Source: Octopus vulgaris (Eukaryota). Taken from it: 64,000 nucleotides of DNA. Of the stretch, positions 1 to 64,000 are shown piece after piece. The position numbers were made by a program, and so were the translations under genes. The notes under the pieces were generated by a model that ran no database searches, was not told where the DNA came from, and saw nothing but the letters and a program-made list of their open reading frames with translations. The stretch spans positions 122,884,001 through 122,948,000 of the forward strand of contig OX597818.1 in assembly GCA_951406725.2 (NCBI GenBank). The letters are read 5' to 3'. The stretch's first letter is position 1. Each line of letters starts with the position of its first letter.

Positions 1-348
1 TCAATTCACACAGCTAAAGTTGTTACTGAATGGCACGAGGAGCATTCTAGTGAGGTTGAACATCTCATCTGGCCACCACAGTCCCTAGATCTCAATATTA
101 TTAAACATTTATGGTGCATTTCAGAAAACAAAGTAAGGAGTCGGTATCCTCCACGCTCATCACTACAAAAGCTGGAAACTATTTTAGCCGAAGAATGGAC
201 AAAAATTCCTTTGGAAACAATTCAAACTTTGTACGAGTCCATAGCTCGTAGAATTCAAGCTGTAATTACTGCCAAAGACAGTCCTACCCCATATTAAAAT
301 AAATTTGTGTGAAGTTTTAAAGTGTTTCCATTATTTTTCCAACTCCTG
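1..348 (+). mobile_element. Tc1-family transposon 3' end (transposase C-terminus plus right TIR)
   Basis: Frame 1 (1-297) reads ...HLIWPPQSLDLNIIKHLW...EEWTKIP...SIARRIQAVITAKDSPTPY*, matching Tc1 WPxxSPDLNxIE. TIR-like GTGTTTCCATTATTTTTCCAACTCCTG is followed by TA. Confidence 0.85.
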
Positions 349-1729
349 TATAAGCGTGTATGTATGTGTATACACGAATTACAATTGTCTCTCAATTGTT
401 AGAATCCTGCACGAAATGCTAAAACGGCAAGCAGTCCATAGATAGACAGGGAAATTAATAGTAAATAAAAGCACCCATCATCCCCTAAATACACTCCAAG
501 AACCAACACTCACATGCATCTGATCCTGGTTGCACACATACAATAACACAAGCACACCGATTGCACAAATTCACCACTTATGCTATTCGCTCCCTCATAT
601 GTTTACACAGAAAAAGTTACAAATGCACTCTCACGTGTGCGAATGTAATGACACTCATATACATACATACACATATAATATATACATACATACATACTCA
701 TATACATACATACATACATACATACATACATACTCATATACATACATACACTCATACTAGCAAACACTTCACGCGTATTCACCGATATTCACTTATTCAA
801 TTTCGGCTATTCAAACCAAAACGCACTCCCGACTCCACATTTTCTCCCTTTTGTCGTCGACTACCACCATATACACTTATCCACACGCAAACACACGGTC
901 ACACAATTACGTACATGCATGCACGCTTACACACAAAAAATTCACACGTATGCATAATACTTTTTCGATCATTTCGTTCCCTTGAATGACCAGGCCGCCT
1001 TAGGAAAAAAAAGAAGACAATTTAGGGTAACGTTCACTTCAAGTAATATTGGCTATATAAGAAAAAATAAATGAAAATAAAAAGAAATGAAAAAAGCAAA
1101 TGTTCGGAATTTACTCTATCCAAAATGATTGTTTCCCTTTAAGGACCCCATTCTTGCTTGAGCATATATACGTGCCTTTTCAATGCACGCAAACATGTCC
1201 GTACTGGACAGCACGATTTAATTTACAGAACACACACAACACTACACAGCTGCAAACGCAATCCAGATAGACACTCAGATTTAGGTATGTTGAGCCAAAA
1301 GATACATTACACATGGATATCCATGACAGCCCTTGTAGTCTGAGAAAGACTTCTGAAATTTCTTGTTGAACGTCCTGCACAAATTAATTTTCTGTAGTCA
1401 TGGGCTGGGGAACATTGGGTGCAGTGGATGCAAGCGCATCTCTTAAAATTTGATAAAAATCAAAAGTTACGCCCTTACTTTTCTTGGGTTTAGAAAACAA
1501 TACGCCAAAAGTGATTTGTAAAAAGAAGCTTGAAGTTAGCTTTCTTCGTAAAGAACAAAGAGCAAATATAAATAAATAAAAAAGCAATAACACCTTGATG
1601 GTCAAAAGATTTGTACCTGGGTTAGCACCCACTAAGAAGGTCTTGGGGTCGAAATTTGCTTAGTGATAAAATATTAGTAATGATCAAAATATTGTACTGT
1701 ACATTAACTCACTCTCTCCAACAAATCGA

Positions 1730-1903
1730 TGTTTCCTGAGCAGGTGCACAGTGTACCGCATGTCAGGTGGCGAACTGATCGCAGAGCAAGGTGAGGTGAA
1801 GTGTTTTGCTCAAGAACACAGCGCACCGCTTTGTCCAGGAAGTGAAACGACGATCTCAAGACCCTGAGTGCAAAACCTAAACTTTTATATCATGCGCCCT
1901 CAC
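1730..1903 (-). mobile_element. Degenerate tRNA-derived SINE
   Basis: GAAGTGTTTTGCTCAAGAACAC...GTCCAGGA..GAAAC matches the copy at 10295-10345. Confidence 0.6.
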
Positions 1904-2534
1904 ACATATACATATGTACAAAGGTTAAATATACCCGACCACACACCATATTCTTGACATGGAGACCCATCACTAACATTTCTGTGAGTCTTGCAAACAC
2001 TTTATCTTTAAATGAATTAATTTATCCATTTTTGAAGACATTATGGTTTGATATGAGGAGATTTTATATACTATTTCTAGCAAATATTTGCCTCTTAGAG
2101 ATAACCTTGTTGACTCAATAAATGAGTATTTATACTACATGTATAAAAATATTAATCAATGTAACACTTATTGAAATCTTATGATAGACAGATGAACTTT
2201 CACTTCTGAAAGAGAAGGAAGTACATTCAATAGTGATTCACGTTGCCATTTCTATGTGTAAAATGTCTTCTAAGAATCAAAAGAAAAGAATGAGAGTTTT
2301 TCTGTCGTGAAGCTTGTATATTTGTCACTCAGGAAGTTATCTTTGTGTTGCAAATTTACTTTGCACTGCAGTTCCTTTCAGCATCTGGTGCAACATTTCT
2401 TTTTTACAAAGAACACAGTCACACAAACTGTTATTGATACACGAACCGACATCCCAATATACGCGACCCAGAGATTTGTTTGTCATATCGCACTCTCTCT
2501 CTTTGACTCTCCCCTCTCTCTCTCTCTTTGGCTC

Positions 2535-2566
<32 letters not shown>

Positions 2567-2678
2567 TTGACTCTCCCCTCTCTCTCTCGTTCTTTGTCTC
2601 TTCACTTCTCTCTATCTAACACGTACGCATAACTGTGTATTTATATACATACATAGACACGCAGAAGCAATCACGCAC

Positions 2679-2715
<37 letters not shown>

Positions 2716-2930
2716 CATACAAACCTACATGTACGAATGTATGTATGTATATATGTAAGTACGTATACATTATGAACACATGATAAAATAAATATAAAGA
2801 TAGATCTTTTCTAAAGTAAAAGATGCTTCATGTTAACTACATTATATTTACAATATCGAATAAGCCAAAATATATATTAAAGTGTGTATTGAATTTCGTT
2901 TTCAAGAATCGGAAACTATGCTGAAACTCT

Positions 2931-3204
2931 CATTGTAAAATTGAGGAATTGTGAAATTTAATAAACCATTCAAACACGATCACCAGTTGTTGCTTGTCTA
3001 TATTTCACTTCTCTTTCTTTCCAATTTTCCAAACTAGTTATTGTTTCATAATGTTCCACCACAATAAAATTTCTTTTTGAGGTAATAAACAAACGTTAAT
3101 TACTTTGGAAAATGAATGAAGAGTGAAATATAGACAAATAACAACAGGTTATATGTTTAATTTATAGGTTTAATTTATTTTAATTTTTCCCAAATTTAAC
3201 AATG
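2931..3204. repeat. Degenerate fold-back (imperfect inverted repeat)
   Basis: GTTGTTGCTTGTCTATATTTCAC (~2987) pairs with GTGAAATATAGACAAATAACAAC (~3123); outer CATTGT.AAATT arms also pair. Confidence 0.65.
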
Positions 3205-3287
3205 TAATTGCCCCTATATCTCTCTATTTGTCTCCCATACATATGCATATTTATGTACATAGAATTTTATAAATATATACGTATAAC

Positions 3288-3341
<54 letters not shown>

Positions 3342-3433
3342 CCGACCTTGAAACTTAACTATGGTCTATCTATAGCACTTATTCAGCATTACCTGAAACC
3401 TTTGGGTCTCACTGACACTATTACCTCTTATAA

Positions 3434-3466
<33 letters not shown>

Positions 3467-3491
3467 ATATATATATATAGACAGAGAGAGA

Positions 3492-3546
<55 letters not shown>

Positions 3547-3939
3547 CATACATATATATACATATATGTACATATATATATATGTAAGTATACACACACA
3601 CAGGTACATGTTATCATGTCGCGATATGTCTTAAGATTTCTGTAGAATCCAGTGGTTCTATAGGTTTGACCCACTTCTATAATTTCACTGGAATATGTCG
3701 GAAACTTGGAGGAATATGTTTTTACTGAGATTCGGCTTTATTTATCACACACACACACTCACACTCACACTCACACATATGTTTCTCCACAGACCCAAAA
3801 AAAATCACACACAAACATACATATATGTCTTTGTAGGCGACTTTATGCATATATCTACACACGCATACATTTATCCCTTTGAACAAAAAATTACAGTGCT
3901 TTGTTCAGAATGACTCTTTTTCATGTACCTATGAGCATT

Positions 3940-5630
<1,691 letters not shown>

Positions 5631-6044
5631 ATCTTCTGTGTTGATTTGTTTAATGTTAGCTGTTCCCTGTCTCAGATACTTGAAGTTAGAGCAACTTCTA
5701 CATTTTACTGTGATTAGCAATAACGTACAGAACGGAAAGCTGAACACATGCTGAGAACATTTCTGTTAAATTGGAAATATTTTCGAATCTGGAAATGGTT
5801 TAAGACAATTACATAATCTCAGGGCTACAATTTCATTTTATTATTTTTTTCTTTCTCTTAGGATGTACGCTTTATTCATGGGTATATAATTATTATTATT
5901 ATTATTATTTTATTTTTACTGGAAGATTTTGATCATTTTCTTTCGGAGAGGATGAAATAAGTATCAGTTGAGCACTGGGATCGATTTAATCGATTAAACC
6001 GCTCCCACAAATTATTCCAGACCTTCTGCCTATAACAGAAATGA

Positions 6045-6148
<104 letters not shown>

Positions 6149-6149
6149 G

Positions 6150-7480
6150 AGCCCAAGACTTTGCTCCACATGCTAACTCACTGGCTTTCCAAAAGTGACC
6201 AAGCAAAGGTTTCTCTTCAATTTGTTTAACATGCTCTCTTTGAATTTCATTTCTGTCCCTTTTCTCTTATTCCACATTTGATAAGGTGTCCCTTATTCAC
6301 TGTCTTTTATAATTTCCCTGTGTTGTTCTAGAAAACTTCTAGTAGACGTTTTCTGTACACACTCTTTCACAACAATTAAATCCCTCTCATCCCGCTCTCT
6401 CTTCAAGTGCAGCCGGTTGGTATCAGCTTTCGGATGGTGGGTTCCATACATTGATAACGGCTTTCTAGATTTTCTTGTTTCTTTATTGCCCACAAGGGGC
6501 TAAACACAGAGAGTACAAACGAGGGAAGAGAAAGGGATTAAGTCGTTTATATGGACCCCAGTGCGTTACTGGTACTTAATTTATCGACCCCGAAAAGATG
6601 AAAGGCAAAATCGACCGCGGCGGAATTTGAACTCAGAAAGTAAAAGCAGGCGAAATGCCTATTTCTTTACTACCCACAAGGGGCTAAACACAGAGGGGAC
6701 AAACAAGGACAGACAAACGGATTAAGTCGATTACATCGATCCCAGTGCGTAACTGGTACTTATTTAATCGGCCCCAAAAGGATGAAATGCAAAGTCGACC
6801 TCGGCGGAATTTGAACTCAGAACGTAGCGGCAGACGGAATACCTATTTCTTTACTACCCACAAGGGGCTAAACACAGAAGAGACAAACAAGGACAGTCAA
6901 ACGGATTAAGTCGATTACATCGACCCCAGTGCGTAACTGGTACTTATTTAATCGACCCCGAAAGGATGAAAGGCAAAGTCGAGCTCGGCGGAATTTGAAC
7001 TCAGGACGTACCAGCAAACGAAATACCGCTAAGCATTTCGTCCGGCGTGCTAACGATTCTGCCAGCTCACCGCTTTTCTAGTTTTTCTGTAAAGATTTTA
7101 TGTGTCGATTTTGATCTTGCATTTATTACATCAATAAGATTTTTTGATTTCAACTTAGTAATATCTTTCTTAATCACCATGTATAATCCCTACTGGTAAT
7201 TTGTTTTATCTCTTCATGTTTTCTTTTGTCTGCCTCTAGTATTTCCCAGTACTTAATACCACTATCCTTTCTCAACCGCTTTCATGTTTTTCCATTTTGT
7301 ATTTCAATTCCCTGGCGTCTTTCAAATCTTCCTCGTTTCATTTCCTTAACAGCGCACTTTTCTGTCCCAAATTCCATACCTACATCACTTGAGAAAATGC
7401 GAGCATATGTACAAAACTATCAAGTTGCTTCTCATTTTTCGCATAAAGCTTTACACCATCCATGAACGGGAGATAATTTA
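6150..7480 (-). mobile_element. Decayed R4/Dong-like non-LTR RT fragment, interrupted by a SINE array
   Basis: MYGTHHPKADTNRLHLKRERD matches MHRMHHPKADIERL of the 54 kb element. GMEFGTEKCA is seen near 7360-7385. Adjoins (ATT)n. Confidence 0.65.
6478..7074 (-). mobile_element. Tandem trimer of a tRNA-derived Meta-domain-like SINE (~185 bp units)
   Basis: Three copies of CCCACAAGGGGCTAAACAC...ATCGACCCCGAAAGGATGAAAGGC...GGAATTTGAACTC. The reverse complement GCCTTTCATCCTTTCGGGGTCGAT resembles the MetaSINE domain. Possible TSD TTTCTAG.TTTTCT on both sides. Confidence 0.85.
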
Positions 7481-7579
7481 TTTGACTATAACCTATTCCC
7501 AAATCAATAATAAATCTCTGAACGATGTATAAACAGTAGCTGCACGACAATGTGAAGTATGTTTGTCACTTAAATGTGG

Positions 7580-7770
7580 CTAACCACTAAGGCTGGATGC
7601 TACTGTAGCTTGTAGCCCCAGGAGAACATCATCCCCAGCTGGCTATTGCAACACTTTCTGTGCCTTATCAGCATTTGCAAAGGGAGCCATCTTTCCCATC
7701 GTCGAACTGATGTGATACGCACGGACCCGGGTTTCTGAGTATTTACCCGTCGTCAGCGCATGACAACCAA
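7580..7770. repeat. Dispersed repeat; related copies at 40850-41020 and 41205-41270
   Basis: Shared GCTACTGT..GCCCCAGG..CATC..CCAGCTG..CCCATC..GGGTTTC motif. Confidence 0.55.
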
Positions 7771-8129
7771 TGCAGTCAAATGAATGAAACAGGTAAAAGA
7801 GTAAAAAGTACATATATACATATATGGATATATGAATCAACAACTGTGTACAGTAACATCCATGATAGTAGAGTCGAGAAAATTATAAATTTCCACTGAT
7901 AATTCTGGTGAAGTGAGGGTAAAGTGTATAACGAGAGGTACCATAGGCCCGAGATAAAGATAGAAGGGATGACAATCCAGGAGAGGCTGAAGTTTAGTCA
8001 GGCAGGATCAAACTGGGGTGTGCCTTTATATTAAGGTTTGTTTTATGCTCGTTGAAATATATAAACAATCAAATACAGAAGTATTACTCAATGCCATTGC
8101 GTAGGGCATCTTTGCTGAAAAAAAATAAC

Positions 8130-8172
8130 ATTGACTTCGAAGTTTCATCGTAGCTGCATTCATCAGACAATT
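8130..8172 (-). ncRNA. Degenerate minimal hammerhead ribozyme motif
   Basis: Minus strand: CUGAUGA AUGCAGCUACGAU GAAA CUUCGAAG UC, with palindromic stem III and a GUC site. Stems I and II are weak. Confidence 0.4.
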
Positions 8173-8417
8173 TGATAAAGGGAACAAAGCCAAAATTTCG
8201 AAGTTACAGACAATCTTCTTGTATAAGTATCATGTGAATGTGAGTTTGAGCGCGCGTGCGTGAGCGTGTGTATGTGCGGTGAGAGCGTAAGCACGCGAAA
8301 TTAATTCTGTTCATTTTCCTAGATGTGAAGCAAATATATTAATTTGTAAAATTAACCTGCCATTATTAGTTTGTTATATTGGTCAGTGTTCAACGCGTTT
8401 ATATGAATGTGTATGCA

Positions 8418-8458
<41 letters not shown>

Positions 8459-8466
<8 letters not shown>

Positions 8467-8837
8467 ATATTTCGGAATGGTCATTTTACCAGTTTAGCCA
8501 ATAAAAACACACGCACTATATATTTGGTGTTATTTTGCTTCATTGTTATTTATTTTTGCATTAATCTTAATCTTATTTCGGCCAGCATGCGCAAATGAAG
8601 ACATACAATAGAAATACAAAATGGCTGACGGTTAGTAAGGAGAGACACAAATAAGAAAGAAGAAAACAAAGGACCACTGATTCGGTCACAGGAGTGTGAC
8701 GAAAGAACTCTGGCCGAAATAAGATTAAGATTAATGTAAAAAATAAATAACAATTAAGCAAAATAACACCAAATATATAGTGCGTGTGTTTTTATTGGCT
8801 AAACTGGCAAAATGACCATTCCGAAATATAACAATAT
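8459..8837 (+). mobile_element. Fold-back element with ~127 bp arms (8459-8585 / 8710-8837) and an HHR-like motif at 8672-8715
   Basis: Arms near-identical (3-4 differences), flanked by TA repeats. CCA CUGAUUCG GUCAC aggagu GUGAC GAAA GAAC UC UGG. Confidence 0.8.
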
Positions 8838-8891
8838 CTGTTTCAACACACGACTTCACATAAAAAATCTTGCACAACAAATATTTAAACG

Positions 8892-8946
<55 letters not shown>

Positions 8947-8949
8947 CTT

Positions 8950-8981
<32 letters not shown>

Positions 8982-9031
8982 CATTATTACTATCATTATT
9001 ATTATTATCATTATTATTATCATTATTATTA

Positions 9032-9066
<35 letters not shown>

Positions 9067-9767
9067 TCAGGTGTGTATGAATGGGCTGTAAAAGACGGTT
9101 TCTTTTAGTTAGTCTTGTATTCAGCGAATAACCAATGTGAAGGTTATTCATATTAAAAATTGAATATATTGAATACTTAATATCCATACTTTTAGAAAGT
9201 CATTTTATGACTTTATAATATTTTCCTTTCAAAATGTCATTCTTAGATAACTTTATCATTTTATAATTGATATAACCTAGAAAAGTTTTTTTTAAAAAAT
9301 ATATCACATTCTAACATTATTTTTCTATAATCCATCACTCGACTAACAGCGATCTTCATTCAGTGAAGGAGTAGTTTTCGTTGGATAGTTAATAGCTTTG
9401 TTGTTAAGATAGCATTTCACATTTCCTTGAATAAAATGTTCGCTGAAAGATGGACATATTGTTGATTCTTATCCTGCTGTGAGCTGTTCGGTCAAAAGAT
9501 CGTTCGCTGGTCAGAATGTTTTACTTTTGAGAATTATCAAATCAATTTGCACAACACAGTTCTAGGGTCTTTCCAGTCCTAAACAAATGTAATTTGTTCA
9601 AATTTATCAACTTTTCAGCAGAGACGAGTTATATTAATATGCTGCAATAGAGAAAAAAGGTAAAGATGCTTGCGGAATTTGGAGATGTCTGCTTTATATT
9701 AAAATAACTGAAATTATGCATAAATAACTTGAACCTGTTTGTCTATGTATGCATGTATGTACACACT

Positions 9768-9843
<76 letters not shown>

Positions 9844-9857
9844 TTATTTTTTATAAA

Positions 9858-10400
9858 CGCCCTTTTCAAGCCTAGCCAGGCTCACAGGCCCGTTTCCCCG
9901 GTTTCTATGGCGTATGTGTTCCTCCCACCAGCTGGACAGGACGCCAGTCCATTGCAGCGTTACTCAGGAAACAGGAAGGAAGAGTGATAGAAAGTTGGGG
10001 CGAAAGAGTACAACAGGGGTCGCCACCAACCCATGCCAGAGCCTCGTGGAGCTTTAGGCGTTTTTGCTCAATAAACACACACAACGCCCGGTCTGGGAAT
10101 CGAAACCACAATCCTCCGACTGCCCTAACCACTGGGCCATTGCACCTCCACTTGCGCCCTTTTAAATCCTAGCCAGACTCATGGGCCCGCTTTCCTGGTT
10201 TCAATAGTGTATGTGCTCCCCAGCTGGACAGGACGCCAGTCCATCGCAGCGTTACACATTTTTTCCAGTTGAGTGGACTGGAGCAACGTGAAATGAAGTG
10301 TTTTGCTCAAGAACACAACGCGTCGCCCGGTCCAGGAATCGAAACCACAATCTTACGATCATGATGCGGACACCCTAACCACTAAGCCACGCGCCTCCAC
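9858..10400 (-). mobile_element. Two adjacent tRNA-derived SINEs sharing a V-domain-like 3' part
   Basis: Heads GTGGAGGYGC..TGGC..AGTGGTTAGGG with box B GGTTTCGATTCC. Shared GATGGACTGGCGTCCTGTCCAGCTGG. A tail fragment also lies at 34218-34285 (+). Confidence 0.85.
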
Positions 10401-10792
10401 TTCATATATACATGAAGACATATAAATATATAAATAAATAAATAAATATATGAGAAAAGTGTGAATATTTTTTTCCTTCTATTAATGATGAATTTCTTAA
10501 CGCATTTACGCACATTGCCATGCGTTCAACATGTTGCACTCACGATTGCTAGATCGTGGTTTCGATTCCCGGATAGAGTGGCATGAATTTCTTCAAAAAA
10601 ATATTTCATTTCTCGTTCCTCTACAATCATTTTGACATCTGCCGCGTGGCAAACTTATGCACTAGTACGGGCAATTTCGATTTGATGGAGTGGGTACACT
10701 AATGTACAACACGTACATTTCATCATTATAAACGAATCATTTGTACTGGTGTGTCGTGAAACACTATATACGTCGTCTTCGACGGGAGATTC

Positions 10793-10827
<35 letters not shown>

Positions 10828-12162
10828 TATATGCACACTTGTTTCTATGCGTATGTGTGACTTAGTCTTCTCCAATTTTAAATTATTGTATTTCAATGGC
10901 TAATTGTTGTACGAATATAGTGTAGCGCTATTTTTCGCTTGACATCTGATAGTGATCCTTCCAGTTCGAAAGCATAGATTTACATTGATTTCTGCCCTTC
11001 TGAAATAACTCAAACCTGATACTCCTAAAAACATCAATCCACAGCCAAAATGTTGATAACTAACGTAAACTTTATCACCCGCGTTTATTTTACGTTTACG
11101 ACAACTGTCCTATAAATTGTGATTTATGAATGAGTATAGAAATGCATGTAATTTAAAGTTATAGAAACTTCTAAACATTTCAGAAACTGCATACGTTTTC
11201 AATTAAGTCATAAACAACGGATTTCCGCATAATTTCCATCTACCAAATTCTGCTTGCAAAGCATTTATCCAAGATGCTGTGTGGTGGAATCGAACCCGGG
11301 TCCATGCAGTTACAAAGCGAACTTCTTAAATTGATAGCCAATAGAATCAGTATTTCATTTGATGCGGACGATAGGAACTATAGTTCACATTATGTTACCC
11401 CCATACACACACCGACTGTATAATTCTAGTCAGATCATCTCTCTTAGCAACTGATATTTATTGTTAGTTTTTACTGTTGATTTTAATTCACAGATCACAC
11501 CTGATTAAACTGATTCGTGAACAAAGACATCTCAACTCTGTCCATTGGTTTATATATCTCGTATTTCAAAGAATCCTTACATTTTTGGAGAGGATAAGTA
11601 GTGATTTGATGGAATTTGCTAGCTATTTTAAGGCACTCGCGGGACACCTTACAGACAAACTTCGTTGGCTAGTATGACTTTTATCATTATTATTATTATT
11701 ATTAGTAGTAGTAGTAGTATTTGTAGCAGTAGTAGTAGTTGTTGTTGTTGTTGTTGTAGTAGCTGCTGTCATATTTAACCTCATGTTAGCCTCAATTGAA
11801 CTGATCGATAGTCGACCATATTACTACGCAAATCAAGAACAATGCAGTCACTCATATGGATACCTAATGAATAGAAATTAAAGTAGCTACTGAGCTTCGT
11901 AATATACCGATAGACCTTTCATAATTATAATTCTAATTTTTGTAATCGTACCATACGATTTATAATTGTTATAGTATAATCATTATGCCGAGGGCCAAGA
12001 GCATGTGCATTTTAAAATTATATAAATGCCCTTTCTATTTTCAAATTTATAAAATGCCCAACTTTTTCTGTATTGGAATCTTGTTTATAAAGTATCTGAT
12101 TTGATTACAAAAGAACTTTTTAACAGTTTTACTTCTTTATTTCGAAGTGATATTAGTATTTT

Positions 12163-12227
<65 letters not shown>

Positions 12228-12233
<6 letters not shown>

Positions 12234-13082
12234 ATTAGGGCTTAGTAAAATAAATTACTTTGCCACATACTGAACTTTCTTGAAATAGCAGCCCAAAAAG
12301 TTTTTTAGCCATTTCCACTATTTAATTTCCACTCCTTTTAGCCATTTCCACTACTTAAAGAAAATTTCTCTCATAGTTCAGTATGTGGCAAAGTAATTTA
12401 TTTTACTAAGCCCTAATTATATAATGTAATATTTTGAATTCGCCTTAAATGGTCCTTTTACATACTGAATACTTGGTGAAATTGATTAATAACTAATTAA
12501 TTTTACCCTAAATTGTTGATATTATAATTCATTTCTCTGTCATATCGCCTCGGTTCTCACCGTTAAAATATAATGTTTGCTAGATAACCCACGTGGGTGG
12601 AAGGGGAGAGCAGGGAATCTTCGCTTGCACATTTTGAATTTGTTGGTACTGGCAGTTTGAACGGGTCATCTGAGGTGATAAGTCGCCAAAGGGTATGTTC
12701 TTTCTTTTTAGTGCTTCCAAATCCAAAATAAGAAATGTTGAGCAGACGAAAGAAATGCTGAGTTTATTTGGCTAATCTAGAAACGTTAACGTTCTCAAAT
12801 AATCTTTGTACTTGTGATATTTTTCTGTTTCTACCTCCATACCTTCGTGGGTTATTTTGAGTAAACATTATCTGAGAGAAATTTTCTTTAAGTAGTGGAA
12901 ATGGCTAAAAAACTTTTTTGGCTGCTATTTCTAGAAAATTCAGTATGTGGCAAAGTAATTTATTTTACTAAGCCCTAATTATATAATGTAATATTTTGAA
13001 TTCGCCTTAAATGGTCCTTTTACATACTGAATACTTGGTGAAATTGATTAATAACTAATTAATTTTACCCTAAATTGTTGAT
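12228..13082. mobile_element. PLE-like non-autonomous element with direct and inverted terminal repeats
   Basis: Apparently identical ~144 bp direct repeat (12377-12520 = 12939-13082). 12228-12373 is an inverted copy of ~12872-12985. AAAGTAATTTATTTTA is shared with the HHR-bearing repeat at 42700. Flanked by (TA)n. Confidence 0.7.
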
Positions 13083-13098
13083 ATATATATATATATAT

Positions 13099-13524
13099 AT
13101 ATATTAATAAAAGAATTCCAACCTTGTCTGATTTTCACGTTTTATTTACTATCTTATAATGATATCATTATAAGATAATATATTATAATTGAGTAAAATA
13201 AAATGAAATAGTAGAATGTTAAATTTTCATTCTGATTGAACTAGTACTTTCATGCATTGAATTCTGCAATCTTCGGGTTCATGTAGTAGTGTTGACAGTC
13301 ATGCTTCACAATTGTGAAGCATGACTGTCAACACTACTACATGAACCCGAAGATTGCAGAATTCAATGCATGAAAGTACTAGTTCAATCAGAATGAATAT
13401 TTAACATTCTACTATTTCATTTTATTTTACTCAATTATAATATATTATCTTATAATATATCATTATAAGATTGTAAATAAAACGTGAAAATCAGACAAGG
13501 TTGGAATTCTTTTTATTAATATAT
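13099..13524. repeat. Near-perfect spacer-less palindrome (~210 bp arms) carrying two opposed HHR motifs
   Basis: Centre CACAA|TTGTG at 13311/13312. The arms are reverse complements with very few mismatches. Confidence 0.95.
13342..13386 (+). ncRNA. Minimal type I hammerhead motif (U4C core); mirror copy at 13237-13281 (-)
   Basis: UGAAC CCGAAGA U UGCA gaauucaa UGCA U GAAA GUAC UA GUUCA: 5 bp stem I, 4 bp stem II, palindromic A-GUAC-U stem III. Confidence 0.7.
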
Positions 13525-13548
13525 TCTTCTATACACAATCACACACAC

Positions 13549-13592
<44 letters not shown>

Positions 13593-15585
13593 GTTTATGA
13601 AATATTGACAACATTGTGAATTTCTGGTATAAAAATATAGTAAAGAAATTAATTAAAGAAAACAGTCAGATGAAATTATCTCAATACGGGATGCAATTAA
13701 GTGCTACGATATAACGGAAACCTCGTTCGACAGCGGTAAGAGATACAAACAAGGAAGCAGGCACGCTAAAATTTTAGAGATTGTAATTTATGTGGAGGTT
13801 TCCTGGAGTGATTCGGTATAAGGGTTTACATGGCCGCTTTGAATTATAACAATGTGTGATCCAACTCTTCTCCGCAGTTTAGTATATACAATTTTGTATC
13901 GCTGGTGCAAATTTATATCGTTTCTAATATAACGTTTATAAATCCAAAGATCTTTCACGACGTTTTCCATTATTTTAAACGTTTCGGGATTGATTTTAAT
14001 TTTATTGTATATTTATTGGTGTTTAACCTCTTGTCTGGCAGGCGTATCACATATGATAAACATGACATATTTATCTGGCATCCATGCATTTTATATGATA
14101 AAAATTCCACTTTTTCCAAACGCTAGCGTAACTTGGGGCTTAAGAAAAAAAGCTTTATATTATCCAGAATGTATGAAACAAGAATAACAAAACGTAAGAA
14201 AACAAACATGGATGTTTACGACAGGCTTACGAAAATGCTTGGTACAGGCAATTGGTAAAATGGAACACTCTAACATGCTTCATTGTGTTAAAATGGTTGA
14301 AAATTGTTTTTGATTTTTTTCCCAAGTGAAGGTGGCTTATAATGGAACATTCGAACTGAGCATTCGAGTTACTCGTATTAAAGTTTTCGTTCGTGTTTTC
14401 GATTTCGTATCATAGTTAACGTTACTAAAATTGTAGCATTAAATCACACGTCTCGACAAACAGAAAAAAATATAGATAGTAGAATATAATGCAATTCTAT
14501 AAAAACTTTAGTATCTTTTTTCTACAATATATATTTAAATTAAACTAGCCCAAGATTTGTTTTTCCGTCATTGGATTGTAGTTAAAATATATATTCAATA
14601 TACTAAGATACTCCTGTTGTATCAAATGCTACAAACACTTAGCAATATAGTGATTTAAGGAATCAAGATTATCGGGATTTCACGCCGCTAGTATTCTAAT
14701 TTCTATTAAACACATTTTTTCTGTCTTTCACTTGCAAGTTAAAGGTTTAAATCTAATCAAAAGAAATCAATTAATCATGATTGAATGAAGATTAGTGGTT
14801 GTTGTTTTATCGCCGCTGTTGTCGTTGGGCTTTGACCAGCCGTTTCCAAGCACAATTAAGATGAGTGATATCTACAATGGTTACTAGTATTTAGTTACGT
14901 CACATTACATTCCTAGCTCATGGTCCACCGGTATTGATATTTGCATTTCTTCTCTCTAGAATCAATACAATAATAACCAGTAATATACAGGGGTAAAATT
15001 TACACGAATATAACTTGTCTTTATAAAATTGCGCTTTTGTGCCAATTAGACAAATTGGTTTTAGGGCAGTATGATTTCTTCGTCATTTTGTTTTCTAAAT
15101 GCTTCTTTATCCAACTATTTAAACATCGCTAAATCATTCTGAAGTAATTAAACTGAATTTTTAGCGTAGGCTAATATAATCTTTGATTTAGTATTAACTG
15201 AAAATAATTAGAGTTTAAATGCACTTTAGTAAAAGCTATGAAATTTGACTAATATGAAAAAATAAAACAACAGGAATAACAACATAAAATTCAATATTCA
15301 TTCTTCTGGAAGAATTATTCGTCAATTTGAGCGAACAAGGGATCGGCTACGTTTTCGTTCGATTTAATACAATTAACGGTCGCATCTCAGATTTCGTCCC
15401 ACAGTCTTTAATAAGTGATGGTTATTTTAGCTAATGCATTCCTATGGATTTCTGCAAAGACGTGATTACTAAAGGCTCATGCTTGTCGTATATTTGACTA
15501 TAGGTATCACATGATCGAGAATAACCTAAAACTATACAACTACAATAACGTTACCACCAATGCGCAGTGCGTATGTGTGTACGTA

Positions 15586-15850
15586 CGAGTGTGAGCTGAA
15601 AAGTTCGTAGGCTAACTATGAAGGATTGCTGCTAGAATTGCCAAATCTTGCATGCATTAATTTCAACTCCTCTTGCTTATAACTCTATTGATTCTTTCCA
15701 GGTAAACTCACATCTCAATGTCTAAAGGAAACTCCAAATGTAACTGGTAGCGACATCTCTCGTATATGGACAAAATTTAGCATCGTGAAGTTATCAAGTA
15801 CCTGCAGAAAGAAAAGGGTCAGCCCCGAACGGCATTCATGATGACATGCA
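15586..15850 (+). mobile_element. mariner 5' fragment
   Basis: TA|CGAGTGTGAGCTGAAAAGTTC TIR-like start. MDKI*HREVIKYLQK... resembles a mariner HTH N-terminus. Confidence 0.6.
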
Positions 15851-15963
15851 TGATACAGTGGTTCCCAGCCTGGGGTCCACAAATCTAGTACTGGTGGCCC
15901 GTGAACTAGATTAAAAGTTTCACACACACACACACGCACACATACACACACGCACGGACACAG

Positions 15964-16004
<41 letters not shown>

Positions 16005-16005
<1 letters not shown>

Positions 16006-17230
16006 GGAAAAAGGTGAAGGTAGAAAATGTTAAAATAACTTCATAAAAAAACATTTCAGTACCGGTTCCAGTCATTGAGACTTTTTCAACTCTAAGTATG
16101 GAAAACAATAAAATTTTGGAAAAATTTAATGAAAAGATTTTAAATGAATATTTGCATAGTATTCAAATGCAAGGGACATTTTCCTTGCTTCTGCATGTCT
16201 CTGTCTCTCTTGTTTACTCTTGTGGGTTCGAGGTGGTTGTGAATTCTTGGCAGAGGATGAGAAGAAGAAGAAAAAAGAAGAAGAAGAAGAGGAAGAGGAA
16301 GAAGGATGAAAAAGAGGAGGAGAAGAAGAATGTGGGAGTGCCATGATAGTAGTAAGTTGTTAAAGGGTCAAGGATATTAGCAGGGTGTCAAATGGATAGT
16401 AGTAGGATGTTAAATGGCATGAAGGTATAGAGAGACTTAAAGAATTCCAAGCACTTATAAATGAACTTGATGTAAACATTCAATTTACGATGGAATATAG
16501 TCATCAACAACTTCCTTTCCTCGACATCCTCATTAAGAAATCTAACAACTTAATAGAAACAGATGTATACTATAAGCCCACAGACTCCAAGCAATATCTA
16601 CCGTTCAACTCATTCCACCCCAGACACATTAGAATGAATATCCCCCTCAACCTAGCAAAAAGAATATGTACTATAGTTTCTAACGCAAGCACCAGCGACA
16701 CACGACTACATGAACTAAATGATACACACATCACCAGGAACTACCTACCTTCACTAATTGACATACGTTTTCAAAATGCCCTACAACTCAACATCCACGA
16801 ACTCAGACATCCAAAATTAAAAAGGGATTTACCACCAAAAGCTCTACCATACATCTCCACACACAACCCTCTTAACAATGAAGCCTTCGACACCATCCTT
16901 CAAAACATTCCCCTCCTAAAAGAGGACCACAGAATGAACTTAATCCTCCAAACACACTCCATCATATAAAGAAAGGGACAACCCAAATCTATGAAAAGTC
17001 TCCTAACACAAGCCCGAATACGCTCAACAACAACAAAGAAGACGTCAGTAAAAAAATGCAGAAGACCCAACTGCGGGATATGCGTCAATTTAATTGAGGG
17101 ATCAAAGTTCTCCTTCAAATAGGGACAACGTTTCACAGTGAAAAGCAGCTTCACATGTGCTTCGGAGAACCTGATATACGCACTAATCTACTCTGGGTGT
17201 CAAGAGAAATACATAGGCCAAACAAAAACA
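16005..17230 (+). mobile_element. Penelope-like retroelement fragment (RT thumb to GIY-YIG) with inverted 3' segment at its 5' side
   Basis: IQFTMEYSHQQLPFLDILI..DVYYKPTDSKQYL..HP; KCRRPNCGIC; NLIYALIYSGCQEKYIGQT. 16320-16430 is the reverse complement of the 3' region seen at ~29860. HHR motif at 16055-16096 (-). Confidence 0.9.
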
Positions 17231-17284
17231 GATTGCAGTAATCAATAAAGTATCGCATGAATTCCATATTCTATCTCTCTCCCT

Positions 17285-17319
<35 letters not shown>

Positions 17320-17344
17320 GTATGTACGTGTGCAGACTTGTATG

Positions 17345-17793
17345 TTTTGTTTTATGCATGTATTCTCATGCATATAGTTGCATATCGAGACATGCTCAGA
17401 TATATTTAAATGATAAACTTCTAGAGAGTTTTACAGATTTTTACAGTTCCAGTGATAGATTTGATCTATTGGCTTCGAATTAGCTTTCTCCTTCCTGGTT
17501 TTGGGAAGCCTAATTTCTCAAGATTAATATTTCGGCAGCGTGATGTATATCCCAGGGTCCAATACTTACAGGTATAATTCTGAACTCGTTATCTGGATTA
17601 AGTAACTGCATATTACTCAATAGTTCGGTGTAGGTATTCTCAGTATTCTCTTTTTCATTGATCTTCGGCGTTATGTTAACATCCGCTAGGCAGCTAATTT
17701 CCACAACTGTACAGTTTCTCATCTCTATCCCAAAGCATTATATCGAGTCTGATGTGCTTAAATTTTACTTAGGTTTTCACTGGACATTCCACT
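17345..17793 (-). mobile_element. 3' fragment of an RLE-encoding non-LTR retrotransposon (R4-like) in (ATGT)n
   Basis: CTVVEISCLADVNI..KINEKEN..Y..L...IPV.IG resembles a PD-(D/E)xK endonuclease. Second copy at 26848-27272. Confidence 0.75.
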
Positions 17794-18548
17794 ATGTACG
17801 TACGTACGTATGTATGTATATATGTATGTATGTATGTATCTAAGTATGTATGTATGTATGTATGTATGTATGTATCTAAGTATGTATGTATGTATGTATG
17901 CATGTAGGTATGTATGTATGTATATCAGTATCGGTTTGGCTGCTTCAGGTCAACCATCATACAAATATATTGTTAAAAGCATTTTAGTAGTTACCAAATG
18001 GTCATTTTGTTTTCAGCTATAGTCTGCTAAGTATTTTATTATTTAATGTATCATTTCTCCACTCAATATAAAGTAGATCTGGGTGCTAATTATGTTGATT
18101 GAGAAACCTAGTAAATGCTTAATCCTTAAGAACATAAAATATATATATGTACAGTCTATAGGCAATGAAATAATGTGATTATCAAATATTTTAAATGCAA
18201 CAATACTACAGGTAATATGATTAGGAATTATAAAATGCCAGTAAAAAATACAAAAATGTTGATAAAATCTTAAGAATTGAAACGTAACTGCATCTAGACC
18301 AAATGTACCAATACAAGCATACAAACACACACACATACATACAAACACTCACACACATAGATACACACGCACACACACATACACAATATACACACATAAA
18401 TACATATACCTGTAAATATGGAATGAAAGGTAGCAGAACGGAATAGCACATACGTACGCATATGTAATTATATAGGACCCTTCATATGCATGTCAATCGA
18501 TAATACTTAGTAATTTGTACACACACAGATAACACAGATATACAAAAG

Positions 18549-18588
<40 letters not shown>

Positions 18589-18604
18589 GGTGTATACACA
18601 CATA

Positions 18605-18785
18605 AATGACCATGGGATTGCACCTAGAAAGTTACCCTCAGAGGCACAAGTCTGGGCAAGGTTGTTTATGGAAGACCAGCAATCGCCCATGCATACCAGC
18701 TGTCCCCTCTCCACGCCACCGATGTTATCCAAGGGAAAGGCAAAGGCCGTCACAACTTGGCACCAGTGACGTCGCAACTCATTTA
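18605..18785 (+). mobile_element. Probable RTE-type LINE 5' UTR fragment
   Basis: GGAAGACCAGCA..GCCCATGC..GGGAAAGGC...TTGGCACCAGTGACGTCGCA resembles RTE/BovB-type 5' sequence (from memory, unverified). Confidence 0.4.
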
Positions 18786-18789
18786 TTAA

Positions 18790-19044
18790 GGTGCAAGTAC
18801 GAGCATCTCACAGACACGTGTACCCTGAGTGTGACAAGGCTGGCCCTTAAAAATACAAATACAACAGAAACAGGAAGAGAGAGTAAGAGAAAGTTATGGT
18901 GAAAGAGTACCACCCCTTCTGCCGGAGCATCGTGGAGCTTTAGGTGTTTTCGCTCAATAAACACTCACAATGCCCGGTCTGGGAATCGAGACTGCGATCC
19001 TACGACGGCGAGTCCACTGCACTAACCACTGGGCCATTGCGTCT

Positions 19045-19046
<2 letters not shown>
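18790..19046 (-). mobile_element. tRNA-derived SINE, same family as 47345-47730
   Basis: Reverse complement of the GGAG.CGCAATGGCCCAGTGGTTAG...CAGACCGGGC head and body. Confidence 0.85.
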
Positions 19047-19138
<92 letters not shown>

Positions 19139-19227
19139 ATATATATGAATATATATACATATATACATATACATATATATATATACATACATATATATAT
19201 ATATATATATGTGTGTATATATATGTG

Positions 19228-19280
<53 letters not shown>

Positions 19281-19409
19281 GTATGTATAGATAGATAGAT
19301 AAATACAGAGGCAGATGGATGTGTGTATGTATATATATATGTATATGTATATATGTATATATATTCATATATATATACATACATATATATATATATATAT
19401 ATACACACA

Positions 19410-19448
<39 letters not shown>

Positions 19449-19636
19449 TTATTTATTTATTGAGATAGGCGTTTATTTATACATATACTTTATTTGTGCT
19501 TATGCTGAAGTGCTTTGCAATTACTCCTTATAGGAATCTTGGAAGTTGTACGCCTTATTCATGAAGCCAGCTTTTACGATTACAAAACTCTCTCTCTCTC
19601 TGTCTATCTCCCTCTCTCCTTTACACATATAACAAG

Positions 19637-19855
19637 GAACAGTTACAATACTTTAAATTACTTAAGTCAAAACGCGATAGAAAAACTTTAGTGGACAATA
19701 CATCGGTACTTGAGAATTCTACAAGGAAAATAAACTCAATGATGAAAGCAATGGATATTAATAACGAAGTAAAATGCGAAGATATAGACACTGACAACAA
19801 ACAAATATTACAAATAACATCCAACGACGACACACTTAACGGTTTGAATGTCTAA
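19637..19855 (+). CDS. Candidate terminal coding exon of an unknown host gene
   Basis: A pyrimidine tract and AG precede a non-repetitive 72-codon open frame EQLQYFKLLKSKRDRKTLVDN...DDTLNGLNV*. No homology recognised. Confidence 0.3.
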   Translation, partial: EQLQYFKLLKSKRDRKTLVDNTSVLENSTRKINSMMKAMDINNEVKCEDIDTDNKQILQITSNDDTLNGLNV

Positions 19856-20254
19856 CTCGATCACTTTGCTTTTACTTTCTATAAATTGGTAGCGAAGCAA
19901 ACCCACAATCATTCATTCCAAGAATTAGACTATAGCCATGTAAAAATGTTACTTATAAAGTCAGAAATTTTACTGCCAACCCTACCACCGCAAATATATA
20001 ACTTTCATACGCACATTTGAAAATGTTAAAAGAAGATGGTAAAACTCAAACTAGAAGGCAGTCATATTATCAATAAGATATTTCTGGAAGAAATGTCCTT
20101 CCCATATATACAAATGTGATACGCGTGTGTGTATATATGTATTAATATTAGCGTGTGTACATCTATTCGAAACTATCATGCATTCATATACATATATACG
20201 TACGTACATACACATACATACACACTCATACACACACATATATATGTGTGTGTG

Positions 20255-20336
<82 letters not shown>

Positions 20337-20463
20337 TGTACGTATATACACTTACATACAACATACATATCTATGGATTTATGTATTATACACACACACA
20401 TATATATATATGTATATATATAACAGAAATTGATATATATATAAATGCATGTATGTATATATA

Positions 20464-20503
<40 letters not shown>

Positions 20504-21834
20504 ATATATACATATATATATATATATATACATACATATATATATATATATACTTACACCCAGACACACACACACAGACACACACACACACACACAGACA
20601 CACACACACACATATAATATGTGTGTATTTATGTTTGCATATATATATATATATATGTATGAGCAAGTATATGTGACATGTTACTGGAAATGCTGCTTAT
20701 ACAACAAGTATCATGATTACATGTAACGTGGAAATATATACTTGTTTTGAGACTGAAAAGAATGTTAATCATCTGTCGGAAATGATAAGTAAACATCAAT
20801 ATATCTTGATGAACGATCGATACCCTTGAAATACCATTGATTTACATGAGAACAATATCTTTTCATATTCTTTTAATATGGAGTTGCACAGAAAAGAAGT
20901 ATGCCATAAGATCTTAGTTTCTGAATCATAATAATGTTATTGGATTCTTTTCATTTGGGATTTAAATGTATATATTTATGGGAGAGAGAAATCAAAAGTT
21001 GTGTCTTTCATGCCTTTGTCAAAGAAATTAGTAACATAAATGAAGAGAAGTGTTTTCAACTGCGTGAATAAGACTTTAATATTTGACACAAAACCAATAA
21101 TTTATTTATAGGAGAAGCGACGTACCAGACTGCAAAGTTAATATTCATTAATATCAATATTGGCTGGTTTGGAAGTCATGCTAAAAATATAGACAGAAGA
21201 AAGTTAACTTTTTTGATGTTCTTTAGTCCCAGGGCTGCACTTTTGTAGGAAAAGATCTATGATCAAAGACAATCCAGTCGTGACTATTTTAGCTTTCATT
21301 CATATTTAGTCCTTCGGTCAAAGTTGAACTTACAGCGGCACATATATGTGTAAACCTGAAAAAGATTTTTTTTCATAATAACAGGCAGTTGCTTTTGCAT
21401 ACATGTTATATCTACCGCAAAGACCACCACCAATTTTCTGATGCTTCTTCGCACCAGTTTTGGCGCAGACGTTGCTGTCTACAAGCGTAAAGAAGCGAAA
21501 AAAACACCGAAATACAGTAAGGCGTCTGACTTGAAGCTGTAAGGCGTCTGACTTGAAGCTCTTGTACTCGACAAATCTACCTCCTAGGAGTGGTAATCAC
21601 ATACATTAAGACAGAGTTGTAAATACTCACACACACGCAGAAAGACAGACACACACACACGCACACACACACACATGTATATATATATTGTATATAACCT
21701 AAACTACGGTTTACTCATCGAACTACCTGCAACCATAGAACTTTACAAAGGGCTGTACCTACTCAGGTAATCACCAGCAGCGCCTTTGGACTTAATTACC
21801 CCTTAGAAGCTTTACACTCCTGTAACTGATACCT

Positions 21835-21935
<101 letters not shown>

Positions 21936-22324
21936 TATGGCAAGTCAAATAGGAGGCGGGGAAAAAAACAACAGAAGTCAACTAGACATGCACAGTAAAT
22001 ATATTATAAGATATTTGGGTTGGATTGAATTGCCTCAGCTTGGCCCACTGCAGGACAAATGCCTCAAGCATGTACACTCCACCCAGAGATCACACTAGTA
22101 TGATGATCTTATTCTGCTTCATAGGGTCGACAGAAAGGTCCAGTTTCCATACCCATCGAATCCATTTAAGTGATTCTAGGATTATATTATCCAGTGTGTC
22201 ACCCCTTGGTTAAGAAAAAGAGGTTGGATTTGAAGGTTTGGCTCTTATTTATAGCAGCTCACATGGAGAAACAGAAGCTCCGTCACTTGCCTCAAATATT
22301 CGGAGTTCTCTCTTTTTCTCTTTC

Positions 22325-22445
22325 TCTTTCTCTTTTACTTGTTTCAGTCATTTGACTGCGGCCATGCTGGAGCACCGCCTTTAATCGAGCAACTCGACCC
22401 GGGTACTTATTCTTTTGTAAGCCCAGTACTTATTCTATCGATTCA
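22325..22445 (-). mobile_element. SINE 3' part; relatives at 7770-7806, 43965-44140, 44420-44550, 51550-51690
   Basis: TCTTTTACTTGTTTCAGTCATTTGACTGCGGCCATGCTGGAGCACCGCC recurs. Confidence 0.8.
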
Positions 22446-22527
22446 CTGAGTGAATCTATATAAATGCTTCTCTGAGTCTCTGTCACGTTTCTTTTTCTAA
22501 GTATGGCTATATCTATGTTATATATCA

Positions 22528-23212
22528 CTAGCGGGATCTGTGGAAATTCTACAAATTGTAAAAAGATTAAAAGAAGCTATTTAAGAATGAAATGATTTGA
22601 ATTTATGTTTTTATCTTGTTAAGTTATATCACTTCCAGTCACAATAATATATTATGGCTTTAAACTTTCCCTCTACTAAGCACTTTATATTTCTCTCTTT
22701 CTGTCTACTTCTTCAACAAACTTTTTAACCATTTAATTCCCTCTTCATGTCTTTAACATTTCTCTCTTTCTCTTTCACCCTCACTTCAACTAACCACATA
22801 ATTGAGAGCATCGGCTGGCTATAATGCTCTATCACTCTCACATTTCCTCTTCCTCTCTCTCACTCCATCACCACATCCTCTATAATACGCTAAAGCGTCA
22901 AGTGTGAACGAACAGGTAGAAGAATATTATAGATTTAGTTCAATAATAATTCATTTCACTGTCAACACACCACCACCACTACCACCACCTTGTCATTTCC
23001 ATCCATTTTCTCGCTCTTCGCCTCTCCCTTCAACTCGTCACGTGACGCATTTTGCATCATTATACATCTTTCTCTACCTCTTCCTCTCTGCCTTCTTCTC
23101 TACTCAGACCTCCCACTCTCTCACTTTCATTCCAACTCTCACTCACTCCACCTCCAACTCTCTAAATAACTAAAGTATAACGGGCGAACGAACAAGCTGA
23201 TTATTATATAGA
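22528..23212 (-). mobile_element. Possible decayed Helitron remnants (two 5' ends, one CTAG end)
   Basis: Duplicated CTAAAG..GAACGAACA..TATAGAT ends (~22890-22933, ~23170-23212) read A|TCTATA on minus. ACTAG at 22528. Confidence 0.3.
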
Positions 23213-23766
23213 TTTTATTTAACAAACAGTTATTGGCTGTCCCACAAATCCTTAATGCTGGTGACCTCACTTAACGTTGGCCATGCGCTCTGCCAATATT
23301 GATACTCTGCTTTTGGTCACATGTAGGAAAGTGCCTTACGCAAAAAGCATTACACGCTTTCTGAGATCTCGATCATAGAATTGAAATCGAAACCTCGACT
23401 GGGATACGCAGCTTTACATATATATATATACATTATTTATACATAGAGTACTATCATAGAAGACAAAGTCAATTAATGCTTTGATATATGAAAATTTAGT
23501 TATGTTGGTTTCAGCCTTTGTAACTAAGACTATGATGGGAATATCATATTTTCATTAAAAAAATAAAAAGCTTTGTACACAGTAAATCAGGTTTTAATTA
23601 TATTTAAATATATCGAATTAAAATAGATCAGAGTCTGGGGAATCAAATATACAAGACCACTTAGTTGCATTGGAATGTAACAAAAAGTAACTTAAAAACC
23701 TCTCTGATCCTAAATCTAGATTTTAGTTTCGTTAATTTTACATTTCTCGCTCTTCTTCTTCTTCTT

Positions 23767-23859
<93 letters not shown>

Positions 23860-24412
23860 GAGTGAGAGAGCAGTTCATGCCATCAAAGTGACACTGGGGT
23901 AAAATATACGAAGCCCAATATACCCATCATGACTACCCGTCTGATAAAGGTACACCAGGCACATGCATCACAACCATATGTGCGCGACATGGTGATCTCA
24001 TATCAAGATAAACAGCACATGACCTTGCCGGTGGGGCCCAGTTTGAATTTTCTTCAGGTTGAGTAGCCCATCCCGCTCAAATGGTCCCCGAATAAGGGTT
24101 GTTTAAGGATGTTGAAAGAACCACCCATGTTTCCAGAGGTGAACTATTCAAACCCCAAAGCATCCCTCTCAACACATGGCTATGATGCTCCCCCACTACT
24201 TCTGCTCGTGATCAGAGATGCACATATCGTCAGCCACTAAGGGACATGCTCAACTGGTTAAGGTCAAACAACTGACAAGCAAATCTGTGGTATTGAGCAG
24301 AATATTTGCTGTAGCCCATCTTTTATACCAAGACAAAACAATGTACATGATAACACTTCCAATCAGTTAAGATCAGAAGCCATGAGAGCCACTGCCTGGT
24401 ACTGCATCAGGG

Positions 24413-24413
<1 letters not shown>
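23860..24413. repeat. ~550 bp non-coding insert between (ATT)n tracts, family unassigned
   Basis: Higher-GC block with sharp boundaries against (TTA)n on both sides. Confidence 0.55.
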
Positions 24414-24457
<44 letters not shown>

Positions 24458-24485
24458 GATCATCATCATCATCATTATCATTATT

Positions 24486-24516
<31 letters not shown>

Positions 24517-24715
24517 ATATGTGATAAAAACTCACAGCTTTTTTGCTGGGTATGAGAGTAAGTGTCAACTGTCCTCCGCCAGCAGACTCAGATGACACTT
24601 ATTTACTGGTCATATTTGAAGAAGCTTGCGAAGAATTCATACTGATTTTTGTAGATGTTCTACCTTCACACTTACGCCAATCATTTTTAGCTATGTTGGT
24701 AATTAAGTGCTGATA

Positions 24716-25425
24716 TTAGGTTGCCAAGAAAGTTCTTGCGGAATTTTAAATTTTGGTTTTAAATGATGTATTTTAAAGTTAATTTTCGATAAATTCCTTT
24801 GAATTTTTATATCATTTTAAAGCCCATTGTTTTCGCTCTATCTAACTGTGTTACTCTTTTTCTTTTTAAATAATTAGGCCTTTTTGGTCTGGAACGTTGA
24901 ATACAACATGGACAAAAAGCAAATTCACACAATTTTCTTATTCCAGTTCAAGCTAGGCCGAAAAGCTGCTGAAACAGCCCGCGATATCAACGATGCATTT
25001 GGCCGAGGAACCACTAATGAACGTACAGAACAATGGTGGTTCCAGAAACTTCTTAGCGGTGGCGAGAGTCTTGAAGATGATAAGCGTAATGGTCGGCAAC
25101 TGGATATTGCTTCTGATTTAGACGTAACGTATACGACAATAGTGAACCACCTGAAAGCGACTGGTAAAACAAAAAGATTTGAGAAACGAGTGCCGCACGA
25201 ACTGAACGATAACCGAAAAAAATAAAAGCACTATTTCGAAGTGCCGTCTTCCCTTCTTGTATGCAACAAGAACGACCCGTTATTTGACCGGATTGTGATT
25301 TGCGATGAAAAGTGGATTCTTTACAACAAACGGCGACGCTCAGCTCAGTGGTTGGACGCCGACGAAGATCTACGTCACGTCTCGAAGCCAAAGTTGCACC
25401 AAAAGAAGGTCATGGTGAATGTTAT
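24716..25425 (+). mobile_element. mariner transposon, 3'-truncated pseudogene
   Basis: TA|TTAGGTTG TIR. MDKKQIHTIFLFQFKLGRKAAETARDIN..RVPHEL..IVICDEKWILY..KPKLHQKKVMV, with stop and frameshift. Confidence 0.9.
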
Positions 25426-25487
25426 TTATATACATACTTGTATAAACTAATACACAAAAATATACATGAATGCAGTTATATATATGA

Positions 25488-25652
25488 ATGTGTGTTTTTT
25501 TCTCTCCTTGTATTTTCTGTGTACCTTTCTGTAGAAGAGCGTAGGCTCGAAACGTAAAAGATTCTTTCTATTCCTGAGCGTTATACTAATACACCTGTTT
25601 GTTTTGTATACCACCTGTCTTCGTCTTTTGTTTTTTTTTTGTAAACTTTCCC
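25488..25652 (+). mobile_element. Short repeat carrying a variant HHR (25525-25560); copies at 42411-42534 (+, deleted) and 49789-49990 (-)
   Basis: CUUU CUGUAGAA GAGC guag GCUC GAAA CG UA AAAG. Three alignable copies. Confidence 0.7.
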
Positions 25653-25657
25653 TATAT

Positions 25658-25723
<66 letters not shown>

Positions 25724-25860
25724 GTATATTGGCAGGGCTTGACTGGTAGGAATATATTAGAATTTTCCCTGACCTCATAGATTTTTTGTATGCTAGACTA
25801 CTGGTTTTAAATTGATATTAAAATTAATACTAATTTATCTCCCTCATTATTTAAATATTG

Positions 25861-25898
<38 letters not shown>

Positions 25899-25914
25899 AA
25901 AGTGTACGTGTGTA

Positions 25915-25961
<47 letters not shown>

Positions 25962-26187
25962 ACATGTATGTATATATATATATATACATATATGTATATA
26001 TATACATACATGTATACATATATACATACACATATACATATATATATATATACATAAATATACATATATATATATATATATACATGTATCAATATACATA
26101 TATATGCAGATATATACATATACTTATATGTATACTTATATACATTAATATATATATATATACATATATAAATGTATATATACGTAC

Positions 26188-26228
<41 letters not shown>

Positions 26229-26751
26229 CATGTATATAACTGCATTCATGTATATTTGTGTGTATTAGTTTATACACGTACGTACATAAATAATATTCAT
26301 GTATTTAAATAATCATGAGGATGTTAAAACATATCAATTTCTATATTTGTATATATTTATGAGATCCTCAGCATGAGTGTGTTTCACTGTTTCTGTGCCT
26401 ATGTGTGTTTGTGTGTGTGTGTGTTTGTGCTTATTTCCGTATATACATTCTTACTTACATAATCTTATTTTGGGCTTATGCATTTTATTTTTGTGTAGAA
26501 TTATATGCATGAATTTATAATCACGCTATTACATATCTATCCGTATTCAAAATTATACATATTCGTTATTGGTAAGAATATCTTTGATTCCCCATGAATA
26601 TTTACGAGTAGAACATAGAAAATATAGTTGTTAAAATTAAGAATTTATAGTTATGACAATTTTTGATATGCGTACACCCACAACACAAATATATACGTTA
26701 TGCACAACGCACGTATGTATATATACACACATATGTATGTATGTATGTATG

Positions 26752-26785
<34 letters not shown>

Positions 26786-26847
26786 TGTATGTATGTATGT
26801 ATGTATGTATGTATGTATGTATGTATACATGTATGTATGTATGTATG

Positions 26848-27272
26848 TTTTATTTTATGAATATATTCTCATGCATATAGTTGCATAATCAGAAATGCTC
26901 ATATATATTTAAATGATAAACTTCTGGAAAGGTTTAAAGATTTTTACAGTTCCTCTGATGGATCGGATCTGTAGTCATCGAATCGGCTTTCTACTTTCCC
27001 GTTTTGAGAAGCCTAATTTCTCAGGATTAATGTTTGGGCAGCGTGTTACACATCCCAGGACCCCCAAAATTACAGGTATAAACCCGAATTTGTAATCTAG
27101 ATCGAGTAACTGCACATTTCTCAATAATTCAGTGTAGGTATCCTCATTTTCGCTGATATTCAGCTTTATATTAATATCACTAGGAAGTTAAATTCCACAC
27201 TTTCTCTTCTCTATCCCAAATCATTATATCAGCTCTGTTGTGCTTACATTTTATTTAGGTTTTCACTGGGGT
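26848..27272 (-). mobile_element. Second RLE non-LTR 3' fragment in (ATGT)n
   Basis: Aligns with 17345-17793; KHNRADIMIWDRE..VEFNF..DINIK. Confidence 0.75.
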
Positions 27273-27396
27273 CTGTATGTATGAATCTATATATGTATGT
27301 ATGCATGTATGCATGCAAATATAAATGTTTGTTTGCAGGTATATATACATATGTACATGTATATATACATACATACTTATGTATTTACGTATATAA

Positions 27397-27432
<36 letters not shown>

Positions 27433-27608
27433 AACAAGCTGCCAGACGAGATGGTGAAGATGCCGACGACCGCTTTGTTCAAAGCCTCCCTGGACCTCAA
27501 GTGGCCTGAACTCTTTACATGAACACCACCCTGTACTTAACTCCATGTCCCCCTACATGGCCTTGCTATTTGCTTTTGAGCCAAATTAACTAACTAACTA
27601 ACTAACTA

Positions 27609-27669
<61 letters not shown>

Positions 27670-29060
27670 AAGTGGATGTCTTATAAAATTATTTCGCACA
27701 TACAATAACAACCATACCAAAAATACAACAAACCTCCATCATCAGCTGCTCCACGGATATCACTATGGTTTCGACAGCTGGACAGTACCATGGAATCCGG
27801 TGGTGTCAACAGCACTAAAATAAGTGTTACTTGGGAACAAACATACCTTAGATATCGTCACATACATTCTATCTCAATTCAATCCTAGAGAGTATTAAAC
27901 ATGAACATTAATAATTAAACTACAACATAGACAACATACTTACCCTATGTACCAAAATAGTATAGGTAAATTAATAATTCTATATGTAAACCTATAACTA
28001 ACTCCTACATTATCAAACTAAATAGAAACCTAGCCATTGAATTCCATACAGTATTCCCACCAGCTTCCATAGTTATTAACTTTTATAATCTGTTCCTTCC
28101 AAAACGAAACAAACTCGATTAAACTTATCTTAGCTAATAATATAATTCTAAGTGAATTACACTATTTCATATCTCAAAAGTTAATAATTAAAAACACTCC
28201 ATCCGTATTAAATATTCATTATCCTTACATGCTTTAAAGTTAAACTTATACCAGTAATTAATAGATGATACTAAAATATGCTTATTAAATCAGAAACTAA
28301 TAAAAGAATACCTATAATTAACAATTATTATAAAAACCTTGTTACGATTAAAGCAAAATATATAGGTGTTTAAACGATAATATAAATTAAAGTATTACCA
28401 CTTACATGTCATCTGGACACACGAAGTCGACTCTTTTCTCAAAGACTATTTGGTGGCGTGGTGCGTAGTCCACTACTTGCTGAAATGTCATTAACGCAAT
28501 TATAAGTAGTACGCAATTATAGTGACCTACAAACTGTCCAAATATGGACAACCTACAATCCAGGGCACCACCCATATATATATATATCGCTTAGGCATTT
28601 CAATGCTAATATCTTGGTGAAGAACTCAATGTACGTCTGCTTCTGAATGAAAGATTAGTTGAGTACAAATTAATAAGAAAGGAATACATGTGTATTTTAC
28701 AAACTTCATTACCCTTACATATATTTTCAATATAACATGTATAAGATTGTTGAATGCGCGAGTAACACCTTACACATTCATCAGAACCGCAAACACATAT
28801 CTTTGTTCAAGTAACGTAGTGAAAAATGATGTTCGGGACCCTGATGAAACAAGGAGGTGTTAGCCAGGCACTCAGCTATGAGTCCAACACATCTTACAAT
28901 GAAAATATGTGTAGGTTAAGGAAGTTCACAAGATAATCGTTTATTCTTTTTTCATCTCTTTTCTTATACACACATACACACACATATACATACACGTACA
29001 CACACGCACACACACTTACACACACACGCACTTACACACACACATACATATATATATATA

Positions 29061-30840
29061 AGGTAGAAAATGCTAAGATAATTTTATCACAATGAACATT
29101 TAAGTACTGCTTTCAATCTTGGCCATTTTTCAACTTAGAGTAAAGCATTAAAAAAAAATTAAATTGTGGAAATATTCAATGAAATGTTGTTTTTAAATAT
29201 TCCCATAATTTTCAAACTTCCATTGCTCTACATCCTCATTAAGAAATCCAACAACAAAATAGAAACAGATATATGCTATAAGCCCACGGACTCCAAGCAA
29301 TATCTACCGTTCAACTCATGCCACCTCAGACACACTAGAATGAGTATCCCCTTCAAACTAGCAAAAACGATTTGTACTATACTTCCTAATACAGATATCA
29401 AGGACACACGACTACAAGAACTAAAGGATACACTCATTACCAGGAACTACCCGCCATCACTAAATGATATAGTCTTTCAAAGTACCCCACAACTCAACAT
29501 CTACGAACTCAGATATCCCAAGTTAAAGAATGACGTACAACCAAAAGCCTTATCATACTTCTCCACACAGAACCCCCTTAACAATAAAGCCATCGACTTT
29601 ATGTTCCTCCAGAACATTCCCCTACTAGAAAGGAACCACAGAATGAATTTAACCCTCCAAATGCACACCATAAAGAGCAAAAGACAACCCAAATATATTA
29701 AAAGTTTCCTAACTCAAGCTGAAGTACACTCGATGACAACACTGAAGCCGTGAGTAAAAAATTTAGAAGACCTAACTGTTAGGTTATTCAGAACAATTCC
29801 AGTCACTGGTATTACAAACACAGCGGGTCCCTTTTAGGTCACATGAGCATTTAAGTGGATACCACCAACATCCTAGTACTGTCATACCACTCCCGTATTT
29901 TTCTTCTTCTTCTTTTTCTTCTTTTTTCTTCTTCTTTTTCTTATTTTTCTTCTTTTTTTTCTTCTTTTTCTTCTTCTTCTTCTTCTTCTTCTTCTTCTTC
30001 TTCTTCTTCTTCTTTTTTCTTCTTTTTTTTCTTCTTTTTATTCTTCTTCTTTTTCTTCCTCTTTTTCCTCTTCTTTTTCTTCTTCTCTTTTTCTTCTTCT
30101 TCTTCTTCTTCTTCTTCTTCTTCTTCTTCTTCTTCTTCTTCTTCTTCTTCTTCTTCTTCTTCTTCTTCTTCTTCTTCTTCTTCTTCTTCTTCTTCTTCTT
30201 CTTCTTCTTCTTGTTCTTCTTCTTCGTTTTCGTCGCCGCCGCCTCCTTCTCAGCCTCTGCTGTTAAACACCCAAAACCAATCTCCCTCGTCCATTGAATT
30301 AGCCAACTTATTTCCCTTAAGTAATGGTCATTCCCTTTCTCACCATCTCAGCTATCAATTTAATAGCCTTCATACAAACTAGCACAATTAACTACCATTC
30401 ACACATTTCACCCACAACACATTTCATACACACTAACTTAACAGACTAAAATTCTCATACTACCTACAATACCCTCCCCTCTTCCTTCTATTTTCCACCT
30501 CTACTACATTGACTCCCTGCAATTAATCCCGCACTTTTGATATTTATTTTCTCCTTTCACTTTTCCTAATCTGAATACCTCCCCTCCCACCTAATAAGTT
30601 AGGCTCTCCACAAAATCATTTCATCCTTGAACTTCCCTTTTTTTAACACCTCAAATGTAATATCTTCCTCTGAAGGCGGAGACTCGTCTCAGCCTATGAT
30701 AGGAACAAACTACAAACACTATTTCGTAGCACTGAGCCCCCCCCCACTGAAACAGCTGTTGTGTTTGTAATAACTTTCCCCAACCCCTTTATACATCCAA
30801 ATCATTTGTATTCTGTGTAAGTCATATTTAAGAACTTTAA
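29061..30840 (+). mobile_element. Penelope-like element fragment with inverted pLTR piece (HHR motif 29101-29137, -) and (TTC)n-rich 3' region
   Basis: ORF 29166-29753 (KIETDICYKPTDSKQYLPFNSCH..) is paralogous to the 16.5 kb copy. Same GGTAGAAAATG.TAA terminus. Confidence 0.85.
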
Positions 30841-31473
30841 TCAGTTCGTAGTGTTGTTTTTCTAAACAAACTTTCATGCGCTTTTACTGCGATGGTTTTT
30901 GTTAATAACAATAACAGTATTTTACAAGCTTCAAGCTTGTAAGTGATCACCGTGCAATGACTAAAGAGAATTGTGTAATAATGGGACATGTAAGCCCTAT
31001 AGAAAGGGACGGAAATGAATAACGATAACTTGATCAAGTAGTCAGGGAATCAGCCGTTTGGCAATATGTTCACCTAGTGACGAGGGCGTGGGTCATCACT
31101 CAAAATGACAAAAAACAAAAACAATGCTTTAAAATAGATTATCATCTTAAGAAAGATTTTCCTCTTGCTGACTACTTTGTATAGTGAGACATACAGTATT
31201 CGTAACAGAACCCTATGTTACCCGGGTTTCCATTTTATCATGTCTCAGGAGATGAATTTCTCTGTTAATACTTTCTAAGCAACGATTTAACGGTATAATC
31301 CAGCAAAACTTTGTGGACCACTTTATTGAAAAGTACTGCGCTTTAACGATAATATAAACCGTGATGAAAGCATTAAACGAACGCCCGTATGTGTGTGTCT
31401 ATGTATTTCACTATATATATATATACATACACACATTACATACACAGGTATTCATATAAACACATATATATAT

Positions 31474-31548
<75 letters not shown>

Positions 31549-32125
31549 AACAGGGAGGCTAATTCACTGGTGTAAATGCAACACAGTTGCGTTAACAAAG
31601 CGATATGGGTCTGAGTCCCACGCGGATAGGAAAGCTTTCTTTTTTCTGTCGAGGCCTTATATACCCGTTTATTACATTATTATTCTTTTAGTCATTGCAC
31701 GGTGATCACCATAAGCTTTAGGCTTATATAAAAATACCATTATTATTATTGACAGGATTGTAAAACAGGGCACCGTAAAAAAAAATTCGCACCGAATGCA
31801 TATAGAAATTTGTTTGCATAAAAACTAATTTGAACTAATATAGTTCCTAAATTTGATAAAAACGGGGAGCCTAATTTACTGCTGTAAAGTTAATACACTT
31901 AGACGCGTTAACAAAGGGATGCGGGTTCTAGTCCCATTCGGATAAGAACGCCTTCTTTTTTTTTTCGCTCTCGAGGGCTTATATCCCCCTTTATTAGACT
32001 ATTTTCCTTAGTCATTGCACAGTGATCGCCATAAGCATTGAGCTTATATGAAAAATACTATTATTAGTATTCATATGATTGTAAAACACAGCGCCGTATA
32101 AAAAAAACCCATTCGCACCAAAATC
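31549..32125 (+). repeat. Tandem pair of ~310 bp units with tRNA-like heads (SINE-like dimer)
   Basis: Units start AAAC.GGGAG.CTAATT.ACTG at 31549 and 31860. Box-B-like GGTTCTAGTCCC is followed by a T run. Confidence 0.7.
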
Positions 32126-32492
32126 GTATAATATATATATATTGATTGTTTGCGACTGTTATATATATAGTTACTGTAGGCGACGAAAGTTGATGTCGGT
32201 TCAGAATAGTATTCTGTATGTCCTATATAAAGTGGCTATAAGATAGGAATTCCCATTGTATCCTGATTTCTCTTGGAAAAATAATCTTGTACAGACGTAT
32301 CGTGAAAAAATAAAAGAAAGCAGAGGAATGTATCTAGAGTAGACAATAGGTTGAACCAATACCGCTTCAATCACTAATAAGGGATATTATCCAACACTCC
32401 AGCTATTGCCGATCCCAGTACTTTGTTGATAATTATCTTTGTATATTACTAGTGGCTAAATTTGCCTAAGCATGCGGCTGGCAGTGGAAACA

Positions 32493-32535
32493 TGCTACTG
32501 ATGACGTGCAAAGACACAGAAATGCGGATTTAGCA
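32493..32535 (+). ncRNA. Minimal type I hammerhead motif, canonical core
   Basis: UGCUA CUGAUGA C GUG caaaga CAC A GAAA U GCGG A UU UAGCA. Confidence 0.55.
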
Positions 32536-32680
32536 AATGCACCAAAACATGTGGAGATTTTGACTGCGAGTGATACACTTCTATGTAGCTTAGTCTTTTA
32601 CATTTTTATGAAATTTCTCACAACGAATGGTGCATTTACGTGGCTTCCTATACTATATCCACGTTAAATAAAATATACAG

Positions 32681-32739
<59 letters not shown>

Positions 32740-33198
32740 CAAGCCTACGTACATGTGTAAATGAATGCAGACACATACGTCCACAGACACCCACACCCAC
32801 ATAGATACACACACTCAAACATACCCATATATGAATTGTTCGTGTGCGATTGTGTGCATACATATCTCCTACTTCATAATTCATGCTATATAAGTAATTT
32901 ATTTAGTAGTAAGCTAATATTAAGCTATGTCTCCGAGGAATATACCTCGATTTTCTATTGTCCTATCTCGAAATCAAGAAATTTCATCAAAATCTTGTTA
33001 TTACAGTCTAAAAACAACACAAAAATAACAAATATTTTTCTTTTCGATTAACATTTTTTTATAAATTTTATTCTATTTCTGATACTTGCTATTTCTTTTT
33101 CATTCTACTAGCTCCTCTCCAGCCTCAGCCAACATTGTTGATAATTCAATTTTCGTTGTGAATAGTAAGTTCTTTCTTACTGCAGCCACACACTCGCA

Positions 33199-33314
<116 letters not shown>

Positions 33315-33355
33315 AATCTACTTGTCTATCTATCTATCTATATTCTATCTACTTG

Positions 33356-33434
<79 letters not shown>

Positions 33435-33474
33435 ATCTCCTTGTCTATCTATCTATCTATATTCTATCTACTTG

Positions 33475-33529
<55 letters not shown>

Positions 33530-33569
33530 ATCTACTTGTCTATCTATCTATCTATATTCTATCTACTTG

Positions 33570-33604
<35 letters not shown>

Positions 33605-34089
33605 ATCTACTTGTCTATCTATGTGTCAGTCTGTCTATCTATCTATATATCTCTATATGTCTGTCTATCTATTTATGTGTGCGCACGTGTGTGGTCGTGT
33701 GTGTGTGTGTCTGTGTGTGTGTGTGTCTCTATATGTGTACCTACATACGTATATGTATAAAAAATTCCATTCATATTGTTAGGAGCAATGTGTCTAATTT
33801 TATCGCCTAGTCTCTCGAATTTTAGTTTTGTTGCAACGGCTGCTGTCACTCTTGTGGTGCATGATAAATTTTCGTGTTATTTCATACGTTTCCTTAATTT
33901 TTCTTTCATAAGTATCGATTTGCTTTGTACAATCATTCTTTCATAATCTATTACTTTCATAATATATTTCTGTCCGTCTGTTTGTGCGACTCTGTCGTTC
34001 ACTCTAGCTCTCTACCTTCTCTGTCTCTGTCTGTATCTCTGTGTGTGTGTATGTATGTATGTATGTATGAATCATGTGTGAGTGCGTGC

Positions 34090-34143
<54 letters not shown>

Positions 34144-34165
34144 ATATATATATATATATGTATAC

Positions 34166-34201
<36 letters not shown>

Positions 34202-34498
34202 ATATATATACATATATGTGGAATGGCGTCCTGTCCAGCTAGGGAACACCTACGCCATTGAAACTTGGCTAGGCTTTAAAAGGGCTCAAAAAAATATATA
34301 TACATATATGCAAATAAAAACAGATGAATAGTGGTTCACTCACTACGACTGTTTCATTTGTGATTTTTATTGATGAAATGCTATTACTCATGTGAAAAAA
34401 AAAACGTTCTCGAATTAAACATTTGAAAAAAGATTCCACGAAACCATGTATATGCCATCTCATGATTCTCCGGCGGACTACGAGGAGAGAATCCTGAA

Positions 34499-34548
<50 letters not shown>

Positions 34549-34799
34549 TGTGTGTGTGTGTGTGTGTGTGTGTATGCGCGCGCGTGTGTATATTTGCATA
34601 TATATATGTATATACTTTACAATGTATCGGTGTACCTATGTTTTTATTTTTGTATATGTTTATTATTTTTTTGCAAAAAACATTGTAATTTTCTTTTTTC
34701 CCCCTCCTCAATTATAAAAAAAAAATTCTTTACACCTTGCAAAGTTTGAATTAATATATATATTTTTTTTTTTTGAATTTAAAAAAAATGTCCATACAC

Positions 34800-36690
34800 C
34801 CATTTTCATTATGAGATAAACTGGCAGGCCATCTACAATCTTTCTGTCACATGTGATGTGAAGAAAAATGCATGAAGGGCTAAGATTGCTCGCGTATTCC
34901 ATTTGGCATTACTAATGTTCGGAATTTTCTGAAACTTGGTGAAATGTAGGTCACCGTTTTCATGGATGAACCTGATGGCACGTTTAAGTGGAACAGAAAC
35001 TTCATATCATCTCTCCAACCAGCTTGATCTTCAATGATATGAGTTCAATTCTGGAAGGAGCCTTGGAGTTCTTCATAACTTGTCATGAGTTCTTTGACAA
35101 AATGTATTTGGTATTGGGTGAACTGCTTGCGCCTGCTAGCTCCTCGTCCATAACAACGCACAGGATTCTGTACAAGACATGGTGTTGGCATCTCACAAGT
35201 TGTAACTTGTCATAGCCTTAGCTCAAGAACATTCTCTGAGGTCTAACCACTACCCGCCTCTTTCATCCTGTATTCGCACTCGTCGTATCAGCAGTAATCA
35301 TTAAGATTGTGCCCCACAAGTGAAATTCGTCCAAGGTTCGTACTTCTGCAACGGTCTCAGCCTTGCCATCACACAGCTTCGTCTCAGCCTCCTTGATTTC
35401 ATTTATCTCATTCTTGATGACAATCGCTTGATATTTATTTCCGTCTATATGTTTACCATCGAAATGCAAGTTCCATTTCTGATTGCGTAGTGTATCGTTC
35501 AAGTGTTTCTTCATTTCACCAGCTTCCTTGAAGAATTCCTTGTAAATGCCTTGCTGACAAGGAGCTGGGATATCAGTACACTCCTCTGATAACTGTTCGC
35601 AAATTTTCGCAGTTTTGTGGGTAGAGACGTTTGTTCCAGTTACAAGTCTCGTACCAATCGCAGATCTGTTGTGCCCTTTTGTGGAGGAATAAGTGACATC
35701 ACTATCACTATCATTTTGATCAACGCTATCATCTTCACCATAATGGTACTCTTTAATATCTTTTTCTGTAAAGTCACTGTCAGTATCCAGGGCTGTTGAG
35801 CTTGATAAAGAATGAGAGCTTCAGCATCAAAGCATCTTCTCTTGGAAGTATGGATGGTGTGCTTGCGTGCAGCTTTGCCTGTCTTATATCTCACTTTGTC
35901 CTTGCTTTGGATTTGGATGGAGTACAGTTTTTTGTCACCAGCATTGAGTGATTCACTGCGGACGTTTGTGATATCAAACAGTTCTTCTAAAGGCTCAAAC
36001 TTTGCTTCCTTGGCGCATTTGTCATGCAAATGAAGCACATTTTCGAGTTTGGACAGTATTGCTTGATCGGAAATGGTTGGAAAATTCAGTTTATCTCTCC
36101 ACAGTAGTGTCACCTCTCTTGATAATTCCACCACTTCCTTATATTTGCCTTTAATTGATTTCCCAAGAAACTGGTACCCACCAGCATTCTGCTCTTTGGG
36201 TGGCATTCGCTTTCCGCTAGCCAGTGAGGCTTCTTCTACAGGCACATGACCTCTAGATGAATGAAACTGGAACTGCACCAAATTTCTCGTCCATTTCTTC
36301 TTGTTCTTCTGAACAACTTCAAAGCTTTTCTTGTATGACATACCGCCAGCAGTCATACAGAACTCACACTGGAACCGATACAGCAAAGGGTCAAAGTGAA
36401 ATAAAATCTTAATTGTTTGCTTTATAATTAAGCAGGAAGACTCAAGAATACAATCTAATCACCAGTGAAGGTTTATAAATGCTAATAATTTATTGAAAGC
36501 CAAGAGTGCTATGCAACTTTGCCCATATTCATACAAGTTTTGCATAAGAATACAAACATGGATTCATGGATTAACTTTTTTAAAGATAGCTCAAAAGTGA
36601 GTTCAATTTAGTTACTTACACATGAAATCTCATCTGAATATGATACACGAAATTGTTTTCGAGAAACAAAATTAAAAAGTTGTATCCCTA
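34800..36690 (-). mobile_element. Decayed hAT-superfamily (hATm-like) DNA transposon
   Basis: WNLHFDGK, ADTTSANTG and CQHHVL motifs across frameshifted ORFs. Putative terminus TAGGGATACAAC at 36690; the partner TIR was not found. Confidence 0.6.
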
Positions 36691-36699
36691 ATACATATA

Positions 36700-36820
36700 C
36701 GACTAGATTCTTTCAGTTTCCGTCAATGAAGACCACTCACAAGGCTTTGATCGGCTCAAGGCTATAGTAGAAGACAGTTGCCCGAACCATGTGGATGAGA
36801 AGCAAGCTTTTTGCCACATA
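36700..36820 (-). mobile_element. CORE-like SINE fragment (relative at 11218-11340)
   Basis: TTTCAGTTTCCGTC..CCACTCACAAGGCTTTG..GCTATAGTAGAAGACA.TTGCCC. Confidence 0.6.
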
Positions 36821-37714
36821 TATATGTATGTTAGTTTGTGTGTGTGAGTGTGTGTGTCTTTGAGCGTGCGTCAGGCGTGTATATATGCATTTATATACTC
36901 AAGTACATACGCAAGTACATACGCATTTATATACGCAAGTACACTGATACACAAACACACGTAAGTGTGATTAAAGTGTGATTGTCTGTGTATAGAATTA
37001 AGGATCAAAATAACGACTCGGAAAACAAAGGAAAATCATGCAGTTCTCATGTCTCACAGCTGTGGTTTCTTTGAACTTTCGAACTTTGGCTCTTATTCAG
37101 AAATTTATGCAGGAACTATAAAAAAAAAGATAATATAAACGCGAAAACAAAGCACAACAATAATAGAAGAATACGTTTTAGGATCTATTTGTCTTGTATA
37201 TATGTGACACTATATGGAGATTGGAAGAGGCAGAGAAACAGGTCGGAATACAGAAGAGGTGGGGGGAAAGGAGAAGGAGAAGCGGAGACGAGAGCGAAGT
37301 TGATGAACATAGCGGATATTAGAATCGGTATTTCATCGGACAAAATATTCCAGAGTGACAATTGCCTTGATGTGTCTCCGAAAGCTTCTGAATTATTTAA
37401 TGTGGATGTATTGTTGTTGTTGTTGTTGTTTTTGTTGTTATTTTGCTGTCGTGATTGGCCTCGTTGCCGCTGTTATCTATTCTGCTGTTACTCATTTTGC
37501 TCTTTAGTCCAATGTTAATCTTTAAAAAGCGGAATACTTTAACAAGTATCTAATGGTTAACCATTCTATATGGGACCGGAATAATCGACTGGCTCCGTAT
37601 CTACTAAAATCTTAGTAGTTGGCACAGCAAATAATCTATTTGCTGAATTAGTAAAGTAGAGACAAACTCTTTTGATAGATGCAACTTTTGTATTATGTCG
37701 GACTTTTTACTTCA

Positions 37715-38060
37715 GATTCCTGCCAAGAATTTTTTTGTCGCTTCAGCATCTGTTATATCTTTCCCTTGATATTCCTCTTCGGTGTTTAGTTGTTCATAAA
37801 ATTTTCTTTCGTTATTCGTGTATAATCTATTCTGCTGGTATTGATTTGTTCTCTGCTGGCATCTGCTTTTACTTAAAATGCTTACCTGACATTGCTTTGA
37901 TTTTTTGTCTTATTTATTATTTAACTACTTGCAGTCCTTTATGATAAACGTTGCACTTTTTTTGCACGTCTTGTCTTTTCTTTTCTATGATTGCATCTAT
38001 CTGTCTAATATCTCTCTTGATCTGTTCAGTTTCGCTCTCAAGTCTTCATTCCCAACATGG
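37715..38060 (-). mobile_element. R4/Dong-like ORF fragment upstream of RT
   Basis: RQKIKA...QYQQNRLYTNNERKFYEQLN...DAEATKKFLAGI* resembles the pre-RT region of R4 elements. Confidence 0.55.
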
Positions 38061-38195
38061 GATATTATCCTATATCAGTTGTCTCAACCTGTGGTCTGCG
38101 GAACCCTGGTGGTCCACCAAGTATCTGGTGTACTAACGAGTCTGCCAGTTCGACGCCGCAAAAAATAGTAATGATATAAACAAAAATAGTAGTAC

Positions 38196-38254
<59 letters not shown>

Positions 38255-38464
38255 TTGGTAGCAGCAGTGTTATTGTTCATGACCTTATTCTTTTTCATTT
38301 GTATTTAATTTAGGCAATAGTGCAAGACATTGGAGAGTGTAAGTCGATTACATTGTCAACACTACATTAATCGTACTTTATTTTATCGACCACGGAAAGC
38401 TGCAAAGAAAACGTTCTCTAGGATTTGGTCAGTGCAAGATACATGTTACACCTGTGGCCAACAG

Positions 38465-39098
38465 TAGACAATGACAACTGGGCTTCCGCGGCTATAGTCT
38501 GCGATTGCAAATCATTGGTTGAAGCGGTAGACAACGCGTTCCCCCCAAACAGGACAATTAGGGAATTGCAACAAAGAGCAGCACTAGTAGCAGCTGGCAA
38601 GATTTTGATGGTAATCTGGGTGCCGGGCCACTGCAACCTCCGCGACAATGAACTCGCAGATATGCAGGCGAAACGTGGCTCGGCGCTTCCACAACCGGAT
38701 GCCGCCATCGTTACAGCCATTCGTCAGGCGGTCGAACGTTCCAGCCAACGCCAATTCAACACCCCCCTCTGAAGAAAGTCTTCACGAAGAAGCCAGATGA
38801 CAGAACCTAAGCAGCTCTCTCGAAGGCACACTTCACAGACATAATACGTTTCCGTACTGGTCGCCATCCGGCACTCAGGCGGTGGCAAAAGATGTCAGGA
38901 CGCAGCGACACAGATCAATGCAGACTCTGTAACGAGAAGGTGGAATCTGCAGAACATCTCTGACTGAGATGTCCCTTATGATGGAACGCTATATCCGCCA
39001 ACTAGGGGCTACAATGGTTGAGATGATTCGTCTCCCTTCCGCGGCTCTAGCGCTTCTGAGAGTTATCCTCGGGCGCTTGAGGTGACCAACAACAGCAG
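38465..39098 (+). mobile_element. LINE 3' fragment with RNase H and CCHC knuckle (I/ingi-group-like)
   Basis: IVCDCKSLVEAV..IWVPGHCNLRDNELADMQAK; RFRTGRH..CRLCNEKVESAEHL..C; short (AAC)n tail. Confidence 0.8.
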
Positions 39099-39807
39099 CC
39101 GATACTACCAAATACTGGTCAGAAAACAAAAACCTTTATTAAGAACCTAGTTCTTAGTGCAAGCCCAATTGTCCTAGATTTAGTTCCGACGCACTGACGT
39201 ACAATGTAAGAACAATTAACATTCAGGATATAATACATAATTTCAGCCCTTCAATTATCTCCTGATTAAACACCAGTAATTCTCGTTCGGTGAGCACACA
39301 CAAATATATATACATTTGTGCATATGTGTCTGTGCGTGTGTAAATGTGAGTATTATGTGCATGTATATATATATGCAAACATCTATGTACACGACGTAAA
39401 TGAGTCCGTGTGTACAAACTTATATGTATGCATATGCTTATTTACATACACAGACGTATGAATGTATGTATATGTATGTGTATATATGTATATATACATC
39501 CATATTTATACAGAGACAGATGGATAGATAGACAGAGAGGTAAATAGAGATAAAGAGAGAGAGAAAGAAAGAGATAGAGATAGACAGACAGGCAGGCAGG
39601 CAAGCAGGCCGACAGACAAACAGACAGGCTGGCAGGTAGACAGACAGACAGAAAGAGAGTCGGGGCTATATTTCACAGTGTGCATTGAAGGAAAACAAAA
39701 CACAATATATAATACAAAAATAAAAGTATTTAAAAAATTTTTTAAATTGCCACTGGTAGATAATAGTTTACCCAGCTTCCACCACGGCCTCACACACCAT
39801 GCCTTAT

Positions 39808-40018
39808 ATATTTCTTTACTACCCACAAGGGGCTAAACACAGAGAGGACAAACAAAGACAGACAAATGGATTAAGTCGATTACATCGACTCCAGTGCGTA
39901 ACTGGTACTTATTTAATCGACCCCGAAAGGATGAAAGGCAAAGTCGACCTCGGTGGAATTTGAACTCAGAACGTGGCGGCAGACGAAATACTGCTAAGCA
40001 TTTCGCCTGGCGTGCTAA
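39808..40018 (-). mobile_element. Single Meta-like SINE copy; older relatives at 5938-6030, 38330-38400, 55850-55950, 56720-56925
   Basis: Near-identical to the last unit of 6478-7074. Confidence 0.85.
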
Positions 40019-40750
40019 CGTTTCTGCCAGCTGGCCTCACACATCATGTCTTATAGCGTTTAAATTGTTCGGGGCGCAGCAATCATGATATCGGTACTTT
40101 GATACACTGAGTGAATCACCATGGTACGGATTACTTTTTTCCAGCATTCACATAACTTCCATTTCTACAAGTCAGCTAACTTTTTCTCAACTATATTTTT
40201 AATCTTTATGTATTCTAACACTTTTGACTGTTCACCAATGTGACAAGCTGTTGTTGAAAGAAAAAAAAAGAAAAAAAAGAAACAAAGCATTGTCAAAATT
40301 CTTCAGAACAACTTGTAGGGCCAAAGATATGTAACAAAAAGACGAAGAAAAAAAAACAGAATATTGGGTGTTAGCTCAGGAAATCAGAAAAAAATAGGAG
40401 GAAAATTCATCTACGTTTACAGAATACAGTCTTCTTCTGAAAGAACAGATAAGGAAAGAAGAATGACGAGATAAAATTAAGGAATACATGCTTCTAACGA
40501 TCATGGAAGGTGATGATGGTACTTCAAATCATTAATATTGATTTTACCTATGGCGCAAGTGGCCACTGAGCTTAGAAAATAGTGTTGTTTTAAATTGCTA
40601 ACAATTTAAACTACGCATTCCGACTTTCTGTAAGAGCGAAAGTATAGACTAACTTGGGATGATTGGCCATACTTTACAATTTTCGTAAGCACAAAATTCT
40701 GTAACCAGAGGTAGCCGTAACGCGGATCCCCTCTCTCTGTATACACACAT

Positions 40751-40838
<88 letters not shown>

Positions 40839-41479
40839 CAACCCATAGTTGACGACGCTACTGTTAGTTATTGACCCAGGAAGACATCTCCTCTAGCCTG
40901 CTAACGACACACTGTGTCCGATTGGTATTTGCGAAGGGAAATCATCGTTCCCATCTCCAGCTTTACGGGATACACACAGACGCGGGTTTCAGGGTAGTAA
41001 TCCGTCATCAGTGTGTGACAATCACCATCTAGCGATGAGAGCTCATTTCGAACGTAAAGTACTATATGCTTTTTCCAGTAACAAACTTTCGCAGATCTCG
41101 AAAAAGGAGAAACAAGCAATAATAATTCTCTGAGTGAGACGTAAACAGTAGCAGCACGGAATTTTGAAGTATATTTGCCACTTAAATGTAACGGACCCAT
41201 GGGAGATGACGCTTATGTTATTTATAGCCCCATGAAGCTATCTTCTCCAGCTGGTTAACGACACACTGTCTGTGTCCGATGAGTGTATGTGTGCGTGTTA
41301 CGGCAGAAAGATATGTGGTTAGCATGGCGATTTTGGAAATCCCCTTCACCTAGCCAGATAAAGCTAGAGAGGACGGACATTTCTGAAAAATTCACAAAAT
41401 CATTAATTTTAGCTGCCAATAAATTTTATTAACATCAAATGTGTTTGCCTATAATTAGCATTTGTCAAAATCAAGTGTG

Positions 41480-42189
41480 GCAAGCAACACGTATTAGGTG
41501 ATGTCCGTTTTCATTGATGCATTTCTGAAGGCATTCTTGGACGTTTACCTGCACTCTCTCCAGCATTGCTCTGTCGATTTGGGCAACTTCTACGCGAATA
41601 GATTCCTTCAAATCGTCCAATGTATGGTGCGTATACGCATACACACATGCCTTGGTCTTTCACAACAACAAATAATCGCAAATAGACAAGTCAGGAGACC
41701 GAGGGGACCGAGTTTATCATTTACCTCAAAAATTGCTTCCATCTGATGTGCGAAGTTAATCCGCTGTACATAGTCCCATGGTTTCAAGTGTTGCCTCGTG
41801 ACCAATTTATACGGGTGGTAATTCAGGTGTTAATGCAAAATACGCCTTACCGATCGATTACCGATGCCAAGTTCAGTGGGATGGCTTTGAGCAGAGCAAT
41901 TCGGACTCCGTATCAAAGCTTGTCTGACATATTCCACATTTTGTGGGGTCCGTAGCGTTCGTGGTGCCCCCAACGGTCTCCTATTCATTAGTGTACCTCT
42001 TGTACGAAGTGCATTCGCCCTATGCACGACGGAGAGTTCCAGCACTACTTCGATCAGTGGAAAACGCGTCTGAACTGATGCATTGCTTGAAATGGAGAAT
42101 ACTTTGGAGGCGATAAATGTGTAAACATTTAAAATTAAATGAAGAAAATAATATTGTAAAATTCTGCTTTCTTTTGAGTACTCCTTTGT
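41480..42189 (-). mobile_element. Internally deleted Tc1/mariner-superfamily element (maT/rosa-like, third residue D)
   Basis: RTPQNVEYVRQALIRSP..SVRRILH..HPYK is joined directly to PRSPDLSICDY...NGHHL; most of the catalytic core is missing. Confidence 0.7.
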
Positions 42190-42335
42190 GTGTATTACAT
42201 ACATGAATACATACGTACATGCATACATAAATACATATACATATACATACATATATATGTGTGTGTTTGTATCTTTATGTGTGTATATATATATATATAC
42301 ATATATATGTGAGTGTGCGTGTGTGTGTATGTGTT

Positions 42336-42413
<78 letters not shown>

Positions 42414-42531
42414 AGACGTCATGATAGATTGTTAACCACTAGACACATTTTTTCTCTCCTTGTTTTCTGTGTCCCTTTCTGTAGGAGAGCGTAGGCTCGA
42501 AACGTCTTTTGTTGTTTTTTTCGTAAAATCT

Positions 42532-43130
<599 letters not shown>

Positions 43131-43138
43131 ACATACAA

Positions 43139-43235
<97 letters not shown>

Positions 43236-44559
43236 TGTATGTATGTATGTATGTATGTATTTATAGCTTGCTTCTATATTCAGTTATAATAAAAACAATT
43301 TTACATTAATCTCACGGGTTACTCTATACCTTCGTAGAGTGCAAATTTGTTATTCTGAAACAATAATGTTGTTGAGAGTGGCTTCGAAGCTTCGGCCAAC
43401 TAAGTCAGACGATGGCTTTGCTGGCCAAGACATCGAAGTCACTTCTAATACCATTCTTGTTTTAGAATGTATGTGTGTGTATGTGCGTGTTTGCGTGTGC
43501 GTGACTGATTGTACGTATATGCACAATTGATAATGCTTCTAGATTTATACAACCTGTTGCAGTTCCACTCTAGCAGCATTTTTTCCTTTCACGAAGACAA
43601 ATCCGCTTATTACCTTTCCACTGCACATTGTCAACCACATAAAACAGTTACACGTCACAGTCGCCTTTTAATCATACATTTAACGCTCCACTAAAAGCAC
43701 ATTTCTTTCTAAAAACTCCTTGCCAAGTGCTTTCAGGCATTTTTCATCCATGATGCTACTCTTACTTGAAAGAACTACAGAGTTTGGAAGTATTTGGATT
43801 TTACGAATTCGAATAAAGGATTATCCATTGTATTTAAATAATAAACAAGTCATTCCATTTATTATTGTTTGTACTATTCATATTAGATAAGTCATTCTGT
43901 TCTTACCACCTAATGTACTAACATTTATGTGCCTTTATACATAAATACTGATATTCGTACATTCTATTATTCTTTTACTTGTTTCACTATCTCGAAGTCT
44001 TTTAGTCGAACAAATAGACCCCAGAACTTATTTCTTAACCCTTGTGTTTTTGGATCGGTCTCTATTGCCGAACCGCGAGGTTACGGGGACTTAAACACAC
44101 CAACATCAGTTGTCGAGTGATGGTGGGGAGACAAAGACACACACACACACCCACATACACGCACACGCACACATATATATACTTGACTGATGAAAGAAGG
44201 CTACAAATGACCTATCTTTTTCTTCTGTCCTTCTAATTGGTGTTTTTCCTGTTGTCTGCCTTTGTATTGTCTATCTGTCCGATTGCTTTACTCTCCTCTA
44301 TTGCGTTTTTGTTCCATTTCATATATATATATATAAATATTCTGTTACTCTTTTTTCTTTTATTATTTTGCCTATTTCAATAATTTCCCTGTGGCTTTGC
44401 AGGAGGATTTCTTTGAAGTGAAGTCTTTTTGTCGAACAATTCGACCTCAGGACTTATTTTTAAGCCTAGTACATATTCACACGGTCTCTTTGCTAAACCA
44501 TTAAGTTACGGGGAGGTAAACAAACCAATACCGGCTCTCAAGCGATGATAAGGTAAGTA

Positions 44560-44823
44560 TTACACCGAACAAAAATATAAATAACATTTCTTAGACGAAT
44601 ATAGTGTCATGTTGACAATAGCAATTTCAAGTTAATAATCATTCTGCAAATTTTCGTTTGTTGATCTCATAGTATAAACTCCCTTATAGATAATGTTTCC
44701 GGTTTTACCAGTAGGGGCTAAAATGAAAAGATTGTTCTTTCTCCCCACTCTGGATGTCACAACGTATAACTGACCATGTAAGAAAAATTCCTCTTCTAAT
44801 TGCGAACTAGAAAGTTTCAGTGT
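44560..44823 (-). mobile_element. Helitron PIF1-like helicase C-terminal remnant; probable 5' part at ~46378-46700
   Basis: ETLKL..QLEEEFFLHGQLYVVTSRVG..NLFILAPTGKTGNIIY matches Helitron FSHGQLYVAxSRV. Confidence 0.75.
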
Positions 44824-46377
44824 TTCCCAGCAATGCTCCTCAAATCGTGCAAACGGGCCCTGGCTCTGCAAGTAACTCTTCCAGAGTTTTTTTCAAATGG
44901 CAAGCTACCAAGAAAATTGAAGGAGGGAATAATATGCCAAATCCATAAAGGAGGAAGCAGAACAGATGTCAAAATTTATAGGCTTATCTCTCTGACTTCG
45001 AACATCAGCAAAGTCATGGAGCGAATAGTCAGATGAAAACTGATCGCATTCCTGGAAGAAAACGATTTCCTGAGTGATACCCAGCATGGTTTTCGACCAG
45101 GTAGGAGCTGCCTGGCACAGGTCCTACAACACTATGACTGGGTGTTGAAGCAGTTACCCGACAACTCAAATCTAGATGTAATATACTTTGACTTTGCAAT
45201 AGCTTTTGATAAAGTTGATCATGGTATGATATGCCATAAACTGCGCAATTTTAGTTTAGCTGGAAAACATAGAGAGTGATTATATGACTTGCTGAAAGAT
45301 AGAAGTCTGACAGTGGTAGCCAATGGAGCCACCTTAAAGAAAACACAAATAGTGAGTGGTGTTCCACAGGGCACTGTCTTGGAACCACTGCCTATCATAG
45401 TGGCCCTCTCAGATATGCCCTCAGCTGCCCGGATATCCACTCTTGCTAGCTACGCAGACGATACGAAAGTCTCGCAGAAAATACAAAATCCTTGTGATGT
45501 TACACGTCTGCAGCTGGAGTTGGACCTAGTTTAGAGATGGGTTGAGAACAATAATATGCAGTTTAATGCTGAACAAGTTCAATCCCTGTGCTACCAGCAC
45601 TCAAAACTCAATCCAAGATCCTAAGTCAGTGCGTGACCTGGGTATCAACAGGAGTGGTGACATTCCTTTCGAAGTGCACATTACTAAGATGGCGACAAAG
45701 TGCAGACAACTGGCTGGGTGGATGCTGAAAACCTTCAAAACCAGAGCGAACGAAACCATGATGTTCCTTTGGAGAACATTTGTTCTCAGCTGCCTGGACT
45801 ATTGCTCCCAACTATGGTCACCCCACAGTGTAGAATGAGCAGCGGACCTTGACGCAATCTAGTGAAGCTTTAAAAAGCAGATCGTCTCATTGCAACAGCT
45901 CAGCTACTGCGAAAGGCTGAAACAGCTAAGGCTCTATTCCCTGGGGCGAAGGCTGGAGAGATATGCAGTAGCATACATCTGGAAGATCCTGGAAAGGATT
46001 GTGCCAAATTTTGGTATTTACAGCTACACAAATGCCAGAATGGGTCACCACTGCACAGTGGAATATATCCCAGCAATGCCGTCGCGCTTTAGGACTAGTT
46101 ACTGCAAAAGCCAGGGTTTCATGGGCCCATAGATTTTAATATTATCCCAAACAGCCTCAGAGACCTACTCAAAGTAGTTGTAGGTGTTTTCAAAACAAAA
46201 TTGCATCTCTTCCTGTCGAGAGTCCCAGATGCACCTACCCCGCAGTGGGAGGTGCAAATGAGAGCAGCGATATCAAACTCCCTTATTCACCAAATGTCGC
46301 ATATCAGAAGAGGTTCTCAATAATAAAAGTGTAGCAAAACGGTGGTGCCCGAGCATGGCTCGGCTGAAACCTATAAA
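44824..46377 (+). mobile_element. 5'-truncated CR1/L2-group LINE (RT pseudogene)
   Basis: IHKGGSR..YRLISLTS..KVMERI; QHGFRPGRSC; DFAIAFDKVDH; SGVPQGTVL; YADDTK; LDYCSQLWSP. Multiple stops. Confidence 0.9.
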
Positions 46378-46701
46378 GTGGTACGTTAATCCGATAAAAA
46401 TTAAAACCCTTACAACCTTTATTTATTTATTTTTCATTTCGAAGTGGTTATATAAAAATTATCTTAGTCCCTTCATTTATTTTTGAAATGCGATTATGTA
46501 CATCTTTGAAAAGGGCCAGTATCTCCCTTCGGAGAGCGACTAGAGAATCGGGACCAATTCCATTGTCTTCGATGGGGAATTTTACACAAGTATTAACTTT
46601 TAGTTTTTATATCCACGCTGCAGCTTTTCTTCCTATAGGTGGACAGACAGCCAGAGAGATAGATAGACACATCTATTTTTATTATATATTATATTATATT
46701 T

Positions 46702-46747
<46 letters not shown>

Positions 46748-47344
46748 TCAAAGATAAACCCTATTGTGTAGTAAGTTAGTAATATCATTGGAGTGATGGA
46801 TATATGCCTGTGGTATTTGTTACTATTTTCTACTGGACTTATATTCGGCCGAGATCAACTTTGTCTTTCGTGCAAATGATAGCGAAGTGGGTAAGATATC
46901 TTGCATTGTCGGTTCCAACAATTTTTCCTTCTAGTGACAACGATTGTAACAACATTGGTGCTAGTTTTTTCAGCCATGTCAGTAGCCTCTGCCTCGGATA
47001 AAGTTCAGGGACGAGTCTCAGTAAGCGTTGCATGCACAGGCAACGGCTGATCTTCTTTAGAAAATGTTTCCTAGGCTTGCATATACATGCATATACGTGC
47101 AATATGTATATACATGCACATAGATTACGGACTGAGGCTCTATGAGTATCGTTTGATATTATTTCAAGAAAACCTCCTCCTTTGCTGTTTGGCGCTTGGG
47201 TTTTTGTATAAGATTTACATAATTGCCACGTCTGTATTTATGCGCGTATGTATCCATAAATATAATACTTATGTGCATGACTATGTATGTATTTATGTAT
47301 GTATGTTTTACTTACTCATGTATGCATATATGTATTACTTACGT

Positions 47345-47730
47345 GGAGGCGCAATGGCCCAGTGGTTAGGGCAGCGGACTCGCGGTCATAGGATCGCGGT
47401 TTCGATTTCCAGACCGGGCGTTGTGAGTGTTTATTGAGCGAAAACACCTAAAAGCTCCACGAGGCTCCGGCAGGGATGGTGGTGATCCCTGCTGTACTCT
47501 TTCACCACAACTTTCTCTCACTCTTACTTCCTGTTTCTGTTGTACCTGTATTTCAAAGGGGCCGGCCTTGTCACTCTCTGTGTCACGCTGAATATCCCCG
47601 AAAACTACGTTAAGGGTACACGTGTCTGTGGAGTGCTCAGCCACTTACACGTTAATTTCACGAGCAGGCTGTTCCGTTGAATCGGAACAACCGGAACCCT
47701 CGTCGTCGCACCAGACGGAGTGCTTCCAAA
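47345..47730 (+). mobile_element. Full-length tRNA-derived SINE
   Basis: Box A TGGCCCAGTGG, box B GGTTTCGATTTCC. TTACTTACGT occurs on both sides (possible TSD). Confidence 0.88.
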
Positions 47731-47980
47731 ATTACTTACGTGTAGACGTGTATTTTCTGATATAAATATTGATCATCTTAGTAGATGAGCAGTTCATAAA
47801 ATATCTGCCACAATGGCGATCTACGGAAACCAAATGTATTTTAGAGTAGATGAGTGTTCTGGAACTTTAGTTTAGTTTCACCTGGCAGCTTTGCAAATAA
47901 TTTCAAATAATTTGACAGAGCGCCTAATACTCTAAGCGTCATACAAAGCACTAACAAATACACACACATATACATTTATT

Positions 47981-48145
<165 letters not shown>

Positions 48146-48146
48146 G

Positions 48147-48190
<44 letters not shown>

Positions 48191-48634
48191 CATAATTATG
48201 TGTGTGTATGCGTGTGTATACACATATAAATCCGTGCGCGTTCATGTATTTTTGTATATGTGCATCTATGTGTGTACGTATGTGTGTGCGAAGCTTAAAG
48301 TTTACCAGATCTGTCAAATTAATACAAAAATTACCAAAGATATTACTAAAGTAAGTATTTCAGCAAGTAATTCGTTTTTTCTGCGTCACGTTTAAGAGAA
48401 CTAATTACATTAGTCCTTGAACTCTCGCCTTCTCTTACTCTCTCTATATATATATGTATCCCAAATCGATGGTCAAAGCATTGTCTCTCTTGGTTCAGCG
48501 CTCTAAGCGAATTACAACACCGACTTTCGCTGATTAATGCTCTAAACCAAATTGTTTATAACACGAGCGTTGACCCCCTACTTTGACCTGATCAATCTCT
48601 GTACTTCTGTTCTTTTTCTCATATGTATAAATAA

Positions 48635-48665
<31 letters not shown>

Positions 48666-48667
48666 CA

Positions 48668-48698
<31 letters not shown>

Positions 48699-50727
48699 GT
48701 ACATACATACATATGTACATACATACAGAGTGTTTCTCCCGCTGAAACATACGTCATCTTGGTTATTTTTCTCAACCTTTCAATCTTTTAACCCACACAC
48801 TACTTAATTTGCTTATTCTCACTTCGGTTTGGTGTCCAAAACGTGACGATGCTAGAAACACTGGCGAAACGAACAAGACGGAAAAAATAAAACGAATAAA
48901 CTTTCGTTTCACACATTTTCAATCTTATTTTTTCTTCCTTTCAGTTTTTTTCTTTGTTTTTTTTTTGTTTGTTTCTGTACTTGTCTTTCACGTACTATTC
49001 CGATCGCTTTCTCTATCCATCTCTCTTTCTCTCTCTTTTTCTCTCTTTCTCTCACCATTTCTATCTTCATATCACTTTCTCATTTATTTTGTCTTGTTCA
49101 ATCAATATTGTATAGTTATGGCTTCAAACCTTTTTGCTGAATCTTCTAGTTATTATTTTATTAGGTGATGTATCTTGCTTTGTTACTTTAATAAGATACC
49201 TCGACTTTACAAGCCAATACTGAAACTTGTATATGGGCTGCGACCTGTTACATTATCAGCCAAATCTCATACAAATAATACCAGTCTGTCTAAGGAAAAT
49301 GAACAGTACATTCGATAATTCAGTTGAGAAGGTTCGCTTTGTCTAGAAAAAACAAAATGGCTATAGCTAGAAAGCCTATCATTGTTATTGAACTAAGCAA
49401 GAACTAGAACGATAGAAATTAAACAAAAAGACAACACCAGACACAACAACAGCAGCAACGACACTCTGCTCTTATAAGGAGTCTGGTAAGGCATTTATTT
49501 AATTCCAGTAATTACATATTTATCTAAGTAATGCCATAATAAAATATTTATCTAAGTAATGCCATAGTTGCAAGAAATCTCTCACTGCCAGATGCCTGAG
49601 TCAATTGCATAACCAAGATTCTTCTTTCGTTGAACTAGTACCGAAGTTTCAGTTATTCAATCAACTGACCTAACTGTTCATCTAATCTAACATGGAATTT
49701 GCGATGTTGCTTGGCTTCTGGTTATAAATTTACTTAAATAGTGAACAAGGGAATCACAGCGCACTATCAGCATGTTGCTAACTATAACGGGAAGTTTTAC
49801 GAAAATAAGCAAAAGACGAAGGGAGGTGGAGTACAAACAAACAAATGTATTAGTATGGCGCTCAGGAATAGAAATAGAACAAGTCTTTTAGGTTTCGAGC
49901 CTACACTCTTCGACAGAAAGATACACAGAAAAAAACAAGGAGAGAAAAAAATGCGTGTAGGAGCTAACGATCTATCATGGCGTCCTGACTTCGGACAGTG
50001 GTCAGACGCGAGAGGGACAGTAGGGGAGATAACTATACCATGTTTAATTAACACATGAGTTGTATTAACACATGGGTTACTTCATAATTAGTTTGTTTCA
50101 CAAACATTGCTTTTGTTCCCAATCATTCTTGCGTCCAGTGGTTTTAGAGCCCTTGACATAGCGGCTTCGTCCTTGGCTTGTCAAATTATTTGTATTTCAA
50201 GGTAAACGAATACATAATACGATGTCATTCCTTTTTGATTTTATCATAGGTGATGCTTTTGTTTCTTAAACCTGAAATGATTCATTGGCAAATTATATAT
50301 AGCTACTATATATATATATGTATACAAAAGAAACCAGCAAAGCAATTTTTTCTTCTTCCCTCACTCCCTTTTCTTCCTTTCCTTCTTTTTCTTTAACACA
50401 TCTTTCAGATAAAAAACACAGACACACACACATGCTCTCTCTCACTTTCTCCCCATTCATCACACTCTTGTACTATCTTATATCCCTCACCACCACTACA
50501 CACTCAATAACACTATAAAATGGTCAAAACTTTTTCGACAAGAACTTAGTTCAATTTGAAAACTCCACCAGAATGGACGAAAGCGATAAAATATGATATA
50601 TGATATAAGTTATAAGATGTATAAAAACATGTAATATACAAATAAATATCTGTAAATATATAACCATCCGAATTTCTGAGTACCTCATTTCTTCTAATAT
50701 AAAATACCTGTACATCATCTTCAAACC

Positions 50728-50800
<73 letters not shown>

Positions 50801-50814
50801 TATTTATACATATA

Positions 50815-51154
50815 TGTTCAGATGAATATGGTACTTAAGTTGAAGGCACCAGCATTTAGTATGGTATTATCCATTCAATTTAGAATAAGATGATTATTAT
50901 CAAAATAAGCAACAAGGAGATCCAGAGGTAATTCAGTGCAATCGTTTCATGCGACTCCATTTAATTGAACAATGCAAACATTACATCAATTTAAAATGTT
51001 GAGCAATCTTCAGCTGCACAAAAATAGAGAATTTAATTAAATTCGAAAGACTCATTAGTATAATTTTATCCAAAATCTCTAAGAGGATAAGGAGATAAAC
51101 AAAGAACATGTTTTACCAACAACATCACAGTTGATATCCTTGTTGCTTATTTTG

Positions 51155-51158
<4 letters not shown>
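50815..51158 (-). mobile_element. PLE pLTR-like repeat with short inverted end and long-stem-II HHR motif (50936-51019)
   Basis: ATCAAAATAAGCAACAAGGA pairs with TCCTTGTTGCTTATTTTGAT. GUGCAG CUGAAGA UUGC..(long hairpin)..GCAU GAAA CGAU UGCAC. Confidence 0.5.
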
Positions 51159-51202
<44 letters not shown>

Positions 51203-51928
51203 GTATAGGAAAGAATGGAGCTGAACGAAGATTTAACAAAATTCCTTTATTTTATTTTCTATACTTAATATATAAAACTTCAAATTTCCGCACTAAGGCA
51301 CGGATTTTATGCCCTATGGTCGTAACTTCAACCGTGCCCTTTCTGTTGTGAATTTTGCTACCCAGGTATCGGTTATCTTTCGAATTATCCGTAATGAGAT
51401 ACAATGAGAAACAATGAAGTTATTAATAAGGGAAACTGAAATTAATGCATGCAATATTTCTCAGCTCTGATATCATTCCTTCATAGTCAGTCTATGAACT
51501 TTTCAGTCCAGTCTTGTATACATCGTCAGTTCTCTATTAGTTCTATTCTTTTATTCTTTTACTTGTTTCAGTCATTTGACTGCGGCCATGCTGGAGCACC
51601 GCCTTTACTCGAGCAAATCGACCCCGGGACATATTCTTTTGTAAACCCAGTACTTATTCTATCGGTCTCTTTTGCCGAACCGCTAAGTTGTGTATTTTAC
51701 GCTAAATTCTTCCTAAGAAATGTAAGAACACGGCCGCACAGGGCCGATGTGTAGGCAGAAAGGAAAAAAAATGACACGTCTTCAGTTGTAAGTCTAAGTA
51801 ATCAAAGCTTTTTTGATACACAAACATTACCAACAACAATAAGGATGACGATGCCAAGAAAAAAAAAACAACGCCAACAATGAAAACTATGGCAACAACA
51901 ATAAAAACAACGGCAACAATTACGACTA

Positions 51929-53161
51929 TTAGGTTGACGGGAAAGTTCCGAGCGTTTCTTAATATGCACAAAAGAATATAAATAATTGACCTTTCAATAA
52001 ATTTTATTCAATGAAATAATTTCCATTATTATTAATGACCTTTAACCATCTATCAGACAATTTAAATATTCCATCAGCATAACTTTTCACTGGTTTTGAA
52101 GAAAGAAAGTTAGCTTGATGCATTTTGATTCCATCTAAATCGCTAATTGTTTTTTCTTGCAATGAGTTCCGGAGATTCAAAAGCAAGTGGTAGTGGGATG
52201 GGGTAAGATATCTCAGCCAAGTTCATGTAACTTCGTTTGGGTAACCAAAGACAGACGTAGTCGGGCATTATCTTCTTGGAACACTACCTCTTTCCTGTTA
52301 GCAATCTCCAGCCTCAATTCTTTGATTTGTTTTGTTTAAATTAGTCAGCTGACACATCAGAATTAATGGCCTGGTCTTGAGGGAGGAATTCATAATAAAT
52401 AATACTTTTATGTTCCCACCAAACACAAAGCATAGCGCTTTTTGGCACGGATATGCTGCTTTACTTGCTATTTTGGGGGATCCTTACGCAAACTTTAAGA
52501 TCTTTTTTGCACTACATTTCCGTACACAATCCATTTTTTATCTCCAATAACAAGCTGTTTAAAGAATGGCATGCCTTCATTCCATGTCAAAAGCATATCA
52601 CAAACGGATACCGGTCCCAGCAACTTTTTTCTGTGAGTTTGTGAGGGACCCATACATTATAGCGAGAAATGCATCCTAGCTTCACGAGGTATTCATGAGC
52701 CTTGCTTTTAGAAACTTCCAGCTCCTCTGCTACTTCTCTAGTCGTGATACGTGAGTTTTCTTCTATTTTTGCCTTCAAAGCATCGTTTGATTTTGAAGAT
52801 CTTCACATCGGTTGTAATCTTCCAGGCTAAACTCTACAGCTTTAGATTTTGCAAACCACTTTCCAACAGTTGACATCACCATAAACTTAAAAAATGTTTT
52901 TTGCATGTCTGTGCAGGATTTTCTTCTTTTCCAAAAGAGAAAAATATGACAATGCGAAAATAAAATATTGGGTTATCCAATTCAAATGTCAATGAAAGGT
53001 AACCGAAATGAAAGACAAATCTATTTTTAGGAGGAACAAAGAAGAGATGCACTACCACTTCAAGCAATGCCAAAATTTTAACTGTTTTATGTTTCAGGTG
53101 TGTTCAATGAAGCGTTATAAGATTTAGCTTAAAAGCGCTCTGAACTTTTCGGGCAAACTAA
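51929..53161 (-). mobile_element. Full-length decayed mariner (1233 bp) with both TIRs and TA TSD
   Basis: TA|TTAGGTTGACGGGAAAGTTC ... GAACTTTTCGGGCAAACTAA|TA; WVPHKL; GIFKLSDRWLKVINNNGNYF. Confidence 0.92.
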
Positions 53162-53304
53162 TAAAACAAAAAACAACATCAACAATAATAACAACAACAA
53201 TAACAACTATGCCAATAACAGTAGAAAGAACAGTGCCAACGAGAACGATTCAAACATTGTATCAGTTCAGTTGTATATTTAAGAGATGAGTTATTATGTA
53301 CGTT

Positions 53305-53464
53305 ATTTACATTATTTGCATTATTTACATTTGACGGATATTTGTCCTCATCTTGTTTGTTGTTAACACAACATTTCGGCTTATATACTCTCCAGCCTTC
53401 ATCAGGTGTCAGGTGTCTTGGGGAAATTTCGAACCTGTGTTCTCATTCCTAAAGTATTTTTCGA

Positions 53465-53470
<6 letters not shown>
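53305..53470 (-). mobile_element. HHR-bearing short repeat (motif 53366-53409); inverted partner at 55468-55618 (motif 55523-55566, +)
   Basis: ACAC CUGAUGA A GGCUG gagaguaua UAAGCC GAAA UG UU GUGU. Confidence 0.75.
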
Positions 53471-53544
<74 letters not shown>

Positions 53545-55292
53545 TATGTTTGACTTTTATTTTACATTTGCACAAGCTGGCTCCAAGTCTCACTCAGAGA
53601 CCTCAAGAGACAAGTTGGAAGTTCGTGTTCCCACCAGTTTTTATCATGGGGCAAATCCAGGTTTTTGCAGATTACCCAGTGGATATATTGTGCAGCTTTA
53701 TCATATCTGTTGAGATACTCTGTAGGCGCAAGAAGACTGCACTTGGAGACAGCATGATCAATGGTTTCATTTTGTTGTTGACATACACGACATGTTGGGC
53801 TACTGCCGTTCTTTAATATGTTGGTCTATTAGTTCCTTGTAGGTAGGCATTAACCTTGAACTGCTATGATAAACCCATCTGTTTCAGATTTTAAGCCAGA
53901 GGACATTAGCCATTGATGGGTCAGGGCTTTGTCAACATCCGCATTATTCGCTCTCTTTGGGTAATTGCCATAGAGAGGTTTTTCTTGCCATTTATCATTC
54001 AGAATATCTTAGGCAGCAGTTTTAGTACGGGTTTTCATGCGATTAGCTTTTTCTGTGTTTGTTTCTTGCATGTCTAATTCCGAAATTTGCTGTATTCGGA
54101 ATTCTCTTAGATATTCCGTTGCCTGTTTTGTTACTGAGTATGATGCTTTCTTGTTTTCATGATTTGAGAGAAGTTTTAAAATCCCATCCTCAGAGTTTTT
54201 CAAGTTTTTCAAGTTTTTCAAAGTCGTTCTATATCTGCCTTAGGGTGGTGCATTCTATGCATTGTCAACAGTTTTCGTATTTTTATGTCAAGATTACATA
54301 TTTCAGTAATTGACAAGTTAACGATATTGAAACTGTAAGTCACGACTGGTATGGCTAAAGCATTGATCGCTTCGATCCTGTTTCTCGCATTCAGCTCTGT
54401 CTTGAGTATTGCTCTTACTCTACGATAACATTCTCTCCTGATCCTTTCCTTCATCACTGAATGCCTTATTCCATCCCTTTCAATTACCCCTAGGTACTTG
54501 TAGCTATCCGCTAGATCTAACTCTTTTATGACATTCTGCTGGTCAAGGTAAACGTTAGATGTTTCTGTCATTTTTCCTTTGATAAAGGTAGCTTTTGCAC
54601 ATTTATCGAGGCCATATTGCATTCTGATGCCATCACTGAATTGTTTAACAATCGTTAGTAAGCCCTTGAGTTGTTGGTCAATTTTTGCAAAGAGCTTTAA
54701 ATCATCCATGTAAATGAGATGATTTGTATTTTTATCCAACTTTTTATAACTGTACTGTGCGTCATTGAACAATTTTGAGAGAGGCATTAAAGCTAAACAA
54801 AAGAGGAGTGGTGATAGTGAGTCACCCTGGAAAATTCCACATGAAATTTTTACATCACCAGCATTTAGAGATTCATCGTCACTGTTCAAAGTTAGTGTGG
54901 TTCTCCATGATCTCATACTTACAGACAAACAGTTTCGCAGAGTTGGAGTTGTTTTATACATTTCCAGGCATTTCTTAATCCAGCTATGTGGTAGGCTATC
55001 AAAAGACTTTTTTATAGTCTATCCAGGCTATTGATAAGTGTTTGTGTCTTTTGTGACAATCTTCTAAGATCATCTTATTGATGAGTAGCTGATATTTACA
55101 ACCATAGGATCCATGTTTACATCCTTTCTGTTCATTAGGGAATATGCTGCTGTCTATAAAAAATTATAGGTATATTCCGTCAGGACAGATGTTAGCGTTT
55201 TATACATAGTTGTTAAGCAGGTTATGGGTCCATAGTTTTGGGGTTCATTTGTTTTCTTCACTTTTTGGAAGCAGGAATGTTAAACTATTAAC
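53545..55292 (-). mobile_element. R4/Dong-like non-LTR retrotransposon RT fragment in (TAA)n
   Basis: YGPITCLT; GIFQGDSLSPLLFCLAL; NHLIYMDDLKLF; GLDKCA; YKYLGV; HHPKADIERL; IHWVIC. Flanked by (ATT)n on both sides. Confidence 0.9.
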
Positions 55293-55327
55293 AATTATTA
55301 TTATCATTATTATTATTATTATTATTA

Positions 55328-55388
<61 letters not shown>

Positions 55389-55392
55389 CATC

Positions 55393-55467
<75 letters not shown>

Positions 55468-58400
55468 ACAAAATCGGGAAATACTTTAGGAATGAGAACC
55501 CAGGTTCTAAATTTCCCCAAAGACACCTGATAAAGGTTGGAGGGTATATCTGTCGAAATGTTGTGTTAACAACAAACAAGATGAGGACAAATATCCGTCA
55601 AATGTAAATAATGTAAATGACGTATTGTATGACTTTACTACTCTTTCTTTGTGTTTTTAGCAGGAACAAAGAAGAGATGCACTACTACTTCAAGTAATGG
55701 AAACAACGTCATATGACGTTGTCGTTGATATAACGCTACCTTCAAACAACAAGATTCTAAAATTCGTTAAATTAGTTATTAAAGGAAAAGATGCGGCTGG
55801 AATGTAATAGAAAACTCTATATCGTGAGACTAAAAGTCTTTTGCTATTTAGGCGCCTGTAGCCGGCGAACTGGTTGAATGATTAAAGCGTTGGATAGAGT
55901 ACCTGGCGGTATCTGGGATCAAATTCCGATAGAGTCAGTTTTGAATTTCATACTTTCTGGCGTCTAGCAAATAGGCATAAATTGTGAGTGGTGGGCTGAG
56001 AGAACTGTTGAATAATCGGGTGATCTCTGATGCTATTTCTTCCTGATCTTTGCATTATGGCCGCAACTTTTGCGGCGAAATTGATGCCAAACTGTATCAA
56101 CCCAAAATGCAGCTTTTCTTTCGGATAAATATCATTGATGTGGAGAAAGGCGAAGTGAACATTTAGCTGCCAGCCTTCCTCAAAATATTTAACACAGGCT
56201 TGCACATGCATATACAGATGCATAACCAGACTTGACCGACAGAAACCCTATATAGTTTATCTTCTTAGTACAATCTATGTCTGAGGTGAATTTGTATTTT
56301 GTTGCCCCGGAGTACACAAAGGCTGAACCTGGTACTAAGTTTACAAATATTATTTTTACGCATCGCTTAGCTTAAGCACTTGCAAACCAACAAATTGACT
56401 GTGGATCCGCACATTATTATCATATGATTCACAAAAACAGAATTTCGTTAATCATCAAAAAAATAATGAGTAAGAGCTTCCCTTGAAGCAAGTATAAAAC
56501 TATAAAGATGCACAATTAACTCTCTTAAATTCATATTTACTCTCTTAAATTCATATAAAGATGCACAATTAACTCTCTTAAATTCATATTATCTGTACGT
56601 AATTATTGTAATTTGAAATTATTGTAATAGAAATTTATTCATTAAAATTTTTTTTGGTAGATAAGTCTTCTGGTGCGTTTGAAATTTAGAAGGTGTGCGT
56701 ACGATATTAATTTCAAATTTTTGGCACAAGACCAGCAATTTTGGGGTAGGGTGTAAGTTGGTTTCATCAACTTCACTACTCATATGGTACTTATTTTATC
56801 GACCCCGAAAGGATAAAATGCAAAGTCAACTTCGGCAGAATTTGAACCCAGAACGTAAAGGCGGACGAAATGCTGCTCAGCGTTTTACCCAGCGTGATAA
56901 GTATTCTGCAAGCTCACCGCCTTACACTATGTCCGTACGATATTGGCTTCTATTCCAAATTGGTAATGCAACTGAAAATCGTATGAATAAATATCCAGCC
57001 TTAGAAAACATAACGAAACAAAAAAGTTTCTTTAAGAATTGAATCCAAAAGAGTGAAGTACCCCTTAACTGATTGGCACTCAACCACTGATATACCTAAG
57101 CCACTGAACCAACCAGCGTGCTGTCTCCCTTTCTGGCTTTTCTATCGCCATTGTAATGGCATCTGATCCTCGGAGTTAGCTGGTTTCGTATCTCCACAGC
57201 TCCAGTACACCGACGCACCTGTTTGTCCATCACTCATTATTCTTGAGTTTAGTCCCCCATTTGTCTACATTATCCATTACACGATATATTTCTTCTTTAG
57301 AACGTTGACCATCAGGAAAATACCACTGTTTATATCTTCCCTGCATGGTGACCGGCAATAGTTTAACAGAACAACGAAAGTTTGTAAGGGCCATGGACTC
57401 TGGCCTTGCCGCTAATGAAATTTTTTTATAGATGAGGGCATTCATTATACATCCAAAGCAGCGCATACATGATAGCATATTTATTATGACGAATAAAATA
57501 CCTTGCCGTATTAAGTCTCATACCTATAATTCTGAGTTCAAACTAGCCACACAGAATGTTCCTTCCATCCTTTCAGTGATGGAAGTTTAGTGGCTATGTA
57601 AAAATAAGTCATTTTTCATCTTTATCACTTTATTAATAGTTTTTTTGTTTTGATTAAGGCAGAATATTGTGCCTATGATCATTTAAAGGTTCTCCAAGAC
57701 AAGCGGAAGAGAAGGTGAAAGTTACCTGCAAATTGGAGATCTTCATGAAACGCTTACAATCAAGGGGATGTCGTTAAACGCCTCAAAAAGCCGGGAGGTG
57801 GTCCTCAGTAGCCTGCGGTTAACTACTAGCTTCCGATGCGATGCTTCTTACATTTCCGCTGATCCACCTCCTTGATTGGATACGTTCTAATAAATCTCTA
57901 CCCTCACCACAAAAAATGTAAAATGAAAATCAAAGTCAAACTGAGAGTATTTGCTAATTATAGAACAAGAAGACGGAACAAATTCCGCAAGGGATTATTT
58001 CCAAAGCTCTGTTAAATCTGCCAATGCACGTTATTTCCTTATCGCGACGTTTCTATTAATTGCTCCAGGCAATTATAATTTAAAGTGATATTAGTACCTA
58101 CACGGCGCGAAAGAATAAAAAAAAATTATATATAAGATATTTCAATCGTCTCAACCAAAAAATTCACATACAGCAATCAGTTCAAATGACAACGATCAAT
58201 ACAGTCAAAACTCCTGCCTCCATTCCTCCCCTATCTCACCTCCCGAGCACACTTCTATCCTCACCCCACCACATCATTTGATAATTCGATCAGTAGAAGT
58301 CATATGATTAATCAATACCGAAATTCAGGAAAAATTTTAGCCCTGAAGTCATGAAAATTATTTTATGATTCTTCATATATTTTATTTGTTTGTTAGGTAT

Positions 58401-58984
58401 CCTATAGTCTGTAGTATTCGACTAGTCTAATGAAGGCTCTTTAATGAAATTCTTATACTTCAGAATAATAGTAATTAATTAAAGTCGCTATTATTTTCTT
58501 TTCCCAATTTCATTTGAAGACCTAAACCAGAATCTTCAATTGAATTAACGCTGACTTCAGTATCACAAGTAAAAGTAGAAATATAAAAATACATCTAAAT
58601 ATTCTACCTTAACACCTAATTTATACTTTAGGGGTGGTTTCTCTGAATTTTTTGTTTGCAAAACCTATTGGTGCGTCGAGAGGAAAATTATTGTTGTTTT
58701 ATACGTATGTTTGTATGCATGTAAGTACGTATGTATGTATTTATGTAGGTGTGTGCATTTATGTGTATGTGAGTGTGTGTGTGTGTGTTTGTGAGTGTGA
58801 GAGGAAATGTGTATATACGATATATGCATACACACACACACACACACATATATAGTACTTCCTTTAAACATATGCGTATATAAAACATATATATGCATAT
58901 GTTTGACTATATATATATATATACTTGTATATCCATACATAGCTGCATATACATATATACATATATATATATACATACTTATAT

Positions 58985-59023
<39 letters not shown>

Positions 59024-59074
59024 AGTATTTATGTGAATATATGTATCCACATAATATAAACATACATATATATA

Positions 59075-59151
<77 letters not shown>

Positions 59152-59924
59152 ATAGGGGGGATTTTCAATTATGAAAGACATACAACAAGGGGGTATAACA
59201 TAAACAAGAATATTAATGGTTGTTATCATTAACTAGGAGGTGTTTATTATCAAATATACAGAAATACAATTGAATAACTAATAACGCCAGAAGCGACTTC
59301 ACTCTAGGCTTTTATGGCTCTAGGCTAAATGTATGTTGAATCAGGATGCGAAATAAACCTCCCCACCCTATAGTAGTGATTGTGCGTGCTCATGTGCGTG
59401 TGTGTAAGTGTGTGTGTATTTGTGCATGCATAAGTCTGCGTGCATTTTTGAGCAATAACATGCTACAGTCATATAGTTGCTTCGACTTCTTAGTGTTCTG
59501 GTGCTAAGTGCGTGTATGCGCTTTGTGCATCATGTGAATGTGTAGGCGTTTCAGGTATTTCGAATTAAGAGTATTCGCTTAATAAGTATTTATCCTTAGC
59601 GCTCGGTTAAAGGTGAATAAATTACGCACGTGCACACAAATATACGCATACGCACGATACACGGACACACTTATAGAGAACACTCAACCACAGACATATA
59701 TTTATATATATATATTTATATATATACACTGGGAGACAGAGCGAAAGAGATTGCTGTACATTCATAATACATACATACATACATACATACAGACAGACAG
59801 ACAGACAGCTAGACAGACAGATAGGTAGCCTTACAGTATTTCTTCATGTCCTAAAACCCATTGGCCGAAATATGTATATATCTATCTATCTATATATATA
59901 TATACCTATGCATACACAAACACA

Positions 59925-59966
<42 letters not shown>

Positions 59967-59969
<3 letters not shown>

Positions 59970-60334
59970 ATATATAAACGGCAGTTTGTCTGTGCGTGTT
60001 TCTGTGTGTCTGTTTGCTTGTACCCTCACCCTGACCACGGCTTTCAACCGATTCTGATGAAACTTGACACACACATAGCCCAATGTCATAATTCAAAACT
60101 AACGCAGCAAAAATTTTGAAAAGTTCCCCCAGTTCTGAAAAAAATCGATAAAATCGACATGGGGTCGAGAATCAGAAACAAACCACAGACTGTCTAGGGG
60201 ACGCAACTAAACCTTTTTTAACTCAAAAAAAAATTTACCATAATTTTTTTGCTATTTTTTGGCTATAACTCTCTAAAAAATGCTTTATAGTTATTTCCCT
60301 TACAAACCTGAGCAACGCCGGGCGATACTGCTAG
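59967..60334 (+). mobile_element. Non-autonomous Helitron
   Basis: A|TCTATATATAAA 5' end; subterminal hairpin CCTGAGCAACGCCGGG and CTAG|T 3' end. Confidence 0.85.
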
Positions 60335-60344
60335 TATATATATA

Positions 60345-60585
60345 TATTGGTAAAAACGGTAAGATAACAAAAGAAAGAAAGAGACCTCAATATTATGTAA
60401 ATAGAGGAAATTTATCTATACAATAATATGTTACATTACTCGATAGTCAAGATAAAACTCTGAGTTTCAGATGCCGAAGTGGCAATCCACATCTCTTCAG
60501 TTATCTGGCTAGATGTCGTGGATTCCCACTTCGGCATCTGAAACTCAGAGTTTTATCTTGACTATCGAGTAATGTAACATATTAT

Positions 60586-60590
<5 letters not shown>
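60345..60590 (-). mobile_element. Fold-back element (~73 bp arms) containing an HHR at 60450-60506
   Basis: 60421-60490 pairs with 60518-60587. AGAUAA CUGAAGA GAUG..CAUC U GAAA CUC A GAG UU UUAUCU. Confidence 0.75.
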
Positions 60591-60675
<85 letters not shown>

Positions 60676-60692
60676 CATACATATATATATAC

Positions 60693-60740
<48 letters not shown>

Positions 60741-60747
<7 letters not shown>

Positions 60748-62350
60748 AGTAAAAAGTGAAAAACTACAGAAGGCTTGTTTTAAAAGGTTAAAAAATATAT
60801 ATTTGAGTCATTACGTCAGAAGAATGTTATAAATTTTTTTCATACAGTGACATAGTTTTTGAAGAAATTACCGGTTTCGTGTTAACTTTTCAAATTTCTC
60901 AAAGCATTGTGTTATGACTTCGTTATGAAGTGTAAAGAGGAGTTCCAGGCAAGGGGAGGTAATAACTGATTTCTTCCAGTGTAAGGGAGATAATCGCTTT
61001 ATATTTCTTGCCTTTTTTACTTAATGGGATTAGTTTCTCTGTATAAGTATGTTAGAATGGTTAAGTTTGGGCTTATATTTTTCAATGAAGAATGTTTCCT
61101 TGTTTAGTCTAATTTGTGTTGGTGTTCCAATAGCACATTGATAAAATGGAAAGATTAAAAATTGTGGTAGTAGTTGCTTTGCGCATTTCTCAATATGCTC
61201 ACTAAAGGGTATCATTCTGTATTCTGGGAATGCAATTTGTTGTCGATGCAGTGTGCATCTACGTCTGAGTGATAGTCCCGTGGACCCCACGTAGTTTTGG
61301 TGGAAGCCCGAGCATCTTATGACATAAATTATGTTTTCAGAGGCACAAGTAAAATTAGATTTGATCTTGAATTTTTGTCCCTTTTTGAAGAGAAATTCTG
61401 ATCCTTCTAGAAGGTTTGGGCATGTTGCACAGTTTGGTCTATCACATTTTTTTACTTTTGCATCCGTAATTTCAGAAAGCAATTTTGCCTTTGTGAGAAT
61501 CTTTTTAAGTGATTTAGGTTGTTTGTAGCTTTTAATGATTTTATGTATGTTTAGAATTTCCTTTAATTTGGGGTCCTTATGAAGTATTGGTAAATTCTGG
61601 GTGATGTTGGTGAAGGCTTCTTTGTTTCTGGGGTTCTATGTGGATATGTAAGGCAGTATATTCGGGGAAGGTGTGTTGTTGTGTTGAACTTTTCTCAAAG
61701 TTTTTATGTCGATTTCTGTTGCACGTCTGATCCCATCCTATATGAGTTGAGCTGGGTAGTGTCTGTCAATTAGGGTGTTTTTGAGTTCTTGTAGTCTAAA
61801 GTTCCTGGTATTTTGTTCTGACACTATTGTGCATATCCTTCTTGCAAGGTTGAAAGGGATGTTTGTTTTAGTGTGTCTTGGGTGGCATGAATCAAAAAGT
61901 AGGTATTGTTTGGCGTCTGTGGCTTTGTAAAAAATGTCTGTTTCTATTTTAAGGTTAATTTTTTTAATTAGTATATCTAAGAATGGAAGCTCCTTTTGGT
62001 TGTATTCCATTGTGAACTGTATATTTGGGTTGCTGCTGTTCAATAGGTTTTTGAATTTTAGGAGTTTATCTGTGATTTCATTCCAGAGTATAAAACAATC
62101 GTCCAGGAATCGTTTCCAATTCTCTTTTATGTATTGAGAGAGGGGGCTTCCAAAGGTTGATAAAGATTCCTGGTAAATAATTATTTCCAGGTAGCCCATT
62201 GTTAGGTTCGCAATGACTGCTGCTGCCCTTGTACCCATAGCAATTCCGGATTTTTAACGGTAAAATGTATTGTCAAACATGAAGAAGTTATTATGTAGGA
62301 TGAATTCAACCGATTTAGTAATGAAATCTTTACTAATCCTTTTTGGTATT
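60741..62350 (-). mobile_element. Penelope-like retroelement, 5'-truncated (RT + GIY-YIG + 3' pLTR with HHR 60863-60899)
   Basis: GIAMGTRAA..ANLTMGYLE; WKRFLDDCF; LPFLDILI; KCDRPNCATC; IIYVIRCSG..NYVGST..R..H. Few disablements. Confidence 0.93.
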
Positions 62351-64000
62351 TGGTATTTCAAGGAAACTAATAATCTACGATTTTCAAGCCATTATACTGA
62401 TATCAACCGCTCACCCTCTCAAGAACTATCTCTCAATGTAATATATATATATACTTGCCTTAGGACTCTGTTTGAAACCTGGCCGCATGATGAAATAGAA
62501 TGGAAATCAAATGAAAGAAAAAATATAGTATAACATATACATACTCACATGTGTGCATATGTGAAGGTAAATAGATTTACAAAGGAAAGTAAAGGTCATT
62601 TAGCATAGATCAGGTGGAGATCAAATATATGTATCAACAACATTTGACTTAATCTATTTTACCCCAAATTACTCGTGCGTACAAGTACATTTGATCGTTT
62701 ATGACCACTCGATTTAAGAGACAGGGCAGAGATAAGTAATAAAGATGACTTTTTTATGAAGAAATATATATAAAGGTAACTTATAGTAGTCAGTACGGCT
62801 GACATGATAAAATTAGTATTTGGATGGTTCCTACAGTGTCGCTAAGCGTTGAACTATTTATTTGTAGGGCATTATGGAACAAATGCTGAATGGTAGATAA
62901 CACTGACGCAACATACAAAGGTACTTTTCCTTGCTTCCATAAGAAAAAAAACCTTTACAATTTCCGTAAAGTATCAACACGGTGTGTTTTACAAATATAT
63001 TCAAGAAATGTTTCTCTATTACCAGTTTTTGTTCAAAAAGCAGTTCTCAAGAACACATAAATTACACAACTATATTTTCCATGTATCATTATAAAGTTAG
63101 TTATTCCTCTTTAGAAAATATCACTCCAGCTTCGCACACTATAACTGGAAGTGGAACACACTACTTTTATTGAAAGCACCCATACGTAACTGTCGCAATC
63201 GCCTATTCAGTAAGGACATTCTACCTTATGAAGACATACTTTGTATTTGCGGATATTAACCAATCTGCGTGGCATCAAGGAAAGACAGCTTTAAGCAATC
63301 TACTCCGTTTTGTTCGAGATAAGAGAAAACTCTGCCTCTGTCTCACTTAATCTTGTAACTAAGTGACCAGAGAAATGATTTGCTCACCAGAACATGGAGT
63401 ATATTTGTAACAGAAGGTAGCAATTCGATTCATATTTGTGAGAGATTTAATTTAGTAATACGATTACGTTAATGTCTTATTGACTTGGTTACTCACATAG
63501 AGTTTTATATTATGTTTCACTTTGACGTAAGGTCATGAATTTTTTAGAGAAGAAATATATTTTATTGAAATGATTTTGATTGGCTATTGTTTTGAAGTCC
63601 CAGAGGAGTAAAAATAGTGAGACTCACAAGATTTGAATACATTATGTTCAATAGTGGTATAAATTGTCAAAAATGATTTATCAAACATTCTGTTGGTTCT
63701 ACCACACCACATTTCTCCGAACTTAAATAATTCTATTTAAAATTTAACTATTCGGAAAGTCTGCATTCTATTGTAAATTGGAGAATAATAGTCTATTTGG
63801 AAAGATGTCGTTAAAATCTTGGCTATAATAGTGCGTGGATGGAAAGAGAAGAGCAACGAGAGAACTATAGATAATTGCTGGAATTGATTTGCACACTAAG
63901 TAATCATTATCTCATTTCTTAAACTTGCCGCAAGTTAAGAGATATACGTTGGTAGATACTGTTTAACTATGCATAAATCTAAATTTCCCAGTTATGCTTC

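Follow-up and report, generated by a model that had tools for sequence, protein, structure and literature searches.

Does the UUGAAAA box found in a Penelope-like element (PLE) at this locus form the core of a selected hammerhead in which U3-A8 has taken the place of C3-G8, or is it a worn copy of the CUGANGA form? The window, meaning the whole analyzed stretch of 64,000 nucleotides, lies in a genome of 2.8 Gb. The first-pass annotation had read a hammerhead at 60899-60863 of the minus strand, on the coding strand 3′ of the GIY-YIG frame, and both sequence and place are confirmed letter for letter: from the GIY-YIG stop at 61030 to the motif there are 131 nt. The reading favored here, at a probability of about 0.75, is that the pLTR carries a fixed and inherited U3-A8 hammerhead, which likely cleaves itself weakly after GUA as an ACCGGU-paired dimer and is likely helped by a protein that the element itself encodes.

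The motif takes on the letters of the hammerhead core (U4 G5 A6 N7. A9, G12 A13 A14, A15.1-U16.1, H17, Table 1). A Watson-Crick pair between positions 3 and 8 is possible as U3-A8, and the canonical C3-G8 letters are absent. The helix III palindrome that dimer pairing calls for is present as ACCGGU, and the palindromes ACGCGU and ACAUGU occur in other U3-A8 elements of the genome. When a structure descriptor was run over both strands of the 64 kb, 60899-60863 (minus) was its sole match. In 100 shuffles of the window, 0.13 matches per window were obtained with a stem I of at least 3 bp, 0.01 with at least 6 bp, and 0.00 (n = 100) with a stem I of at least 6 bp together with the 6-nt palindrome. 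Folding energy lends no support to the hammerhead (z = -0.05 for the 47-nt site), and other folds are lower in energy than the hammerhead, with +0.3 versus an MFE of -5.4 kcal/mol for the monomer and -8.9 versus a cofold MFE of -17.1 kcal/mol for the dimer. Rfam scans of the window and its relatives gave no hammerhead at the gathering threshold among the matches listed (for the window 150 of 303, all microsatellite-type). C3-G8 retrozymes of the same genome likewise lack an Rfam hammerhead match. As Rfam misses both forms alike, the miss is not caused by the 3-8 swap, and the Rfam test is uninformative here because its C3-G8 controls fail too. Taken by its letters, the window motif is a likely self-cutting hammerhead whose cleavage is predicted.

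Table 1. Coordinates of the hammerheads, pLTRs and coding remnants in the window and in family H and related loci.
Feature	Position	Strand	Remark or basis
Inverted 5′ pLTR, family B copy; hammerhead about 16057-16095	15998..16270	-	A13G, weak stem I
RT-linker-EN remnant of family B copy	16415..17228	+	
Inverted 5′ pLTR, family B2 copy; decayed hammerhead 29101-29137	29064..29208	-	
RT thumb/linker remnant of family B2 copy	29215..29778	+	
pLTR sequence 3′ of predicted cut, into (TA)n tract	60741..60862	-	
Minimal type I hammerhead motif (family A)	60863..60899	-	Sequence and 190 exact 31-nt copies genome-wide
Stem I, 6 bp (7 counting a G.U)	60899-60894 / 60868-60863	-	Sequence
Core box positions 3-9, UUGAAAA	60887..60893	-	U3 = 60893, N7 = 60889, A8 = 60888
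Stem II, 2 bp (G10.1-C11.1, U-A) with 4-nt loop	60879..60886	-	
GAAA box 60878-60875; ACCGGU palindrome 60875-60870; A17 = 60869	60869..60878	-	Sequence
GUA triplet, predicted cut	between 60869 and 60868	-	Dimer model in the available part of PMC4209133
Linker with CX4CxxC motif and GIY-YIG endonuclease remnant	61030..61635	-	GIY-YIG E 0.0016, fails cut-off
5′-truncated RT remnant, three in-frame stops	61636..62351	-	96% nt to other family A copies
Family H loci L103-L118, for example	G000:C1:90095900-90102100		Sister to D
ORF1, 449 aa	L103:3080-4426	-	Without Pfam match
U UUU UUA heptamer region	L084:1280-1300		

The window copy is a dead, 5′-truncated insertion of a Neptune-like Penelope and runs out into a (TA)n tract near 60741. 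Longer relatives (L084, L104) have RVT_1 above the cut-off, with GIY-YIG just under it in L084, and through them the RT followed by a GIY-YIG endonuclease that defines EN+ Penelope-like elements is found. The pLTRs of this lineage are direct or inverted and may carry a tail. Neptune-type marks are present in the CX2-5CxxC linker and the insertion into (TA)n, and the longer relatives share the CX4CxxC linker, (TA)n targets, inverted 5′ copies and the optional tail. By these features the element appears Neptune-like, in a sense that takes Neptune and Nematis together. In the full-length family H copy L103, 207 nt separate the hammerhead from the ORF1 that follows it. ORF1 and the RT-EN frame overlap, and an in-frame U UUU UUA heptamer, shared by families H and C, lies in the overlap. 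This heptamer is what we take to be a likely -1 frameshift site. An ORF1 separated by a frameshift is noted for PLEs in a figure legend of Craig et al. 2021 (PMC8557442). At L103 the family H hammerhead is preceded on the same strand, at a distance of 96 nt, by one of family C (L103:4630-4760, minus), and a heterodimer of the two, both with ACCGGU, is conceivable. ORFs of other, distant PLE-type elements occur near fetched hammerheads at L101:1288-2355 (+) and L122:3628-4599 (-).

The same box had also been claimed for the two other RT-bearing copies of the window. The boxes do exist, at 16089-16083 and 29133-29127 of the minus strand; the RT remnants are on the plus strand, so the boxes lie in inverted 5′ pLTRs, antisense to the RT, and both motifs are decayed. 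The A13G of the 16 kb copy is found in 1 of 29 other family loci, the 29 kb copy has lost both its stem II pairing and its palindrome, and the structure descriptor rejects the two. A 4-bp UAAG/CUUA stem I was considered as the family state of the 29 kb copy and dropped, as the B2 majority differs. The 16 kb and 29 kb copies are 81% identical in the ORF at the nucleotide level and 71% identical to the 60 kb copy; as judged by sequence, these two are one lineage. Counting the three window copies as covariation events does not hold, as their U3-A8 is shared by descent.

The family state of the 3-8 pair was therefore sought genome-wide. A pLTR query gave 1,614 candidate genomic matches, of which 40 were scored. 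Among 30 fetched family loci, the window included, position 3 is U in 30/30 and position 8 is A in 29/30, with neither C3 nor G8 in any. The exact 31-nt family A pattern, left free at positions 3, 7 and 8, occurs at 190 sites, and the first 100 of these hold U3-A8 99 times and U3.G8 once. U3-A8 is thus the master state of the family and copy-specific decay is excluded: C3 is found neither in the 30 loci nor in the first 100 exact copies, and on this point the first-pass annotation was right. Contigs of four runs, with four other organism labels, cover the site, and positions 3 and 8 are unchanged among the matches listed.

For the genome as a whole, the 3-8 states were counted with a pattern of the core followed by N{6,20}GAAACCGGTA, where GAAACCGGTA is the common 3′ half. 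U3-A8 was found 6,742 times versus 26 in the control (family A counted twice), C3-G8 22 versus 11, C3.A8 98 versus 14 and U3.G8 222 versus 11. Outside family H, single changes amount to 1.2-1.5%, from which 1.3 double revertants are expected; 3 were observed (P = 0.14). C3-G8 copies within families B and C were accordingly rejected as covariation, since 3 are true revertants, as many as decay can account for, and the other 3 result from a shift of register. A 300:1 dominance of U3-A8 genome-wide was also discarded, as it holds only for the ACCGGUA class. With a broader descriptor requiring G10.1-C11.1, which yields pattern hits including decayed copies rather than curated ribozymes, U3-A8 reached 11,754 versus a control of 1,796 and C3-G8 4,592 versus 668. 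U3-A8 makes up ~72% of the hammerhead-pattern excess above control, which suggests, by pattern counts, that it is the commoner hammerhead form in this genome. Minimal hammerheads that combine C3-G8 with this ACCGGUA end are rare; those at L066, L071 and L080 have no PLE protein match nearby. A repeat at L246, L247, L261, L311 and L312 has a hammerhead-like core as C3-G8, U3.G8 and U3-A8 and no clear stem I. A metagenome scan gave a convincing U3-A8 minimal hammerhead in 1 of 120 loci listed and a PLE protein match in none of the 120; the one locus (L214) is an AT-rich 633-base contig with an 8-bp stem I and an ACCGGU palindrome.

Selection on the fold can be read from the PLE families A, D, H, B, C, B2, E and F, which were sorted by flank and stem II and are represented by a non-random sample of 4-32 copies each, hand-picked from listings. 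Pairing was scored in seven of them (A, D, B, C, B2, E, F), with H left out. In stem I, 31 of 35 positions are paired versus 18.6 for permuted 3′ strands, and in stem II 13 of 14 versus 7.7; either pairing total is matched by 4 of 5,040 permutations, which is not a probability, as the families are kin (A-D; B-C-B2). The stem I sequence differs between clades, with U-A versus G-C at 2.1-1.1. The 10.1-11.1 pair is G-C, A-U or U.U, the last being a tolerated mismatch according to the sections of PMC3088659 at hand. The second stem II pair is U-A in family A and C-G in its sister family D, while the two do not differ at any of the 29 positions outside stem II and their flanks agree at 72% and 84%. 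Position 7 is A, C or U across the families. Position 17 is A, C or U and never G in the fetched subfamilies, and three further A-clade subfamilies have C or U there, within NUH. This variation of the core follows the known tolerance pattern of hammerheads (PMC3088659, section 8). Stems I and II thus appear to be supported by covariation, with the caveat of kinship. The core is fixed while the stems covary and position 7 varies, which argues that the hammerhead fold is selected, as the first-pass annotation had held probable; the seven families over which this is seen are related.

In a protein tree of 32 copies, all from this genome, families A, D and H group together with 100% support. Every in-group branch but H usually has U3-A8, and some F copies have U3.G8. 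Read on this tree, the U3-A8 of this PLE lineage is evidently a single inherited event and the U3.G8 of H is derived.

A further switch is found in a tandem retrozyme of ~358 bp with 354 sites (loci L258, L260, L263-L282). The first 100 of these, counted by hand, comprise 44 C3-G8, 47 U3-A8, 9 C3.A8 and no U3.G8 sites, and its C3-G8 and U3-A8 monomers are 89% identical. No homology between this retrozyme and the PLE pLTRs was found, so its U3-A8 represents a second switch. The C3.A8 subfamily is arranged in tandem, as a trimer. A retrozyme tree of 37 of 53 units, with at most two per locus and several edge copies on long branches, places C3.A8 next to C3-G8 and away from U3-A8 under a poorly supported root; C3.A8 as an intermediate between C3-G8 and U3-A8 is not borne out by this tree with its poorly supported root. 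Arrays of this retrozyme often hold an inverted part, as PLE insertions do. A second tandem retrozyme (L303, L304; 360-363 bp) has a UUGAAAA core, a GGGG/CCCC stem II and an ACGCGU palindrome, and BLAST gave no match between it and the first.

Positions 3 and 8 do pair in hammerheads, as the earlier reading presumed and as is in print (PMC3884650 and PMC3088659, in the parts consulted). Its inference of a compensatory double change stands in that U3-A8 is a fixed family state; it falls short in that U3.G8 and C3.A8 states have been amplified as well. The clearest case is family H, with 107 exact sites. All 100 that were listed have U3.G8, and 99 of these 100 miss one A after GUA. Family H is the most homogeneous family sampled (97.3% pairwise identity), has near-intact ORFs, among them a 775-aa ORF in one copy, and its form is present in contigs of other runs. 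Among its first 100 sites, close pairs are inverted 28 times and direct once; with close pairs mostly inverted, most insertions would be unable to form a dimer in cis. It is possible that family H is a natural ribozyme knock-down. An A-clade subfamily (L313, L315-L317) combines U3-A8 with GUC, and three of its copies lack A1.1, with a geometry as in family H. As the same base is absent in this U3-A8/GUC subfamily, the hammerhead may accommodate an additional U ahead of position 3. The old family F (L112, L119-L122, L092, L093) holds U3-A8 copies and also U3.G8 copies, of which there appear to be more than decay would yield. The amplified single-change states weaken a strictly compensatory account, and the 3-8 pair appears to be no absolute requirement for spreading.

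In the proposed mechanism, U3-A8 would be an isosteric replacement of C3-G8, with a single origin in the PLE lineage, close to its base. It would have arisen separately in at least one retrozyme, probably via a tolerated single-change step, where a C7pG8 context would favor G8A. The monomer would be unable to close helix III, and two motifs would pair via ACCGGU, a scheme drawn from PMC4209133 and PMC11167929. The paired dimer would subsequently cut after GUA, slowly and probably aided by the element's protein. In elements in direct tandem, the motif has ORF1 207 nt downstream and the RT-EN stop about 130 nt upstream, so that cutting would trim read-through tandem transcripts to unit length. 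Genomic copies extend about 125 nt beyond the predicted cut site; as they continue past it, the reverse-transcribed RNA must have been uncut or re-ligated (circular) there.

This cleaving U3-A8 hammerhead has to be set against other readings of the same data. The view that UUGAAAA arose from CUGANGA by decay of individual copies, or that AT-rich DNA matches the motif by chance, would fit the folding z-score of about 0 and the decay of two of the three window copies, but it is hardly credible with U3-A8 in 99 of the first 100 exact family copies, with 6,742 U3-A8 versus 22 C3-G8 sites genome-wide in the GAAACCGGTA pattern, with three true C3-G8 revertants, in agreement with the 1.3 that single-site decay predicts (P = 0.14), and with the full structure in no shuffle. 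A different rival is adaptive tuning, in which the weaker pair slows cutting and spares RNA for reverse transcription, and several elements have converged on it. The template must indeed span the cut site, and U3-A8 is in the majority and recurs in unrelated elements. Yet the AT-rich context (34% GC in the window, 31% in the pLTR) and the CpG at 7-8 in the retrozyme explain this recurrence without any advantage, and C3-G8 families thrive in the same genome; tuning is quite unlikely.

More weight, while still improbable, falls to a hammerhead-shaped fold that is kept for a non-cutting role such as RNA dimerization or protein binding, or that is nearly dispensable, with U3-A8 as low-activity drift. 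Of the families sampled, H, with U3.G8 and the missing A, is the youngest and its ORFs are near-intact, and the C3.A8 retrozyme subfamily exists. Hammerhead mutants left PLE insertion in vitro unaffected, which there had no need for cleavage, and no RNA-seq ends were mapped at the hammerhead cut site, both in the accessible parts of PMC11167929. Naiad PLEs are without hammerheads in the part of PMC8557442 seen. The 5′ ends of family C copies show no clear pile-up at the cut site, as a hand count over the first 100 of 166 rows placed 6 of 26 loci within 2 nt of it versus ~4 under a uniform distribution. A non-cutting role is, however, at odds with the retention of G5, A6, A9, G12-A14, U16.1 and NUH alongside variable stems and a variable N7, a pattern typical of the catalytic core, and with the paired states of 91 of 100 retrozyme sites. 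The short-term spread of a family from one master copy is also no measure of long-term selection.

The U3-A8 swap itself is already published and the window site is an ordinary, not a new, instance of it. Of more interest, and outside the window, are the genome-wide U3-A8 majority and a natural allelic series at the 3-8 pair. Tentatively, and at less than even odds, a shift to U3-A8 has affected most hammerheads of this genome, across several unrelated mobile elements, and its 3-8 pairs make up a series of C-G, U-A, U.G and C.A, each in elements that have spread. If true, family H would be a natural ribozyme knock-down that is still transposing, and would give the first evidence from within a genome that PLEs can do without hammerhead cleavage for a short time. 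Descriptors built on CUGANGA only would overlook roughly 70% of the above-background hammerhead-pattern sites here. Cleavage rate can be compared with transposition success across sister families with different 3-8 pairs and different sequences next to the cut site. Within a partial coverage of the literature (including PMC6765202, PMC7151607 and PMC6155905), no report was found of U3-A8 as the majority form, nor of U3.G8 or C3.A8 families that have been amplified.

Among the closest known systems are the Cercyon hammerheads of Schistosoma mansoni PLEs: U3-A8 was given its own descriptor there, with about 1,300 hits, and a supplementary row of Cervera and de la Peña 2014 links a UUGAAAA box to a Schistosoma PLE (both from the available parts of PMC4209133, which also reports dimer cleavage of PLE hammerheads). 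The two are alike in type I topology, pLTR location, palindromic helix III and U3-A8 core. As far as that source goes, they differ in stem II (2-5 bp here versus 7-8), in the extra base between A9 and 10.1, which is absent here, and in the 6-nt palindrome and mostly GUA triplet found here. U3-A8 outnumbers C3-G8 in this genome, unlike the about 1,300 U3-A8 versus about 2,000 minimal motifs given there. A natural U3-A8 hammerhead is described as active in vitro in the portions at hand of Perreault et al. 2011 (PMC3088659), which has the same U3-A8 covariation, a 2-bp stem II, a U10.1.U11.1 mismatch and a palindromic weak stem III. Core variants are called rare examples in those portions, and amplified U3.G8 or C3.A8 families were not found in them.

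The 353-362 bp type I hammerhead tandem repeats fit the animal non-LTR retrozymes (PMC7229834; Li et al. 2026 preprint), and the mixed C3-G8, U3-A8 and C3.A8 subfamilies were not found in the available text of either. With the Neptune and Nematis PLEs (Craig et al. 2021, PMC8557442 and preprint, in part), the host element shares the CX2-5CxxC linker before GIY-YIG, the (TA)n targets, inverted 5′-truncated copies, an optional 30-40 bp tail and an ORF1 separated by a frameshift. Poseidon PAc of Anolis, as far as covered in the excerpts of Frangieh et al. 2024 (PMC11167929), likewise carries a pLTR hammerhead upstream of internal RT start sites. In that system cleavage is protein-assisted, and the 3-8 pair was tested by a swap that rescued it. 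The Poseidon PAc hammerhead is C3-G8 and overlaps the ORF start, whereas the one described here is U3-A8 and lies 207 nt upstream of ORF1.
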